The translations under genes were made by a program, and so were the position numbers. From an uncultured Armatimonadia bacterium (GTDB lineage: Bacteria > Armatimonadota > Zipacnadia > CAVVLO01), in contig CAVVLO010000002.1 in NCBI GenBank assembly GCA_963749155.1, positions 1,152,001 through 1,216,000 of the forward strand: a stretch of DNA of 64,000 nucleotides. The letters are read 5' to 3'. Position 1 is the first letter of the stretch. Each line of letters begins with the position of its first letter. Shown piece after piece: positions 1 to 64,000 of the stretch. A model generated the notes under the pieces. It saw only the letters and a list, made by a program, of their open reading frames with translations, had not been told where the DNA came from and did not search any database.

Positions 1-454
1 CGTCGGCAAGGGGAAGCTCTTTTATAACTCCGCCGACAGTGACCTTGAGAGCCTGGCCTTCGACCTCCAGCGCCTCAATAGCCTCAGGAGCAATTTCGAG
101 CAGGCGCGCGACTTTGGCTGGATCTACCATCCCAGGACAGGGATAGGTGATTAGCGTGATCTGGTCGCGGGCAAACTGACGCTCGGCGATGCACTCTATT
201 AACGCGCGTCCCTCGCAGCCGCGGACGATGAAGGCGACTGCCTGGTCGCGTTTGGCCCAGTGAAGATAACCAGCCAGGTTCTCCATTGGGGCTGGAGAAA
301 ACTGAAGCTGGTCTGCCTCTTCAGGAGTGCGCGCAAAAGTAGCGCGCGCCATCGTTGGTAGCGTGCCGGTACCAGGGCCTATAACCAGCGCGACTTTACC
401 GGAGGCAAGCAGCTCTCGAGCAAGCTCGCGCATCTGAGTGGTCAGAGAGTCCAA
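1..454 (-). CDS. FlxC/FdhB-like iron-sulfur protein of an Hdr-Flx operon (partial, runs off the window)
   Basis: Not in the ORF track. Manual translation from TTG 454 (alternative ATG 433) gives MDSLTTQMRELARELLASGKVALVIG...VAFIVRGCEGRALIECIAERQFARDQITLITYPCPGMVD, open to position 1. It overlaps the mvhD stop. Confidence 0.7.
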   Translation of the reverse strand, partial: MDSLTTQMRELARELLASGKVALVIGPGTGTLPTMARATFARTPEEADQLQFSPAPMENLAGYLHWAKRDQAVAFIVRGCEGRALIECIAERQFARDQITLITYPCPGMVDPAKVARLLEIAPEAIEALEVEGQALKVTVGGVIKELPLAD

Positions 455-897
455 CTTGCTTTCACCAGCTTCTTGGCAGGGCCAACGCTTCGGACGCGTT
501 CGGTCACCTTGGCGATGGTCTCTGCGAACTTGCCACCCTCTGCCGCGGAAATCCAGGTAAAGTTGAGGCGTTCTGGCTCGACGCCCATATAGGTCAAGAG
601 GTCGTAGAGATACTTGAATCGGCGCCTGGCGCGGAAGTTGCCCTCCCCATAATGGCAATCACCAATATGACAGCCTGAAACCAGGATGCCGTCGGCGCCT
701 TCCTCAAGCGCCTTGACGATGAAGGCCGGATCGACCCTGCCTGAGCAAGGCACGCGGATGACGCGCACATTGGGCGGATATTGCAGGCGACTGACACCAG
801 CCAGGTCTGCGCCTGCGTAGGAACACCAGGTACACAGGAAGGCAACAATGCGGGGCTGCCAGCCCTCCTGCTCGGGTTGTGGATTAACGGATGCCAA
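442..897 (-). CDS. mvhD: MvhD/FlxD-family [2Fe-2S] subunit
   Basis: Motifs FLCTWCSYAGADLAG, RVPCSGRVD, GCHIGDCHY and WISAAEG. Confidence 0.93.
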   Translation of the reverse strand: MASVNPQPEQEGWQPRIVAFLCTWCSYAGADLAGVSRLQYPPNVRVIRVPCSGRVDPAFIVKALEEGADGILVSGCHIGDCHYGEGNFRARRRFKYLYDLLTYMGVEPERLNFTWISAAEGGKFAETIAKVTERVRSVGPAKKLVKASWTL

Positions 898-3800
898 CTA
901 GAGCTCGCACCTCCGAGAAAACGGCTTCATCGGTGAAGCCCTGGAGAGTTATGGCTTCGCTCCGGCAGGTGGCAGCACAAACGCCGCAGCCTTTACAGAG
1001 CGCCTCGTTGACGACCGAGGTGCCGTCTTTCTCGTCCATATCGATAGCCTGGTAGGGACAGGCCTCCGCACAAGCGCCACACCCGCTGCAGCGCTTTTTA
1101 TCAGTCTTGGCGATGGTGCCTTCGGCCTCGATGTAGTCCTTGGCCAGGACGGTCGCGGCGCGCGCGGCGGCGGCTTCGGCCTGAGTAATAGCTTCGCTTA
1201 TCAGCTTGGGCGAATGAGCCAGACCAGCCAGGAAGACGCCATCGGTTGCAAAATCGACCGGGCGCAATTTGACATGAGCTTCCAGGAAGAAGCCATCGTC
1301 GTTCACTGGCACTTTGAAGAACTTGGCCAGCTCTTCATTTTCCGGGTCGGCCACGGTGGCCGCACTGAGCACAACCAGGTCGGGCTTCAAGGTCATCGCG
1401 CGACCGAGCATCGTGCTTTCAACCTCGACCTTGAGGGCGCCGTTCTCTTCCAGCACCCGAGCATCGCCATCTTCATCGAAGCGGATGAAGCGGATGCCCT
1501 GCTGGCGAGCTTCTTCGTAGACCAACTCATTAAGGCCATAGGTGCGCAGGTCGCGATAAAGCACTGTGATGTTCTTCTCAGGCCACTGTTTCTTCACGGC
1601 CAGGGCGTTCTTCACGGCCTCAGCGCAGCAGATACGGCTGCAATAAGGCCGCTCATCGCAGCGAGAGCCGACACACTGGATCATCACGATATCCTTAGCG
1701 TCAGTGACCAGCGCGGAATCAGCCCGCATTGCTTCTTCCAGATCGAGCTGGGTCAGGACGTCGGACCGCTTGCCGTAGAGCCAGCGGTCGCTGTCAGGCT
1801 TGTACTGGTGGGCGCCAGTAGCGATAACGATGGTCCCAGTCTCCAGGTCGCGCGGGGCGCCGTTATGTTCGACCGTCAGGTGGTAGTTGCCAACATATCC
1901 TCGGACGGTGGTCAGCCTGGCAGCAGTAAGGACTTCCACCAGCGGATTGGCCGCGAGTTTCTGGATGAGATCCCCGATTAACGCGGGCACGTCGGTACCA
2001 TCCACCGTGTGGCTGATGTCCCTGGCCAGACCGCCAAGTGCAGGGGCTTGCTCAAGGAGCGCGACCGGATAGCCTTCCTCGGCCAGGCAGATTGCCGCAG
2101 TCATCCCCGCTATGCCCCCGCCAATTACTACAGCGCTCTTGGTGAGCGGGATCTGGGGCATCTCCAGAGGGCGCTGATATCTCGACTTGGCGATAGCGGC
2201 CGAGATAAGATATTTTGCCTTGTCGGTGGCCGTCAGCTTGTCGTGCATATGCACCCAGGAACACTGGTCTCGGATGTTGGCCATATTGAAGAGGTAGGGA
2301 TTCAGACCCGCCTCGCGGATGGTCTCGCGGAAGAGCGGTTCATGTGTGCGCGGAGTGCAGGAAGCAACGACTACCCGGTTTAGGCCATGCTCGAGTACTG
2401 TCTCGACGATGTGTTTTTGTGTGTCCTGCGAACAGGTGTATAGGTTGCGTTCAGCGACCTCGACAAAAGGAAGTTCCTTGGCATACTCGACCAGCTCGGG
2501 CACGTCTACATAAGCACCGATGTTGGTGCCGCAATGGCAGACGAAGACCCCGATGCGGGGCCTGTCACCGGCTACATCAAGCTCTTCAGGGAAGACCTGT
2601 TTTTTCGTCTGCGTGCCGCGCGAGTCTCTCAAGAGGCCCATTGCAACCGAAGCGGCGGCGCTACCCTGAGTTACGGTCTCTGGGATATCTTTTGGACCTG
2701 CGAAGGCGCCTGCCACCAGGATGCCTTCCCGAGTGGTTTCGACCGGGTTGGTGGGACTGGTTATGGCGAACCCGTATTTGTCCAGCTCGATATTGAGCGT
2801 CTGGGCCAGTTCGTCGCTGCCCTTCGGCCTGGCCAGGCCAGTAGAGAGAACGACCAGATCGAAATCGGCGACCTGGGGATGGCCCTCGGAATCCTCATAA
2901 TGAAGCAGCAGATTGCCAGTCTCCTCGTCTTCCTGGACGGAGGAGGGACGGTAAGGGATGAACTGGACGCCAGTCTCTTCCTTGGCGCGGACATAATACT
3001 TTTCGAAGTCCTTGCCGTAAGCGCGCATATCCATATAGAAGATGGACGGCTCGACCCTGGCTTCATGCTCTTTGGCTATGACGGCTTCCTTGATGGCATA
3101 CATACAGCAGACCGCGGAGCAATATTCGTTGCCGCAGCGGGCATCGCGAGAGCCGACGCACTGGATCCAGGCGACCTTGCGCGGTACTTTACCATCAGAA
3201 GGCCGAAGTACATGACCCTTGTAGGGGCCGGAGGCGCTGAGCATACGCTCGAACTCGAGGCCAGTGACTACATTGGCGAAGCGACCGTAACCATATTCGG
3301 GTTTCAGAGCTGGATCGAAAGGCTCGAAGCCCGGACAGGCAATGACAGCGCCAACTTCCAGTTCACGCTGGGCAGGTTGCTCGTCATACCGGATAGCTTT
3401 CGGCGGGCAGATGTTTTCACAGAGTCCGCAGCCAAGGCAGGCGTCCCGGTTGATAGAATAGGCAAGCGGAACGGCTTGGGGATACTCTATGGCAGTAGCC
3501 TTGCGATGCTTTAGGCCCTGGTTGAAGGCGTCGATGGCAAGGGCGGGGCAATGCTCGGCGCACTGACCACAGCCAGTACAGGCCTCCATATCAATATAAC
3601 GGGGCCGCATCAGGATGGAAGCTTTGAAGTTGCCGGGCTCGCCTTCAAGCTGGGTAAGGCCAGAATTGGTGATGACCTCGATATTGAGATGCCTTCCAAC
3701 CTGAACCAGTTTGGGCGACAAGATGCACATCGAGCAGTCATTGGTCGGAAAGGTCTTGTCGAGGGCCGCCATTACGCCGCCGATAGAGGTGGACTGCTCG

Positions 3801-3910
3801 ACGAGGTAGACATAATAGCCCGCCTCGGCGCAATCGACGGCGGCCTGGAGGCCAGCAACGCCGCCGCCCAGGACAAGCACCGCACCTGTTGTCTGTGGAA
3901 TATCGCTCAT
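884..3910 (-). CDS. hdrA: Heterodisulfide reductase subunit A-like protein with two FAD modules (1008 aa)
   Basis: Two GGGxAG FAD motifs, LDKTFPTNDCSMC, two QCVGSR...YCSxxCC motifs, internal GVFVCHCGTNI and CxxCxxCxxxCP ferredoxin motifs. Confidence 0.93.
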   Translation of the reverse strand: MSDIPQTTGAVLVLGGGVAGLQAAVDCAEAGYYVYLVEQSTSIGGVMAALDKTFPTNDCSMCILSPKLVQVGRHLNIEVITNSGLTQLEGEPGNFKASILMRPRYIDMEACTGCGQCAEHCPALAIDAFNQGLKHRKATAIEYPQAVPLAYSINRDACLGCGLCENICPPKAIRYDEQPAQRELEVGAVIACPGFEPFDPALKPEYGYGRFANVVTGLEFERMLSASGPYKGHVLRPSDGKVPRKVAWIQCVGSRDARCGNEYCSAVCCMYAIKEAVIAKEHEARVEPSIFYMDMRAYGKDFEKYYVRAKEETGVQFIPYRPSSVQEDEETGNLLLHYEDSEGHPQVADFDLVVLSTGLARPKGSDELAQTLNIELDKYGFAITSPTNPVETTREGILVAGAFAGPKDIPETVTQGSAAASVAMGLLRDSRGTQTKKQVFPEELDVAGDRPRIGVFVCHCGTNIGAYVDVPELVEYAKELPFVEVAERNLYTCSQDTQKHIVETVLEHGLNRVVVASCTPRTHEPLFRETIREAGLNPYLFNMANIRDQCSWVHMHDKLTATDKAKYLISAAIAKSRYQRPLEMPQIPLTKSAVVIGGGIAGMTAAICLAEEGYPVALLEQAPALGGLARDISHTVDGTDVPALIGDLIQKLAANPLVEVLTAARLTTVRGYVGNYHLTVEHNGAPRDLETGTIVIATGAHQYKPDSDRWLYGKRSDVLTQLDLEEAMRADSALVTDAKDIVMIQCVGSRCDERPYCSRICCAEAVKNALAVKKQWPEKNITVLYRDLRTYGLNELVYEEARQQGIRFIRFDEDGDARVLEENGALKVEVESTMLGRAMTLKPDLVVLSAATVADPENEELAKFFKVPVNDDGFFLEAHVKLRPVDFATDGVFLAGLAHSPKLISEAITQAEAAAARAATVLAKDYIEAEGTIAKTDKKRCSGCGACAEACPYQAIDMDEKDGTSVVNEALCKGCGVCAATCRSEAITLQGFTDEAVFSEVRALVGIR

Positions 3911-3921
3911 AACTCTGAGTC

Positions 3922-4689
3922 CTACCTTGACGCGAAGACCGCGTAATCGTCTTTTTCGCCCGACTGAGTCACAAGGCCCTCTTCAATTAGCTCGGTGATG
4001 AGCTGGAGAGTAGCTCTGGACTTGAGGCCAATAAGGGCAGCAAGTTCGGGCACAGTGCCTTCGCCACGCTCCAGGGCGCGCAGGAGCGACTGCCGACTGA
4101 GCTGTTCATCTACCAGGTCATGCAACTTGGCCTCAAGCTGGTCGCGGGTGGCTCCCTCACCAAAGACATTACCTTCCTGCTCGAGGGCATACATCCGACC
4201 GAGCATCCAGCGGATTGGCTCGCTCTGGATGACGCGCAGGCCGAGGTCAATACGCTCGAGGAACTCCTCGCGAGTGCAGCCTTCTGCATCACCTAAAGGC
4301 CCTGCCTCACTTAACTGGTTGGTAAACTCGGTCACCAGGCTGGCGAAACGGGCGCCTTCAGCAGCGGAAACCCAGTCCCAGTCGAAGCGAGCCCGGGCAA
4401 TACCGAGCCGGTCGAGGATGAAGCGCACAAGCGCCATCCGGCGATCGGTATAATAGTTGCCGGTAGCGTAGTGGCAATCTCCAAGATGACACCCTAAGAC
4501 CAGCACGCCATCGGAACCCGCAATCAGGGCATCGAACACGAAGTCGGGCTCGACACGAGCCGAGCACATCGTGCGGATGACGCGCAGGTTGGGCGGGTAA
4601 GGGAATCTGGAGACACCCGCCAGGTCGGCGCCCGCATACGAGCACCAGTTACACAGAAATCCGGTTATCCTCGGGACGAAATCGTTCAT
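3922..4689 (-). CDS. mvhD: MvhD-family subunit fused to a C-terminal winged-helix-like domain
   Basis: N-terminal FLCNWCSYAGADLAG and GCHLGDCHY; C-terminal LRALERGEGTVPELAALIGLKSRATLQLITELIEEGLV. Confidence 0.85.
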   Translation of the reverse strand: MNDFVPRITGFLCNWCSYAGADLAGVSRFPYPPNLRVIRTMCSARVEPDFVFDALIAGSDGVLVLGCHLGDCHYATGNYYTDRRMALVRFILDRLGIARARFDWDWVSAAEGARFASLVTEFTNQLSEAGPLGDAEGCTREEFLERIDLGLRVIQSEPIRWMLGRMYALEQEGNVFGEGATRDQLEAKLHDLVDEQLSRQSLLRALERGEGTVPELAALIGLKSRATLQLITELIEEGLVTQSGEKDDYAVFASR

Positions 4690-6371
4690 GTGAGAGCCTT
4701 TATTTCTGCCAGGATTTGATCATCGGTATAATGTCTCATCGTAATGGCGTGGGCAGGACAGCCTGCGCCACAGGCTCCGCATCCTTTACAGGAAGCAGAG
4801 ACCACCTTGGCGACTCGCCGGCTGCCCAAATCAACCAGAGAGATAGCCCCATAGGGGCAGGTTTCCTCGCAAAGGCCGCAGCCAATACACTTGTCTTCAT
4901 CTACGCTGGAAGTGATCGGCTCCACCGGGACTTCGCCGCGCTGCAAGGGGATAGAGGCGCGCGAGGCGGCCGCAAGCCCTGTCGAGATGGCCTCTGGGAT
5001 GTCACAAGGCCAGCGCGAAGCGCCCGCCAGGAAGATTCCATCGGTTGCAAAATCGACTGGGCGCAGCTTAACATGGGCTTCGAGGAAGAAGCCATGAGCA
5101 TCGCGTGGCACTTTGAGAAGCTGGGAAAGAGCCTCCGAGTCCTCATGGGCGACAAGCGGCGTGCTAAGCACTACCAACTCGGCAGGGATGCGCTCATACA
5201 TTTTCGAGAACTCATCCCAGACCAGAATCGTGCCATCTTCAATCTTGGGCGGGCGTTCGACACGATATTTTACGAAGCGGACGCCCAAGTCACGGGCGCG
5301 AGCGTACCACTGCTCGTAGTCGACCCCCCAGGCCTGCATATCGCGGTGGAGGATCCAGACGCGGGTGCCATACTTCTCAACGAGTTCCATCGCGTTTTTA
5401 AGTGCGGTAACGCAGCAGATTTTGCTGCAATAAGGCCGCTCGGGGATCCGGGCGCCAACGCACTGGATCATTACGGCGGTTTTGGGCGGCTTGAGATTGT
5501 CTTCATTGAATCTCTGCTCAAGATCCCACTGGGTCATTACATGCTCGCCGTCATAGTTGTAGAAGCCTTCTGGCTTGAGAGGCTCGGCTCCTGTTGCGAT
5601 GACAAGGATACTCGTATCGAGCTCCATCGTCTCAGTACCGTTGGTGGTCAGTTCGGCTTTGTAGTTGCCGATAAAGCCCTTGAGCCCTGTCAGCTCGGTG
5701 TTGGTCTTCACCGTGATGCGCGGATTATGCTCGATACGCGGAAGCTGGGCATCGAGCAGGCAGCCTGGCATCTCGCCGCTCGGATAAAGCTTGTGGGCGT
5801 GCTTGACCATCCCGCCCAGGGCGTCGGTTTTCTCGATTAACACGACCTTAAACTTGCGAGCGGCAAAGCTCTCAGCCGCAGCCATGCCCGCCACACCGCC
5901 GCCGATGACCAGGGCAGTATCTCCAACCGGGACACTGGTCTGTTCCAGCGGTTCGAGCAGTAAAGCGCGGGCGATGCCCATCGTGACAAGGTCTTTGGCC
6001 TTGTCAGTTGCGGCATCAGGCGCATCTCGATGAACCCAGGAGCACTGCTCGCGGATGTTCACAAACTGGAAGAGGAAGGGATTGAGTCCAGCCTCGGCAC
6101 AGGTGCGCCGGAAGAGCGGTTCGTGAGTGCGCGGAGTGCACGCAGCCACAACCACGCGAGTCAGGCCGTTTTCGGTGATAGCCTGCTTGATGGCGGTAAG
6201 GCCGACATCGGAACAAGTATATTTATTTTCGATAGCGGTGATGACGTAGGGGAGTCCCTCGACATACTCGCGGACGGCGGGGATATCAACAACCCCACCG
6301 ATGTTGGTGCCGCAGTGGCAGAGGAAAACTCCTACCCTCGGCTTTACGAATTCGTTGTCAGTTTCGCTCAT
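4686..6371 (-). CDS. hdrA: HdrA-like protein, equivalent to the C-terminal half of the 1008-aa HdrA
   Basis: Starts at MSETDNEF with an ATGA overlap. Motifs GVFLCHCGTNI, CTPRTHEPLF, GGGVAG, QCVGAR..YCSKICC and a C-terminal 2x[4Fe-4S] domain. Confidence 0.9.
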   Translation of the reverse strand: MSETDNEFVKPRVGVFLCHCGTNIGGVVDIPAVREYVEGLPYVITAIENKYTCSDVGLTAIKQAITENGLTRVVVAACTPRTHEPLFRRTCAEAGLNPFLFQFVNIREQCSWVHRDAPDAATDKAKDLVTMGIARALLLEPLEQTSVPVGDTALVIGGGVAGMAAAESFAARKFKVVLIEKTDALGGMVKHAHKLYPSGEMPGCLLDAQLPRIEHNPRITVKTNTELTGLKGFIGNYKAELTTNGTETMELDTSILVIATGAEPLKPEGFYNYDGEHVMTQWDLEQRFNEDNLKPPKTAVMIQCVGARIPERPYCSKICCVTALKNAMELVEKYGTRVWILHRDMQAWGVDYEQWYARARDLGVRFVKYRVERPPKIEDGTILVWDEFSKMYERIPAELVVLSTPLVAHEDSEALSQLLKVPRDAHGFFLEAHVKLRPVDFATDGIFLAGASRWPCDIPEAISTGLAAASRASIPLQRGEVPVEPITSSVDEDKCIGCGLCEETCPYGAISLVDLGSRRVAKVVSASCKGCGACGAGCPAHAITMRHYTDDQILAEIKALT

Positions 6372-7651
6372 TCTGCCACCGTCTCCGCGGCGTGCGCCGC
6401 AGCGGAGCTTGCGCAAGCAACTGCTTCAGGGATATCCATCGCGCCCCGGCAGAAACCGCAGGCGAATATCCCCTCGCGCGAGGTGCGCGTGTAATCATAA
6501 GCATTAGTCTGAAGGAAGCCGGAAGGCGAAAGCTCAAGCTCAAGTGCCGCGGCGACTTCCTGGGTGCCGCGACTCGGGATGAGCGCGACCGCCAGAACTA
6601 CCATATCAAAGGCCATCTCGTGGCGTTCGCCAGTCTGGATGTCTTCGTAGTGGACGATTGGGCTGCCATCGTCGCCTTCCTGGATGTTCGACACACGCCC
6701 CTGCATATAGTTGACGTTGTATTCGCCTTTGGCGCGGGCGATATATTCCTGGAAGCCTTTGCCTGTGGCGCGCAGGTCGGCGTAGAAGACAGTGCTTTCG
6801 ACTTCTTTGTCATGCTCATAAGCCAGCATGGCTTCTTTCGTGCTGTGCATACAGCAGACGGTAGAGCAATAAGCGACGGTGCGAGTATTACGCGAACCAG
6901 CACACTGGATAAAAGCCAGGCGCTTGACCGGCTCGTGGTTGTCAAGCCGAACCAGATGGCCGTCCGTTGGTCCAGAGGCGCAAAGCAACCGCTCGAAATC
7001 CAGCCCAGTGACGACATTCTTTACGCGGCCGTAGCCCAGGTTGGGCAGCAGCTTGGCGTCGAACTCTTCAAGGCCAGTGGCAACGACGATTGAGGCGACT
7101 TCAAGGTCGATATATTCTTCCTTGTCCTCGTAGTTGATAGCCCCTGCAGTGCAGATTCTCTGACAAAGACCGCACTTGCCGGCTGTCAGCTTGAGGCAAT
7201 GCTCGGGGTCAATAGCAACCGCAGCAGGCACGCCTTGAAGAAAATAGGAGTAGATAGCCTTCCGCTCGCGCAGCTCGCGATCAAACTCGTCAGGCACTTT
7301 TACTGGACATTTTTCTACGCAGGCGCCGCAGTTGGTGCAAGCATCAATATCGACATAACGCGGGTGCTTGAGCAGCTTTATAGTGAAGCTGCCGGCCTCG
7401 CCTTCGAGGGCAATGGCTTCAGTCTGGGTCATCACCGTAACATTGGAGTGACCGATGACGTCAGCCAGCTTGGGCGAGAGAATGCATATAGAGCAGTCAT
7501 TGGTTGGGAAGGTCTTGTCGAGCTGAGCCATACGGCCCCCGAGGGAGGGCTTGCGCTCAATAAGCACGACCTTGTAGCCAGCCTCGGCCAGGTCAAGGGC
7601 AGCCTGGACGCCTGCAACACCGCCGCCTATAACGAGGGAGTCGGCTTTCAT
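6368..7651 (-). CDS. hdrA: HdrA-like protein, equivalent to the N-terminal half of the 1008-aa HdrA
   Basis: MKADSLVIGGGVAG, LDKTFPTNDCSIC, a ferredoxin insert and QCAGSR..YCSTVCC. Confidence 0.9.
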   Translation of the reverse strand: MKADSLVIGGGVAGVQAALDLAEAGYKVVLIERKPSLGGRMAQLDKTFPTNDCSICILSPKLADVIGHSNVTVMTQTEAIALEGEAGSFTIKLLKHPRYVDIDACTNCGACVEKCPVKVPDEFDRELRERKAIYSYFLQGVPAAVAIDPEHCLKLTAGKCGLCQRICTAGAINYEDKEEYIDLEVASIVVATGLEEFDAKLLPNLGYGRVKNVVTGLDFERLLCASGPTDGHLVRLDNHEPVKRLAFIQCAGSRNTRTVAYCSTVCCMHSTKEAMLAYEHDKEVESTVFYADLRATGKGFQEYIARAKGEYNVNYMQGRVSNIQEGDDGSPIVHYEDIQTGERHEMAFDMVVLAVALIPSRGTQEVAAALELELSPSGFLQTNAYDYTRTSREGIFACGFCRGAMDIPEAVACASSAAAHAAETVAE

Positions 7652-7652
7652 T

Positions 7653-8555
7653 CTAGTCAGCCTTCTCCTGGTCTTTACCCAGTCCAAGCTTCTCAAGCAG
7701 GCCGGTGGTCTTGATGCGATTCATATTTAGTCCGAGATCGTCCTTGGGATCCATCCCGAAGGCCAGGCCCATAAGCTGGGGCAGATAGACGACGGGCAGG
7801 TCGTATTCTTTCTCTCTGACCTCGGCAATCTTGCGCTGGTTGTCGTCATACATAACACTGCAAAAGGGGCAGAAGAGCACCATCGCATCGGCGTGGCGCT
7901 CGGTGACCTCATCGAGCTTCTTGCCAGCCATTGAAAGGGCGAGGTTTTCATCTATAGGCAGCAAGGCGCCTCCGCAACAGTTGTACTTTGAAAGGTAGTT
8001 AAGAGACTTGCCGCCGAGGGCTTCGATAATCAGGTCGAGAGTATGAGCATCCTCTGGACTGTCAAACTTGTCATGTGCCTTGCTGGGCTTAAGGTAATGG
8101 CAGCCGTAGTGAGGCGCAAAAAGCAAGTCGCCAAGAGGATGGACGACCTTCTCACGGATGGCCTCAAGGCCAATATCCTCTATAAAGACGCGCGCGATAT
8201 GGCGTATCTTGACAGTGCCTTCATAGGTGCGGTCGATTTGAGCCAGATATTCGAGAGCCTGATCTCGACTGCGTTCATCGTGATGGAAACGATGATTCGC
8301 CTCAGCGAGGACTGCGGTACAGGCGCTGCAAAGAGACATTATCTCGAGGCCCTGCTCTTCGGCATAACTAAGCTGCAGGACGGCCATCGCATTGGCGGTA
8401 GGCACGTCGGTCGAGATGACAGGGAACCCGCAACAGGAGAAGTCAGGCACATTCACGAGTTCGATGCCAAAAGCTTCGCAGACTTTACGGGCGGAAAGCT
8501 CGTAGTTCTGACCTCTGACGGGGATAGTACAGCCGAGGAAGGCGGCGAACTTCAT
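7653..8555 (-). CDS. hdrB: Heterodisulfide reductase subunit B
   Basis: Two CCG domains (SCCG...CSAC and HYGCH...CCGG...CPFC). Confidence 0.93.
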   Translation of the reverse strand: MKFAAFLGCTIPVRGQNYELSARKVCEAFGIELVNVPDFSCCGFPVISTDVPTANAMAVLQLSYAEEQGLEIMSLCSACTAVLAEANHRFHHDERSRDQALEYLAQIDRTYEGTVKIRHIARVFIEDIGLEAIREKVVHPLGDLLFAPHYGCHYLKPSKAHDKFDSPEDAHTLDLIIEALGGKSLNYLSKYNCCGGALLPIDENLALSMAGKKLDEVTERHADAMVLFCPFCSVMYDDNQRKIAEVREKEYDLPVVYLPQLMGLAFGMDPKDDLGLNMNRIKTTGLLEKLGLGKDQEKAD

Positions 8556-9091
8556 TTTTTCTCACCCTCTTCTGCGGTAGCTTCGAACTCTTTTTTGAAC
8601 TTATAGTTGGCGAAGAGCTGGCGGACTGTTTCGGCGCGCTGTTCGATTTCGGGAAGGCCCATCCGCTTGCTGCGGCGTTTGTTGTCGAAGTCGGTGATCT
8701 CATAGATGCGGCCATACTGATACACCAGTTCGGCTTGCTTCTTGAAGCCGGCGGGCACATAGCCTCGTTCGACAGCCAGGTTCTTAAGCGCGGTAATGAC
8801 GTCGGTGAGGCGGACGTCCTGAGGACAGCGCTCCTCACAGGTGTAGCACATCGAGCACAGCCAGAGGGTCTCACTCTTCAGCAAGTCCTCATCAAGGCCC
8901 AGCAAGGCCTTATGGATGATCTGGCGCGGGTTGTAATCGGGATTTATTTCAGCCACCGGACAACCGGCGGTGCAGGTGCCACACTGGAAGCAAGCATTGA
9001 TATGCTCGCCTCCTGGTTGGCGCCTGACTTCATCAGCGAAATCAGGATGCAGAGTAGTGACTTCGCGGGTTTCGTCCTCGTTAGTACTCAT
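8552..9091 (-). CDS. hdrC: Heterodisulfide reductase subunit C
   Basis: CFQCGTCTAGCP and WLCSMCYTCEERCP; ATG 9091 is preceded by a GGAGAGG ribosome-binding site. Confidence 0.93.
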   Translation of the reverse strand: MSTNEDETREVTTLHPDFADEVRRQPGGEHINACFQCGTCTAGCPVAEINPDYNPRQIIHKALLGLDEDLLKSETLWLCSMCYTCEERCPQDVRLTDVITALKNLAVERGYVPAGFKKQAELVYQYGRIYEITDFDNKRRSKRMGLPEIEQRAETVRQLFANYKFKKEFEATAEEGEKK

Positions 9092-9129
9092 ATCGGACCT
9101 CTCCCTGGTGGTAAAGAGCACAGCAGGAG

Positions 9130-9158
9130 ATTATATGCCAGCCCCTGTGCAGTGTCAA
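9130..9158 (-). promoter_or_regulatory. Consensus sigma70 promoter of the hdr operon
   Basis: Minus strand TTGACA (9158-9153), 17-bp spacer, TATAAT (9135-9130), about 40 bp upstream of hdrC. Confidence 0.85.
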
Positions 9159-9261
9159 ACCAAACGGAGGAAGCTCTGGTTCCCTGAAAAAAGCCTCAAA
9201 AAGGCCCCTAAAGTCTTTTTTGCCTTCTGCCGATAAGCAAGACAAGAGGGCAGAAGACGCG

Positions 9262-10617
9262 ATGAAAAGAGCTTTGGTAGCCACAGCAAACGACAAGTGC
9301 CGTGATCTGCTTGAGGGGATGCTCTCAGGCAGAGGCTTTATGGTTGTGCCAGCCAGGGACACCGCTCAGGCTATCAGCCTGCTGGGAGAAAGCGCAACTG
9401 ATCTGCTGCTGCTGGACGCGAGGCTGCCTGGCGCGACGGCGGACTCTGTCCTGCAACTGCTTGAGCCTAACCAGTTTGAGCCGGACCAGAAGGTGCTGCT
9501 GGTAACTTGCGCCTCGGGACGAAAAGTGAAAGAGCAAGGTGCAGCGGCGACCAACTTGCTCGATATGCTCAAGGCCAAAAGCCTCGAAGCCGAGTTGCTG
9601 CGCGAATTAGGCAAGCTGACCGTGCGCGGAGGAGAACTTGGCAGCGCCTGCAGCAAGCTGATGGAACTGGCCCTTCGGCTGACCGGAGCCTCGGGAGCCT
9701 TGCTGGCGGTGCGAGACCACGAGCGGATTGGCTCTCAGGTTGCCAGTACCAAACCACTGACTGCCAGCTTCTGGCGCAGGTTGATGGCACGTACAGCCGA
9801 AGTAGCTGAAGGTCTAGGTCTGGCCAACGTTACAGCTCGACGACTGGAAGAAGGGCTTGAATCAGAACTCGAAGAAGCTGGCGAGAGCGCCAATCCAGAG
9901 AATCCTGCAATTCGAGGCTTCAGAGTTTTCCCCCTTACTGGACGGGGAGGGCCCAGAGGCCTATTGGCGTTAGGGTTTGCTGCCACGCCAAAGCTGAGTC
10001 CCGCAGTAGATGAGGCGCTCAAGCTTGCAGTGCCGTATGGCGGAGTGGTGATAGAGAACCTGCTGCTGCACCGACGACTGTGGGAGATCTCCAGGGTGGA
10101 CGAACTGACGCAACTGGCGAACCGGCGAGAATTCGAAGAACGGCTTTCCGTTGAGTTAAGGCGTTACCGACGCTATGGTACAGGATTCAGCCTGATAATG
10201 ATGGACCTGGACAACTTCAAGGGGGTGAACGACAAACTGGGGCATGTCGTTGGCGATCAGGCAATAGCAGCGGCAGGTCAGGCTTTGCGAAGCACCTTGC
10301 GCGCTGTGGATGTATGCGCGCGATTTGGCGGAGACGAATTTGTGGCCATCCTGCCAGAGACGACCTCCTATCTGGAGTTGATTGGAGGACGCATCCAGGA
10401 GGCCGTTCAAGCCGCCTTGTTACATATACCTGGAGTCGACTCGGTGCCGGAGGTAGGGGTCTCCCTGGGGATAGCTTCCTGTCCAGACCAGGGTACAGCT
10501 CGAGAAGAGTTGCTGGGGGCGGCTGATATAGCGCTTTATCTGGCCAAACGTCCTCAGGCCGTTAAGGTACAACTTGCGAAGGTTGGCGTAAGAGCAACCT
10601 CAGATGCAAGACGCTAG
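9262..10617 (+). CDS. Diguanylate cyclase (REC-like, GAF-like and GGDEF domains)
   Basis: DLLLLDARLPG receiver-like N-terminus; DELTQLANRR, DLDNFKGVND, RAVD I-site and RFGGDEF. Confidence 0.9.
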   Translation: MKRALVATANDKCRDLLEGMLSGRGFMVVPARDTAQAISLLGESATDLLLLDARLPGATADSVLQLLEPNQFEPDQKVLLVTCASGRKVKEQGAAATNLLDMLKAKSLEAELLRELGKLTVRGGELGSACSKLMELALRLTGASGALLAVRDHERIGSQVASTKPLTASFWRRLMARTAEVAEGLGLANVTARRLEEGLESELEEAGESANPENPAIRGFRVFPLTGRGGPRGLLALGFAATPKLSPAVDEALKLAVPYGGVVIENLLLHRRLWEISRVDELTQLANRREFEERLSVELRRYRRYGTGFSLIMMDLDNFKGVNDKLGHVVGDQAIAAAGQALRSTLRAVDVCARFGGDEFVAILPETTSYLELIGGRIQEAVQAALLHIPGVDSVPEVGVSLGIASCPDQGTAREELLGAADIALYLAKRPQAVKVQLAKVGVRATSDARR

Positions 10618-10853
10618 GGGTTAACTTGACTAGCTCTCCACTGAGAGGGTCCTGGCGGTAAGATGAGTTGAGGGCTTGATTGGATAAGAGAGCTAGGCAC
10701 AAGACCAGGAGAGGCAAGCCTAGTAACTGGCACGGTTATCTGGTCAGGAGGCAGGCACGGCCAGGGCTAGTGGACAACTAGCAGGTATCAAGACCTCAGG
10801 CGAGTATTCTCTTCGTAAGTAGCTACTTTTTTTTCCACTGAGAGGGCCTGTGG

Positions 10854-11963
10854 ATGGCTGGACTGGTCGTTGCACTCGATGGCGGAGGCAGCCGGACGCG
10901 CGCGCTTGCAACTGACGGCTCAGGGCAGGTACTGGGAACCGGACTTGGCGGCGCAAGCGCCTTTGTGCGGGCAGGCGGAGCAGTGGTTTTCGAGTCTGTT
11001 GCGAAGGCACTGCAGCAGGCGGTTCCTTCCGAGCTAGGCAAGGAGCCGGCTTCGGTAGCTTTCTGCCTGGGTGGGGGCAACGGTGAGGAGGCCTGTGCTG
11101 CTGTAAAAGCGGTATTGCCGGCAGCCAAGGTGAGCCTGGTTGGAGAGGTCGACTGCGCGCTGGCACTTGGACAAGCGCGGTTGGTAGACCTTGTGGTGCT
11201 TGTTGGGACAGGCGTCATCGCAGGAGCCCCCTCGGGAGATTCGCTAGTTGCATGTGGAGGGATGGGCGCCTTTACAGGAGATGAAGGGGGCGGCTTCTGG
11301 GTAGGTTGGGAAGCCGTGCGAGCTGTAATAAGAGCACTGGATGGGCGCGCACCAGGCACTCTGCTCGAGCCTTTGCTGCTAGCTGAGTCACAACTCTCCA
11401 AGAGTGCTGGCTTACCACGAGACGAGGTTCTTGTCAGGCTGGCTGGTTCTCCAACCGAAAGAAGAGGACTGGCGTACCGACTCGTCTGGGGAGCGCGAGC
11501 CATGGGCAGGCAGCATATCGGGGCGTTGTCTCCTTATGTGAGCCAGGCTGCGCGTGAGGGTGACGAGGTTGCACAGGCTCTCCTGGTAAGGGCGGGAGGA
11601 GAGCTTGCTCGGTATGCACTTGCGCTTGGCCAGGAACTTGAAACTGCAGGGGCAAAGTCTGCCAGGGCAGGTTTTCTGGGAGGGCTGGTGCGATCGAGTC
11701 CTGAGGTGCTGGAAGGGATCAACCTGGAGTTTGCACAAGCAAGATCAGGCCTTGCGGCGGTTATACTTGAGGGCGAGTTAGTGTTTGGGGCGGCTTTGAA
11801 GGCACTGGAGCGTGTGCTTACCCAGGAACAGGCAGCAGTGCTTCTAGAGGACTGGAGCACCAAAGCGCACTGGGCTCTTGCACCCGAGCCCGAGTGGATT
11901 GCCCCGGAATATGGCAGCTTTGAGCCTGGAAGTCTGGCTTCAGAGTTCGGTTCGATCGCTTAG
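10854..11963 (+). CDS. BadF/BadG/BcrA/BcrD-type ATPase, probably an N-acetylhexosamine kinase
   Basis: LDGGGSRT, GTG and GDEGGGFWVG motifs; lies directly upstream of nanE. Confidence 0.82.
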   Translation: MAGLVVALDGGGSRTRALATDGSGQVLGTGLGGASAFVRAGGAVVFESVAKALQQAVPSELGKEPASVAFCLGGGNGEEACAAVKAVLPAAKVSLVGEVDCALALGQARLVDLVVLVGTGVIAGAPSGDSLVACGGMGAFTGDEGGGFWVGWEAVRAVIRALDGRAPGTLLEPLLLAESQLSKSAGLPRDEVLVRLAGSPTERRGLAYRLVWGARAMGRQHIGALSPYVSQAAREGDEVAQALLVRAGGELARYALALGQELETAGAKSARAGFLGGLVRSSPEVLEGINLEFAQARSGLAAVILEGELVFGAALKALERVLTQEQAAVLLEDWSTKAHWALAPEPEWIAPEYGSFEPGSLASEFGSIA

Positions 11964-11973
11964 GAGGTACCCA

Positions 11974-12663
11974 ATGAACCTGGTCGACCAACTGAAGGGA
12001 AAGCTGGTGGTCTCCTGCCAGGCAGGCGATTACAGTCCTTTTCATGGCCCTCTCTTGATGGCAGCTTTTGCCTGGGCAGCCGAAAGAGGCGGGGCGGGGG
12101 GATTGCGCGTCGATAAACCTTGTGACATCGCAGCGTGCAGAAGGATCAGTTCCTTGCCCATAATTGGCATCTACAAAGTGATATATCCAGGAAGCGAGGT
12201 CTACATCACGCCAACTTTTCAAGAAGCCCAGGAGGTAAGCGAGGCGGGAGCGGACATATTGGCTATCGATGGGACTGGTCGTGAACGGCCGCTGGGAACG
12301 GAGCTGGGGGCACTTATCGAGCGCATCCAGGGAGAGTTGGGCAAGCCTGTGATGTGCGATTGTTCGACTGTAGAGGAAGGGCTGCGCTGCGCAGAATTGG
12401 GAGCGGATATTGTTGCTTCCACAATGGCTGGATACACTCCGTATTCTAAAAAAACGGAAGGGCCGGACCTGGAGATGGTAGCCAGGCTGGCAAGCGAGCA
12501 ACCAAAGCCTGTTATCGCTGAAGGGCGTTATTGGTCACCTGAAGAGGCGCGCCTGGCACTGGAGGCTGGGGCCCACGCGGTGGTTGTAGGAACGGCGATC
12601 ACGGTGCCGGAGTGGATAACTTCGCGGTTCGTTGCGGAGATGGCAGAAGCAAAGCGCAGTTGA
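11974..12663 (+). CDS. nanE: N-acetylmannosamine-6-phosphate 2-epimerase
   Basis: LVVSCQA, PIIGIYK, VYITPT, STMAGYT, IAEGR and VVVGTAIT motifs; AGGAGG ribosome-binding site. Confidence 0.93.
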   Translation: MNLVDQLKGKLVVSCQAGDYSPFHGPLLMAAFAWAAERGGAGGLRVDKPCDIAACRRISSLPIIGIYKVIYPGSEVYITPTFQEAQEVSEAGADILAIDGTGRERPLGTELGALIERIQGELGKPVMCDCSTVEEGLRCAELGADIVASTMAGYTPYSKKTEGPDLEMVARLASEQPKPVIAEGRYWSPEEARLALEAGAHAVVVGTAITVPEWITSRFVAEMAEAKRS

Positions 12664-12689
12664 CCCGGCTTGAAGAGCTAGGTTATAAG
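12660..12689 (+). promoter_or_regulatory. Putative sigma70 promoter of the membrane-protein/GlmL cluster
   Basis: TTGACC, 18-bp spacer, TATAAG, overlapping the nanE stop. The first 13 bp are identical to the ahcY promoter. Confidence 0.55.
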
Positions 12690-12697
12690 CAGACACT

Positions 12698-13150
12698 GTG
12701 AGCCGGCAAAGCAATACCTCAGTTCCGATACTTGGGTGGACAGTGCACCTGGCCAGGCAGCAACCTGCTCGCGCCTGGGGTGTCCTTTTGGCGATCCTCG
12801 GAGCATCAGTTTTAGCCTGGTGGGCCTTGGGAGCGCCTGCTTATGGGTTGCTTGCCGCCTTTTTACTGATTATGAGCCTGTCGGATTTCTATTTTCCAGT
12901 GAAATTCGAGTTGACGGAGCAGGGCGCAAGAGAGAGCTGCCTTGGGCCCAGGCGATATATCCAATGGAAGGAAGTGCGCCAGGTGTTCGTCGATGCGAAA
13001 GGCGTGAAGCTTAGTCCCCTTGCTGAGGAAAGCAGGCTCGAAGCTTATCGAGGCCTTTATCTGCGGTTCGCTGATAATGCCGAATTGGTAGAGGAGACAG
13101 TCAGAAGGCTTTGGGAGAAGGCGAAAACGGATGAGGAGCTTCGGCAGTGA
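12698..13150 (+). CDS. Hypothetical protein with two TM helices and a PH-like C-terminal domain
   Basis: Hydrophobic hairpin followed by FELTEQG...IQWKEV...KLSP..SRLEAYRGLYLRF; overlaps the next ORF. Confidence 0.75.
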   Translation: MSRQSNTSVPILGWTVHLARQQPARAWGVLLAILGASVLAWWALGAPAYGLLAAFLLIMSLSDFYFPVKFELTEQGARESCLGPRRYIQWKEVRQVFVDAKGVKLSPLAEESRLEAYRGLYLRFADNAELVEETVRRLWEKAKTDEELRQ

Positions 13151-13445
13151 GCCGGTAAGCCCGGAGCAGGAAACACTGCTGCTGGGTCAAATAGTTACCT
13201 TTGTAACCGCTCGCCGGCTGGAAGTACCTGCCGTCTTCCTGCTTGAGTTGACAAAACCGCTCAGTTTTATAACGAGCCAGGCTGTGGTGCTTGCCTCCCC
13301 AGTCCTTGGCGCTTTACTGGGACTAGCTACTGCAGAGGCGCTATATTGGGTTCTTGAAGACAGAGCGCGGGTAGAGAAACTTATACAGAGTATCGAGGAG
13401 GCCGCAACTCTGGCTCCGAGCGACCAGCAGAGCAAGCCGGACTAG
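13131..13445 (+). CDS. Small hypothetical protein
   Basis: 104 aa with RRLEVPAVFLLELTKPLSFITSQ; tight operon spacing. Confidence 0.72.
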   Translation: MRSFGSEPVSPEQETLLLGQIVTFVTARRLEVPAVFLLELTKPLSFITSQAVVLASPVLGALLGLATAEALYWVLEDRARVEKLIQSIEEAATLAPSDQQSKPD

Positions 13446-13448
13446 CCG

Positions 13449-14297
13449 ATGGACAAGACTCTTCAGGATGCGATGGCCGAGCACGCCACATATGGCACCA
13501 GCGTGATGTTGTTGGTGCTTATAACCGTGTTGCTTGGTTTCGTGTTCACGGCGCGGCGCGGAAGAGAGTTATATGTAAGGCGCATCCCTGGGGTGGACGC
13601 CATACGCGAGGCCGTTGGGAGAGCCACCGAGATGGGCAAGCCCGTGTTTTTCTCGATTGGACTTGGTGGCATCGACATCGTTACCTTGCAGGCGCTTTCT
13701 ATCGCAGGTTATGTAGCCCGGCTTGCAGCCAAATATGGGACGAAAGTGATAGTGCCGGTAGTGTCGGCACCAGTATACCCAGTTGCAGAGCAAGTACTGA
13801 AAGAAGCGTATCTGGCCGAGGGCAAGCCTGAAGCTTTCAGTGAAGATCAGGTGCGTTTCCTGTCGGGAGAGCAGTTCGCCTACGCGGCAGCGTACGCAGG
13901 GATGATGCATCGAGAAAAGGCCGCGGCAAACCTGATGTTTGGTTTGTTCTATGCGGAGTCTTTGATTCTGGCGGAAAACGGTCAGAGCCTCGGGGCTATC
14001 CAGGTAGCAGGCACAGTCAGCACGACCCAGATACCTTTCTTCATTGCCACCTGCGATTACACTATCATTGGTGAGGAATACTACGCGACTTCGGCTTATC
14101 TTACGCGTGATCCGACCTTGCTAGGCTCGCTTGTAGGGCAAGACTATTCGAAGCTCCTGACTTTGTTGCTTGTGGTCGGAGGGGTAGCCTTGGCGACGCT
14201 TGCGGCCTTGTGGCCAGAGCTGGCAGGGCTTGATATGAAGCAGTTAAGCGAACTATACAAGGGGTTGTTCGAGTTCATCCCTCCCAATGGAAGCTAG
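13449..14297 (+). CDS. DUF6754-like membrane protein
   Basis: TM helix, then VRRIPGVDAIREAVGRATEMGKPV...FYAESLILAE...QIPFFIATCDYTIIGEEYYA, then a TM helix. Family name is from recall. Confidence 0.8.
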   Translation: MDKTLQDAMAEHATYGTSVMLLVLITVLLGFVFTARRGRELYVRRIPGVDAIREAVGRATEMGKPVFFSIGLGGIDIVTLQALSIAGYVARLAAKYGTKVIVPVVSAPVYPVAEQVLKEAYLAEGKPEAFSEDQVRFLSGEQFAYAAAYAGMMHREKAAANLMFGLFYAESLILAENGQSLGAIQVAGTVSTTQIPFFIATCDYTIIGEEYYATSAYLTRDPTLLGSLVGQDYSKLLTLLLVVGGVALATLAALWPELAGLDMKQLSELYKGLFEFIPPNGS

Positions 14298-15114
14298 AGC
14301 CTGGTACCAACTAGAGCCGGGAACGGCCGCTTTCTATCTTGCGCTTGCAGGCGTGCTGCTGGGCGGCGTTGGCTTTCTGCTGCTACTGACTGCTTTGCCG
14401 AAGAAGGGCAAACAGTATCTGATTATCGCTTTCACTTTCCTCGCGGGGCTATTCTACTCGCTGGAATACTACCTGCCGGCAACCTCGCCCGAGGGCAACC
14501 TGCTGAGTCCCTACATCATTTCGGTCGGCGAGATAGCAATGGTAGTTGGGGCTTTCTCCTTCTTGCTCGGAGTCATCAACCTGACGATGCTGCATGGCAA
14601 CAGTATTGCCAAAAAGCGCAAAGGCTGGGGCGCGTCGGTAGTTTTCTTCGCAGGCTTCCTTACCACGGTCGTCGCCGGCCTGTTGCAGTTTTATAAGGGA
14701 GCACAGGATCCAGGCGCGGAGAAAACCATCTACGATGCCATCTGGTCGTATCTGTTTGACGGGATGCTGGTGCCACTGCAGGCAACCACTTTCTCTCTGC
14801 TCGCCTTCTACATCGTGTCAGCTTCCTACCGCGCTTTCAGGGTCAGGTCACGAGACGCGCTGCTGATGCTGGCTGCGGCGGTCGTGCTGATGCTGGGGCA
14901 GGTAAATGCGGGGCAATGGCTGACGCACTGGATTCCTGAAGATTCGACCTGGTCTTTTCTCAGAGTAGAAGTTATAGCCAATTGGCTGCTTTCTACAGTA
15001 AATATGGCGGCGCAGCGAGCAGTGCTGTTTGGATTGATGGTAGGCGAACTCGCAATGGCGCTACGGATATGGCTTAGCCTGGAGCGCGGCGCTTTCTTCG
15101 AAAGGAAGCTATAA
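14287..15114 (+). CDS. Polytopic membrane protein of unknown function
   Basis: About 7 hydrophobic segments; ATTFSLLAFYIVSASYRAFRVRS motif. Confidence 0.82.
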   Translation: MEARAWYQLEPGTAAFYLALAGVLLGGVGFLLLLTALPKKGKQYLIIAFTFLAGLFYSLEYYLPATSPEGNLLSPYIISVGEIAMVVGAFSFLLGVINLTMLHGNSIAKKRKGWGASVVFFAGFLTTVVAGLLQFYKGAQDPGAEKTIYDAIWSYLFDGMLVPLQATTFSLLAFYIVSASYRAFRVRSRDALLMLAAAVVLMLGQVNAGQWLTHWIPEDSTWSFLRVEVIANWLLSTVNMAAQRAVLFGLMVGELAMALRIWLSLERGAFFERKL

Positions 15115-15122
15115 GGGGCAGC

Positions 15123-15980
15123 ATGCTGGAGTGGCTTGCAAAATTCAGGCAGGTAGACCGGCGCCTAATATATCTGGTGCTGACGACGGTAGTGGTGGCG
15201 CCTTTCTTCCTGCCAATGGAGCTTCCAATCTACCCAAGTCCGCCGGCTCGGACCTTCTACGAGGCAGTCGAGGCAGTACCTGCGGACCGGCTTATATTGA
15301 TAGGGGCTGACTGGGATGCAGGCACCCAGGGCGAGATGAGCCCCCAATCAGAGGCCGTTATCGCACACCTGATGAAATCAAAGAAGCGTTTTGCGATCTG
15401 GTCTGCTTTTGTCCAGGGGCCGCTTCTGACACAGACTATCTGTGAGCGGATAGCACCAGAATTTGGGGCGAAGTATGGCGAGGATTGGGTCAATATCGGC
15501 TACCGGACCGCCACGTTCAACACGCTGATGGCGGCGGTGAAGGACTTCCAGGGCACCTTCAAAACGGATTATAAGAACACTCCCCTGGAAAAGTTACCTG
15601 TACTCGATGGCATCAAAGACGTCAAACAGATCGGTATGGTAATTGACTTCTCGGGCTCAATGATGATGCCGACCTATATCAACGTGTTTCAGCCTTACAA
15701 AGAGACCAAGCTCTGTGCAGGGGTAACGGCAGTAATGGGGCCGGACTTCTTCCCCTTCCTTGACGCGGGGCAAATAAAGGGCTTGCTGTTAGGACTTAAA
15801 GGAGCAGCCGAATACGAAGCACTGGTTGGCCGCCCCTCCCAGGCAACCTCGTCAATGAATTCGCAGTCGCTGGCTCACCTGTTGATAATACTGTTGATAG
15901 TGCTGGGCAACCTGGGACTGGTGGCTCAGCGAAAGCTCGAGGCTCGGCAGGCAGAGCAAGACCAGGGGGGGGGGAAGTAG
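15123..15980 (+). CDS. Membrane-anchored protein of unknown function (TM, alpha/beta domain, TM)
   Basis: DRRLIYLV N-terminal TM, YGEDWVNIGY, GLKGAAEYE and a C-terminal TM. Confidence 0.82.
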   Translation: MLEWLAKFRQVDRRLIYLVLTTVVVAPFFLPMELPIYPSPPARTFYEAVEAVPADRLILIGADWDAGTQGEMSPQSEAVIAHLMKSKKRFAIWSAFVQGPLLTQTICERIAPEFGAKYGEDWVNIGYRTATFNTLMAAVKDFQGTFKTDYKNTPLEKLPVLDGIKDVKQIGMVIDFSGSMMMPTYINVFQPYKETKLCAGVTAVMGPDFFPFLDAGQIKGLLLGLKGAAEYEALVGRPSQATSSMNSQSLAHLLIILLIVLGNLGLVAQRKLEARQAEQDQGGGK

Positions 15981-16603
15981 TGGAAAACCAACTGGCTATG
16001 ACTACTTTGGCCGCCCTGCTTACGCTGGCTATCTTCTCAATTCTGTATAAGGAAAACATCGTATACAGGTATGCAGAGCACCTGTTCGTGGGCATTGCAA
16101 CCGGATATGGCCTGGTCATCACCTGGAAAGACGTGCTGGTGCCAAAGTGGCTTGATCCGATGCTTTCCGGTGGGGCCTGGCCGTGGATGTTTGCAATGGT
16201 CGCGGGTCTTATGTGGTACACGATTTTCTTGCGCAAGTATGAATGGACCTCCAGGCTGTTGATTGGCACTTTTATGGGACTTGCCGCCGGGGAGAGTTTC
16301 CGCGCTTTCGGCACTTTCTATATGCCACAGATTACGAGTTCTTTCCGCCCCCTCTGGGCCGGGAGTGTTGGCGCTTCGCTCAACCAGCTCGTGGTCTTCA
16401 TCACACTGGTGACAGTACTCAGCTATTTCTTCTTTGCCTTCCGGTATGAGCGAAAGGTGCTGCAAGTATCAGCTCAAACGGGGCGATATCTGCTTATGCT
16501 GTCATTTGGGGCCATCTTCGGATCGACAGTGATGGCCAGACTTTCCTTGTTCATCGAACGAATCCACTTTCTGCTGAAAGACTGGCTGCATCTAATTAGG
16601 TAA
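15980..16603 (+). CDS. Polytopic membrane protein of unknown function
   Basis: LYKENIVYRYAEHLFVG and GRYLLMLSFGAIFGSTVMARLS; about 6 TM helices; stop/start overlap with the previous gene. Confidence 0.82.
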   Translation: MENQLAMTTLAALLTLAIFSILYKENIVYRYAEHLFVGIATGYGLVITWKDVLVPKWLDPMLSGGAWPWMFAMVAGLMWYTIFLRKYEWTSRLLIGTFMGLAAGESFRAFGTFYMPQITSSFRPLWAGSVGASLNQLVVFITLVTVLSYFFFAFRYERKVLQVSAQTGRYLLMLSFGAIFGSTVMARLSLFIERIHFLLKDWLHLIR

Positions 16604-16669
16604 CCTTGGCTTAGCCAGGTCATCAGTCAGCATACCGGAGAAGGCTTTTTTTCCACGATTGGAGCTTAT

Positions 16670-17816
16670 ATGGAACTGTCAGTACTGCACGTGGAAACCG
16701 GCAAATACTGGACCGGTGGGACTGTCCAGGTGCTGAACCTGCATAACGCGCTTACTGAACGCGGAGTGCGGTCGTTGCTGATAGCGCCCAGGGGAAGCGA
16801 GATAGCAGCTCGAGCCCAGCAAGCTGGACTGCCAGTCGAGGAACTGCCTTTTCGCGGAGAGGGAGATTTACTGGCTATATGGCGCCTGCGTTGTATCATC
16901 AGAAAATTTCGACCAACAATCCTCGAACTTCATCAGCCGGCGGGGTGCACCACTTCTGGGAGAGCTTGCCGCCCTCACAATCTCCAGGCGCAGTCGCCCC
17001 AAGGTTATCGTGCATCGCAGAGTTGACAACCGACCAAGTAGTGATCATCTTCAGCGCTGGCAACTCACTCGAGGTTGTGACTTCGTAATCGCCATATCAC
17101 GACGCATCTACAATGTGCTAATCGAATATGGGGTGTCCAGAGAGAAACTCGAGCTTGTCTATAGCTCAGTTGATATAGACGGTTTTGCGGAGCCCTATTC
17201 TCAGGAAGAGTTCGCGAGTCTGCTGGATTTGCCCGCCGAGGCCCAGGCTGTGGGCATTGTGGCTCAACTTATCGAGCGTAAAGGTCATTCTGACTTGTTG
17301 AAAGCTTTTGCCAGGGTGGCAGCAGAGTATCCCAACCTGTATGTCGTGGTATGTGGTCGCGGGCCACTTGAAGAAAGCCTGCGCACTGAAGCCCAGACGC
17401 TGGATATAGCGGACCGAGTGCGATTTCCAGGTTTCAGGCAGGACTTGCGCCGGTTGCTTCCCCGGTTTGCAATGTTGGCACATCCTGCTTATATGGAAGG
17501 GCTTGGGGTGGCTGTCCTCGAAGCCATGGCAGCAGGAGTCCCTGTAATCGCCTGTAATGCCGGAGGCCTGCCCGAGATGGTGCTAGACAGGCAAACTGGT
17601 TTACTGGTGGAGCCGGGAGATGTCGCAGGACTTGAAACCGCGATACGTCGTTTGCTGGAAAGCTCGGCGCAAGCAGCCCGTTATGCGGAAGCAGCACGCA
17701 CAAAAGTAATAGAAGATTTCTCGCTGGAAACAATGGTGGACAGGACGCTGGCAATCTACGAGCGGCTTCTACTACCAAAGTCTGGCAAGGAGAGCTTTGA
17801 TAGCGATGGGGCTTGA
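16670..17816 (+). pseudogene. GT4-family glycosyltransferase with a +1 frameshift near 16934 (pseudogene or sequencing error)
   Basis: Removing one C from catcagccgg restores ...ILELHSRRGAPLLG...KVIVHRRVD. The C-terminal half has RKGH and EGLGVAVLEAMA. Confidence 0.85.
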
Positions 17817-19614
17817 GGATGCAGGTTTGATATTAGCCACTGATTGCGGCTCTACCACTACAAAAGCCATACTGGTAGAGAAACGCTCTGAAGGGTATCG
17901 GTTAGCGGGACGAGGCGAGGCGCCAACAACAGTAGAGGCTCCTTTCGACGATGTTACTATTGGAGTACTCAATGCCACATCGGAATTGGAGGAGACTACC
18001 AGGCGCAAGCTGCTAAATCCGGCGGGCGATGGGCTTCTTACAAAGAGTGCTTCTGCTGAAGCCGAACTGGACTTATATGTATCCACCTCGAGCGCCGGAG
18101 GCGGACTCCAGATGATGGTTGCCGGCGTGGTAGGCTCAATGACTGGCGAGAGCGCCCAACGCGCAGCCCTCGGCGCAGGCGCGATAGTGATGGACGTCAT
18201 CTCGGTTGATGATGGCCGCAGTCAATATGAACGAGTCGAACTGCTTCGCAGCCTTCGGCCTGACATGGTATTGCTTGCTGGCGGGACAGATGGAGGCACC
18301 ATCGTTCATGTTGCAGAGCTTGCCGAGACCCTGGTTGCCGCGAAACCAACACCCCGGTTTGGACTTAATTTCCGCTTGCCTCTGGTTTACGCGGGCAATG
18401 TGGAAGCTCGAGATGAAGTACAACGGTTACTTGCCGAGATTGCAGACGTCCGCCTGGTCGCGAATCTGAGGCCAGCCCTGGATTCAGAAAACCTGGGCCC
18501 GGCGCGCGAAGCCATCCACGAGTTGTTTCTGGATCATGTGATGCAGCAAGCACCCGGTTATCCTCGACTAACAAGCTGGGTGGCGGCGGATATTATGCCA
18601 ACTCCCTCGGCAGTTGGTTACCTGGTGCAGTTGGTAGCAGAAGCAGAACAGCTCAATGTGTTGGCAGTTGATATCGGAGGCGCCACGACTGATGTGTTTT
18701 CTGTTTTCAACGGCAACTACACCCGCACAGTAAGCGCCAATCTGGGTATGAGTTACAGCATCCAGAACGTCGTGAAAGAGGCAGGTATCGATCGCATCTT
18801 ACGCTGGCTGCCTTTTGAGACCCCTGCAGAGGCTGTACGAACTCAACTGAAGAACAAGATGATCCGCCCTACTACTATCCCTCAACGCAACGATGATTTG
18901 CTGATTGAGCAAGCAGTGGCAAGAGAGGCGTTGAGACTGGCGCTAGACCATCATAACCAGCTTGCTGTGAGTTTGAAAGGTATACAACAGATACGTACGA
19001 TTGGCGAAGCCCTGACACAGGAAGGCAGTGGGCGTCGACTGGTCGATATGAACAACGTGGACTTGCTTATAGGGAGCGGTGGAGTATTGTCTCACGCGCC
19101 CAGGCGCTGGCAAGCCGCGTTGATGTTGATTGATGCTTTTGAGCCGGCAGGATTCACCAGACTTGCGGTCGACAGCATCTTTATGATGCCCCAACTGGGA
19201 GTTCTGGCCTCGGTACATCGAGAGGCTGCTCTTGAAGTCTTCGAGCGAGACTGCCTTCTGCCGCTTGGCGCAGTAATCGCTCCTTTTGGGGTTCCTGCGC
19301 GAGCGGGGGTGTCGTTGGGTAAAGCAATAGTTACTACTCCGACTGGAGCTGTCGAGCTGGAGCTTCTAGCTGGAGAACTCCAGCTTGTACCACCCTGGGG
19401 AGATGGACTGGCCAAGCTTGTTGTAGAGCCAGGCCGGAAGTGGGATGTTGGCGCCGGGCCCGGGCATCCTCTGGAAGTTACGGTGGAGGGAGGCCAGGTT
19501 GGATTGATCTTCGATTGCCGAGGTCGTCCTCTGGTGATACCTGAATCTCGCAAGGAATCATGTGTATATAACGAAAGGAGCCTGGTCGAACTTGCCAGGG
19601 GAGGAGATCACTGA
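17797..19614 (+). CDS. GlmL/MutL-like ASKHA-fold ATPase (glutamate mutase L family) with a C-terminal extension
   Basis: TDCGSTTTK, SSAGGGL, LAGGTDGG, IMPTP, VDIGGATTDVFS and GSGGVL motifs. Confidence 0.85.
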   Translation: MIAMGLEDAGLILATDCGSTTTKAILVEKRSEGYRLAGRGEAPTTVEAPFDDVTIGVLNATSELEETTRRKLLNPAGDGLLTKSASAEAELDLYVSTSSAGGGLQMMVAGVVGSMTGESAQRAALGAGAIVMDVISVDDGRSQYERVELLRSLRPDMVLLAGGTDGGTIVHVAELAETLVAAKPTPRFGLNFRLPLVYAGNVEARDEVQRLLAEIADVRLVANLRPALDSENLGPAREAIHELFLDHVMQQAPGYPRLTSWVAADIMPTPSAVGYLVQLVAEAEQLNVLAVDIGGATTDVFSVFNGNYTRTVSANLGMSYSIQNVVKEAGIDRILRWLPFETPAEAVRTQLKNKMIRPTTIPQRNDDLLIEQAVAREALRLALDHHNQLAVSLKGIQQIRTIGEALTQEGSGRRLVDMNNVDLLIGSGGVLSHAPRRWQAALMLIDAFEPAGFTRLAVDSIFMMPQLGVLASVHREAALEVFERDCLLPLGAVIAPFGVPARAGVSLGKAIVTTPTGAVELELLAGELQLVPPWGDGLAKLVVEPGRKWDVGAGPGHPLEVTVEGGQVGLIFDCRGRPLVIPESRKESCVYNERSLVELARGGDH

Positions 19615-20726
19615 TGGCGACCGCTTACACGGCAGGGCTTAGAGTAAGCAGCTCAGCCACAGTGCGCAAGGAACGCAAGCTCCCTTTGCTGGGCGAAGTG
19701 TTGGTTAAGGCAGGTGACCGGGTCGCACCTGAAACCGTGCTGGCAAAAGCCGACAGGCCTGGACTGCTGTCCTCGCTGCACCTGGCAGACAAGCTTGGTG
19801 TTGATGCCGATGCACTCCAGGCGGCGTTGCTTGTCAAAGAGGGAGACTCAGTCGAAGAAGGCCAGCTCCTGGGTGAGCACAAGTCCTTCTTTGGGATGTT
19901 TACCTCAAAGGTCATCGCTCCACATGCAGGCACAGTGGAGTTTATCTCTGCCGTTACTGGCAACCTGGGTTTGAGGCGGGCGCCCACTCCCCTCGAGTTA
20001 AAGGCCTTTATAGCGGGCGAAGTGCTGGAAGTCCTTCCCGAACAGGGAGCCGTCCTTGAAGCAAAGGGAGCTTTTGTACAGGGAATATTCGGCGTTGGGG
20101 GCGAAGCAGTCGGCGAACTTGCGCTTGCAGTGGAATCTCCAGATGAGGTGCTTGTGGCGTTGCCAGAGCAAATCGCAGGCAAGGTGCTAATCGCAGGAGC
20201 AGGGGTCAGCGATGACGTGCTGGCAGCGTTACTTGTGAATCCTCCGGCGGCACTGGTTGTGGGCAGTCTGGTTGATAGTCAGCTTGCCAGCTTGCTTGGC
20301 GTAGAATTGGGTGTTGCAATAACTGGCAAAGAGCGTCTTGGTATGACGGTAGTTCTGACTGAAGGCTTTGGCCAATTGGCAATGGCAAGTCGGACCTTCA
20401 ATGTTTTTGCAGGTCTGGTTGGCAAGCAAGCGTCCGTCAGTGGAGCGACTCAGATACGCGCGGGAGTCTTAAGACCAGAGGTAATAGTGCCCCTTGAGGC
20501 CTCGGAAGGCGCTGAAGCCTCTAAAACTGGAACCGAGCTAGTGGCGGGGGCGAGAATACGACTTATCCGCGAGCCTTATTTTGGTTTGCTGGGACACGTC
20601 CTGGCACTCCCCGAGCAGCCTGTAGAGCTTGAGACTGGCGCCATCGTCAGAGTGCTGGAAGCCGAACTGGATTCTGGTCCAACGGTGCAGGTTCCACGCG
20701 CCAATGTGGAGTTGTTTGAAGATTGA
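19614..20726 (+). CDS. Hypothetical protein with barrel-sandwich-hybrid repeats and a KOW/SH3-like C-terminus
   Basis: GEVLVKAGDRV, LVKEGDSVEEGQLL..APHAGTV, QGIFGVGGE, LTEGFG, TQIRAGVLRPE and IRLIREPYFG; TGATG coupling to the GlmL-like gene. Confidence 0.82.
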   Translation: MATAYTAGLRVSSSATVRKERKLPLLGEVLVKAGDRVAPETVLAKADRPGLLSSLHLADKLGVDADALQAALLVKEGDSVEEGQLLGEHKSFFGMFTSKVIAPHAGTVEFISAVTGNLGLRRAPTPLELKAFIAGEVLEVLPEQGAVLEAKGAFVQGIFGVGGEAVGELALAVESPDEVLVALPEQIAGKVLIAGAGVSDDVLAALLVNPPAALVVGSLVDSQLASLLGVELGVAITGKERLGMTVVLTEGFGQLAMASRTFNVFAGLVGKQASVSGATQIRAGVLRPEVIVPLEASEGAEASKTGTELVAGARIRLIREPYFGLLGHVLALPEQPVELETGAIVRVLEAELDSGPTVQVPRANVELFED

Positions 20727-21691
20727 GCCGAGTTAAGGCTGTAAAGAAAGTGCTTACGATCGGCTCTTGCATGGTGGAGATAACTCCCACAGAAGCCGGT
20801 CAGACCATACGTGACGCGCATACTCTTTATAAGTATGCCAACGGGTCAGTGTCCATCTTTGCCTCTGCAGTTGCCCGCCTTGGGGTGCCTATTACCGTGG
20901 TCTCGCGAGTGGGCGCTGATGAGCTTGGCGAATTCATGATTCAGGCACTGGCCGAGCTAGGTGTGGATTCGAGTCTGGTAAAGCCAGTGCCAGGGATGCA
21001 GACACCCGTATCTTTCTGTTCAGTGGACCAGGAAGGGGGCAAGAAGTTCGATTTCTACAGATTCCCTGGCTATTCGGATCCTATGACGGAAGTCTCACAG
21101 GCTGATTTTCCGCAGCCACTGTTTGAAGGTTATGGGTTGTTTGACTTCTCCGAAAATATGCTCCGCAGCAGCAAGCAACGCTCAGCGGTTTTGACCGCGG
21201 CAGCACGAGCGCGCAAAGCTGGTTGCATGGTAGTCTACGCCGTCAATCTGCGCTTTTCAGCCTGGCAGGAGCCAGAGACAACGATCCGGACCCTCCAGAA
21301 GCGCGCCCTGGGTGTTGCGAAGGTGGCAGTGATGAACTCTGAGGAGTTAGCCTTCATCACCAAAACCAACGATGTGAGCGCTGGCTGCTCCAAAATACAT
21401 GAACTTGGCCCTGAGCTAGTGGCAGTGACCAGTGGCGGGGGACCGACCATACTTTCAAGTGAGAAAGGCCTGCTAGAGATTCCGCCTTTTGAAGTCGAAG
21501 TGATTTACGATGTGGGGGCTGGCGATTGTTTCCACGGGGGATTGGTCGTCGGACTGGCAAACGGGCTTGCTCCAGCAAGCGCGGGGCTTTTAGCCAACGC
21601 CGTTGCGGCGTGGAGAGTGTCCAGGGCGCCACGTCTTGAGGATCTACCGACACTTTCTCAAGTGGAAGATTTCATCGCAAGTCGGCGTTAG
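20723..21691 (+). CDS. PfkB-family carbohydrate kinase
   Basis: RVGADELG and DVGAGDCFHGG PfkB signatures. Confidence 0.88.
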   Translation: MSRVKAVKKVLTIGSCMVEITPTEAGQTIRDAHTLYKYANGSVSIFASAVARLGVPITVVSRVGADELGEFMIQALAELGVDSSLVKPVPGMQTPVSFCSVDQEGGKKFDFYRFPGYSDPMTEVSQADFPQPLFEGYGLFDFSENMLRSSKQRSAVLTAAARARKAGCMVVYAVNLRFSAWQEPETTIRTLQKRALGVAKVAVMNSEELAFITKTNDVSAGCSKIHELGPELVAVTSGGGPTILSSEKGLLEIPPFEVEVIYDVGAGDCFHGGLVVGLANGLAPASAGLLANAVAAWRVSRAPRLEDLPTLSQVEDFIASRR

Positions 21692-21718
21692 CAGAGCAAA
21701 ACTTGTATATAAATGAGA

Positions 21719-21747
21719 AGCCCCGGCTGGGAGTTCCAGCCGGGGCT
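21719..21747. terminator. Intrinsic terminator hairpin between convergent pfkB and csp
   Basis: agccccggctgg-gagtt-ccagccggggct, a perfect 12-bp stem. Confidence 0.8.
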
Positions 21748-21768
21748 CTGGGTTGGCTAGAGTTCAGG

Positions 21769-21978
21769 TTACCACTGAGAGATAACCTGTACGTTCACCG
21801 CCTGCGGCCCCTTGTCGCTCTCTTCGATGTCGAAGGAAACGGCCTGGCCCTCTTCGAGAGACCTCCAACCGTCGCCGCCAACAGCCGAGAAGTGGACGAA
21901 GACGTCTTTGCCCTCTTCGCGTGCGATGAAACCGTACCCTTTCTGGTCATTAAACCATTTTACCGTACCAACAGCCAT
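21769..21978 (-). CDS. csp: Cold-shock protein
   Basis: [15 protein letters not shown] and DVFVHFSA (RNP1/RNP2); AGGAGG ribosome-binding site. Confidence 0.95.
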
Positions 21979-22047
21979 GTCGAACCTCCTGATGTGGCGG
22001 ACCTTGCTTGCATCCGCCCTTCCTGGAGTCGGGTGACTCCAAGCCGT

Positions 22048-22075
22048 AGTGTAACACATATACTGAAAAGGTCAA
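22048..22075 (-). promoter_or_regulatory. Putative csp promoter
   Basis: Minus strand TTGACC, 16-bp spacer, TG-n-TACACT; a ggagtc/gactcc hairpin lies in the 5' UTR. Confidence 0.5.
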
Positions 22076-22177
22076 GGCCAAAAGGCGAACAAAGTCCTTT
22101 TCAAAGCGATTCTAACCCAAAATACCTGCCAGTAAGCCGAAGGAAGGGCTTCTGGAGGCACGAAAGGGGGGCCGGAG

Positions 22178-24142
22178 GTGGGCTTGTTGCTGATTCTTAC
22201 GGTAGTTGGACTTATGCTAGTTTTATTACTGCCGGGCCTTGTCCATGCAGAGCCTGTCCTAAGGCTCGAAGCCTCTTGCCAGGCGGCCGAGTTGGCTTTC
22301 TTTGGTCTGGACACTGAAGGCACAGGAAGAGAAACGCAGAACCTCTTGCGCACAGATTCGGCAGTGACGCTGCACTCTGATGGAGCTCCAGTCGAGCTGG
22401 TGACTGCTACTAGCCGCCAGAATTCGGCTTCTTATCGCGTAAGGACACAAAGCGGAGCCGAGTTGCTTTGGCGGCTTGCGTGGTCCAAGGGCCAGTTGGA
22501 GTGCAGTTTCGAGACACGCGGCCAGGCCCCGGTGCCGATTAGCCTTACTTTCCCCTTTGATGCGCGCGTTACAGCCACGACCTTGCTTGCCTCCGACTGG
22601 ACCAAGGCAGGTTCGACAATTACACCAGCTCTTCTGAGTGTGCCCGATTTTGGACAACTGTTGATCACAGCCAAAGACAATCCCCTGCACTTGCGGTTGT
22701 CAGGAAATTACAGCCGGCGAGAAGTCGACGTTCTCATTGAGACCACGTGTGTCCCTGGCAAGCCAGTAAAGATCACTTTGTCACCATACTGCCTCACAGT
22801 ACCTGAGCGAGTGGATTCGGCGATGTGGAAGCTGGCTCGCAGAGGCTGGTTTGGCGCGCTTGAGGCGCTTGCGGACAACGGAGCGGATGCCTGGAACCTT
22901 CCAACTGGGCAAGCGCTGGTGAGAGAGCTTCATCCACCAGGGATGCTGGGTAATGAGGTCATCAGTGGGAATGCTACGTGCTCGACATGGTTCTATGCCG
23001 ACCAGGTGCTCTGGATCCCAGAGGTCGCGCCGGGCGTCAGTGTTGCTCAGATGCTGCGCAGGACACTGGATATCACTTTAGATACCAGGCTGGAACCTTC
23101 AGGCCGGCTGATTTGCTACTGGATGCCAACTCATATTGGCGCTTATGCGGATTTTCTGGACTCCCAGCCCTCGGTGTTGATCTCGGCCTGGGATTATGTC
23201 GAGGCAACAGGTGATGTGGCGTGGCTCAGGCAACGGATCGATGAGTTGGAGCTTGTCGCTTCCTATCTTGCAGCCCGCGATGTAAACGGCGACGGGCTGG
23301 TAGAAGCCGTTCAAAGTGGCAACGATGGGACGCTGGTTGATCCGGCGCGCGGGGCGTCCTGGTGGGATGCCGTCGATACAGGCTGGCAGGATGGTTATAC
23401 CAATGCTCTTACCTTCCGAGCCTGGTGCTGCCTGGCCGAGCTGGAGGAGAGACTGGGTAGACAAGCCCAGGCTGAGTCTTTCCGCAGGTTGGCACGCCTT
23501 TTGAAGCAAGCCTATGCGCCTGCCTTGTGGGCTGAGGAAAATGGTTGGCTTGGCTGGTGGCGCAGTCAGGACGGAGTTTTACACGACCCAGCGGCGATTC
23601 TCGTCAACAGCCTCGCAATCGAATATGGCTTGCTGGACAAAGCCACAGGTAAAGCCGTGCTTGCTCGTTTCCATAGAGAGCTCGAGAGAGCTGGTTACAC
23701 AAGATTGGATTTGGGAGTGCCTGCAAGCCTTAGGCCTTTTAGACCTGAAGAGTATCTGCTGGGCATAACTCCTGGTATCTGCGGAGTGCCAGGACAGGCA
23801 GATGGTTCAGACACACTGGGCCAGTACCAGAATGGCGGAGTGCATGCAGGTCATACATTACACTGGCTTGCAGCTCACTACGTCGCAGGCGAAACCGAAT
23901 ATGCCGATTCGGTGCTGCAGCAGATGCTGGAAAGGCAGGCGAAAGGGCTCTTCCAGAATGGTGTATGGGGCGAATCGGGCAAGGGAATCGAGTGGACAAA
24001 CTGGCAGGGGCAGCCCACGGGGGCGGACGGCTATCTGGCAGACAATTTTCGCTTTCTGCAGGCGCTCTTTCTACGTGATCCAGAGCTTCGGAAAGGCTAT
24101 TACCGGCCCATTGAAAGGCTCAGAGAAGGGCAACCTGGCTGA
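22178..24142 (+). CDS. Secreted (alpha/alpha)6-barrel glycosidase-like protein
   Basis: Signal peptide; AWDYVEATGDVAWL, DVNGDGLVE, SWWDAV, DGYTNAL and YQNGG motifs typical of six-hairpin glycosidases. Confidence 0.75.
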   Translation: MGLLLILTVVGLMLVLLLPGLVHAEPVLRLEASCQAAELAFFGLDTEGTGRETQNLLRTDSAVTLHSDGAPVELVTATSRQNSASYRVRTQSGAELLWRLAWSKGQLECSFETRGQAPVPISLTFPFDARVTATTLLASDWTKAGSTITPALLSVPDFGQLLITAKDNPLHLRLSGNYSRREVDVLIETTCVPGKPVKITLSPYCLTVPERVDSAMWKLARRGWFGALEALADNGADAWNLPTGQALVRELHPPGMLGNEVISGNATCSTWFYADQVLWIPEVAPGVSVAQMLRRTLDITLDTRLEPSGRLICYWMPTHIGAYADFLDSQPSVLISAWDYVEATGDVAWLRQRIDELELVASYLAARDVNGDGLVEAVQSGNDGTLVDPARGASWWDAVDTGWQDGYTNALTFRAWCCLAELEERLGRQAQAESFRRLARLLKQAYAPALWAEENGWLGWWRSQDGVLHDPAAILVNSLAIEYGLLDKATGKAVLARFHRELERAGYTRLDLGVPASLRPFRPEEYLLGITPGICGVPGQADGSDTLGQYQNGGVHAGHTLHWLAAHYVAGETEYADSVLQQMLERQAKGLFQNGVWGESGKGIEWTNWQGQPTGADGYLADNFRFLQALFLRDPELRKGYYRPIERLREGQPG

Positions 24143-24168
24143 AGGGCGGCCGGATGCGGAAGTCAAGA

Positions 24169-24285
24169 TTCTCCACACTCTGTGGAAAGAGTTGTGGAGA
24201 AATAGCTAGGGATTGTACAAGTTTACTAGCGAGAACCCTTCGCCAAAGAGACTCCCCACAGGCTTTCTACACATACTGTGGAGAA
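24169..24285. promoter_or_regulatory. Cluster of six DnaA-box-like 9-mers
   Basis: TTCTCCACA 24169, TGTGGAAAG 24181, TGTGGAGAA 24193, CTCCCCACA 24252, TTCTACACA 24265 and TGTGGAGAA 24277. Confidence 0.7.
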
Positions 24286-24287
24286 AT

Positions 24288-24914
24288 TCAGCCTGACTCT
24301 CTGATTTCTTCGGCTTCTGTCGCCAGAGCTTTACGCAGGTCGAGTATGTATTTTACAAAGGCCTCGAGGTCTTCGGGAAACTTTCCATCAGGCCAGGTAC
24401 GTGAGACGCCACCGACGCCTCTCCAATAGCTGGCAACAGCCATCCGCTCCTTCTGTTCGTGGTCTTTGAAGAAGGCAAGACTCCGGTACAAATAGCGAAC
24501 ACAGCCCTGTATACCCTGCAGGGGGTCCAGTGGATTGTCTACGCCATAATCGGCAGCGGTGCCTGGAAGCATTTGGGCGATGCCCAAAGCTCCGGCAGTT
24601 GATACAGCATCTGGCCGGAAACTGGATTCACGACTGAGGACAGCTGCGACCAGGTGGCAGTCAACAGGTTCTTTGGCTGCGAGGCGTGACTGCAGGTCGA
24701 TAGCCTGGGCGATAGAGGTCGCGTATTCCTCTGGCATCTTGGGATTGCGTTTCCGGATGTGGTTGTAGATAGCTACACCGTCGGGTGAGAGGACGGAGAG
24801 TTCGCAAGGCTCGAGTGAGCCATAGATACCGACTTCGGCAGGGGGCGCTGGAGCGGCAGCAGGCTGGTTGGCCATCCCCATCAGGAAGACGAGTCCAAGC
24901 AGAAGGGCCTCCAT
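24288..24914 (-). CDS. Lytic transglycosylase (SLT domain)
   Basis: AVLSRESSFRPDAVSTAGALGIAQMLPGTA; N-terminal signal peptide. Confidence 0.9.
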   Translation of the reverse strand: MEALLLGLVFLMGMANQPAAAPAPPAEVGIYGSLEPCELSVLSPDGVAIYNHIRKRNPKMPEEYATSIAQAIDLQSRLAAKEPVDCHLVAAVLSRESSFRPDAVSTAGALGIAQMLPGTAADYGVDNPLDPLQGIQGCVRYLYRSLAFFKDHEQKERMAVASYWRGVGGVSRTWPDGKFPEDLEAFVKYILDLRKALATEAEEIRESG

Positions 24915-24971
24915 TGTGTCTTCTCCTAAAGCTAGTGTGTAGTGGCTGCGACAAGTGCTGCAAGACAGGGT

Positions 24972-26426
24972 TCAACCTTTTATGACAGCAAGTGGCTCCA
25001 TCCGGGCGACTTTGTTAGCAAGGCCAGCGCCAACGGTAACCTCGACCACCTCGGTGACGTCCTTATAAGCCACGGGCGCCTCTTCGAGCAGAGTCTTCTT
25101 ACTGGCACTCAGGACTAGTATACCCTGCTGTTCGAGCTGGCCTGCCAAGTCAATCCCCTTCAACTGACGAAGCGCGGCGGAACGACTTAGCTGTCTACCT
25201 GCTCCATGGCAAGCGGAGCCCCAAGTCTTCTGCATCGCCCCTGGCGCGCCGCATAAAAGGTACGAAGCCCTGCCCATATCTCCTGGCACAAGGACTGGTT
25301 GGCCAACTGAGCGATAATCGTCAGGCACCTCGAGATTGCCTGGTCCAAAGGCTCGAGTAGCTCCTTTGCGATGCACACAGAGGGCTTGCTGAGCGCCAGC
25401 TACCTGGTGAGTCTCAAGTCGGGCCAGGTTGTGGGCAACATCGTAAAGGACATTGAGCCCAAGCGAGGCAGGGGCGGCGTGGAAGACGCGTTCGAAAGCG
25501 TGGCGTATCTGCTCGGTAATCAGTTGCCTATTGCAGAAGGCGTAATTTGCGGCCGCTGTCATTGCACCGAAATAACGCCTGCCTTCTTCCGAATTGAGTG
25601 GAGCAGAACAGAGTTCTTTATCTGGCAGGCTGAGCCCGAAGCGGTGGCTGGCATCCAGCAGCAAGCGCAGGTAGTCAGTACAGACCTGATGACCGAGGCC
25701 GCGCGAACCACAATGGAACATCACCAGCACCTGGCCTGGACCACTAAGGCCAAAAGCATCGGCGGCTTGCTCATCGAATAATTCGGTTACAACCTGGATT
25801 TCCACAAAATGATTGCCACTGCCCAGCGTTCCGAGTTGAGAAGCCCCTCGTTCCAAAGCGGCTTTGGAAACCTCCTCTGGAAGGGCGCCCAATAGGCAGC
25901 CCTTACTTTCCGAGTGGGCCAGATCTGCTGGTTGACCATAACCTTGTGCGACTGCCCAACTGGCGCCATCAGCCAAGACTTTGCTTAGGTCCTTGCTAGA
26001 GAGATTGAGCGAACTTGTACAACCAACTCCTGAGGGAATGGTTGAAAAAAGGTGATGCAACAGATCGCGAAGGCGCGGGGTGACCTCCTCGGCATCAAGG
26101 TGAGTAGTAAGCAAGCGCACCCCGCAGTTGATGTCATAACCGACTCCACCCGGTGAGATAAGCCCTTGCTTGCCATCGAAGGCAGCAACCCCACCGATTG
26201 GGAATCCATACCCGTAATGCATATCCGGGATTGCCAGTGCCTGGCCGATTACCCCAGGAAGAGAAGCGACATTGGCGATCTGCTGCCAGGTTCCATCCTC
26301 GATTACCTGATCAAGCAAGTGCCGAGAGGCAAAGAGCAAGCCGTCAGTCAGCATGGTGGGTGCATTCGTTTTGGGGAGGAGCCATTCATACTCGGCTAGT
26401 CTTTCAAAGGCAGGTTTACAACTCAT
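24972..26426 (-). CDS. rtcB: RtcB RNA ligase
   Basis: PDMHYGYGFPIG, GYDINCG, GNHF, HCGSRG, HRKGA and HGAGR motifs. Confidence 0.95.
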   Translation of the reverse strand: MSCKPAFERLAEYEWLLPKTNAPTMLTDGLLFASRHLLDQVIEDGTWQQIANVASLPGVIGQALAIPDMHYGYGFPIGGVAAFDGKQGLISPGGVGYDINCGVRLLTTHLDAEEVTPRLRDLLHHLFSTIPSGVGCTSSLNLSSKDLSKVLADGASWAVAQGYGQPADLAHSESKGCLLGALPEEVSKAALERGASQLGTLGSGNHFVEIQVVTELFDEQAADAFGLSGPGQVLVMFHCGSRGLGHQVCTDYLRLLLDASHRFGLSLPDKELCSAPLNSEEGRRYFGAMTAAANYAFCNRQLITEQIRHAFERVFHAAPASLGLNVLYDVAHNLARLETHQVAGAQQALCVHRKGATRAFGPGNLEVPDDYRSVGQPVLVPGDMGRASYLLCGAPGAMQKTWGSACHGAGRQLSRSAALRQLKGIDLAGQLEQQGILVLSASKKTLLEEAPVAYKDVTEVVEVTVGAGLANKVARMEPLAVIKG

Positions 26427-26485
26427 CTCAGCCACCAGGAGCGCTCCGGAGCAGAAGGATGCGTTCTTGTATTGATTATAACTTC

Positions 26486-27082
26486 TCAGCGCGCTCCTGA
26501 GCTTCTGGCACTTCCACATATTGGACAATCTGCATCTTCTGGAGGATACCAGGCGCCACAGCTTGCACATTCGTGCCAGCCCTTCAATCGGCGGTATTGC
26601 TGGAGCTTCAACTCCTTCAGTCGAATAGTCCGTATCGAATCTCTTAAAGCTGGATCCAGTTCTGCAAGGGCTTCTTCAATGGCTGCCAGCAGGCCTGGTT
26701 CAAGTGTAATCGCCTCGAGATCTGGCGCCTCAAGGACTGTACTCTCCACCGATTCTTCCTGCCGGCGAATTCGTGGCATTGCGGCTGTAAAACGGAGCGA
26801 GGAGGCGACCTCTGCGCCTAGCCTGCGATTGAGCGCGCGCCTGAGTTTGGTGGCTTGTGCAGAAAGCTCCTGTGCCCACACGCTGCTTGTGACCGTCACC
26901 TTCACAACCCCTTCATTGACCGCAACATAACGCGTTACAGCAGCAATCTCAGGGCCAGCGACTTCCGCCCAGAGAGAAGGGATCCATTGCTCGAGCGCTG
27001 TCCGGCGTTGAGGCACCTTGTGGAGAAAAGGCCCAAGCGCGTTGCTTATGCTGTCCAGGTTGCTTCGCCTACGCCTGGCCAC
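26486..27082 (-). CDS. dciA: DciA/DUF721-family protein with a C-terminal zinc ribbon
   Basis: WAEVAGPEIAAVT...SSVWAQEL and CASCG...CPIC; follows recF. Start position is uncertain. Confidence 0.8.
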   Translation of the reverse strand: MARRRRSNLDSISNALGPFLHKVPQRRTALEQWIPSLWAEVAGPEIAAVTRYVAVNEGVVKVTVTSSVWAQELSAQATKLRRALNRRLGAEVASSLRFTAAMPRIRRQEESVESTVLEAPDLEAITLEPGLLAAIEEALAELDPALRDSIRTIRLKELKLQQYRRLKGWHECASCGAWYPPEDADCPICGSARSSGAR

Positions 27083-28166
27083 TGGCTTCCACTTCTCCTT
27101 CGTGAACATCAAATCGAGTCGCCTGACTGCTTGCGCTCTCTGGAATCAGACTGCCCAGAGCAGCGGTCGCAAGCCATTGGTCAAACTGGGAGAGCGCCTC
27201 CACCAGCGCGCTGGCTCGGTATTGGTCGAGTTGAGCAAAGGCCTCGTCCAGGACAACCAGGGGGCTTTCATGGCGACGCGCAGCGAGCAGCTCGCCTGCA
27301 GCCAGTTTTAGAGATAACGCAAAAAGGCGCTGCTGTCCAGCCGAAGCAAAATGACGCATTGGCGCTCCGGCAAGCTTGAGTACCAGGTCGTCACGATGAG
27401 GCCCTGTGGTCGAGAAGCGTAATCTCATATCGAGTTCTCTCGACTCCCGAAGCGCATCAAAAAGACTGTCTGCGAGGTCGCCTTTCACTTTCACATTGGG
27501 CCGATATTCGATTGAGACAGGTTCGCCTACTCTGAGAAGTTCGGAATAACGGGTCACCAGAGGAGCCAGTTCTTCGAGGAAACGAGTTCGAAACTCCATT
27601 ATCGATGCGCCAGCAGTCGCAAGCTGACGCTCCCAAGGCTCGAAAAGGGAAGCGCTCTCATCAAATTGTCGAAGCAAAGCGTTACGCTGCGCCAAAGCCC
27701 GGGAATAAGCGCTCAGCTGGGCATAATAACTGCGTGAAGTCTGTGCCAGATGCAGATTGATAAAGCTGCGCCGCCTGCTTGCGGCTCCTCGTACGGTCTC
27801 CAGGTCCTCTTCGTAGAAAACCAGCACGGGAAAAGTGGTCACGAAATCTGCTTTCGAGGACGCCTGGCCGTTGAGGAGATAAGAACGCGCGCCGGATTTG
27901 GGCAAGGTCACCTCGGTTCGCAGCTCTCCGAGTTCTTCAGACTCGACCATGAGCCCTGTATACGAAGATTCGAAGCCTTGCTGAACAAGCAACCTCTGAG
28001 GATTGGCGCGTAGTGGTCTTCCTGTGCAGGTTAGAGCCAGGGCTTCGACAAGGTTGGTCTTGCCTGCGCCATTAGGACCACAAAACAGATTGCCGCCTGC
28101 CCCCAAGGGCAAGGCGACATCTGTCAGGTTGCGGAAATGTCTTATTGCTGCTCTGAGCAGCTTCAT
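27069..28166 (-). CDS. recF: DNA replication and repair protein RecF
   Basis: FRNL, GPNGAGKTN, GPHRDD, ASAGQQR and VLDEAF motifs. Confidence 0.95.
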   Translation of the reverse strand: MKLLRAAIRHFRNLTDVALPLGAGGNLFCGPNGAGKTNLVEALALTCTGRPLRANPQRLLVQQGFESSYTGLMVESEELGELRTEVTLPKSGARSYLLNGQASSKADFVTTFPVLVFYEEDLETVRGAASRRRSFINLHLAQTSRSYYAQLSAYSRALAQRNALLRQFDESASLFEPWERQLATAGASIMEFRTRFLEELAPLVTRYSELLRVGEPVSIEYRPNVKVKGDLADSLFDALRESRELDMRLRFSTTGPHRDDLVLKLAGAPMRHFASAGQQRLFALSLKLAAGELLAARRHESPLVVLDEAFAQLDQYRASALVEALSQFDQWLATAALGSLIPESASSQATRFDVHEGEVEASGQA

Positions 28167-28184
28167 ATTCTGTACATCTGCAGC

Positions 28185-29294
28185 CTAGCGCAGCGGTTGC
28201 ATTGGCATGACGACATAGGTGTAGTTCTCGCCACGCTCCGTAGTAATAACAGCTGGTGACAGAGGCGCATTGAGCCTGAAAACAAGCTGGTCGGCGTCTA
28301 TTGCATTCATGGCATCTACCAAAAACTCGCCATTTATGGCTATCTCCATAGGCTCGCCAACTAGCTGGACAGGCAACTCCTCTCTTGCTTCACCTACATC
28401 CTGGCTACGAGCTGAAACTGTCATCGAATCGCTTGCTATGTCGAACAAAACTCGTCCTGCAGACTGCCTGCCAACGATCATCACGCGGCTGACAACCGAA
28501 GCAAGCAGGTCTTTGTCGACCGCAACTTCTCTTTCATAATCGGGTGGGATGACTTTTTCATAATTGGGGAACGACCCCTCCAGCAAGCGACACATTATTA
28601 CCGTATCGCCCATCACGCACTTTACCTGGTTATCTGAGAAGGACATTGTTACTGGCTCTTCAGAGTCCTTCTCCAGCAGGCGATGGACTTCCCTGAAAGC
28701 CTTCGCTGGGATTATCGCTGATTTTGCTTCTGCAACTTGTACCGAGATAGGCTCCTGGCGCACTGCAAGCCTGTGGGTATCAGTTGCCACAAGTCTTAGC
28801 ACATCAGGCTGGATCTCCATCAGCACACCTGTAAGCACTGCTCTACTTTCATCAGCAGAGGCAGCGAAGACCACATGCTCAATCATCTCGCGCACAAGCC
28901 CTTGCGGTAGAGCTATTTCGCTAATGCTCTCCACTGTAGGCAACACAGGGAATTCGTCCGCACTGAGTCCATTAATGGTGTAACTGGTTGCCCCTGATTT
29001 GAGCGCCATCTGATCTCTGCTATCCGCTGAAAGAGTCACCTCATCAAGCGGCAAGCTATCAACCATCGGCGAAAAATACTTGACCGGCACAGTCGTGCGG
29101 CCTGCTTCCTGAATGTTTGCGACTACTACACTTCTGATAATCAACTCGAGATCAGTAGCAGTAATAGTCAGACTGCCGTCAGAGGCTTCAAGCAGTACGT
29201 TATGCAGGATAGGCAAAGTAGTGCGCGTCGTGATTGCGCGCTGTACTGTGTGGATCGCCTCGCGAAGCTGATCGCGGTCACAGGTAATCTGCAT
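28185..29294 (-). CDS. dnaN: DNA polymerase III beta clamp
   Basis: ATDLEL, ATDTHRL, LEGSFPNYEKVIP and YVVMPM motifs; GGAGG ribosome-binding site. Confidence 0.97.
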   Translation of the reverse strand: MQITCDRDQLREAIHTVQRAITTRTTLPILHNVLLEASDGSLTITATDLELIIRSVVVANIQEAGRTTVPVKYFSPMVDSLPLDEVTLSADSRDQMALKSGATSYTINGLSADEFPVLPTVESISEIALPQGLVREMIEHVVFAASADESRAVLTGVLMEIQPDVLRLVATDTHRLAVRQEPISVQVAEAKSAIIPAKAFREVHRLLEKDSEEPVTMSFSDNQVKCVMGDTVIMCRLLEGSFPNYEKVIPPDYEREVAVDKDLLASVVSRVMIVGRQSAGRVLFDIASDSMTVSARSQDVGEAREELPVQLVGEPMEIAINGEFLVDAMNAIDADQLVFRLNAPLSPAVITTERGENYTYVVMPMQPLR

Positions 29295-29309
29295 AGTGTT
29301 CCTCCGCCT

Positions 29310-29520
29310 GGTCTTCAATTAAAAGAACATATATATCTTTTCTTGCAGTTCTAGTTAGCAGCCCGGAAAGGTGGAAAACTGCCGTCAAGTCTACTGACTC
29401 TATGCTCTACTGGCCGGAAAAACCAGTGGAGAAGCATCAGAGTTTTCCACATATTCCACAGGTCTCCTGCTATCCACAGACTACTAACAGGTTTTCCGGT
29501 GGACTTTTCAACAACCTGGA
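29310..29520. other. oriC: Putative chromosomal origin oriC (dnaA-dnaN intergenic)
   Basis: DnaA-box-like 9-mers at 29370, 29425, 29443, 29452, 29470 and 29505; GC-rich CCCGG, then an AT-rich tract at 29318-29344 next to dnaN. Confidence 0.85.
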
Positions 29521-29521
29521 G

Positions 29522-30946
29522 TCAAGGTTGACGTACCTTCTGGCGCAACTCTTCAAGCACGCTGGAAAGCCTGCTGTTCTGGCCAAGCGCGCTTTCAATC
29601 TTCTGTACAGCATACATAACAGTAGTGTGGTCACGACCACCAAAAGAGTTACCAATGGCGGGCAAAGAAAGATTGGTCATCTCTCTGCCAAGAAACATTG
29701 CAACCTGACGAGGCAAGCTTATTGCTTTGGTGCGAGAACTACCTATCAGATCTTCGACGGATACAGCAAAATGATCTGCGACCACACTCTTTATCCGGTC
29801 TACAGTCACTTCTGACTGACCTTTGTCTGTTGAATAAGGGGCAACGATAGTCTTTGCGACTTTTAGAGAAGGCGCTGTGTTGAAATGGCGGCAGTAAGCT
29901 ATTAGCTTCTTGAGGGCGCCCTCAAGTATGCGTACATTTGCTGGAATCATCTCGGCGATATATTCAAAAACCTCATCGCTGAGCAGGGCGCCATAATCAT
30001 CCGCTTTGCGCTGAAGGATAGCGACTCTTGTTTCGAAGTCAGGGGCTGCAATATCGCATATCAAGCCCCATTCAAAACGACTCGTCATCCTGTCGTGCGA
30101 AAAAGTCAAGTCTTTTGGTGGACAATCGCTCGTTATGACAATCTGTTTGTTAACTCCGTAGAGCTCGTTAAAGGTGTTGAAAAACTCCTGCTCGGTTCGT
30201 GAAGCTTTCCGTTCAGCGATAAGCTGGATATCATCGACAAGCCAAAGGTCGACCTCTCGGTAGGCTTTGCGAAATTCTGCTGTCTTCCCTTCCCTGATGG
30301 CAGAGACGAAATGGTAAAGGAAGGTTTCACCAGACACATACCTGACGGTTAGCCCTTCATGCTCTTTGCGCGCCAAGTGGCCAATTGCATGGAGCAGGTG
30401 CGTTTTGCCCAGTCCCACTCCCCCATAAATGAACAAGGGATTGTAGGAATCACCAGGTGACCTTGCGACGGATTCCGCCGTTGCTCGGGCAAACTGGTTG
30501 CTTGGGCCCACCACAAAAGAAGTGAAAGTGTAGGCCGGGTTTAGAGGGAGCGACGTAAACTCGCCTGGATCGTATGAGGGCCGTTGTACCTTTTGCGGAA
30601 TCTCTATTGAAGGCGTTGGCTCTTCTGGCAAGTCGCGTAGATACTCTCCCTCTTCGGCTTCCAAAGAAGGCATCGCAGAAGGGACAACTTCAAAAACGAC
30701 TTCCATTTTTGTGCCAGTTAGACCCGAAGCGATGCTTTCAATGGTGTCACTATAACGAGTCTCAAGCCAGTCTCTGCTAAATTCATCGGGCAGCAGCACG
30801 TGCAAGCAACCCTCGTCTCTTTCTGCGCGACTAGGCGCAAGCCAGGAGTCGAAAGAAGGCTTGGACATATGCTTTTGGAGCTCTCCGAGAACCTGAGTCC
30901 AGAGTTCTTGAGAGTCAGCTGACATAAGGACTCCACTCCTGGCCAT
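29522..30946 (-). CDS. dnaA: Chromosomal replication initiator DnaA
   Basis: YNPLFIYGGVGLGKTHL, DDIQ, SRFEWG and GGRDHTTVMYA. Alternative start at 30925. Confidence 0.98.
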   Translation of the reverse strand: MARSGVLMSADSQELWTQVLGELQKHMSKPSFDSWLAPSRAERDEGCLHVLLPDEFSRDWLETRYSDTIESIASGLTGTKMEVVFEVVPSAMPSLEAEEGEYLRDLPEEPTPSIEIPQKVQRPSYDPGEFTSLPLNPAYTFTSFVVGPSNQFARATAESVARSPGDSYNPLFIYGGVGLGKTHLLHAIGHLARKEHEGLTVRYVSGETFLYHFVSAIREGKTAEFRKAYREVDLWLVDDIQLIAERKASRTEQEFFNTFNELYGVNKQIVITSDCPPKDLTFSHDRMTSRFEWGLICDIAAPDFETRVAILQRKADDYGALLSDEVFEYIAEMIPANVRILEGALKKLIAYCRHFNTAPSLKVAKTIVAPYSTDKGQSEVTVDRIKSVVADHFAVSVEDLIGSSRTKAISLPRQVAMFLGREMTNLSLPAIGNSFGGRDHTTVMYAVQKIESALGQNSRLSSVLEELRQKVRQP

Positions 30947-31029
30947 CGTCTCTACCCGATATATCGGGCATGCTGGCCGGGAAACACCCCTTAGCGCTGA
31001 AGAACGAAGTTCCTGCTTCGGGGAGGATT

Positions 31030-31059
31030 ACTATAACAGGGGGTGAACTTGAGGCGCAA
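31030..31059 (-). promoter_or_regulatory. Putative dnaA promoter
   Basis: Minus strand TTGCGC, 18-bp spacer, TG-n-TATAGT. Confidence 0.5.
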
Positions 31060-31178
31060 GGCAGTCTCGGTGAAGGATTGTGAGGCTTATTAGTTGACCT
31101 CTACGGAAGGCAATCGAGATATGCCAGCCCAATAGAACAAAAGCTGTCAAGCTTTATTATTGGTGACACATATTTACG

Positions 31179-31910
31179 ATGGATGTTTCACGTGAAACAC
31201 AACCAGAACTCGATTGGGCACAGCGGGCTTTAGAGGCCGCTGTAGCTGGTGCTGCAGGATTAGGTTTCACTATTCCTGCTGATAGCATGCCCTCTTTACT
31301 TGCGCATCTGGTAGAGCTTGCCTCCTGGAATGAAGCCGCCGGCTTAACCGGCAGGCTTTCGCCTGAGGAAACGGGCGAACAGCTTCTGCTGGATTCCTTG
31401 TTGCCAGCCCTCATTTGGCCAGGAACAAAGGCTGACGCCCTGTGTGATATAGGTAGTGGAAACGGCTTCCCTGCTATTCCACTGGCTCTCGCGTGGAAGA
31501 TCGAGGCGGGTCTGCTGTACGAGAGCCGTGCCAAGAAAGCCTGGTTTCTGCAAAGAGCCCTGAGGACCAGTGGATTATCAGGCTATAAAGTGATTCGCAA
31601 ACAGTGGCGTCAAGGGGATCCTTTATCTGTTCAAAGCCTCATCACGTCGAAGGCCGCGTTGCCACCTGAGATTATCTTGGAGGCTGCAGCTCGATACGAT
31701 TCCAAGGCCCTGCTTTATCTTGGTCCATCTGTAAAGGTAGAAGACGTCGTAAGGCTAGGTAATGAACTTGGTTTGGATGCTGCTGCAGTGGAGCTGGTCC
31801 TACCGATCAGCAGAGTCTACAGGCGTTATGTTCTCGCGTGGAAGAACAGTGGTCAGGAAGACGAAACTAGTCAGTCTCCTGAAGCGTATTCGAAGCAGGA
31901 AAGCGAATAA
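31179..31910 (+). CDS. rsmG: 16S rRNA m7G527 methyltransferase RsmG (divergent)
   Basis: WNEAAGLTG, LLDSL, DIGSGNGFPAIPLA, ESRAKKAWFL and TSKA motifs. Confidence 0.85.
   Translation: MDVSRETQPELDWAQRALEAAVAGAAGLGFTIPADSMPSLLAHLVELASWNEAAGLTGRLSPEETGEQLLLDSLLPALIWPGTKADALCDIGSGNGFPAIPLALAWKIEAGLLYESRAKKAWFLQRALRTSGLSGYKVIRKQWRQGDPLSVQSLITSKAALPPEIILEAAARYDSKALLYLGPSVKVEDVVRLGNELGLDAAAVELVLPISRVYRRYVLAWKNSGQEDETSQSPEAYSKQESE
31184..31199. promoter_or_regulatory. parS: parS centromere site
   Basis: Perfect palindrome TGTTTCACGTGAAACA, about 1.7 kb from oriC. Confidence 0.92.
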
Positions 31911-31921
31911 GGAGGATAAGC

Positions 31922-33250
31922 GTGAAGGTACGTCACTTGATGGTGGCGATGTTTGTGTTTGCCACTACATATATATATGCCAGTGCCCAGCCAGAGGCAA
32001 GCGCTCCAGCAAATCCAGTCACACCGATTAGTCTGGCTGTATGCCTGGAAGAAGCCCTCAGCCGTAATCCGAGCCTTGCGTCCGCTGCCTATTCGGTCGA
32101 TATCGCTAGAGAGACTTTACGAGGGACCAAGGCTGCCTATCGTGCAAGCGTTGGACTTACTCTTGGAACAACCAAGATAGGAGGCCCTGGTGTATTGGGG
32201 CCAGATCCTTCTACTTACCAACTGGCCGCGTCTGCTACTTATCCCCTATATACGAACGGGCAACGAGAAGCCAAGCTCGATGGAGCAAAGCTAGGAATTC
32301 AATCATCAGAATATTCACTGGAATATGCGCGTCATCAGCTTGCGCTTTCCGTTACAAGCGCTTATTTCGATTTATTGAAGGCGGATGCGGATGTCGCCTC
32401 TGCAGAGCAGCGCATCAGAAGGACCGAGGCGCACCTGTCTCTAGTTGAAGCTCGTATTATTGCTGAGACTGCTCCTCGTTCGGAGAGAGCAAGAGCCCTG
32501 TCAGATGTCGAATCAGCCAGGGCTAGTCAGGCGCAGGCCCTGGGTGCCCAACTGAGCGCGCGCGCAAGTCTAAACCAGCTGCTTGCAAGACCCGTTTTCG
32601 ATGAGCTTGCGGTGGTCCAGTTGCTCACTCCTGTTTATGAACTCCTTTCTTTCGATGGATACCGGACGCAGGCCTGGTCCAATCGCCCAGGCTTGCTTGA
32701 GGCACAGATCCAACTTGATGCGTATGAAACAAATATCCTGGCAGTGAAAAGGCAGAAAGGAGTTACGTTGAGCCTGGGTGCAAGCCATAGCCTTGCTGAT
32801 TCAAGCTTCCCGATGGATACAGATAACAGGCAGTGGTCCATGAGTCTCACTGCGAGCTATCCCTTGTTTGACGGGGACAGGATTGACTCTGCCTTGCGTA
32901 GTGCCAAAGCGACTTATAACTTGCAAGAAGAAAATCTGCGCTCCCTGCAGATGCAAGTTGACCTCGATGTACAGCTTGCCCTGACTGCCTTGCAGACTGC
33001 GCAGGCCCAGCTTTCGGCCGCTGAAGCTTTTTGGGCAGCAGCCGAGGAAGCCTTGGGAGCGGCTACTGGACGCTATGAGGCAGGATTTGGCAATCTGGTC
33101 GAACTGATTGACGCTGAGACCGCTTATTATGAAGCAGAATTGCAGCGTAACCAGACACGTTATGCACTCTTTCAGGCGCTTGCAACGCTAGACTGGTCTA
33201 TTGGGAATCCACTAGCGATCCTTGACCAGGTCCGTATGGAGGGGAACTAG
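31922..33250 (+). CDS. TolC-family outer membrane protein
   Basis: Signal peptide, ALSRNPSL, SAYFDLL and RYEAGFGNLVELIDAE. Confidence 0.9.
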   Translation: MKVRHLMVAMFVFATTYIYASAQPEASAPANPVTPISLAVCLEEALSRNPSLASAAYSVDIARETLRGTKAAYRASVGLTLGTTKIGGPGVLGPDPSTYQLAASATYPLYTNGQREAKLDGAKLGIQSSEYSLEYARHQLALSVTSAYFDLLKADADVASAEQRIRRTEAHLSLVEARIIAETAPRSERARALSDVESARASQAQALGAQLSARASLNQLLARPVFDELAVVQLLTPVYELLSFDGYRTQAWSNRPGLLEAQIQLDAYETNILAVKRQKGVTLSLGASHSLADSSFPMDTDNRQWSMSLTASYPLFDGDRIDSALRSAKATYNLQEENLRSLQMQVDLDVQLALTALQTAQAQLSAAEAFWAAAEEALGAATGRYEAGFGNLVELIDAETAYYEAELQRNQTRYALFQALATLDWSIGNPLAILDQVRMEGN

Positions 33251-33253
33251 CCA

Positions 33254-34948
33254 GTGCGTAAACTCGTCATAGCGCTCCTAGTGCTTGTGGTGCTTGGAGT
33301 ACCTGGAGGTTGGTATTATATGCGCCTCCGGTCTCCCCAACCTGCAAAAGTGATGGTAGAAAAAACCAAGGTGGGCGACCTTGAACTGTCGGTGCCTGGG
33401 GCACAAGCAGCCCAGGTCAAGGCAAGCCAGGAAGTCATGGTTATCCCTCAGATTGGCGGGAAGCTAACCAAGCTTCATGTTGAAGAAGGCGACTATGTCA
33501 GCAAGGGTGAATTGCTGGCCGTGCTCGACCCCACTGAATATGAGATTGCCGTGCGCGATGCGCTCTCTTCATTAAAACAGAGCCAGGCTCATTATGATCA
33601 GTTGAAACAACATACCGTGCGCCAGCCTGCCTTGACAGAGAGTGATGTAAAGCAGTCTCAGGCTGGCCTTGAAGGCGCTCGCCGGCGGCTCAATGAAGCG
33701 CAGATAGCTTATGACACCCAGCCACAAAGAGACCAGATGACAATCCAGCAGGCGAAAGCCAGCCTGGATCGCGCCCTTGCGAATCTCTCAGAACTGCAGA
33801 GAGGTGCTCGCAGCCAGGAGATTGCTCAGGGGCAGACAGAAGTTGCGCGCGCCCAGGCGAATCTCGAGAGTGCCAGGGCCGATTATGATCGGTATAAGCA
33901 GCTTTATGAAAAGGGCTACATCTCGGGTATGGACCTTGATCATGCAGAAACCCAGGTACGAGTAAATCAAAGTCAGCTTGATGCGGCCAAGCACAGGCTT
34001 GATCTATTGAGTAATCAAACATCACCTCAGGCACTTGCTGCAGGACAAGCCGACGTCAATCGCGCTCAGCAAGCACTGGAAGACGCCAGGCTGGCTGCTG
34101 ACCAGAGTAAAGCTCGTTTGCTTGAGTCACTTCAGTCTGCAAAATCTGATGTTGCCAGGGCAGAGGCCGTATTACAGGCTTCCAAGGCGCGCACGAATGA
34201 TGTGGTGATTAGCCAAAAGGAACTGGATGCAGCCAGGGCAACTGTTGACGGCGCGCGAACTCGGGTTGAGAGTGCCCGCAACCGTCTGAATTATATGTAT
34301 ATCCGCGCGCCCATCAGTGGCGCGGTCGCAAGGGTACTAGTCAAAGAAGGCGAGTATGTGACAGGAGGGGCTGTTGGTCTGGCTGCACAACAGATGCAGA
34401 TGCTGACCATCATCGACAAGACAGGCCTTTATGTGGAGCCGCAGATAGACGAAGTCGACATCCCGAAAGTTATGCTTGGACAGCAAGTACGCATCAAATC
34501 GGACGCCTTTCCTGAGCAGAATTTCGATGGAGAGGTTGTCGAGATTGCGCCTGCTGCCTCTCTTGGCCAACAGGGAGGCGTGGCTACCTTTACTGTCAAG
34601 GTGGCCTTGTTGTCTGGTAAAGGCAAGTTGCTGCCAGGGATGTCAGCAAATGTAGAGATAATTACCAAACAGCTAAAGGACGTCTTGCTTATCCCGACTG
34701 TCGGGGTCAAGTGGACGGGTGAACAGGCTACCGCCTTCACCATCGCAAACGGTATCGCCACAGAAGCCAAGTTGAAAACAGGCGAGTCCAACTGGCAATG
34801 GACCGAAGTAAAGGAAGGGCTCAAAGAAGGCGACGAGGTCGTCACCAATCTGGATGCGCGCTTCTTGCGGGACAAGGGCCCGGCTCAGGTGGTGACGGCA
34901 GAGCAGCTTGCCACCGAGGCCGCCGTTAAGGGGGCCAAACCTCAATGA
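33254..34948 (+). CDS. MacA/HlyD-type periplasmic adaptor with a long alpha-hairpin
   Basis: VEEGDYVSKGELL, long coiled coil, IRAPISG and LLPGMSA. Confidence 0.9.
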   Translation: MRKLVIALLVLVVLGVPGGWYYMRLRSPQPAKVMVEKTKVGDLELSVPGAQAAQVKASQEVMVIPQIGGKLTKLHVEEGDYVSKGELLAVLDPTEYEIAVRDALSSLKQSQAHYDQLKQHTVRQPALTESDVKQSQAGLEGARRRLNEAQIAYDTQPQRDQMTIQQAKASLDRALANLSELQRGARSQEIAQGQTEVARAQANLESARADYDRYKQLYEKGYISGMDLDHAETQVRVNQSQLDAAKHRLDLLSNQTSPQALAAGQADVNRAQQALEDARLAADQSKARLLESLQSAKSDVARAEAVLQASKARTNDVVISQKELDAARATVDGARTRVESARNRLNYMYIRAPISGAVARVLVKEGEYVTGGAVGLAAQQMQMLTIIDKTGLYVEPQIDEVDIPKVMLGQQVRIKSDAFPEQNFDGEVVEIAPAASLGQQGGVATFTVKVALLSGKGKLLPGMSANVEIITKQLKDVLLIPTVGVKWTGEQATAFTIANGIATEAKLKTGESNWQWTEVKEGLKEGDEVVTNLDARFLRDKGPAQVVTAEQLATEAAVKGAKPQ

Positions 34949-35667
34949 CGAACGGCAATCCCGTCGTCGAGATGGTGGGCATTACGAAAATCTACGGCAA
35001 GGGCGAAGCTGCCGTTGTGGCGTTGCACGCGCTTGATCTTCGTATCTCGGAGGGCGAATATATCGCAATTATGGGGCCCTCTGGCTCCGGCAAGTCCACG
35101 TTGATGAATATAATCGGTTGCCTGGACCGTCCTACAGAAGGCGAATATTTACTTGATGGAGTGGAAGTTGACAAGGCGCCAGATTCTGCTCTGGCGCGCA
35201 TACGCAACCAAAAGGTTGGCTTCATCTTTCAGCAATTCAACCTGCTGTCCAGGCTCAACGCCCAACGTAATGTTGAACTCCCCCTTATCTATTCGGGAGT
35301 ATCCTCTCGAGAGCGGAAGACGCGTTCTACCGAGATACTGGAACGTGTCGGCCTTCGAGATCGTATGCACCATCGTCCAAATGAACTCTCTGGCGGCCAG
35401 CAGCAACGAGTGGCAATCGCGCGCGCGCTGGTAACCCAGCCCGCAATCATCCTGGCCGATGAGCCTACGGGTAATCTGGATACCAAATCAGGCGCAGAGA
35501 TACTCAAATTGTTCAGGGAGTTGGCCGATCTGGGAAAGACCTTGATCCTGGTAACCCATGACCCCAATGTGGCAAAGCATGCCCGACGCGTGGTTGGCCT
35601 GCTTGACGGTCAGCGCGTTACAGATGAAGCTGTCTCGCAGGAGGAAACCAGCGATGCAGCTATTTGA
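34945..35667 (+). CDS. MacB/LolD-type ABC ATP-binding protein
   Basis: GPSGSGKST, LSGGQQQRV and ADEPTGNLD. Confidence 0.95.
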   Translation: MTNGNPVVEMVGITKIYGKGEAAVVALHALDLRISEGEYIAIMGPSGSGKSTLMNIIGCLDRPTEGEYLLDGVEVDKAPDSALARIRNQKVGFIFQQFNLLSRLNAQRNVELPLIYSGVSSRERKTRSTEILERVGLRDRMHHRPNELSGGQQQRVAIARALVTQPAIILADEPTGNLDTKSGAEILKLFRELADLGKTLILVTHDPNVAKHARRVVGLLDGQRVTDEAVSQEETSDAAI

Positions 35668-36880
35668 AAACGCAAGAATAGCTATGGCGGCTATCTGGGC
35701 CAACAAGATGCGTTCTTTCCTCACCACGCTGGGCATTGTGATAGGCGTTTTTTCCGTAATCTTGCTGGTTGGGATCGGACAGGGAGTTACCGAGCGGGTT
35801 TCTGGTCAGATAAAAGGACTTGGTTCCAACCTGATGATTGTTATACCGGGCGTGCATGACCTGCAACCCTTTAGCGACGACAGGCGCCGGCGAATCGATC
35901 CACGCCAACAACAGAATAATCTCGTTCCTGCGGATGCCAAGCATCTTGAAGAATACTGCCAGGCGATAGATCTTGCCACTCCGGTTGTTGAGACCCAGTT
36001 TCCAGTCAAATATGAAGACATTCTGATAAACCCAACTGTGCTTGGTATTGAGCCGCCTTTCTTCGAGGTCCGCAACATCGAACAGGGTGCTGGGTCTCTA
36101 CTGGACTGGAACCAGGTGTTGGCGAAACACCGAGTTTGCGTGTTAGGCCCGGGCGTTGTGGAGAGTGTCTTCCCGCCAGGCGCGGTTCCCCTCGGTAAAC
36201 AAATTTCGGTTGGTTCGATCCCCTTTACTATCATCGGGGTATGTGGCAAGAAAGGCCAGGCGTCGATGGATGACGAAGACTTCCGCGTCTATATACCACT
36301 TGGTGTCGCAATGAATATGTTCAACACCAATGGGCGCGTATCCCATATCGACTGCACGGCAATTGCGCCCAATCTGGTTGAAGCAGCCAAGAGTCAGGCA
36401 GAACGCCTGTTGGATCTGAAACACGGTGAGCGCGACTTTACCATTTTTACCCAAAGCCAGTTGCTTGAGACCGCCGCCTCCATACTGGGCATCCTTACGG
36501 CAATGCTTGGCGGCATAGCAGGCATCTCGCTGCTTGTTGGCGGCATCGGGATCATGAATATTATGCTTGTCTCGGTCACTGAGCGCACGCGCGAGATAGG
36601 CTTAAGGAAGGCCTTGGGTGCCCGTTCAATCGACATCCTGGCCCAGTTTTTGGTCGAGTCGGCGGTACTTAGTGCTCTGGGAGGCGCAATCGGCACGGGG
36701 CTTGGGGCTGGGGCAGCGATTTTGATAGAGAAATTTGTCGAGCAGTTACCTACTCAGATAACTCTATGGTCAGTTGTGATGGCGGTGGTGTTCTCCGGTT
36801 TTATTGGTGTGGTTTTTGGCGTATTGCCTGCACGTAAAGCGGCACGTATGGATCCGATAGTAGCGCTTCGATACGAATAA
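35654..36880 (+). CDS. MacB/FtsX-type ABC permease
   Basis: RSFLTTLGIVIG, GGIGIMNIMLVSVTERTREIG and PARKAARMDP. Confidence 0.95.
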   Translation: MQLFENARIAMAAIWANKMRSFLTTLGIVIGVFSVILLVGIGQGVTERVSGQIKGLGSNLMIVIPGVHDLQPFSDDRRRRIDPRQQQNNLVPADAKHLEEYCQAIDLATPVVETQFPVKYEDILINPTVLGIEPPFFEVRNIEQGAGSLLDWNQVLAKHRVCVLGPGVVESVFPPGAVPLGKQISVGSIPFTIIGVCGKKGQASMDDEDFRVYIPLGVAMNMFNTNGRVSHIDCTAIAPNLVEAAKSQAERLLDLKHGERDFTIFTQSQLLETAASILGILTAMLGGIAGISLLVGGIGIMNIMLVSVTERTREIGLRKALGARSIDILAQFLVESAVLSALGGAIGTGLGAGAAILIEKFVEQLPTQITLWSVVMAVVFSGFIGVVFGVLPARKAARMDPIVALRYE

Positions 36881-36961
36881 GAAATCCTGTATAGGCGCCA
36901 GCAACTCGCGTGGACCTTGCCACTGGTTTGCTTGCAGTTCAGGGTAAGCTTGGAAGAACCA

Positions 36962-36991
36962 CATAAAGCTTACAAGCTTGTAAGCTTTATG
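36962..36991. repeat. Perfect 30-bp palindrome between convergent genes
   Basis: cataaagcttacaag|cttgtaagctttatg. Confidence 0.9.
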
Positions 36992-37679
36992 GTGCCCCGC
37001 CTTCAGCAAATAGCTGCCAAACCGCATCCGCAATGAGCTTCATACCTGCATCATTGGGATGCGCTGCATCCGCAAAGAGTGCTGCGAAATCGCCTGTGGC
37101 TTGCACCCCCGCCGCCGTTGCCGCATAGGCATCTATTAGAGGCAGTCCCTTGCATTCGGCAACTCCGCGCAAGGCGTCGAGATAGTCTTCATAAGTGGCC
37201 TTGCCTTCTACTTGCTGGACTCGGCCGATGGTCCCTTTTAGAGGCCAGTTGGAATAGTCGGTTAGCAGGATGTTCTGCCTCATCAGTATCGGAAGCGCCT
37301 TCAATCCTTCGAGTTGCTCGAGGATGCGATCCAGATAGAAGAGATAGTCTTCTATCGGCACCTGGTTGCCACCGTGCCAGTCGTTGATGCCATAGGCAAT
37401 TATGACGCCCTGGGGCTTATGAACGGCAACTTCGGTTTCAAAATCCGCCCAGGCACCTTTCATAGTGCGCCCTCCAATACCGCTATTTACGACTCGGGCG
37501 TTCGGGTAGTGGAGATTGAGCAGTTCACGAAAAAGATTTACCCAGCTTCGCGCCAGCTTGTCTCCACGCGCATAGAGGCCAGATGCTGCCCCTCCAAAAG
37601 TAACGCTGTCACCAAAACAGACGATAGTGCCTCCCTCGGGAGAGGCAAGTTGGGCTTTCAATTCAGTCAGCGTATGCAT
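36987..37679 (-). CDS. SGNH/GDSL hydrolase
   Basis: FGDSVT, NSGIGG, YGIND and DAAHPN blocks. Alternative start at 37694. Confidence 0.9.
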   Translation of the reverse strand: MHTLTELKAQLASPEGGTIVCFGDSVTFGGAASGLYARGDKLARSWVNLFRELLNLHYPNARVVNSGIGGRTMKGAWADFETEVAVHKPQGVIIAYGINDWHGGNQVPIEDYLFYLDRILEQLEGLKALPILMRQNILLTDYSNWPLKGTIGRVQQVEGKATYEDYLDALRGVAECKGLPLIDAYAATAAGVQATGDFAALFADAAHPNDAGMKLIADAVWQLFAEGGAP

Positions 37680-37707
37680 CAAAAGGGCCTCCAAGCTTAC
37701 ATATATG

Positions 37708-38355
37708 TCAACTTCTGGCGGCGCAATACTGCAGGAAGTTCGTTACTACCCGGGCGCCATCTGGCATCTCGTCAGTGAAGTGCTCTGGGTGGAACTGCGT
37801 GCCAAAAAGAGGCAAGCGCTTATGACACATCGCCTGGATTGCCGCGCGCGAGTTCCAGGCTGTCACAATAAAGCCTGGGGGGATGGCCTTCAATTCTTCG
37901 AAGTGGTTCTGCCTGACCATCACCACAGGCCCAAGGCCACTGAACAAGGGATTATCAAGCCTGATTTTGACGGGGCAGTAACCATGCTCGCCAATACAGT
38001 CATCATGAGTGTACGCTTCGCCTTCAGGTTTGTTGCATTGCATCGGCGCGCAGCGAGTACCCAGTACCACACCGATAAGCTGATGACCGCCACAGATCCC
38101 AAGTACTGGGCAAGGGGGTTGCTGTACCAACCGGCGTGTGGGAGCAACCAATTCTTCGGTATATTCTTCCCATAGTGCACCAGAGCCGCTGTATATGATG
38201 CCTGTGGCCCTTTGTTCTCGCAGCCAGTCAGGTTCAGCCTGGGACAGATGGATGCCTCTGAAGCCTCTCCTGCCCAGACGTCCTAGCCCTTTCACCAGAT
38301 TATCGAAGCTTCCAGTCTTGGCAGGATCAGGTTCTGTGTTTACAGCAAACAGCAC
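37708..38355 (-). CDS. Class I glutamine amidotransferase (GMP-synthase-A-like)
   Basis: VLGICGGHQ and GTQFHPE carry the Cys-His-Glu triad. Confidence 0.9.
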   Translation of the reverse strand: MLFAVNTEPDPAKTGSFDNLVKGLGRLGRRGFRGIHLSQAEPDWLREQRATGIIYSGSGALWEEYTEELVAPTRRLVQQPPCPVLGICGGHQLIGVVLGTRCAPMQCNKPEGEAYTHDDCIGEHGYCPVKIRLDNPLFSGLGPVVMVRQNHFEELKAIPPGFIVTAWNSRAAIQAMCHKRLPLFGTQFHPEHFTDEMPDGARVVTNFLQYCAARS

Positions 38356-38356
38356 T

Positions 38357-39748
38357 TCAGCGCGCCTCCATAATCTTTCGATGGGCTATCCGACGTCCAA
38401 ATAGTATTGCAACCAGACCTGTCAAAGTTGGTATCAGGTGCCACCAGTAATTATCCACCCAGGCCAGTTGGGCCAAAGCCGATGAGGCGCTTAGCGAAGC
38501 CGGCAATTCGTCAAAGGCCGCTCGTAGAGGCTCCAGCGCCCACCAATAAAGCGGGGGGAAGAAAGCCAGTATGATTGCGCCAAACAAGACACATAAGAGT
38601 GTACGAGTGGGGACAGTCCGACCAGACTGGGTATCGATAGAGGTTGCTTGCCAAAGTATCATTGTGACTACAACGAGAATCATCCCGGCCAGCCAGGCAG
38701 CAAGTTTAGCCGCTGGCTCATGCCCCAGAGCGGTATTTGAAAGGGAGGCTATTGCCCACCAGGAAAAAGCTGTCCCAGGCCCAGTGAGCAAGAGAAGCAG
38801 CCATACACTACCAGCTGACCATCTCGAAAGAGATCCAGGCCATCTGGCTTCAACTCCAAGTAATAAAGTCCCCCCAAGCAACAGGCAAGCTGCGGCTCCC
38901 ACCGGACAATAACCTGGCACTGCCAGGGCGGCTGAGCCAATCAGCAGCAGTGCAGCTCCTGTCCCATCAAGTCTGCCTTTTGTATCCAGTGCCAAAACAA
39001 CTGCCACCAGGCCTAGCCCAAGGCCCCAGACCCAGGCTACCTCAAGAGGGGCTGCTCGCCGGGTGAACAGCGTCCAGGCTAGAACGAGAACGGGGATTGC
39101 CAGCGTTGCCAGCACGACTGGACGTTCGTCCGACGTCCATATCAAGGTGAGCCGAATGACCAGCCAAAACAGAAACAATCCCACAAAAAGAAACTGCATA
39201 CCAGGGAGGAGAGCTGACAGAGAAAACAGGGGTGCTCTTGCACCTAGCAGTATCAAAGGCAATCCAGCCACGAGCGCAAAGGTAACCGCCAGAAAATAAT
39301 GCCAGCCCTTGCTTGCTCGCCTGCGCTGCCAGGAGCCTGCCCAAAGAGCCACTTCTATCCAGAAAAGCTGCCAAAGGACGCTGGTGGATAACACCGCTGT
39401 AAGGGCAGCAGCAGCAGCCAGTGAAGGCAGAGCAAGAGCTTCTGGCTTGCGCACAAATAAAGGTATGAATGCCAGAATCAGCCAGGTTATCAGCCCTAGT
39501 GCTACTCGGAAACGCGAAAGCTCAAAACAGAAAGGTCCAAGCGCGGAGCCAATCCAGGCGAAGCCGGGAGCTTCTGCTCGTGTCAGCAGCAGCCCCCCTG
39601 CAAGCAAGATAAGACTAGCCATTACAAGTACTCTGGCCAGTGGTCGGTCTAACTCGACGTGGAAATCTTCTCTGAAGCATAAAAAACCTGCAGTCAGCCA
39701 GGCGCAGAAAAGGGCGCCAAGCGCCAGGGCGGTTCCAAAGGCAAGCAT
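38357..39748 (-). CDS. Polytopic membrane protein, possibly a diverged MrpD/NuoM-like subunit
   Basis: About 13 hydrophobic segments; strong AGGAGGAG ribosome-binding site. Confidence 0.7.
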   Translation of the reverse strand: MLAFGTALALGALFCAWLTAGFLCFREDFHVELDRPLARVLVMASLILLAGGLLLTRAEAPGFAWIGSALGPFCFELSRFRVALGLITWLILAFIPLFVRKPEALALPSLAAAAALTAVLSTSVLWQLFWIEVALWAGSWQRRRASKGWHYFLAVTFALVAGLPLILLGARAPLFSLSALLPGMQFLFVGLFLFWLVIRLTLIWTSDERPVVLATLAIPVLVLAWTLFTRRAAPLEVAWVWGLGLGLVAVVLALDTKGRLDGTGAALLLIGSAALAVPGYCPVGAAACLLLGGTLLLGVEARWPGSLSRWSAGSVWLLLLLTGPGTAFSWWAIASLSNTALGHEPAAKLAAWLAGMILVVVTMILWQATSIDTQSGRTVPTRTLLCVLFGAIILAFFPPLYWWALEPLRAAFDELPASLSASSALAQLAWVDNYWWHLIPTLTGLVAILFGRRIAHRKIMEAR

Positions 39749-39871
39749 GTATCTCCTCCTGTCCCCCTATTGTACCCTTTCCGCAAGCCTCCTGGCCCGT
39801 ATCTCCTGCCCTCGAGAGCACTCTTGGCACGCTACTTGCATAGCTTGCCCCTGGTGAAGCAAGCCATAACC

Positions 39872-39901
39872 TTGACCCGGCTTGCTAGCCCTTCTTATAA
39901 T
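39872..39901 (+). promoter_or_regulatory. Sigma70 promoter of the ahcY operon
   Basis: TTGACC, 18-bp spacer, TATAAT. Confidence 0.7.
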
Positions 39902-39933
39902 CCGCGTATCAGAGCGCCTCAGGGGGCAAAAGT

Positions 39934-41190
39934 ATGAAGTACGATGTGAAGAATCTGGGATTGGCAAGTCAGGGCAAGTTAAAAATCGAATGGGCTGCAA
40001 AGAATATGCAGGTGCTTGAACAATTGCGCGATGAGTTCGAAAAGGCGCAACCGCTTGCTGGCCAGCGTCTGGCGGCCTGCCTTCACGTTACTAGCGAGAC
40101 CGCTAACCTGATGCGCACCCTCAAAGCAGGTGGAGCCGAAGTTGCCCTTTGCGCTTCCAACCCACTTAGTACCCAGGATGATGTCGCGGCTTCTCTGGTT
40201 GCTGATTATGAGATTCCAACCTTTGCTATCAAAGGCGAAGACAATGCCACATACTATGAACACATACACGCCGCTCTCGAACTGGAGCCGACCCTCACAA
40301 TGGACGATGGCGCAGACCTCGTGACAATGCTCCATTCCGAGCGCAGAGAACTGCTGCCAGGCGTGCTTGGCGGCACTGAAGAGACCACTACAGGAGTTAT
40401 CCGCCTGCGCGCGATGGCAGCCGGCGAGGTACTGCAGTATCCCATCATCGCCGTCAACGACGCGATGACCAAGCATCTTTTTGACAACCGGTATGGCACT
40501 GGCCAGAGCACCATTGATGGCCTGCTGCGCGCTACCAATATGCTGATGGCTGGTAAAACTTTTGTCGTCTTCGGCTATGGGATGTGCGGGCGAGGTGTTG
40601 CGATGCGGGCCAGTGGTATGGGCGCCAAGGTCATCGTCTGCGAGGTTTCTCCTTTGATGGCGCTCGAAGCTGCGATGGATGGCTTCCGCGTGATGCCTTC
40701 CGAGGAGGCTGCGACAATTGGCGAGGTATTCGTTACCGTCACTGGAGACAAGCACGTGCTTGGGGGCAAGCATTTCGACAAGATGAAGGATGGCGCGATT
40801 CTAGGCAACTCGGGTCATTTCAATGTCGAGATAGACATACCTGCCCTCGAAGAACGCGCCCGCGCCAGGCGCAACATACGCCCCTTTGTGGACGAGTTTG
40901 AGATGCAGGATGGCAGGCGACTTTATCTGATCGCCGAGGGCCGACTGCTCAATCTGGCTGCGGCGGAAGGCCACCCCGCGGCTGTAATGGATATGAGCTT
41001 CGCCAATCAGGCGCTCAGCGCAGCCTATATGGCCGCGAAGGCAGGTCAGCTCGCACCTAAAGTCTATCCCGTGCCGACAGAGCTTGATGAGCGTATTGCC
41101 AGCCTCAAGCTTGAGACGATGGGCCTCCAAATCGATACGCTTACTCCTGAGCAAGTCAGTTATCTTGGTGAATGGCAAGAGGGGACTTGA
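39934..41190 (+). CDS. ahcY: Adenosylhomocysteinase
   Basis: [32 protein letters not shown] and [11 protein letters not shown]. Confidence 0.97.
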
Positions 41191-41987
41191 TGGAGTCATC
41201 CAGTCCAGCTGGCACGCCTGCGTTCGAGACAGCCGAGTTGTTTGGGCTGCCGCTTGCGCGCGTGACTTTTCGCGAAGCTCTGGGGCTTTGTAAAAGCTGG
41301 CTGAAGGAGTCTACTCCCCACCATATCATCACTGCAGATGCCACGATGGTGCTTGAAGCGCTTGATGATGCTCGTTTGAAGGAGCTCCTCGCGCGCGCTG
41401 CGCTCATAGTGCCTGATGGCTTTGGGGTGGTGTGGGCTGCTCGCCGGCTTGGGATGCAACTGCCCGAAAGAGTGCCTGGCTGCGAACTGGCAGAACGCCT
41501 TTGCATCGAGACTGCCGATCTTGGTACCCGATTCTACTTTTTAGGGGGAGCGCCCGGCGTTGCCGCAGAAGCAGCCGAACGCTTGAAAGAGAAGTATCCA
41601 ACCCTTCAGATCGTTGGCACCAGGCATGGTTATTTCACCGAGCAGGAAGAATCCGAGATCGTCACCGAGATCGTTGCTCTCAGGCCAGATGTCCTGTATT
41701 GCGCCCTGGGCATTCCCAAACAAGAGTTTTTTATCGCCAAATATGCCAATCAGCTTGGGGCAAAGTTGCTGATGGGAGTTGGCGGTACGCTGGATGTTCT
41801 TAGCGGCCGAGTAAAGCGCGCGCCCAGACTTTTACAGAATCTTCACCTTGAGTGGCTGTATCGCACGCTTGGCCAACCGCGCAAGCGCCTTCCGCGTGCC
41901 CTAAAACTTGCGCGACTTGTCTGGCTTACCGCCCAGGAGCGCAGGCGTATAGGCCAGACGCAGAAGGAGCAACCTGCTGATGGCTGA
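41190..41987 (+). CDS. WecB/TagA/CpsF-family glycosyltransferase
   Basis: VPDGFGV, ERVPG, HGYF, LGIPKQE and LEWLYR. Confidence 0.93.
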   Translation: MESSSPAGTPAFETAELFGLPLARVTFREALGLCKSWLKESTPHHIITADATMVLEALDDARLKELLARAALIVPDGFGVVWAARRLGMQLPERVPGCELAERLCIETADLGTRFYFLGGAPGVAAEAAERLKEKYPTLQIVGTRHGYFTEQEESEIVTEIVALRPDVLYCALGIPKQEFFIAKYANQLGAKLLMGVGGTLDVLSGRVKRAPRLLQNLHLEWLYRTLGQPRKRLPRALKLARLVWLTAQERRRIGQTQKEQPADG

Positions 41988-42906
41988 ACTGCTCGTGGTA
42001 GGCTCTGTTGGACTCGACACCGTCATCACGCCCTCGGGTGAGGCGCGCGGAGTACTCGGAGGCGCAGCTGTCTATGCCAGTCTGGCTGCGGCTATTTACA
42101 CCCGCCCCTATCTTGTAGGCCCTCTTGGCAATGATTTCCCACGGGCTGACGAGGCGTTGCTTGCTGCCCACGGAGTCGACCTCTCCCACGCCCAGCGCGT
42201 TGAAGCCCCAACCTTCCGCTGGACAGGCAGCTACGAGGGAGACTTGAATGAAGCCATCACTCACGTTACCGAGCTCAATGCCCTGGCTACTTTCAATCCA
42301 GTATTACCTGAGGAATTGCGTCGCAGCCGGTATGTCTTCCTGGCAAATCTTGATCCCGACCTGCAAATTGCCGTGCTTGAGCAACTCGAGGCGCCCGAGC
42401 TAGTTGCTGCGGACACGATGAATTTCTGGATCACCAGCAAACCTGAAGCAGTGCGGCAGGTGCTTTCCAAAGTTGATATGGTCTTGATGAATGATGCTGA
42501 AACCCGGATGTGGACCGGCGCCGAGAACCTCGTCGAGGCCTCTCGCCTGTTGATGCAGCAAGGGCCCCGCTATGTCTTTATCAAGAAAGGCGCTAACGGC
42601 CTGGCAGCGTATGGCCCTTGGGGTACTTTTGCTGCGCCCGCTTATCCCTTGCTGGAAGTCTATGATCCAACGGGTGCAGGAGACAGTTTCGCTGGCGCTT
42701 TGATGGGTTATCTGGCCGCCCGTGAAGACCTCAGTGATGTGACGATGCGCCAGGGAGCCATTGTAGGTAGCGCTGTCGCCAGCTTTACCGTCGAAGATTT
42801 CAGTGTGAACCGCCTGGCCCACGTGACAAAAGACCAGGTCCTTGCTCGTGCTCGCGATTTCCAACAGATGACTGCCTTCACTCTGCCGGAAGAGGAGGTC
42901 CACTGA
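41980..42906 (+). CDS. PfkB-family sugar or nucleoside kinase
   Basis: VVGSVGLD, DTMNFWI and DPTGAGDSFAG. Confidence 0.9.
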   Translation: MAELLVVGSVGLDTVITPSGEARGVLGGAAVYASLAAAIYTRPYLVGPLGNDFPRADEALLAAHGVDLSHAQRVEAPTFRWTGSYEGDLNEAITHVTELNALATFNPVLPEELRRSRYVFLANLDPDLQIAVLEQLEAPELVAADTMNFWITSKPEAVRQVLSKVDMVLMNDAETRMWTGAENLVEASRLLMQQGPRYVFIKKGANGLAAYGPWGTFAAPAYPLLEVYDPTGAGDSFAGALMGYLAAREDLSDVTMRQGAIVGSAVASFTVEDFSVNRLAHVTKDQVLARARDFQQMTAFTLPEEEVH

Positions 42907-43883
42907 TGCTTGAAGCCATAAGTATGGGAGAAGCTTTGATTGACTTCGTTGCGCTGGAATCAGGCATAAAGCTGAGTGAGGCGGCCGCCTTTAAACGGGC
43001 CCCTGGTGGCGCTCCTGCCAATGTGGCGGCGGCTCTGGCGAAACTTGGTTTTTCTGCTGCTTTCCTGGGCCAGGTTGGCGAGGATCCCTTTGGGCGTTTC
43101 CTTGAACAGACTTTGGCTGATGCCGGCGTAGACACCTCTCTGATGGCTTTCTCTGCTGAAGCACGAACCGGGCTAGCCTTTGTCTCCCTGACTGCCGAGG
43201 GAGTGCCAGACTTCGTCTTCTTCCGCAATCCTAGTGCCGACATCACTTTCCGGCCCGAGCAACTCGACCTGGAGGTGCTCTCGGCCTGTCAGGTCTTCCA
43301 TTTCGGTTCTATCACTTTGATAGAAGAACCTGTGCGCGCAACGACGCTTACCGCCCTGCAGCACGCAGTTAAGTGCGGAGCGCTAATCTCATATGATCCT
43401 AACCTGCGTCCTGCTTTATGGAGTGACCTGGACAGGGCGCGCGAGGTTATGCAGAGTGTCCTGCCCGACGTCGATATTCTAAAAGTCTCGGAAGAAGAAC
43501 TCTTTTTCCTGACTGGCGAAAAAGACTTGCCCCAGGGCGCCCAACTGCTCCTCGACCAGGGGCCAGCCGTGGTGCTTGTCACGCAGGGGGCCGCTGGCTC
43601 GCATGCCTATGCGCTTGGCGACCGTCAGGCTTTTGCCCCGGCCTATAAAGTAGAAGTCGTAGATACTACTGGCTGTGGTGATGCTTTCGTGGCCGGTACG
43701 CTACGTTTCCTGATGAAGGAGCGTGGCTGTCTGGATAGAGATGCTCTGTTTGCTTTGCGCACTGCGGATTGGGAGCAGTGCCTGCTCTTCGCCAACGCCG
43801 TTGCGGGGCTGACCGCTCGTGAACGCGGAGCCATAAATGCCTTGCCTGGATTAGCCGATGTTCGAGCTTTTCTCCAAGGCTGA
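42906..43883 (+). CDS. Fructokinase-like PfkB kinase
   Basis: GEALIDF, PGGAPANVA, YDPNLRPALW and DTTGCGDAF. Confidence 0.9.
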   Translation: MLEAISMGEALIDFVALESGIKLSEAAAFKRAPGGAPANVAAALAKLGFSAAFLGQVGEDPFGRFLEQTLADAGVDTSLMAFSAEARTGLAFVSLTAEGVPDFVFFRNPSADITFRPEQLDLEVLSACQVFHFGSITLIEEPVRATTLTALQHAVKCGALISYDPNLRPALWSDLDRAREVMQSVLPDVDILKVSEEELFFLTGEKDLPQGAQLLLDQGPAVVLVTQGAAGSHAYALGDRQAFAPAYKVEVVDTTGCGDAFVAGTLRFLMKERGCLDRDALFALRTADWEQCLLFANAVAGLTARERGAINALPGLADVRAFLQG

Positions 43884-43942
43884 AACAACTTGCCCTCGTC
43901 TGCTAAGATAGGGGTTCCACACAAATCCGGGAGGAAATAACG

Positions 43943-44881
43943 ATGCTTGTTCCAATGAAAGTCCTGCTCGAAGCCGCCGAAGCTGGCAACTACGCCATCG
44001 GCGCCTTCAATGTAATGAACATGGAGATCGTCGAAGCCGCGCTAATGGCCGCCGAGGCCGAACAGGCTCCAATTATTCTTCAGGTTACCCAGACTAGCAC
44101 TGACTACACCAACATCCGCACCGTACATGCCATCATCGAGGAAATCGCGAGCCGTACCTGGCTGCCCATCGCCACCAACCTCGATCACGGCAAAAGCTTT
44201 GACTGGGCCGTCCGGTTCATCCGGGCTGGTTTTACCTCAGTTATGATTGATGGTTCGAAATTCAGTTTCGACGAGAACGTCGCCCTCACCCAGAAAGTCA
44301 TCGAAGCTGCCCATGCTTGCGGGGTCAGTGTCGAAGCTGAGCTTGGTGTACTTGGCGCGCTGGCGGATATGACCGAAGAAGAAAAGGCTGCCGCTCTCAC
44401 CAAGCCTGAGGATGCCGCCCGATTTGTAGAACTTACCGGTGTAGACGCGCTCGCGGTCTCAATCGGCACCAAACACGGCCCTTACAAGGGCAAGCCTGAA
44501 CTGGCTTTCGACCGCCTGGCTGAAATCAACGCGGCTACTGATTGCCCCCTGGTTATGCATGGCGGGACTGGCGTGCCGGACGAGCATGTCCAGCAGGGCA
44601 TCTCGCTTGGTATCCGCAAAATCAACATCGATACTCAGATCCGCCAGGGCTTCCGGGCTGGCATCGACAAGGCTTTGGCCGAAGACGCAAAGGTCTACGA
44701 TCCGCGTAAGCTCCTCATCCCTGCTCGCGACGCGATGGTCGAGGCCATCCGAGACCGTATCCAGTGCTTCGGCACCAGTGGCAAGGGCAAGCATGCTCTC
44801 GATGTCGCAACCAGGTCGCATGTAGCTTTCCCCGAGCTCGTTGAAAAAGTATCTGATCCTAGCGATCCAGGCCAGGAGTGA
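43943..44881 (+). CDS. fba: Class II fructose-bisphosphate aldolase
   Basis: GAFN, LDHG, SVMIDGS, VEAELG, GTKHG, MHGGTG and KINIDT. Confidence 0.92.
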   Translation: MLVPMKVLLEAAEAGNYAIGAFNVMNMEIVEAALMAAEAEQAPIILQVTQTSTDYTNIRTVHAIIEEIASRTWLPIATNLDHGKSFDWAVRFIRAGFTSVMIDGSKFSFDENVALTQKVIEAAHACGVSVEAELGVLGALADMTEEEKAAALTKPEDAARFVELTGVDALAVSIGTKHGPYKGKPELAFDRLAEINAATDCPLVMHGGTGVPDEHVQQGISLGIRKINIDTQIRQGFRAGIDKALAEDAKVYDPRKLLIPARDAMVEAIRDRIQCFGTSGKGKHALDVATRSHVAFPELVEKVSDPSDPGQE

Positions 44882-44886
44882 GTAAT

Positions 44887-45927
44887 ATGGCAGACATCAA
44901 ACGTATCGGTGTACTGACCGGTGGCGGAGACTGCCCCGGCCTCAATCCTGCTATCCGGGGCGTCGTAATGCGCGCCTTCGATTATGGTTGGGAAGTCCAG
45001 GGTTTCAGGCGTGGCTGGGCTGGTCTGACCGAAGATATTCCCACTCCACTCAGCATCGACATCGTCGATGAGATCATCGACAAGGGTGGCACTATCCTGG
45101 GTTCGAGTCGGACCAATCCTTACAAGATGGAAGGAGGCCCAGAGCTCTGTCTGGCCACCCTCAAGCGTCATAACATCGATGCCCTCGTGGCGATTGGCGG
45201 CGACGATACACTGAGCGTCGCGGCCAAGCTCTGGAATGTCGAGCACTTCCCAACCGTGGGCGTTCCAAAGACGATGGACAACGATCTGTCAGGCACCGAT
45301 TATACTTTCGGTTATGACACCGCTGTCCAGATTGCCGTCGAAGCTGTCGGGCGCCTGCGCGATACCGCCAAGTCTCACGAGCGCGTACTGGTCCTCGAAG
45401 TAATGGGGCGCCACGCGGGCTGGGTGGCCTGGGCAACAGGCCTTGCCGGGGCCGCTGACTGGACCTTGGTCCCTGAGGAGAAGCCCGACTGGGAAGCTAT
45501 GGCTGCCCATATGCGGAAGCTGAAGGCTCGTGGCCAGAATTACGCCATCATCGTTGCTTCTGAGGGTATCGAGTTGCCTTGCGATGATAACGAAGATTGT
45601 GAACTTGACGCTTTTGGGCACAAGCGCCTCATCAAACGGGGCGTGGGCGAATATGTCGCCACTTACCTCGAAGAGCAGACAGGCATGGAAAGCCGGTTCG
45701 CAGTCATCGGTCATATGCAGCGTGGTGGCCCGCCCACTGCGTTTGACAGGATCCTCGGCACCCGAGTTGGAGTTGCTGCTGCCGACTTCCTGAGCCAGGG
45801 CAAGTTTGGCTCGATGGCTGCCTTGCAAGGCACCGAGATTGTCGCTGTAGATATCAGCCACGCCTCGGGCGTTACCAAAACGGTCCCTCAGGACTGTCTC
45901 GAGCTCATGAGAGTCTTCTTCAAATAA
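44887..45927 (+). CDS. pfp: Phosphofructokinase with a PPi-type signature
   Basis: TGGGDCPGLN, GGDDT, PKTMDND and EVMGR. Confidence 0.85.
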   Translation: MADIKRIGVLTGGGDCPGLNPAIRGVVMRAFDYGWEVQGFRRGWAGLTEDIPTPLSIDIVDEIIDKGGTILGSSRTNPYKMEGGPELCLATLKRHNIDALVAIGGDDTLSVAAKLWNVEHFPTVGVPKTMDNDLSGTDYTFGYDTAVQIAVEAVGRLRDTAKSHERVLVLEVMGRHAGWVAWATGLAGAADWTLVPEEKPDWEAMAAHMRKLKARGQNYAIIVASEGIELPCDDNEDCELDAFGHKRLIKRGVGEYVATYLEEQTGMESRFAVIGHMQRGGPPTAFDRILGTRVGVAAADFLSQGKFGSMAALQGTEIVAVDISHASGVTKTVPQDCLELMRVFFK

Positions 45928-45942
45928 ACAAACCGCAGCACT

Positions 45943-45980
45943 AGCGCCGTCGTGGTGAGTTACCGCGGCGGCGCTTATTT
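45943..45980 (+). terminator. Hairpin or terminator between the two PFK genes
   Basis: agcgccgtcgtggtga-gt-taccgcggcggcgct followed by tatttcttct. Confidence 0.65.
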
Positions 45981-46002
45981 CTTCTCGGGAAGTGAGCTAG
46001 CT

Positions 46003-46971
46003 ATGACCCTCTCGCGTCTGGGGCTCCTTACCAGTGGGGGCGATGCTCCTGGCATGAATTGTGCAATCCGCGCCGTTGTGAGGACTGCCAATACTCGAGG
46101 CCTGGAAGTTGTGGGAATCCGACGCGGTTACCAGGGACTGGTGGATGACGACTTGTTCCCAATGGATCGCTCCTCTGTCTCGGGCATCATTATGCGCGGA
46201 GGGACAGTACTCAAGACCGCCCGCTGCAAAGAATTCCATACCCCGGAAGGCCGGGAGCGCGCTTACACTACAATGCGGAAACACGACCTTGGGGGACTTA
46301 TTGTCATCGGTGGAGATGGCTCTTTCCGAGGCGGCCTCGATATCGTAAGAGAAACCGACTTCCAGGTTATTGGTATCCCCGGCAGTATCGACAACGATAT
46401 CGCTGGCAGTGACTATTCTATCGGCTTCGATACCGCGGTTATGAATGCCTTGATGGATATCGACAAGGTGCGCGATACCGCTGAATCTCATGGGCGCATC
46501 TTTGTTGTCGAGGTTATGGGCCGCGAATGTGGCTTCCTTGCTGCCCATGTTGCCGTGGCAGCAGGCGCCGAGGATGTCCTCATCCCAGAGATCAAACTGG
46601 ACCTTGACCAGGTGGTTGAAAGGCTCAAGCGAGGGATAGAGCGCGGTAAACACTCCTATATCATCGTCGTGGCAGAGGGTGCGGCTCGCAGTTATGATGT
46701 CGCTAGTTTTATTACTGAACAGACTGGTCGCGAAACGCGCGTAGTCGTGCTCGGTCATGTGCAACGTGGAGGCTCGCCAACCGCCACCGACCGACTGAAG
46801 GCCTCCCGTATGGGCGAACTGGCAGTTGAAGCCCTTCTCGCCGGTCAATCGGGCAAGATGATCGCCTCAGATGGCGACCGCCTCGTATTGAAACCGCTTT
46901 CTGGCAATGCGGAAACCGATCTGGCTCTCTTCCAGGAACTTGTCAAATTGGTCGAAACTCTGGGTAGTTAG
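46003..46971 (+). CDS. pfkA: ATP-dependent 6-phosphofructokinase
   Basis: TSGGDAPGMN, GGDGS, PGSIDND and LGHVQRGG. Confidence 0.93.
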   Translation: MTLSRLGLLTSGGDAPGMNCAIRAVVRTANTRGLEVVGIRRGYQGLVDDDLFPMDRSSVSGIIMRGGTVLKTARCKEFHTPEGRERAYTTMRKHDLGGLIVIGGDGSFRGGLDIVRETDFQVIGIPGSIDNDIAGSDYSIGFDTAVMNALMDIDKVRDTAESHGRIFVVEVMGRECGFLAAHVAVAAGAEDVLIPEIKLDLDQVVERLKRGIERGKHSYIIVVAEGAARSYDVASFITEQTGRETRVVVLGHVQRGGSPTATDRLKASRMGELAVEALLAGQSGKMIASDGDRLVLKPLSGNAETDLALFQELVKLVETLGS

Positions 46972-46982
46972 GAGAATATCGT

Positions 46983-47720
46983 TTGAACCTGTCGGCCTTG
47001 CCAAAGCAACTTGGCCGTCTTCTTGCTCCGACAATCTGCGTGGCCTGTGGCGATGTGACTCCAGGTACGCAGCTCTGTTCCGACTGCGACAGTCAACTCA
47101 GGCGGATCCAGGCTCCTTTTTGCCAGTGTTGTGGCTTGCCTCTGCCTGATGCTCCTGACCCCCAGGCTTTATGCTCCACTTGTCGTAAACGACTTCCAAA
47201 GCTCGAACGTGCCCGGAGTGTCGTCTTCTATACCGATTTTGCTTCTCGACTAATCCATGAACTTAAGTTTGGAAGGAAAGCCTATGTCGCCCGGGCACTA
47301 GCTGAGGGTAGCAGAGCTTTATTCGAAGCCGAACTTGCGGAGCTCGAAGCCTTGCCCGAACCTGTTCTTGTGGTGCCTTTACCGTTGCATTGGCGACGTT
47401 TCTGGCATAGAGGTTTCAATCAGGCGGGATTACTTGCGCGTTATGCCTTACCCAAACACAAGCAGCTTCTTCAGTGTCGGGCTCTGGTTCGATTCCGGCC
47501 TACCACAGCGCTTGCGCAATTGCCCGCTTCAGAGCGTCCCAAGGCGATATCTGGCGCCTTCCGCGCCAGGCCTCAGTTGGTAAAAGGCGCCTCCGTTCTG
47601 CTGATAGATGATCTTATGACGACAGGTTCTACTTTGAACGAAGCTGCCAAGGCCTTACTCAAGGCCGGCGCGGTGCGCGTGCGCGCTTGCACTTTTGCGC
47701 GCACTCCACTCCACTACTAA
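46983..47720 (+). CDS. comF: ComF-family protein (zinc ribbon plus PRTase domain)
   Basis: Four CxxC motifs, RGFNQA and LIDDLMTTGST. Confidence 0.9.
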   Translation: MNLSALPKQLGRLLAPTICVACGDVTPGTQLCSDCDSQLRRIQAPFCQCCGLPLPDAPDPQALCSTCRKRLPKLERARSVVFYTDFASRLIHELKFGRKAYVARALAEGSRALFEAELAELEALPEPVLVVPLPLHWRRFWHRGFNQAGLLARYALPKHKQLLQCRALVRFRPTTALAQLPASERPKAISGAFRARPQLVKGASVLLIDDLMTTGSTLNEAAKALLKAGAVRVRACTFARTPLHY

Positions 47721-49165
47721 TCCATATCCCAGGTCAGTCGCAGATTGCGCGCAGCGCCAAGCTCATCCAGGGCGCTTACCACCATATTGTGAGGGGCGCT
47801 CTTTATAACTTCCGGACTGTGTTCTGCTTCATCAAGCAATTCGCCTACTAGCTTGGCAAAGAAGTCCAGCAATTCGAGTCGCTCGGTCTCAGTTGGCTCA
47901 AACATCAACGCCTCATGCACCAGTGTTGGAAAATACACTGTCGGCGCATGAAATCCATAATCAAGCAACCGCTTTCCGAACTCCTTGGCTCCGACACCAC
48001 TTTGATGCTTAAGCTCTTCAGCACTGGCAACAAATTCATGCATACAGAGTGGGCCGTAAGGCACTGGTAGTCTTGGCTCGAGTAGCTTCTTCAGATAGTT
48101 GGCATTGAGCACAGCCTGCTCACTTGCCGCCTTCAATCCTGAACCGCCTACTGCCCTGATATAGGCCAGGGCCCTTACCAGCACCAGGAAGTTTCCCCAG
48201 AAGGCTTGCACCTTGCCAACAGAGCAGCCATCACCCCAGTCAAGTGAATACGTTCCCTCTCGCACTGCTAGCCTGGGGGTGGGCAAGAATCGTTCCAAAG
48301 CTTCGGTTACCCCGACAGGTCCGCTGCCGGGCCCCCCGCCCCCGTGAGGGGTGGCGAAGGTCTTGTGCAAATTGACGTGGCAGATATCGAAACCCATATC
48401 TCCCGGGCGCGCATATCCCATCACCGCATTCAGGTTGGCGCCATCATAATAAGCCAGCCCTCCAGCTTCATGCACCAACTTTGTTATCTGTAAAATATCA
48501 GGCTCAAACAATCCCAGCGTGTTGGGATTTGTCAGCATGATACCTGCGGTCTGTGATCCCAAAGCTGCTTCAAGCGCCGCCAAGTCTACTCGCCCATCCG
48601 GCGCCGACTTTATTGCTTTGATAGTGAAACCTGCCAGCGTGGAACTGGCCGGATTTGTACCATGGGCGGTGTCCGGAACCAGTATCTCAGTCCTTTCTTT
48701 TGCTCCCTGGTCCTGATGAAAGGCGCGCATAATCCAAAGCCCAGTGGCCTCTCCATGCGCTCCCGCACAAGGCTGCAGGCTGAAAGCGCCAAGCCCGGTA
48801 ACCTCGGCCAGTGCCTCCTGCAATTCGACCATCAGTGCCAGTGCGCCTTGTGCAGAGGCCTCGGGCGTTAAGGGATGCAAGTTGGTAAATCCTGGCAACC
48901 GTCCAAGCCGCTCGCAACTCTTCGGGTTATACTTCATCGTGCAAGAACCAAGCGGGTAGAAACCACTATCCAGGCCAAAGTTGCGATGCGACAGGGCAGT
49001 ATAATGCCGTGTCAAAGTAGGTTCTGAGACATCAGGCAGGGGGAGGCTTTCTCTAACCAGTTCCTCTGGAAGGTCCATCTCACTGACGTCTCTGCTCGCA
49101 CTGCCATCTTCGCCTTCAGCAAGTTCGAACAGCGACCGCGCAAAGTATTCCTCGCCTTTAAGCAT
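47717..49165 (-). CDS. gcvPB: Glycine dehydrogenase subunit 2
   Basis: PLGSCTMKYNP and NLHKTFATPHGGGGPG. Confidence 0.96.
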   Translation of the reverse strand: MLKGEEYFARSLFELAEGEDGSASRDVSEMDLPEELVRESLPLPDVSEPTLTRHYTALSHRNFGLDSGFYPLGSCTMKYNPKSCERLGRLPGFTNLHPLTPEASAQGALALMVELQEALAEVTGLGAFSLQPCAGAHGEATGLWIMRAFHQDQGAKERTEILVPDTAHGTNPASSTLAGFTIKAIKSAPDGRVDLAALEAALGSQTAGIMLTNPNTLGLFEPDILQITKLVHEAGGLAYYDGANLNAVMGYARPGDMGFDICHVNLHKTFATPHGGGGPGSGPVGVTEALERFLPTPRLAVREGTYSLDWGDGCSVGKVQAFWGNFLVLVRALAYIRAVGGSGLKAASEQAVLNANYLKKLLEPRLPVPYGPLCMHEFVASAEELKHQSGVGAKEFGKRLLDYGFHAPTVYFPTLVHEALMFEPTETERLELLDFFAKLVGELLDEAEHSPEVIKSAPHNMVVSALDELGAARNLRLTWDMD

Positions 49166-50504
49166 CAGCCAACACCTCCCGCGCGGACTGGATATAGTGC
49201 TCCAGGTCTATTGCCCCTCGTTTCTCGGTCACCGCAACCAGCAACCAGTCTTCAGGATAAGCACCTACAGCCGAAGGCGCCACTCCTGCCAGTATCCCTC
49301 GTTCAGTCATCCTGTCGATGAAAGTAGCAGCTTTTATTGGCAAAGACACAAGAAATTCTGCAAAGAAAGGCCCCGATAAAACCTTCTTGATACCTGGTAT
49401 CGTCTCGAGTTGTGTCTCCAGTTGATGAGCGCGTTCATAACTCTCTCTGGCAACTTGCCTAAGTCCTGTGCTTCCAACGGCTGCCAGGTAAAGCCCGGCC
49501 TGCAAAGCGCACAAGGCCTGGTTGGTGCAGATGTTACTTGTAGCTTTCTCCCGGCGGATATGCTGTTCACGAGTCTGCAGTGTCAGACAATATGCAGTTC
49601 GACCTTCTGCATCGACTGTGCGCCCCACCACTCGTCCTGGCATCTGGCGGACATGCTCTTTCCTGCAAGTGAACAGCCCCAGGTAAGGTCCTCCAAAACC
49701 GAGTGGTAAACCAAGTGACTGCCCCTCGCCTACTGCAATGTCGAAACCAAAATCGCCAGGTGGCTTGAGCCTGGCCAGGCTTACAGGCTCGAAAACACAG
49801 ATGGCGAGTGCGCCTGTCTTATGGGCCGCCTCCACCAGCGCAGTTGGATCTTCAATCACGCCAAAAAAGTTTGGAGACTGGACCACTACTGCCGCTGCGC
49901 CTTCAAGCAGTTGTTCTTCAGGGGCTACCAGTCGGCCCCTCTCATCCCAGGGGAGGCTTACCAGTTCAGCGTCCAATCCAGCCAGATAGGTCCCAGCAAC
50001 TTGTCGCCAGAGAGGATGGAGCGAGGCTGGCAGGACGAACTTTCGTCTTCCAGTGACACTGTGAGCCATTAAGAGCGCCTCGGCGAGGGCACTTGCGCCA
50101 TCGTAAAGTGAGGAATTGGCAATCTCCATACCAGTGAGCCGTGCGAGCAGGCTCTGATATTCAAACAAGGCCTGAAGAAAACCTTGCGAAGCCTCAGCCT
50201 GGTACTGAGTGTAGGAGGTGTAGAACTCACTGCGCGAAGCCAGTTCGCTGACAACGCTAGGTATAAAGCGGTCATAGGCGCCTGCGCCAGCAAAGCAACT
50301 AAGCTCTGAGCCCTTGTTTCTAGCGGCTAACTGTTCAAATTGAAGTACAAGCTCCTGCTCAGAGAGGGGTGAGGGCAAATTGAGAGAGCGATCCAGACGG
50401 GCTTCTGTTGGTATCTGACGTTCGAATAGTTCTTCCACCGAAGCTAGCCCGAGCGCCTCGAGTTGCGCCTTGGCCGCCCGCGGCCCCACCGGCCTAAAGT
50501 CCAT
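49158..50504 (-). CDS. gcvPA: Glycine dehydrogenase subunit 1
   Basis: YTQYQAEASQG and LQTREQHIRREKATSNICTNQ. Confidence 0.96.
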   Translation of the reverse strand: MDFRPVGPRAAKAQLEALGLASVEELFERQIPTEARLDRSLNLPSPLSEQELVLQFEQLAARNKGSELSCFAGAGAYDRFIPSVVSELASRSEFYTSYTQYQAEASQGFLQALFEYQSLLARLTGMEIANSSLYDGASALAEALLMAHSVTGRRKFVLPASLHPLWRQVAGTYLAGLDAELVSLPWDERGRLVAPEEQLLEGAAAVVVQSPNFFGVIEDPTALVEAAHKTGALAICVFEPVSLARLKPPGDFGFDIAVGEGQSLGLPLGFGGPYLGLFTCRKEHVRQMPGRVVGRTVDAEGRTAYCLTLQTREQHIRREKATSNICTNQALCALQAGLYLAAVGSTGLRQVARESYERAHQLETQLETIPGIKKVLSGPFFAEFLVSLPIKAATFIDRMTERGILAGVAPSAVGAYPEDWLLVAVTEKRGAIDLEHYIQSAREVLADA

Positions 50505-50507
50505 CTG

Positions 50508-50897
50508 CTAACTCCCCTCTTGGGCGAGTAACTCCCGATAATCAGCTGGGCTGAGCAGGTCTTCCAGTTCAAGCTCATCAGCCAGTTCGATCTGGATCAT
50601 CCAGCCTTCTCCAAATGGTTCCTGATTCACCAGGTCAGGGCTATTGTCGAGTGCGCCATTGACTGCGATGACGATACCTGACAAAGGAGAGTTGATATCT
50701 TCGACTGACTTGACCGATTCAATCTCGCCAAAAGGCTCGCCAGCAGTTATGGATTGTCCAACTTTAGGCAAGGACACTAGCACAATGTCAGCCAATTGGT
50801 CAGCCGCAAAAGCAGTTATCCCAATTCTTGCCTGGCTTCCTTCAACAGCCACCCACTCATGGGTTGAAGTAAATAGCAGCTGCTCGGGGATTTTCAT
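50508..50897 (-). CDS. gcvH: Glycine cleavage H protein
   Basis: HEW and the lipoyl-lysine motif IESVKSV. Confidence 0.96.
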   Translation of the reverse strand: MKIPEQLLFTSTHEWVAVEGSQARIGITAFAADQLADIVLVSLPKVGQSITAGEPFGEIESVKSVEDINSPLSGIVIAVNGALDNSPDLVNQEPFGEGWMIQIELADELELEDLLSPADYRELLAQEGS

Positions 50898-50912
50898 TTT
50901 GTCCCTCCTGAA

Positions 50913-51998
50913 CTAGTCCGGTGGTTTATGAAGTGGGAAGCCAGTTACCAACGCGGCTTCCGGATTATCTTTCACCCAGAACTCAATCTTCATTCCAACA
51001 GCAGCAGCCTCAGGCCGCAGATACCCTTGAGCAATCGGCCGCTCCATTATTGGTGAGAAAGCCCCGCTTGTGACATAGCCTACTGGAAGCCCCCCCAGCG
51101 ATAACTCAGCTCCTTGCCTTGGTACTCGCCGGCCTAGGCCAATCAAGCCTCTGCGCAGATATCGAGGGCCTTCTTCAAGTCGCTTGGCGATGGCTTCTCC
51201 ACCAATCACGCCGCCTGGCTTGTCGAGTTTTACAAACCGCATCAGGTCGGCCTCTACTGGTGTCAGCTCGGTCGTCAGTTCATGCCCATACAAGGGCAGC
51301 CCAGCTTCAAGTCGAAGCGAATCACGTGCTCCTAGTCCGCACAGCGCAAGGCCCTGCTGTTCTCCTGCCGCTAGGAGCAAGTCAAACAACTCGCCAATCA
51401 GGTCGGTTGGCACAAGGAGTTCGAATCCATCCTCTCCCGTGTAGCCTGACCGCGAGATGAGCGTGGCTATACCCCCCAGTTGCCCAAGTCCGAAATGGAA
51501 ACGATTCAATGTTGTCAGGTCTCGATCGCATAACGGCGCCAGAATCGCCTCTGCTGCTGGCCCCTGCAGAGCAAGCATCGCCAGCTCTTCGCTCATATCG
51601 CGCACTGTCACTCCTGCTGGTGCGTGGTCGGTTAGCCACTCGAGGTCGCCCTTGGCGTTTATTGCGTTTACAACTAGCAGGAAATGGTCCGGCCGAAAAT
51701 GATACGACAGCAGGTCTTCGATGATACCGCCTTGTTCGTTGCACATCAGACTGTATCGGACAACTGGCTTATCGGGACTGATATTATTGGTTAACAGCCT
51801 TTGCAGCATCTCGGCTGCGCCCTCACCAGTGACTTCATACCGGCCCATATGGGTAACATCAAAAAGTCCAGCCCGTTCGCGTACCGCTTTGTGTTCAGCC
51901 AGCACCCCTTCATAGAAAATGGGCATCCGGTATCCGGCAAATGGCTGGAGTTTCGCGCCAAGCGCTTCGTGTTCGGCTTCAAGCGGCAGACTTTTCAT
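50913..51998 (-). CDS. gcvT: Aminomethyltransferase (glycine cleavage T protein)
   Basis: FDVTHMG, GYTGEDGFE and GLGARDSLRLEAG. Confidence 0.96.
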   Translation of the reverse strand: MKSLPLEAEHEALGAKLQPFAGYRMPIFYEGVLAEHKAVRERAGLFDVTHMGRYEVTGEGAAEMLQRLLTNNISPDKPVVRYSLMCNEQGGIIEDLLSYHFRPDHFLLVVNAINAKGDLEWLTDHAPAGVTVRDMSEELAMLALQGPAAEAILAPLCDRDLTTLNRFHFGLGQLGGIATLISRSGYTGEDGFELLVPTDLIGELFDLLLAAGEQQGLALCGLGARDSLRLEAGLPLYGHELTTELTPVEADLMRFVKLDKPGGVIGGEAIAKRLEEGPRYLRRGLIGLGRRVPRQGAELSLGGLPVGYVTSGAFSPIMERPIAQGYLRPEAAAVGMKIEFWVKDNPEAALVTGFPLHKPPD

Positions 51999-52146
51999 TG
52001 GCCACCCTGGTTCTTGCGAAGTATTATAGGGGACTAACCTGAGTCAGTACCTCTTACTTCGTGGTCAGCCAGGTTCCTCCTTCCCAGGCAGGTATCTGTC
52101 ATCTTTCAGCCAAACTGAGTGCAGTCTTTTACCGGAAGGTGCCTCT

Positions 52147-54046
52147 ATGAAATTACTACTGATAACTACCTTCATGTCGCTGGCTTGGCTTGCCGGTGCC
52201 GATATTGAGAAGACTTCCTTCGGATTGTGCAATCCCTGGACAGGCGTCGACCAGCTTGGTGTTGGTTTCATCCGGTGTGGCGCTGGCAGCGACGACTTTG
52301 GGCTGGCCTGAACTCCAGCCTGAGCCTGGCGCGTACCTGTTTGAGAAAGGCCAGCGCGAACTCGAATGGATTCAGTCTCTTGGTGCTGAACCACTGGTGA
52401 TTCTGGGCTACACTCCTGCCTGGCAAGCGAGCGATCCAGCCTTGCCCCCTCGCGACCTGATGAGTTTGGCTACCTTCACTCGCGATCTGGTAGCCCACTT
52501 CAAAAACGACATCCACTGGTGGGAAGTCTGGAACGAACCCAACATTGAGTTCTTCCAAGGCAGCAAGTTGGATTATATAGAGTTGTACAAAGTGGCTGCT
52601 AGCGCCGCAAAAACTGGCGATCCTGAAGCCAAAGTTGTGCTCGGTGGTCTGGCAGGGCCCGATGTGCCCTTTCTCAACTTCTGCTACCAATATGGCCTTG
52701 CCGCCTGGTGTGATGCCGTAAACTTCCACCCCTATCAATGGGATCCAACCCTCAATGATGGTTGGATGCTGGATATGGTCACGAGTATGCGGCGCTGTAT
52801 GCTCGAACAGGATCACGAGGTTCCCCTTTGGGTAACCGAGTTCGGCTGGAGCACGGGAGATACTCGTATCACCGAGCAGCTCCAGGCGCGCCTTCTCGTT
52901 CAGACCTATGTTACTTTGCTTGCTCACACCAAGCCTTACAACCTGGGCCCGCTCTTCTGGTTTACCTCGCGAGACTGGGGTGGTCCAAATTACGGCCTGA
53001 TTGCAACCGACGATCGCCAGAAACCCGCTTTTCACGCGTACGCTCAGCTAACCAGTAGGCTAGCAGGCGCCCAATATGTAGGGAAACTGACACTTACCGA
53101 GCCTGTCCGAGGCTATCTCTTCAAATCCGATGATGTTTACACTGTAGTACTCTGGACTGCCGATGGCTCTGAACAGCAAGTCTCTCTGGAAGTGACTCCC
53201 TCTACTCTTACACCGCTGCTTGGCGAGGCTGCACCCAACACAGCAGCAACTATTACAGTGATCGGAGACCCTCTTTACGCCACTCTCACTAGCCCGGTGC
53301 CAGCAGTCTTGCCAGAGCCACTGGCGATACAACCAGTTAGGAAGCAAACCAAAGGCTTGACAAGTGTATGGGCCCATCCTCTGGCCGAGTCAGGCAGCGA
53401 GACTTTCTGGTTCCGCCCAGGCGTTACAAAACCACTGCGCCTGCGTGTCTATAACTTCGAGTCCACATCACAACAGGTTGCTCTTCAATTGGACATACCA
53501 GGGGCAAAACCAGTCAGTTGTGACACCTTGGTGCCTTCCTGGCAGGTGACAGAAGTCTCCTTGCCTGTTCTTTTGCCTGCTGACACCCCACCTGGTTCTA
53601 TGGAACTGAGGTTAACCGGAGACTGCCAGGCAGGTGAATTACTCCCCCTCGTAATACCCTGTTTCGTAAACGAAGGGCAGGTTATTGCTTTTACGAATAA
53701 TAGTTATATAGAACGAGGCTATCTTGATTCCGATGGCAACGACAGTGGTTGTGCTGCGTCAGTCAGGTTCGGTAGTGGCTGGCAATATGAGTTCGATCTA
53801 TCAAAAGCTGTCACTGCCCGCGCCGTTCTGGATGTAGGTGCACATATGGCTAATCACTGGGAAGTGCAGGCCTCGGCGGATGGCGCCGAGTGGACGAAAC
53901 TAATGGAGGGCGATTCCTGGCGTTCCAGGCATGAAGTGGATCTCTCCCGCTGGGCAGGCGGTCCACTTGTTCTGCGCATCCAGGGCCAGAACTGCCAACT
54001 TGGCTCTCTGGAGCTCTGGCTTACAAGTACTGCTGGCTTGGATTAG
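52147..54046 (+). CDS. Secreted clan GH-A glycoside hydrolase (GH39/GH5-like) with a +1 frameshift near 52288
   Basis: ATG 52147 gives a signal peptide MKLLLITTFMSLAWLAGA...GVGFIRCGAG that joins ATTLGWPELQP if one base is removed. Catalytic motifs WEVWNEPN and WVTEFGW. Confidence 0.8.
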
Positions 54047-55047
54047 GTCATACGAGCCAGCATCTCGCGTGTGACCAGTCCAATCGGCGTCTCGCCTCGC
54101 ACGAGGAAACGTTCGATATCTCGCGCAAGGAATAGTCCCATTCTTTTCACCATATCACGATCAGCGCCGCCAGCTCGATGGGGAGTAAGTACCACATTCG
54201 GCAGCTTGCGCCAGGGTGAATCGTCTGGAAGAGGCTCCTGCCAATAAACGTCCAGCGCAACCCGAATACGCCCCGTCGTCGCCGCTTCTAGCAGGGGGGC
54301 TTCTTCGATGACATGCGCCCGGGCTGTGTTCACAAGCGTTGCATTGTCCTTCATCCGCCCAATCTGTTCTGCGCTGATAAGACCACGCGTCTCCTCTGTT
54401 AACCCGCTGTGAACTGACACCACATCCGCCCGTTCAAACAACTCGTTCAAGCTAACGCGCTCCGCCTTGAACCTGGCGAGTTTTTCGTCCGATACATAGG
54501 GATCGAAAACGATATACTTCGCCCCGAAAGGTCTCAGCAACTCGGCGACTCGTGCTCCAATAAACCCGAATCCAACAAAACCTAGTGTCTTCCCGAACAG
54601 GTCGAAGCCTTCCGGTATTGTCCGGGTGGCACTTGCTCCCTGCTGCTTCATCGCCGTGTCGAGTTGCGGGATGAAGCGCAGCGCGGAGAAAAGCAATCCG
54701 ACACACAGTTCTGCGACCGAAATGGCAAGCTCGGGCGAGGCATTGGAATACAATATGCCCCTGTCCATTCCATACTCGGGTGCGATATTCTTGAGCGATT
54801 GGCCATACAGAGTGACCAGCTTCAGATTTGGCGCTGCATCATAGTTGGCAGGGGTTATCTTGCTGTCGCTCCAGCCTGTAATCACTACTGCAGCCTCTGC
54901 CATCACTTCGGACTTGGCCACTTCGTCAAGCCCTTTTTCCTGCTCATTGAAAACTACCTCGCCTGCGGATTGAAGCACTCCCAGTGCTTCTTCGGTGAAC
55001 AGGTTTGCGACCGCAGCCCGAGGCTGCCCTACGAATATCTTGGCCAT
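54043..55047 (-). CDS. D-isomer-specific 2-hydroxyacid dehydrogenase
   Basis: GFVGFGFIG, NTARA, LDVYWQEP and TPHRAG. Confidence 0.92.
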   Translation of the reverse strand: MAKIFVGQPRAAVANLFTEEALGVLQSAGEVVFNEQEKGLDEVAKSEVMAEAAVVITGWSDSKITPANYDAAPNLKLVTLYGQSLKNIAPEYGMDRGILYSNASPELAISVAELCVGLLFSALRFIPQLDTAMKQQGASATRTIPEGFDLFGKTLGFVGFGFIGARVAELLRPFGAKYIVFDPYVSDEKLARFKAERVSLNELFERADVVSVHSGLTEETRGLISAEQIGRMKDNATLVNTARAHVIEEAPLLEAATTGRIRVALDVYWQEPLPDDSPWRKLPNVVLTPHRAGGADRDMVKRMGLFLARDIERFLVRGETPIGLVTREMLARMT

Positions 55048-55098
55048 CTTGTGCTTCCCCCCTGGAACCTGCGCTAACATTATTGTATAACACAATAC

Positions 55099-56961
55099 TT
55101 ATAAGAGTCCCTGGGCTCGAATATATTCTAGCCACCACTCCAGCCGGGGCTTGATGAAGGTCTTGCTTCGTGTAGGTTTCCATACCTGGTCGAAAGTGTA
55201 AGCCTGGAAAAACTTCCTGTCCGCCATCACAGGCCAGAGGATATCCGCTAGCAGGTCGGTATCCGAAGTCTTCTGCGCCGCCGCAATCAGTTGCGAAAAA
55301 ACCTCGGTGCTCTCCTGCAGAGCCTGAATAAATCCTGTGGGGAACGGCCCTTTGAGCCCGCCAAATTGGCGCGACGCTGAGTGGATGGCAGCAGCCTTGT
55401 GTTTATGCGCCCCTTCTTCGAGGTGCCATAAGCCAGTGAGTAGTCGATCTCGATCTGCAACAAATCTGGCGCCCGGCAACACCTGTTGAGCATATTGGCG
55501 TAGTATGGAGTTCAGGTCAGGGCGCGCGCTCATCATTGACTTGATAAAGACGAAATCGGCCGCCGATTGCGTGTATGGTGTCAGACGATACCCAAGCATC
55601 CCTGCTCCGCCCTGCTCTCGTGCTTCCCCAGCAGCTTTGGTGCTTTCACGGAATTGGGTCTTGGGAAGCACATTCCACCCCTCTCGACCGTCTTCTGGGT
55701 CCAGGAAGAATCCAAAATGCAGTGGCTTCAATCCTCGCTCGAGCGCTTTATGCCAGGTAGTGGAGCCGACTGCTGGTACACTTATCAGACTGCCAGGCGC
55801 GCATTCATCCAGCATCACATCGACTACTTTTGGACTGGCCGCAAAACCTTGGTCTCCGTGAGATTGCTCCTCGACCTGCCACATTGATAGCAGCAATTCC
55901 TGCCCGGGACGTAGCAACTGCCGATACCGGCTTATGACTTTTGGCGCCGTCCGCTCGAAGGGATTACACGAGGAGCACCTGCAAAAACCTGGGTCGTGGA
56001 ACCAAAGCATATAGCCGTCTACGGCATCTGCGAAGTATTCAAAGTTGTGCTCTGCATACCGCATAAGCAGCGACTCGGCCTTGTCCCAGCAAAAGGTGAT
56101 ACCTGGATATTGGGGCCCTGGCGCTCTCCATTCGGCATGGGTATACCACAGAGGTGGAGGCGCCAGATTATAGGAATAGCCAAGTAGCACCTTCAATCCC
56201 ATCAGTCGGGCATAAGAGAGGGCATCTTTTAGTATCTCGTATCTGATGCGGTTGGTGTGGGTATCTTGTTGCCAGGGCACATAGTATTGCTGAGGCCAGA
56301 GATAGACTTTGAGCACATTGGCCCCTGCCGCTTGAAGTAGCCTTATGCACTCTTTCCACTCGTCCGGTGTGAAGGTATCTGCTGTGAGATGCCTCAGTCC
56401 ATAGGGGATAGGGTGGATATACATCCCGCGATACTCAAGCGCCTCTCGTGTATCGAAATCGAGTTGCATTTTCCACTGCTGGCCATCGTCTGTCTCACCC
56501 GAGAAACGATAACCCAGTGTTGCATAGAGATGAGTCGCCCGCAGATTGTCTTTGTAAACGCTAAGTCCAAGTCCAGGATATCCCGCGCGCTCTGCGTAAA
56601 CGCCAAGCAGCCTCATCAGCTCGCGACCAAGTTTTTGATTCTGCATCGAATCTGCAACCGCTATCCCAACGGTTGGATAGGATGGCTCTGTATCTCGATA
56701 CCTGAAAGACGCCTGCCCTACAAGAATCTCATCGGCGCCAGAGCCTTCCAGGGCGATAATTCTGAGGCTACGCGCGTGTTCATCGCGCACCATCGAACGC
56801 ACGTGGTCCAAATCAAAAGGATGAGGTGAAAACCAGGCGCTGGACTGGATTCCAAGCCCATTCAGGAAGGTATACAACTGAGGCGCGTCTGCAGGGCAAG
56901 CCTTGCGCACGCGCACCTCATGGCCTCCAGCAGTCACGAACGTCCTTGGCTCGAAATCCAA
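55099..56961 (-). CDS. GNAT acetyltransferase fused to a glycoside-hydrolase-like TIM-barrel domain
   Basis: N-terminal QNQKLG and NLRATHLYATLG; then YRGMYIH...EWKECI...GANVL and DPGFCRCSSC. Confidence 0.7.
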   Translation of the reverse strand: MDFEPRTFVTAGGHEVRVRKACPADAPQLYTFLNGLGIQSSAWFSPHPFDLDHVRSMVRDEHARSLRIIALEGSGADEILVGQASFRYRDTEPSYPTVGIAVADSMQNQKLGRELMRLLGVYAERAGYPGLGLSVYKDNLRATHLYATLGYRFSGETDDGQQWKMQLDFDTREALEYRGMYIHPIPYGLRHLTADTFTPDEWKECIRLLQAAGANVLKVYLWPQQYYVPWQQDTHTNRIRYEILKDALSYARLMGLKVLLGYSYNLAPPPLWYTHAEWRAPGPQYPGITFCWDKAESLLMRYAEHNFEYFADAVDGYMLWFHDPGFCRCSSCNPFERTAPKVISRYRQLLRPGQELLLSMWQVEEQSHGDQGFAASPKVVDVMLDECAPGSLISVPAVGSTTWHKALERGLKPLHFGFFLDPEDGREGWNVLPKTQFRESTKAAGEAREQGGAGMLGYRLTPYTQSAADFVFIKSMMSARPDLNSILRQYAQQVLPGARFVADRDRLLTGLWHLEEGAHKHKAAAIHSASRQFGGLKGPFPTGFIQALQESTEVFSQLIAAAQKTSDTDLLADILWPVMADRKFFQAYTFDQVWKPTRSKTFIKPRLEWWLEYIRAQGLL

Positions 56962-56979
56962 CCGGCAGGCCCTCCCCCT

Positions 56980-57018
56980 AAAAAACAACTGGCCAGACTG
57001 AGATTCAGCCTGACCAGT
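56980..57018 (-). terminator. Intrinsic terminator after pheA-paaK-ACT
   Basis: Minus strand actggtcaggctga-atc-tcagtctggccagt followed by tgttttt. Confidence 0.7.
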
Positions 57019-57041
57019 AGCTTTCCTGCCCGGATTATCTT

Positions 57042-57467
57042 CTAGAGGCTGTAAAGCTCCTCATCACTCAGCATCCTGACGCCCTCGGGCAATCCTATGC
57101 TCGAGACTTCCACCCCTGGAGGTACTTCGAAAATCATCAGACTCTCGTCATCTTTATTCAAAGAAATCCCCAGGGCTTCATCAACATTCACTCCATGCTC
57201 ACCTACCGAAGCGGCAAGTGGCGCCAGACCGCAGTCCTGTTTGCACGCAAGCGCCATAACCTGTTTCTTCTGCACCGTCAGATGGGCCGCGCGCAGCAGG
57301 TCGAAACTTATGTCAGGGTCTGAAGTAATCAGCTTGATAACGCCAAACTCACCCAGGCTCGAAACCCGGAAAGCCTTGATACGTATGTTCCCCTCATCCA
57401 GCAGTGACGTTACTTTCTGGATGCGTCCTGGCTTGTTCTCCACGAACACCGAGATTTCGTAAGCCAT
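57042..57467 (-). CDS. Tandem ACT-domain protein (PaaK-associated type)
   Basis: EISVFVENKPGRI N-terminus and LSDEELYSL C-terminus. Confidence 0.88.
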   Translation of the reverse strand: MAYEISVFVENKPGRIQKVTSLLDEGNIRIKAFRVSSLGEFGVIKLITSDPDISFDLLRAAHLTVQKKQVMALACKQDCGLAPLAASVGEHGVNVDEALGISLNKDDESLMIFEVPPGVEVSSIGLPEGVRMLSDEELYSL

Positions 57468-57477
57468 ATGTCCCCCC

Positions 57478-58798
57478 TCACTTCTCTCTGCGATCGATAA
57501 GCCGCTTTGCTTTACCCTCGGTCACTGGCAAGCTGTCTGGTTCAACAAGCTGCACTACGGGTGTCACAAGCAAGTCAGACCTTAAGCTCTCTATAAGCTC
57601 GCTGCGCAACCGTTCCAAATCCGCCAGATCGCCGGTGAAAAATTCTTCCTGTACCTCTACCTGCACAACAAGCTCATCCATATAATCCTTGGTCTCCAGG
57701 ATTATCAGGTAGTTGCTTCCAACGCCAGGCGTATCCATCAGCACCCGCTCTATCTGCATCGGGAACAGATTGACACCTTTTACTATTACCATATCATCCG
57801 TCCGCCCGGTGATCCGGTCAAGCCTGCGCGTTGTCCGGCCACAAGGGCAGTCTCCAGGAAGTATCCTGGTAATGTCGCCAATCCGGTACCTGATTAGGGG
57901 CATCGCCTCGCGAGTTAGTGTGGTCATCACCAACTCGCCTGGTTCTCCATCAGGCACAGGTTCGTCTGTGTCTGGATCGACCAGTTCCATCAGGTAAGCA
58001 TCTTCCCATAGGTGCATCCCGGCCTTCTCGGGACACTCGAAAGCTACACCCGGCCCGCACATCTCGGACATCCCATACGAGTTGTAAGCATCCAGGTCGA
58101 GGGCTTCCTCGATTTTCCTTCGCGTTGCTTCAGTATGAGGCTCGGCACCAATAAAGGCGCGAGTGAGTTGCAAGTCCTTGTGGACATCGATGCCTTCTTC
58201 GGCTGCCACCCGTGCAAGCCTCAGGGCATAACTGGGCAATATGTGAACCGCTGTCGTGCCGAAGGTCTGCATCAGATAGAGTTGGCGTTCTGTGTTGCCC
58301 GAGCTTGCCGGGATAACCAGCGCGCCCAGCTTCTCAGCCCCATAATGCAGTCCCAGGCCGCCGGTAAACAGCCCATACCCCATCATATTCTGGAAGACAT
58401 CAGTTGGGCGCATCCCTGTCATCCAGCAAGCGCGCGCCACCAGGTCAGTCCAGTTGTCTAAGATCCTTCTGGGTATGGAACACAGCTATTGCCTTGCCAG
58501 TACTGCCCGAAGAATGATGCAGACGTACGACTTCTTCCTGGGGCACTGCCAAAAATCCATATGGGAAATAATCGCGCAAGTCCTGCTTCGTAGTGAAAGG
58601 CAATTTGCGCACATCGGCCAGGCTCTTGATGTCATCAGGTTCAAGGCCAATCTGCTTGAATCTCTGGGCATACGCGGGCGCCTTGAGGGCGCGTGCCAGA
58701 GTCTCTCTTAGCCTTGCTAGCTGCAACTGCTCGAGCCGTTCGCGAGGCATCGTCTCGATTGCTTCATCCCAATACACAGACACTGACTTCAACTCCAT
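57478..58798 (-). pseudogene. paaK: Phenylacetate-CoA ligase with a +1 frameshift near 58460 (pseudogene or sequencing error)
   Basis: PFTTKQDLR and HHSSGSTG in the first frame; YGLFTGG, SYGMSE and GRTDDM in the second. Removing one base gives KDLDNWTDLVAR. Confidence 0.9.
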
Positions 58799-58805
58799 TA
58801 CAGGC

Positions 58806-59828
58806 TTAACTCTCTGATGCAGGATAGGTGCCTAGCTGCTTCAGGAAGAAGCATTCCGGTTGCATCGCCTCGAGCGCCTTGCTTACCTTCTCGTCATCAG
58901 GCGCTCCTTCAATATCTACAAAGAAGACATAGGTCCACGCCATGTTGCGCGTCGGTCTTGACTCAATCATCGTCATATTGACGCCATAATCGTGAAACGG
59001 CTTCAAGCTGTCAAACAAGGCGCCAGGTTTATGCTGGGTGGCGAACACCAGGGAGGTCTTCAGTTCCTCAGAGGACTGCTGCGCCGCCACCCGGGCCTCT
59101 GGCTTGGCCAACACCAAAAAACGTGTCGCATTACCAGGAATATCCTCTATTGAGCGCGCAAGCACTTCCAGCCCATACTCGGCCGCCGCTAATTCATTGC
59201 CAATTGCTGCCCCGTCGCTCTCGCTGGCCGCCAGTTCGGCGCCCTTGGCCGTGCTGGCAACAGGCACCAGCTCCGCTTGCGGCAGGTGGGTAGCCAGCCA
59301 CTTGCGCGCCTGGGCAAAAGCCTGGGGATGAGAATATACCCGCTTCACAGCTTCAAGATCGCCCTGTCCCAGAAGATTCTGGTGGACTTCTAGCCGTTGT
59401 TCCCCAACGATTGCCACTTCATGGGACAGAAACGAGTCCAGTGTCCAGGTCTCGACCCCCTGGATTGCATTTTCTACCGGCACCAATCCCCGCTCGAGGT
59501 TACCCTTCTCAACTTCAGCGAAGACTTCTTCAATGGTGGGCAGAGGTTTTAGAACAACGGTTGGCCCGGCATAGGCCAGGGTGGCCTGGTGAGAGAAAGA
59601 AGCAAGTGGCCCGAGAAATCCATACCGCATGGGAGCGCGCCTGGCTTCACTTGCTTGCGAAAGCAACCTTAGCAACGCCTCGGCGAGGGGTAATGGAATC
59701 GTTGCCCCGCTCTGTGGTAAAATGGCCCTAGCGTCGCGGGAGATGGAACTGCCAGTTTTTTGACACTCTTCCAGCAGTTCTCCTGCGAGTTTCAGTATCG
59801 CTTGCTCAAGTTGGCCTGGATCTGCCAT
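58806..59828 (-). CDS. pheA: Prephenate dehydratase with a degenerate N-terminal chorismate-mutase-like segment
   Basis: LGPLASFS, VPVEN, SHPQA, NATRF and IESRP. Confidence 0.92.
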   Translation of the reverse strand: MADPGQLEQAILKLAGELLEECQKTGSSISRDARAILPQSGATIPLPLAEALLRLLSQASEARRAPMRYGFLGPLASFSHQATLAYAGPTVVLKPLPTIEEVFAEVEKGNLERGLVPVENAIQGVETWTLDSFLSHEVAIVGEQRLEVHQNLLGQGDLEAVKRVYSHPQAFAQARKWLATHLPQAELVPVASTAKGAELAASESDGAAIGNELAAAEYGLEVLARSIEDIPGNATRFLVLAKPEARVAAQQSSEELKTSLVFATQHKPGALFDSLKPFHDYGVNMTMIESRPTRNMAWTYVFFVDIEGAPDDEKVSKALEAMQPECFFLKQLGTYPASES

Positions 59829-59856
59829 TTGTCAGCCTCACACGAGGTATTACGGC

Positions 59857-59886
59857 ATAATAGGCAGTGCCCCTTCAGGCTGTCAA
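59857..59886 (-). promoter_or_regulatory. Putative pheA promoter
   Basis: Minus strand TTGACA, 18-bp spacer, TATTAT. Confidence 0.6.
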
Positions 59887-59904
59887 GCAAGTCGGGGGGA
59901 CAGA

Positions 59905-60762
59905 ATGACCCTGTTCAAGAAACGCAAGGCCAGACAGACCGATGCAGGGCTTGCTTATCAGATGCCAGGTGACTTGTGGCAGAAATGCCCCAAGTGCGGC
60001 GAACTCATATACAACAAAGATCTCGAACGCAACCTCAAAGTCTGCACCAAGTGCAACGCTCATCTGCGCCTGACTGCGCGCGAGCGTATTGCTTTGTTGC
60101 TTGATGAAGGCAGTTTCGATGAGTTCGAGACTGGTCTCAAGACTCAGAACCCACTCAAATTCCCTGGTTACGCCGAGAAACTCAAGAGCGACCAGGCTAA
60201 AACTGGTGAGAGTGAGACCTGCCTTGTTGGTAAAGCGCGTCTTGCGCGCATCCCTTGTGTCTTTGCTGTCACTGACTTCCATTTTATGGCTGGCAGTATG
60301 GCTTCCGTTGTCGGTGAAAAAATCGCCCGGTCCTTCGAGCATGCCATTAAGCTAGGCCTTCCCCTCATCGCGGTATCCGGCTCCGGTGGCGGCGCTCGTA
60401 TGCAGGAAGGCATTCTCTCTCTGATGCAGATGGCCAAAACCGCCAGTGCTGTCGGCAAGTTCAATGAAGCTGGCCTGCTCTATATTTGCGTGCTCACTGA
60501 CCCTACTATGGCGGGGGTCTACGCTTCCTGGGCCTCTCTTGGTGACATTACTATCGCCGAGCCTGGCACTATGGTTGGCTTCACTGGCCCGCGCCTTATC
60601 CAGCAAAACCTCAATATCAAGCTCCCCAAAGAGCTCCATACTGCCGAATATCAGATGCAGCGCGGGATGATTGACCTCGTCCTGCCCAGGCGCGACCTCA
60701 AGGACACGCTTGCCCGCTTGCTGTCTTGTGCTGGCTATACTGCCGCCGCGGAGGAAGCCTGA
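59905..60762 (+). CDS. accD: Acetyl-CoA carboxylase carboxyltransferase beta subunit
   Basis: LWQKCPKC zinc finger, GSM, GGARMQEG and GFTGPR. Confidence 0.96.
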   Translation: MTLFKKRKARQTDAGLAYQMPGDLWQKCPKCGELIYNKDLERNLKVCTKCNAHLRLTARERIALLLDEGSFDEFETGLKTQNPLKFPGYAEKLKSDQAKTGESETCLVGKARLARIPCVFAVTDFHFMAGSMASVVGEKIARSFEHAIKLGLPLIAVSGSGGGARMQEGILSLMQMAKTASAVGKFNEAGLLYICVLTDPTMAGVYASWASLGDITIAEPGTMVGFTGPRLIQQNLNIKLPKELHTAEYQMQRGMIDLVLPRRDLKDTLARLLSCAGYTAAAEEA

Positions 60763-61718
60763 TGAAAAAATCCTGGGAAGAGCTGGAGCGTCCCCTCGAG
60801 CAGCTCGAACTGCAGATTGCGGATTTGCGCGCCTTGATGGCCTCCTCCAAGGCTGACCATACTGCCGACATCGAGCGGCTTGAAGCAGCTCGCGATGAAG
60901 TCCTGGTTCGGATCTTCAAAGACCTCGATGCTTATGACCGCGTATTGCTCGCGCGTCATCCGCGCCGCCCCTATACTCTTGATTATGTAAACGCCCTTTT
61001 CGACGACTTCATCGAATTGCATGGCGACCGCCGTTATGGCGATGACGGAGCCGTCATCGGTGGCCTGGCCAAATTTGAGGGGCAGGGCTGCGTCGTAATC
61101 GGTCACCAAAAAGGCCGCACCACTAAAGAGCGCCAGTTCCGCAACTTTGGAAGTGCCAAGCCCGAGGGCTACCGCAAGGCTATCCGCCTGGTTAATCTGG
61201 CCGAAAAGTTGAAACTACCTGTTTTCTCTTTTGTTGATACTCCTGCCGCCGACTGCTTGCAGGAAGCCGAAGAACGCGGCATCTCCCAAGCTATCGCCGA
61301 GTGTCAGATGATTATGGCCAGAGCCAGGATCCCCATCATCGTGACCGTAATTGGCGAAGGGGGAAGCGGTGGGGCCATCGGTATCGCCGTCGGCAACACC
61401 ATTATGATGCAGGAATTTGCCGTTTACTCGGTTATCCCGCCGGAGAGCTGCGCATCCATCATTTTCCGCGATAATGCCCGCGCTGGCGAGGCGGCCGAAC
61501 TCCTCAAGCTCACCGCGAACGATGCCCTCAGTTTCAGCGTGGTTGACGAGATAATCAAAGAGCCTCTCGGCGGTGCCCATCGTGATTTCCTGGGCGCCTC
61601 GAAGCTACTCAAACCACACCTGACAAGCGCCCTCAAGGCTCTCATCAAGCAAGATGGCGAAGCTCTTGTAGAGCACCGGTATCAGCGTTTCCTCAAACTC
61701 GGTGAATGGACCGAGTAG
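60762..61718 (+). CDS. accA: Acetyl-CoA carboxylase carboxyltransferase alpha subunit
   Basis: ARHPRRP, LHGDR, GHQKGR and GEGGSGGA. Confidence 0.96.
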   Translation: MKKSWEELERPLEQLELQIADLRALMASSKADHTADIERLEAARDEVLVRIFKDLDAYDRVLLARHPRRPYTLDYVNALFDDFIELHGDRRYGDDGAVIGGLAKFEGQGCVVIGHQKGRTTKERQFRNFGSAKPEGYRKAIRLVNLAEKLKLPVFSFVDTPAADCLQEAEERGISQAIAECQMIMARARIPIIVTVIGEGGSGGAIGIAVGNTIMMQEFAVYSVIPPESCASIIFRDNARAGEAAELLKLTANDALSFSVVDEIIKEPLGGAHRDFLGASKLLKPHLTSALKALIKQDGEALVEHRYQRFLKLGEWTE

Positions 61719-61720
61719 AC

Positions 61721-64000
61721 CTAATCTACATAGCTCAGATGGACGATCCCTCGTGAATCTGTCCCTCCATCTGGACGCATCAGCAGGCGCAGTTCGTATT
61801 TTGCGCCCTCTTTCCTTTCTGGCAGTTCAAGGCTGTATGAATTGGCGTCTCGACTTCCGCCGCTCCAACCGCGATGGGCATCTCTGGCCACAACCTGGCC
61901 GTCCTCCAGCAGCTCTACCAGGGTGCTCTCCAGTCCGGCGGCGCCTTGCCGGTAGTCGAAAGTCACAGTCCAGCGACCTGGTTTGGTCAGGTAAGCCGTC
62001 ACGTCTACAAGCTGTTCATTCTGTTCCTTGTCACTCATCGTATTCGGCTGCCACTCATAAACCTGATAGGTCTCTGTGGGCGGGATTCCCGCCTCTTCGG
62101 CAAGTGGAAGCTCCTCTGGACGCTCTCTCGCCAACCTCGCCAGGTTGTCTGCAAGCTCTACTGTCTCTGCCTGCCTTGCCTCCAGTGCCGCAATATCTCC
62201 TGCGTAGTGTCCCAGGTTATCAATCGCCCAGCGATATTCCGAGATAAGAGGAGTGTATTTGCTTGCGAGCGCCGCTGCAGCGAGTTCTGCCTTTGCAAGC
62301 GCTTCCCAGCGCGCCTCGCCCTCGGCTTTTCGGGCTACCGCATACAACTGTGAGATTTCGCTTAACAAAAGCAACCTGTCGGACACCAGTCTGTGCAGCC
62401 TCAGGCTTGCCCTGGCGCATCTTATGGTCACATGATTCCGTGTGGCTTCTCTGTCCAGCTCCATCAGGCACTGAAGCGCGATGTCCAGACTGCGTTGTGC
62501 CTGTTTTGCCGCTGTAATATCGTTGCCTGCTCTTTCGATAAAGGCCTGATTTGGCAGCCAACACAACTTGCTAACTTCCGAGCTGCTGCCCCAGGGCGCT
62601 GGCGCGCCTAATATCCCTGCCTCATAAAGCCCCTTCCTGACAAGCTCTGCGGCGTCTGCGCCTTCTACCCCAAACCAGTCCTTTGCAAATTTGCGGTCAT
62701 ACCAGAGCCCCGGCGGGGTAGCGGTGTTCCAGGCGGCCTCTGCCGAATATATCATCCCATACCAACTGTTCTCATACAGCGCTCCGTACATAAGCTCCCA
62801 GGTCGTGCAGCAGACTCCACGTACCCCTTCAGCTCGCGCCGCGTTGTAGAAAGTCTGGATGCTCCGGAAAGTGGTCGGATGGTCCGGCCAGATGCGCGAA
62901 TAATCCACCACCGAAGGGCAGGCATATAGATTCTGAAATCCAGCCTCCTTGTACTTGGCGAGGGTTGGATACGCCGATGGTCCGTGGTAAATCCACTCAA
63001 AGGGTATGCTGTCCATCGGCATCAGGTCGGCATACTCGAGCGAGATCTCCTCCTCCCCTGGGCCAAACCGGTCCTTCGCAGTCCAGAAGAGCATCTGCTT
63101 GCCGCGCTTCTTTACCAACTCATTCAGCCGACTCATATGCAGCGCATACAAGGCGCCCTTGCCCTGCTTCTCAACATAAGCCTTACACTGGGGACACTTG
63201 CCAAAGCTCCACTCGAACTCATCTCCGCCTATATGGATGAAGGGGCTATACGGAAAAGCCTGGGCCAGTTCTCCCATCACCGTATCGAGAAACTCCCAGG
63301 TCTTCGGCTCGCTCGTGCAGAACACCCAGGCATCGCCTGCCTCGCGCAGTTGCTCGAGCTCTGGATGAGATAGCACCGCGCCAGCATGGCCAAGCGACTC
63401 ATACTGGGGAATCAGTTGCATCTGGTGCTTATGGGCATACTCGCCGAGCTCTAGCGCTTTGGCAGCGTCCATCGTGCCAGGCCTGCCCAGGAAGGGGTAC
63501 GCTTTGAACTGGAAATCATCCTCCATATAGATCATCAGCTGGTTAATCTTCCGCGCTGCCAGTTGGGAGATAAACCTTTTCATATATTCCAGGTCGATTG
63601 TCTGCCCGCGCGCCAGGTCATACTGCACCATCCGCCAGGGGAAGTCCGGCCAGTCTTTGATGACCACCCCGGCAAGCCGGGCTCCCTTCTCAGGCACTAG
63701 CTGCCGCAGTGTCTGGGCTGCATAGAACAGCCCCGCCGCTCCCCGACCGACAGCCAGCGCGCCGGTTGCCGAACTCGCCAGCCAATAACCCTCGGGCGAA
63801 TCCGGCACCTCGGCCTTCACGCCTCCCACCAGCCTGCGAGCTGTGCTAATCAGGGCGTCATCCCGGCCAGGCTGAGCCAGCACGATTGCCCTGTCAGGCA
63901 GCGGCTCACCAGGCCTCCAACGCGCCACCCGCGAGGGGAAGCCTCTCTCCTGCAGTCGCCAGGCCACCAGTTGGGCCGCGAAGTGGTCCTCCTTTGGCGC
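61721..64000 (-). CDS. GH20-family beta-N-acetylhexosaminidase-like protein (5' end outside the window)
   Basis: GLFYAAQTLRQL, IKDWPDFPWR, ESLGH and the catalytic IHIGGDE motif. Confidence 0.88.
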   Translation of the reverse strand, partial: APKEDHFAAQLVAWRLQERGFPSRVARWRPGEPLPDRAIVLAQPGRDDALISTARRLVGGVKAEVPDSPEGYWLASSATGALAVGRGAAGLFYAAQTLRQLVPEKGARLAGVVIKDWPDFPWRMVQYDLARGQTIDLEYMKRFISQLAARKINQLMIYMEDDFQFKAYPFLGRPGTMDAAKALELGEYAHKHQMQLIPQYESLGHAGAVLSHPELEQLREAGDAWVFCTSEPKTWEFLDTVMGELAQAFPYSPFIHIGGDEFEWSFGKCPQCKAYVEKQGKGALYALHMSRLNELVKKRGKQMLFWTAKDRFGPGEEEISLEYADLMPMDSIPFEWIYHGPSAYPTLAKYKEAGFQNLYACPSVVDYSRIWPDHPTTFRSIQTFYNAARAEGVRGVCCTTWELMYGALYENSWYGMIYSAEAAWNTATPPGLWYDRKFAKDWFGVEGADAAELVRKGLYEAGILGAPAPWGSSSEVSKLCWLPNQAFIERAGNDITAAKQAQRSLDIALQCLMELDREATRNHVTIRCARASLRLHRLVSDRLLLLSEISQLYAVARKAEGEARWEALAKAELAAAALASKYTPLISEYRWAIDNLGHYAGDIAALEARQAETVELADNLARLARERPEELPLAEEAGIPPTETYQVYEWQPNTMSDKEQNEQLVDVTAYLTKPGRWTVTFDYRQGAAGLESTLVELLEDGQVVARDAHRGWSGGSRDANSYSLELPERKEGAKYELRLLMRPDGGTDSRGIVHLSYVD

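Follow-up and report, generated by a model that had tools for sequence, protein, structure and literature searches.

A conserved eight-gene system joining a GlmL-like ATPase and its partner to membrane proteins, a candidate ATP-energised membrane complex

The co-directional gene run on the forward strand of the window (the whole 64,000-nucleotide stretch analysed here) is real. Eight of the genes in it make up a single conserved system, which is nearly universal in the window's phylum, Armatimonadota, and widespread across distant bacteria. The eight products are six small proteins with hydrophobic stretches (A to F), an ASKHA-fold ATPase (GlmL605) and its partner (BSH370). We see about an even chance that together they build an ATP-energised complex for membrane transport or translocation, unrelated to glutamate mutase. 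At a minimum, the annotation 'glutamate mutase L' needs correcting, and the eight genes are a well-defined target for genetic and structural studies. If the ATPase pair truly drives the membrane cassette, the system would represent a new energy-coupling principle for bacterial membranes and would provide DUF6754, as well as at least five protein families outside Pfam, with a role. In the literature outside subscription journals, we found no paper describing the system and no mention of DUF6754 or PF13941; on GlmL with glutamate mutase, it yielded one paper, on mesaconase (PMC4682846).

The gene run and its membrane proteins

The six small proteins, of 150, 104, 282, 275, 285 and 207 aa, are encoded co-directionally between positions 12698 and 16603, followed by the ORFs of the 605-aa ATPase (17797–19614) and of the 370-aa partner (19614–20726). 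The junctions overlap or nearly touch (A/B by 20 nt, C/D by 11 nt, E/F by 1 nt, BSH370/PfkB by 4 nt), and the one between ATPase and partner reads TGATG. These eight ORFs and the tight junctions of the mostly overlapping run described in the first-pass annotation were recovered, including the TGATG coupling of an ASKHA ATPase, with its PF13941 match, to the 370-aa protein. Five clear membrane proteins had been claimed among the six, and a Kyte-Doolittle scan gives at least one hydrophobic stretch in each of the six.

Component A (A150, 12698–13150) has two hydrophobic helices and a soluble C-terminal part, and component B (B104, 13131–13445) is a small membrane protein with a single hydrophobic stretch. 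In 14 of the 20 DUF6754-centred loci the cassette begins with a homologue of A, and such homologues also stand beside the ATPase pairs in Bacillota loci; B lies directly upstream of C in 18 of 20 loci and upstream of the ATPase in L053/L054, L060 and L069. D invariably follows C, and the order C-D-E-F is kept throughout the cassettes examined.

The DUF6754 protein, C282 (13449–14297), matches PF20539 with an E-value of 1.1e-95 (320 bits against a gathering cut-off of 27). This family has no assigned function. In the AF2 model (pLDDT 88.4), one helix at the N terminus and one at the C terminus frame a cytoplasmic domain of Rossmann-like fold. Its structure matches are generic Rossmann-like folds in a flat, unspecific list (Z about 10), Foldseek against the PDB returned nothing at E ≤ 0.001, and the ESM Atlas returned DUF6754 clusters only. 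The invariant residues comprise Cys202-Asp203 and several acidic and Gln residues, and no cofactor-binding motif was identified in C282. In relatives of C282, the stretch ahead of the first helix or beyond the last one holds a signal peptide or FN3, beta-propeller, Ig or PKD domains, and many of these relatives bear large domains of the PQQ-like beta-propeller, FN3, PKD or Ig-like type at their outward-facing ends. These extracellular-type domains at the ends support a topology of C in which the Rossmann-like domain lies inside. The window's own C282 (a 283-aa open frame) carries no such extra domain, and the 134 long DUF6754 forms have extracellular-type extras only, with no fusion between the ATPase module and the membrane module.

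D275 (14287–15114), with about six or seven hydrophobic stretches, and F207 (15980–16603), the last of the cassette, are multi-pass membrane proteins; the two were also considered as paralogues, which was rejected at an hhalign probability of 0.6%. E285 (15123–15980) has a helix at each end (residues 15–33 and 244–272) with a domain of ~200 aa between them. Because positive residues flank both helices on their terminal sides, this domain is probably located outside the cytoplasm. No Pfam family or solved structure was matched by A, B, D, E or F, and Pfam searches with alignment members gave no consistent family for D (22 members), E, or F (21 members). In profile searches against PDB sequences, D and F had no significant match and E and A gave weak rows only, and the ESM Atlas held no usable named cluster for E285. 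With neither a consistent Pfam family nor a PDB sequence relative, the membrane proteins correspond to no characterised transporter.

The GT4, PfkB, NanE and kinase genes neighbour the conserved system locally and do not belong to it. The reported GT4 gene (16670–17816) does belong to that family, with both its N and C halves matched in Pfam, and lies between F and the ATPase, but in the window it is not a single gene: it is split into two ORFs (16670–17026 and 17010–17816) by a one-base frameshift near 16933. In contigs of all three other assemblies that cover this place (X1, X2, X20) one base is absent at 16933/16934, and the gene is therefore intact there. GT4 is absent between F and the ATPase in loci L034 and L013. 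The PfkB-family sugar kinase (20723–21691, PF00294, 1.5e-39) gave no tblastn match in 52 related loci. The suggestion that the run has its own candidate promoter did not hold, as no sigma-70-type site is found on the forward strand near 12600–12700 and only 34 nt separate the run from the NanE gene upstream; the scan gave 8 sites against 5.6 expected and none on the forward strand upstream of 12698, with the reservation that promoters of this phylum may deviate from the pattern. Searched against Rfam at gathering scores, 14 of the 20 DUF6754-centred loci gave no riboswitch or other known RNA ahead of the cassette. The matches were confined to tRNAs and a single ZMP/ZTP riboswitch, which in L038 is 5 kb off the cassette. 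Among 60 proteins scanned from 18 loci or genomes of the window's phylum, no neighbour family recurs around the cassette.

The ATPase and its partner

GlmL605 (17797–19614) matches PF13941 (MutL) over residues 12–486 with an E-value of 5.8e-125 (418 bits), and its nucleotide-binding motifs are invariant in 29 aligned sequences; its phosphate-1 aspartate is Asp16. The extra C-terminal domain noted in the first-pass annotation is present as ~120 further residues beyond PF13941, with positions invariant in 29/29 sequences; the NCBIfam GlmL model (459 positions) stops at residue 484. A profile search against PDB sequences gave nothing significant for the ATPase. Full-length relatives with 57–66% identity occur in 134 of the 151 phylum genomes, and at E ≤ 1e-50 the ATPase family as a whole comprises at least 8000 protein clusters. 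One public record, P0271, starts three codons later and is 602 aa long.

GlmL/MutL is the usual companion of the B12-dependent glutamate mutase (GlmS/GlmE), for which it is the presumed reactivating factor, and public records label close relatives of GlmL605 'glutamate mutase L'. This label is contradicted by the genomic evidence, as 134 of 151 phylum genomes have the ATPase and just one has GlmE. The window's own genome, which is 100% complete, has no match to PF06368 (GlmE), and its four B12-binding matches are all on other contigs, in line with the earlier observation that the window holds no mutase or B12-binding subunit. GlmL605 also falls below the cut-offs of all three NCBIfam models compared, NF040745, NF040744 and TIGR01319 (233.8 vs 475, 215.6 vs 600 and 169.3 vs 204.05 bits). 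A role of GlmL605 as a glutamate mutase helper was rejected on these grounds; the ATPase does not track the mutase.

The partner, BSH370 (19614–20726), is represented by 1237 clusters (50% identity, E ≤ 1e-30). Its AF2 model (pLDDT 86.4) suggests a three-part layout: a barrel-sandwich hybrid in the N part, a swivelling beta/beta/alpha domain in the middle and a KOW/SH3-like C end. The barrel-sandwich hybrid, proposed already at first pass, is borne out by the Pfam RnfC_N match (6.2e-8; the matching domain is residues 49–123) and by the fold matches of this part to RnfC (8ahx_C, Z 7.8) and to 4u9o_A (Z 7.3). The middle domain is best matched by Enzyme I (2wqd_A, Z 9.9, rmsd 2.5, 106 aligned residues) and the C end by a KOW domain (5ohq, Z 8.0); a further match of the middle domain is 2d0o_A (Z 6.8, rmsd 3.4, 112 aligned). 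Foldseek against the PDB found no whole-length match for BSH370, and the PDB-sequence profile search gave weak rows only. The motifs of BSH370 include TEGFG and TQIRAG. Its invariant polar residues are E164, E240, E250, T279, Q280, R282, R287, E289, R316, N364 and E366, and no invariant or near-invariant His and no invariant Cys is present across 23 aligned sequences.

The complex of GlmL605 and BSH370 was predicted with ipSAE values of 0.77, 0.77 and 0.78 (best control 0.02). Of 157 solved complexes, 116 come up to this mark, as do 2 of 215 mismatched pairs. At least 96% of the contacts are common to the runs, and the partner pLDDT is at least 84. In the models, the most conserved motifs of BSH370 face the ATPase and extend to its nucleotide cleft, and some of the invariant polar residues fall in the predicted interface near this cleft. 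Natural fusions of the ATPase and the partner (P0032, 995 aa; P0114, 1003 aa) were found independently. Because the complex scores above the controls and the fusions exist, pairing of the two proteins is supported, and an interface between subunits is indeed predicted. A third apparent fusion, a 1008-aa open frame in L019, was ruled out, since a stop codon terminates the ATPase there.

Distribution of the system across genomes

Of 151 genomes sampled from the phylum, 134 encode the ATPase, 130 the partner and 132 DUF6754, and the 17 that have no ATPase have neither of the other two. These 17 genomes are 87–99% complete and fall into four families (13 of 13 genomes in f10, 2 of 8 in f13, 1 of 1 in f17 and 1 of 6 in f19), which corresponds to at least four separate joint losses. 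The genes thus co-occur across genomes, and the window's phylum has a single copy of the system.

The gene order in the window is A-B-C-D-E-F-(GT4)-G-S, where G is the ATPase and S the partner, and it is identical in L034 except for GT4. Other orders are A-B-G-S-C-D-E-F (L010, L011, L054), C-D-E-F-G-S (L013) and A-G-S-B-G-S (L012). Records labelled Planctomycetota and Bacillota show the modules adjacent again, in three differing orders. Genomes with scattered modules, such as G153, nevertheless hold all three. In 11 of the 20 ATPase-centred loci the ATPase has no other component within ~9 kb, and the partner stands alone in seven Armatimonadota loci (L003–L009). Small ORFs by the lone ATPase genes were considered as hidden homologues of A or B, and an HMM search of L015–L033 found none. 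The joint presence and absence over the 151 genomes, along with the synteny in several orders, supports the conclusion that the eight genes belong together as one system.

Two related Bacillota genomes carry 11 and 10 DUF6754 genes and about 5–7 ATPase pairs, so that cassettes outnumber pairs by ~2 to 1. All 16 DUF6754 genes examined there belong to C-D-E-F cassettes, three of them in tandem. Neighbours of the cassettes and of the ATPase pairs include Amidohydro_3, M20, M24/creatinase-like, TldD/PmbA, beta-lactamase-like and ornithine cyclodeaminase genes, and 11 of 58 scanned neighbour ORFs are amidohydrolases, peptidases or beta-lactamase-like; the 58 were picked out of 157 by closeness and size, and both genomes are rich in such enzymes, with 23 and 29 Amidohydro_3 matches. 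Many cassettes with hydrolase neighbours form a pattern typical of substrate-specific uptake systems.

Interpretation and comparison with known systems

In the reading to which we give about even chances, GlmL605, of the actin/Hsp70 fold, and BSH370 would form a tight cytoplasmic heterodimer and act as the module that energises a membrane complex. This complex would consist of C, anchored in the membrane with its Rossmann-like domain in the cytoplasm, the multi-pass proteins D and F, and E with its domain outside the cytoplasm, while A and B might be the adaptors joining the pair to the cassette. ATP turnover by the pair, docked on C, A or B, would then move a substrate across the membrane. 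The earlier proposal of a multi-subunit membrane complex run or regulated by the ATPase is supported, none of the four checks (co-occurrence of the genes, tracking of glutamate mutase, predicted interfaces and likeness to characterised transporters) having spoken against it. Against the transport reading stand the solitary ATPase in 11 of 20 loci, the lack of any fusion between the modules and the dissimilarity of D, E and F to known transporters in sequence; the hydrolase-neighbour enrichment comes from 58 picked ORFs of two enzyme-rich related genomes and does not recur in the window's phylum. In a bolder form of the same reading, which we put forward only tentatively, the system would found a class of its own among primary active membrane machines, in which an ASKHA heterodimer replaces the P-loop, P-type or rotary ATPase, and one pair with the adaptors A and B serves exchangeable C-D-E-F cassettes of differing substrate specificity. 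It would explain why Armatimonadota and Planctomycetota have a single copy in housekeeping use, and why some Bacillota have 10–11 cassettes by hydrolase genes.

The same hydrolase neighbours would also suit a membrane-associated catabolic enzyme, in which GlmL605, as a member of the hydantoinase-A branch, and BSH370 perform ATP-dependent chemistry, for example activation of amides, lactams or amino-acid-derived compounds, and the part of C-D-E-F is limited to substrate uptake or to anchoring the enzyme. GlmL605 has a weak match to Hydantoinase_A (8.8e-5), and BSH370 has enzyme-like invariant polar residues, some of them within the predicted interface by the nucleotide cleft. Both point this way, but no hydantoinase B-like catalytic partner is found, the window's phylum has a single copy and no recurring metabolic neighbour, and the neighbour pattern derives from a hand-picked subset in two genomes; we consider this reading unlikely. 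The 10–11 cassettes by hydrolase genes also fit substrate handling better than an envelope or surface machine, in which ATP-driven movements inside would be passed to surface domains for adhesion, motility, handling of a sheath or surface layer, or signalling. That possibility agrees with the outward-facing domains on many DUF6754 relatives and with the probable location of the E285 domain, and is improbable; the window's own C282 has no outward-facing domain.

Kinship with GlmL through PF13941 brings in a maintenance factor, a reactivase or chaperone pair that repairs the Rossmann-like domain of DUF6754 or loads it with a cofactor, in the manner of DdrAB/PduGH and EutA and, presumably, of true GlmL. 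The nucleotide-binding-type fold of C282 with its invariant Cys202-Asp203 would provide the client, and the swivelling domain of BSH370 resembles that of the diol dehydratase reactivase large subunit (2d0o_A). However, the Z-score of 6.8 lies within the range which the tool calls a common arrangement, C282 has no identified cofactor motif and only unspecific Rossmann-like matches, and the Bacillota cassettes exceed the ATPase pairs about twofold, so that the probability of this explanation is small. Finally, the solitary ATPase and partner genes might mean that the pair and the membrane genes are independent, placed side by side by chance or operon shuffling; this is very hard to reconcile with the joint presence and absence across 151 genomes, at least four joint losses, and adjacency in three gene orders in Planctomycetota and Bacillota records, and we regard it as highly improbable.

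Of the known systems, GlmL/MutL and Or-4 (GlmL-related, from ornithine degradation) share PF13941 and the ASKHA nucleotide-binding motifs with GlmL605. True GlmL has about 460 aa and no further domain, whereas GlmL605 has ~120 extra conserved residues, an obligate 370-aa partner, membrane partners and no GlmE in its own genome; we know of no glutamate mutase operon with such a 370-aa partner or membrane partners. DdrAB (PduGH) and EutA may be similar in combining an ASKHA ATPase with a swivelling beta/beta/alpha domain, a fold that BSH370 has, its match to 2d0o_A reaching no more than Z 6.8. In DdrAB this domain is inserted in the ATPase chain, while here it is on a separate protein with barrel-sandwich and KOW-like domains, and the genes are linked to membrane proteins instead of a B12 or radical enzyme; no such client (diol dehydratase, ethanolamine ammonia-lyase or mutase) was detected with Pfam in 16 window-region proteins and 60 neighbour proteins from 18 loci.

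The likeness to RnfC/NqrA is confined to the N-terminal barrel-sandwich domain, the remainder of BSH370 being unlike these proteins. Rnf and Na+-NQR have a peripheral cytoplasmic subunit in a multi-subunit membrane complex, as would the system proposed here, but the RnfA/D/E/G and NqrB–F families are absent from A–F (Pfam, E up to 0.01) and from the alignment members of D, E and F (E up to 1), and no redox cofactor motifs are seen. Enzyme I of the PTS is similar in fold only. Its swivelling domain is a phosphohistidine domain, in contrast to BSH370 with no invariant His, and HPr, EIIB and EIIC families are not present; barrel-sandwich hybrids are also found in EIIA-Glc.

With ECF-type and modular ABC importers, the likeness is in the possible working only and implies no family relation. 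As in these importers, a cytoplasmic ATPase module is encoded with or apart from the membrane modules, and in some genomes the membrane cassettes outnumber the ATPase modules. None of the eight proteins matches ABC_tran, an ECF or a permease family in Pfam, and to our knowledge no characterised transporter is driven by an ASKHA ATPase. The ABC ATPases have the P-loop fold, whereas GlmL605 has the ASKHA fold.

Gene run and its surroundings

The run opens on the + strand with A150 (12698-13150, a 150-aa ORF), followed by B104, C282, D275 and E285 (ORFs of 104, 282, 275 and 285 aa) and by F207 (207 aa), which ends at 16603. The ATPase GlmL605 (17797-19614, 605 aa) and its partner BSH370 (19614-20726, 370 aa) come next, with a GT4 glycosyltransferase split into two ORFs (16670-17026 and 17010-17816) between F207 and GlmL605, and a PfkB kinase (20723-21691) downstream of BSH370. 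The gene junctions are overlaps or near-contacts, and that of GlmL605 with BSH370 is TGATG, as described in the first-pass annotation, which had reported a co-directional, mostly overlapping run with the ATPase so coupled to the 370-aa protein. The candidate promoter of its own that the same annotation gave to the run was not recovered (no site upstream of A150 in a sigma-70-type scan); the end of the NanE gene and the start of A150 are 34 nt apart. A strong hairpin of 13 pairs (10 G-C) at 21718-21748, flagged on the - strand only, lies just past the PfkB stop (21691); the transcription unit may end there.

The GT4 gene placed after F207 by the annotation is indeed there, though frameshifted: one extra base near 16933 (16925-16940) breaks it into the two ORFs. 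This base is absent from the contigs of three other runs (X1, X2 and X20), in which the gene is intact. Either the window's copy is a strain-specific pseudogene or its assembly is in error here. A single X1 contig of 6046 bases covers 13923-19969, and therefore the gene order holds in another assembly.

Upstream, on the same strand (9220-12663), are genes for a response-regulator diguanylate cyclase (GGDEF), a BadF/BcrA-type kinase-like ATPase and a NanE-type ManNAc-6-P epimerase. These genes, GT4, PfkB and a rhamnosidase-like ORF make up a sugar-metabolism setting that is confined to the window's genome. In 52 related loci, tblastn gave no match for the BadF-type kinase, NanE, PfkB or the glycosidase-like ORF, and stray, distant matches only for GT4 and GGDEF.

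Folds and the predicted ATPase-partner complex

All six small proteins (A150 to F207) contain hydrophobic stretches. In Pfam, C282 matches DUF6754 (1.1e-95), GlmL605 matches PF13941 MutL (5.8e-125, residues 12-486) and BSH370 matches RnfC_N (6.2e-8); A150, B104, D275 and E285 have no match and F207 a sub-threshold row only. For these five (A, B, D, E and F) there is likewise no consistent Pfam family and no sequence relative in the PDB. The multi-pass proteins D275 and F207 share a similar motif, FG..G....M..R..L..ER, at their C-termini (~15060-15110 and ~16540-16600); compared over their whole profiles they show no significant relation (probability 0.6%). In the F207 homologues at L042 (6664-7923) and L051 (12235-13452), an insertion of ~150 residues separates the first conserved part from the second.

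In the C282 model (pLDDT 88.4) a Rossmann-like domain (45-220) is preceded by one helix and followed by another, long one at the C-terminus. The structural matches of C282 all score much alike (Z ~10; short-chain dehydrogenases, RCK/TrkA-N domains, the MurG N domain), and Foldseek returned nothing at E <= 0.001. Some relatives begin with a signal-peptide-like segment and have a beta-rich domain preceding the first helix; others bear PQQ-like beta-propeller, FN3, PKD or Ig-like domains. In seven long relatives checked, DUF6754 is preceded by the extra part in five cases and followed by it in two. The positions and types of these domains suggest that both ends of C282 would face outward, with the Rossmann-like domain in the cytoplasm.

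The BSH370 model (pLDDT 86.4) has three parts, the first of which (~15-150) is the barrel-sandwich hybrid already proposed for this protein (RnfC 8ahx_C, Z 7.8, rmsd 2.4, 64 residues aligned). It is followed by a swivelling beta/beta/alpha domain (152-294) closest to Enzyme I (2wqd_A, Z 9.9, rmsd 2.5, 106 aligned), with further matches to the aconitase X small subunit (Z 9.3), RraA (Z 7.9) and DdrA (2d0o_A, Z 6.8), and by a KOW/SH3-like domain (308-370; 5ohq_A, Z 8.0, rmsd 1.3, 52 aligned). The 23 aligned BSH370 sequences share no conserved His.

The complex test of GlmL605 with BSH370 scored 0.77, 0.77 and 0.78, against 0.02 for the best control. Of 157 solved complexes 116 attain the mark used for this score, as do 2 of 215 mismatched pairs; these counts are approximate since the alignments were our own. 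At least 96% of contacts recur between the runs, and the partner's pLDDT is at least 84. On the partner side the predicted interface comprises the invariant TEGFG (250-253), TQIRAG (279-285), IREP (318-321) and PRANVE (361-366) segments and the conserved N-terminal AYT, and on the ATPase side residues 345-368 and the nucleotide-cleft residues 19-20, 47 and 296. Independent support for binding comes from natural fusions: among the best 150 of the 3728 BSH370 relatives at E <= 0.001 (1237 at E <= 1e-30) are two proteins of 995 and 1003 aa, whose N halves are full GlmL605-type ATPases (54% and 51% identity over ~580 residues). The pairing of the ATPase with the 370-aa protein is thus supported, as a predicted complex. 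Another fusion, a ~1158-aa open frame matching both profiles, is found at L074 (1312-4788, G154:C44), where it adjoins an ornithine cyclodeaminase gene.

Co-occurrence and gene order

Among 151 sampled genomes of the phylum, the same in which the ATPase was counted, DUF6754 occurs in 132 and BSH370 in 130, and all 17 genomes without the ATPase (completeness 87-99%) also lack both. By family, the ATPase is missing from 13 of 13 genomes in f10, 2 of 8 in f13, 1 of 1 in f17 and 1 of 6 in f19; because related genomes are non-independent, about four joint losses were counted, not 17. The six mismatches comprise G002 and G083, with the ATPase and no DUF6754 match, and G043, G061, G086 and one further genome without a BSH370 match. 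Four of the five named are fragmented assemblies (260-1140 contigs), the exception being G002 (~60 contigs, 93% complete). The phylum comparison of ATPase, partner and DUF6754 bears out their joint presence and joint absence.

Within ~9 kb in 20 ATPase-centred loci, the ATPase stands alone in 11, has BSH370 adjacent or nearby in 8, and in one (L034) is accompanied by all eight genes in the window's order minus GT4. With A-F denoting the homologues of the small proteins, G the ATPase and S the partner, 20 DUF6754-centred loci read A-B-C-D-E-F (14), B-C-D-E-F (3), A-B-C only, A-B-G-S-C with the contig ending there, and A-B-G-S-C-D-E-F (one each). The last order also occurs outside the phylum sample in L010 (labelled Planctomycetota) and L011, alongside C-D-E-F-G-S in L013 (Clostridia) and A-G-S-B-G-S in L012 (Bacillota). 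The partner gene is solitary in L003-L009 (Fervidibacter, Fimbriimonadia); a Fervidibacter genome (G153) holds all three markers, on three contigs. Single loci show one C-D-E-F cassette preceded by a duplicated A-B pair (L041, 5234-6029 and 8981-9665, ~3.7 kb apart), two tandem DUF6754 genes (L050), a 658-aa DUF6785/DUF6784 protein directly upstream of the cassette without recurrence (L035, 11544-13520), and a ZMP/ZTP riboswitch ~5 kb upstream (L038, 3625-3705; 43.1 bits, gathering score 39), which is probably unrelated to the cassette.

The genomes of L013 and L012, both Bacillota, contain 11 and 10 DUF6754 genes; their full ATPase genes, which are accompanied by partner genes, number about 5 and 7. 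All 16 DUF6754 genes fetched there belong to C-D-E-F cassettes, three of them in tandem, and the A and B genes adjoin ATPase pairs. At L059 (7230-16866, G152:C26) three complete tandem cassettes directly follow a TldD/PmbA metallopeptidase pair. Of 157 neighbouring ORFs 58 were scanned, chosen by us for closeness and size, and 11 encode peptide/amide-type hydrolases (Amidohydro_3, 4; Peptidase M20, 2; TldD/PmbA, 2; Beta-lactamase2, 2; Peptidase M24 with a creatinase-type N domain, 1), in genomes rich in such enzymes (23 and 29 Amidohydro_3 matches). As a clue to function this neighbourhood is a lead, not a result. In the phylum of the window itself, 60 cassette neighbours scanned from 18 loci include no recurring family.

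Proposed system and its relation to glutamate mutase

The evidence best supports a single three-part system. An ATPase-partner heterodimer in the cytoplasm would form the first part, a membrane cassette of four proteins with domains on both membrane sides the second, and two small membrane proteins, which travel with either module, the third. A literature search found no paper on the eight-gene system. The favoured reading is a putative ATP-driven complex for transport or translocation whose cassettes are exchangeable; the chances that the ATPase pair is coupled to the cassettes appear roughly even, and those of transport itself are lower.

Several rivals are set against this account. The pair may instead be a catabolic enzyme that depends on ATP and has an uptake module of its own, or a reactivase-like maintenance factor acting on the DUF6754 domain; the whole may also be a surface or envelope machine. 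Least probably, the modules are independent of each other: loci where one stands without the other speak for this reading, and the shared losses against it.

A role for GlmL605 as a glutamate mutase helper was rejected on NCBIfam scores, the absence of GlmE and the phylum pattern. GlmL605 falls under the cut-off of all three NCBIfam GlmL-type models. The window's genome (100% complete, 5.87% contamination) has a single PF13941 gene, no GlmE anywhere, and four B12-binding matches, all on contigs other than the window's. Full-length GlmL605 relatives (57-66% identity) occur in 134 of the 151 phylum genomes and GlmE in one, at 29.8 bits, in keeping with the earlier description of an orphan GlmL-like ATPase without a mutase in the window. 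Close relatives in Fervidibacter, Fimbriimonadales, Chthonomonadetes and other Armatimonadota are nonetheless labelled 'glutamate mutase L' in public records.
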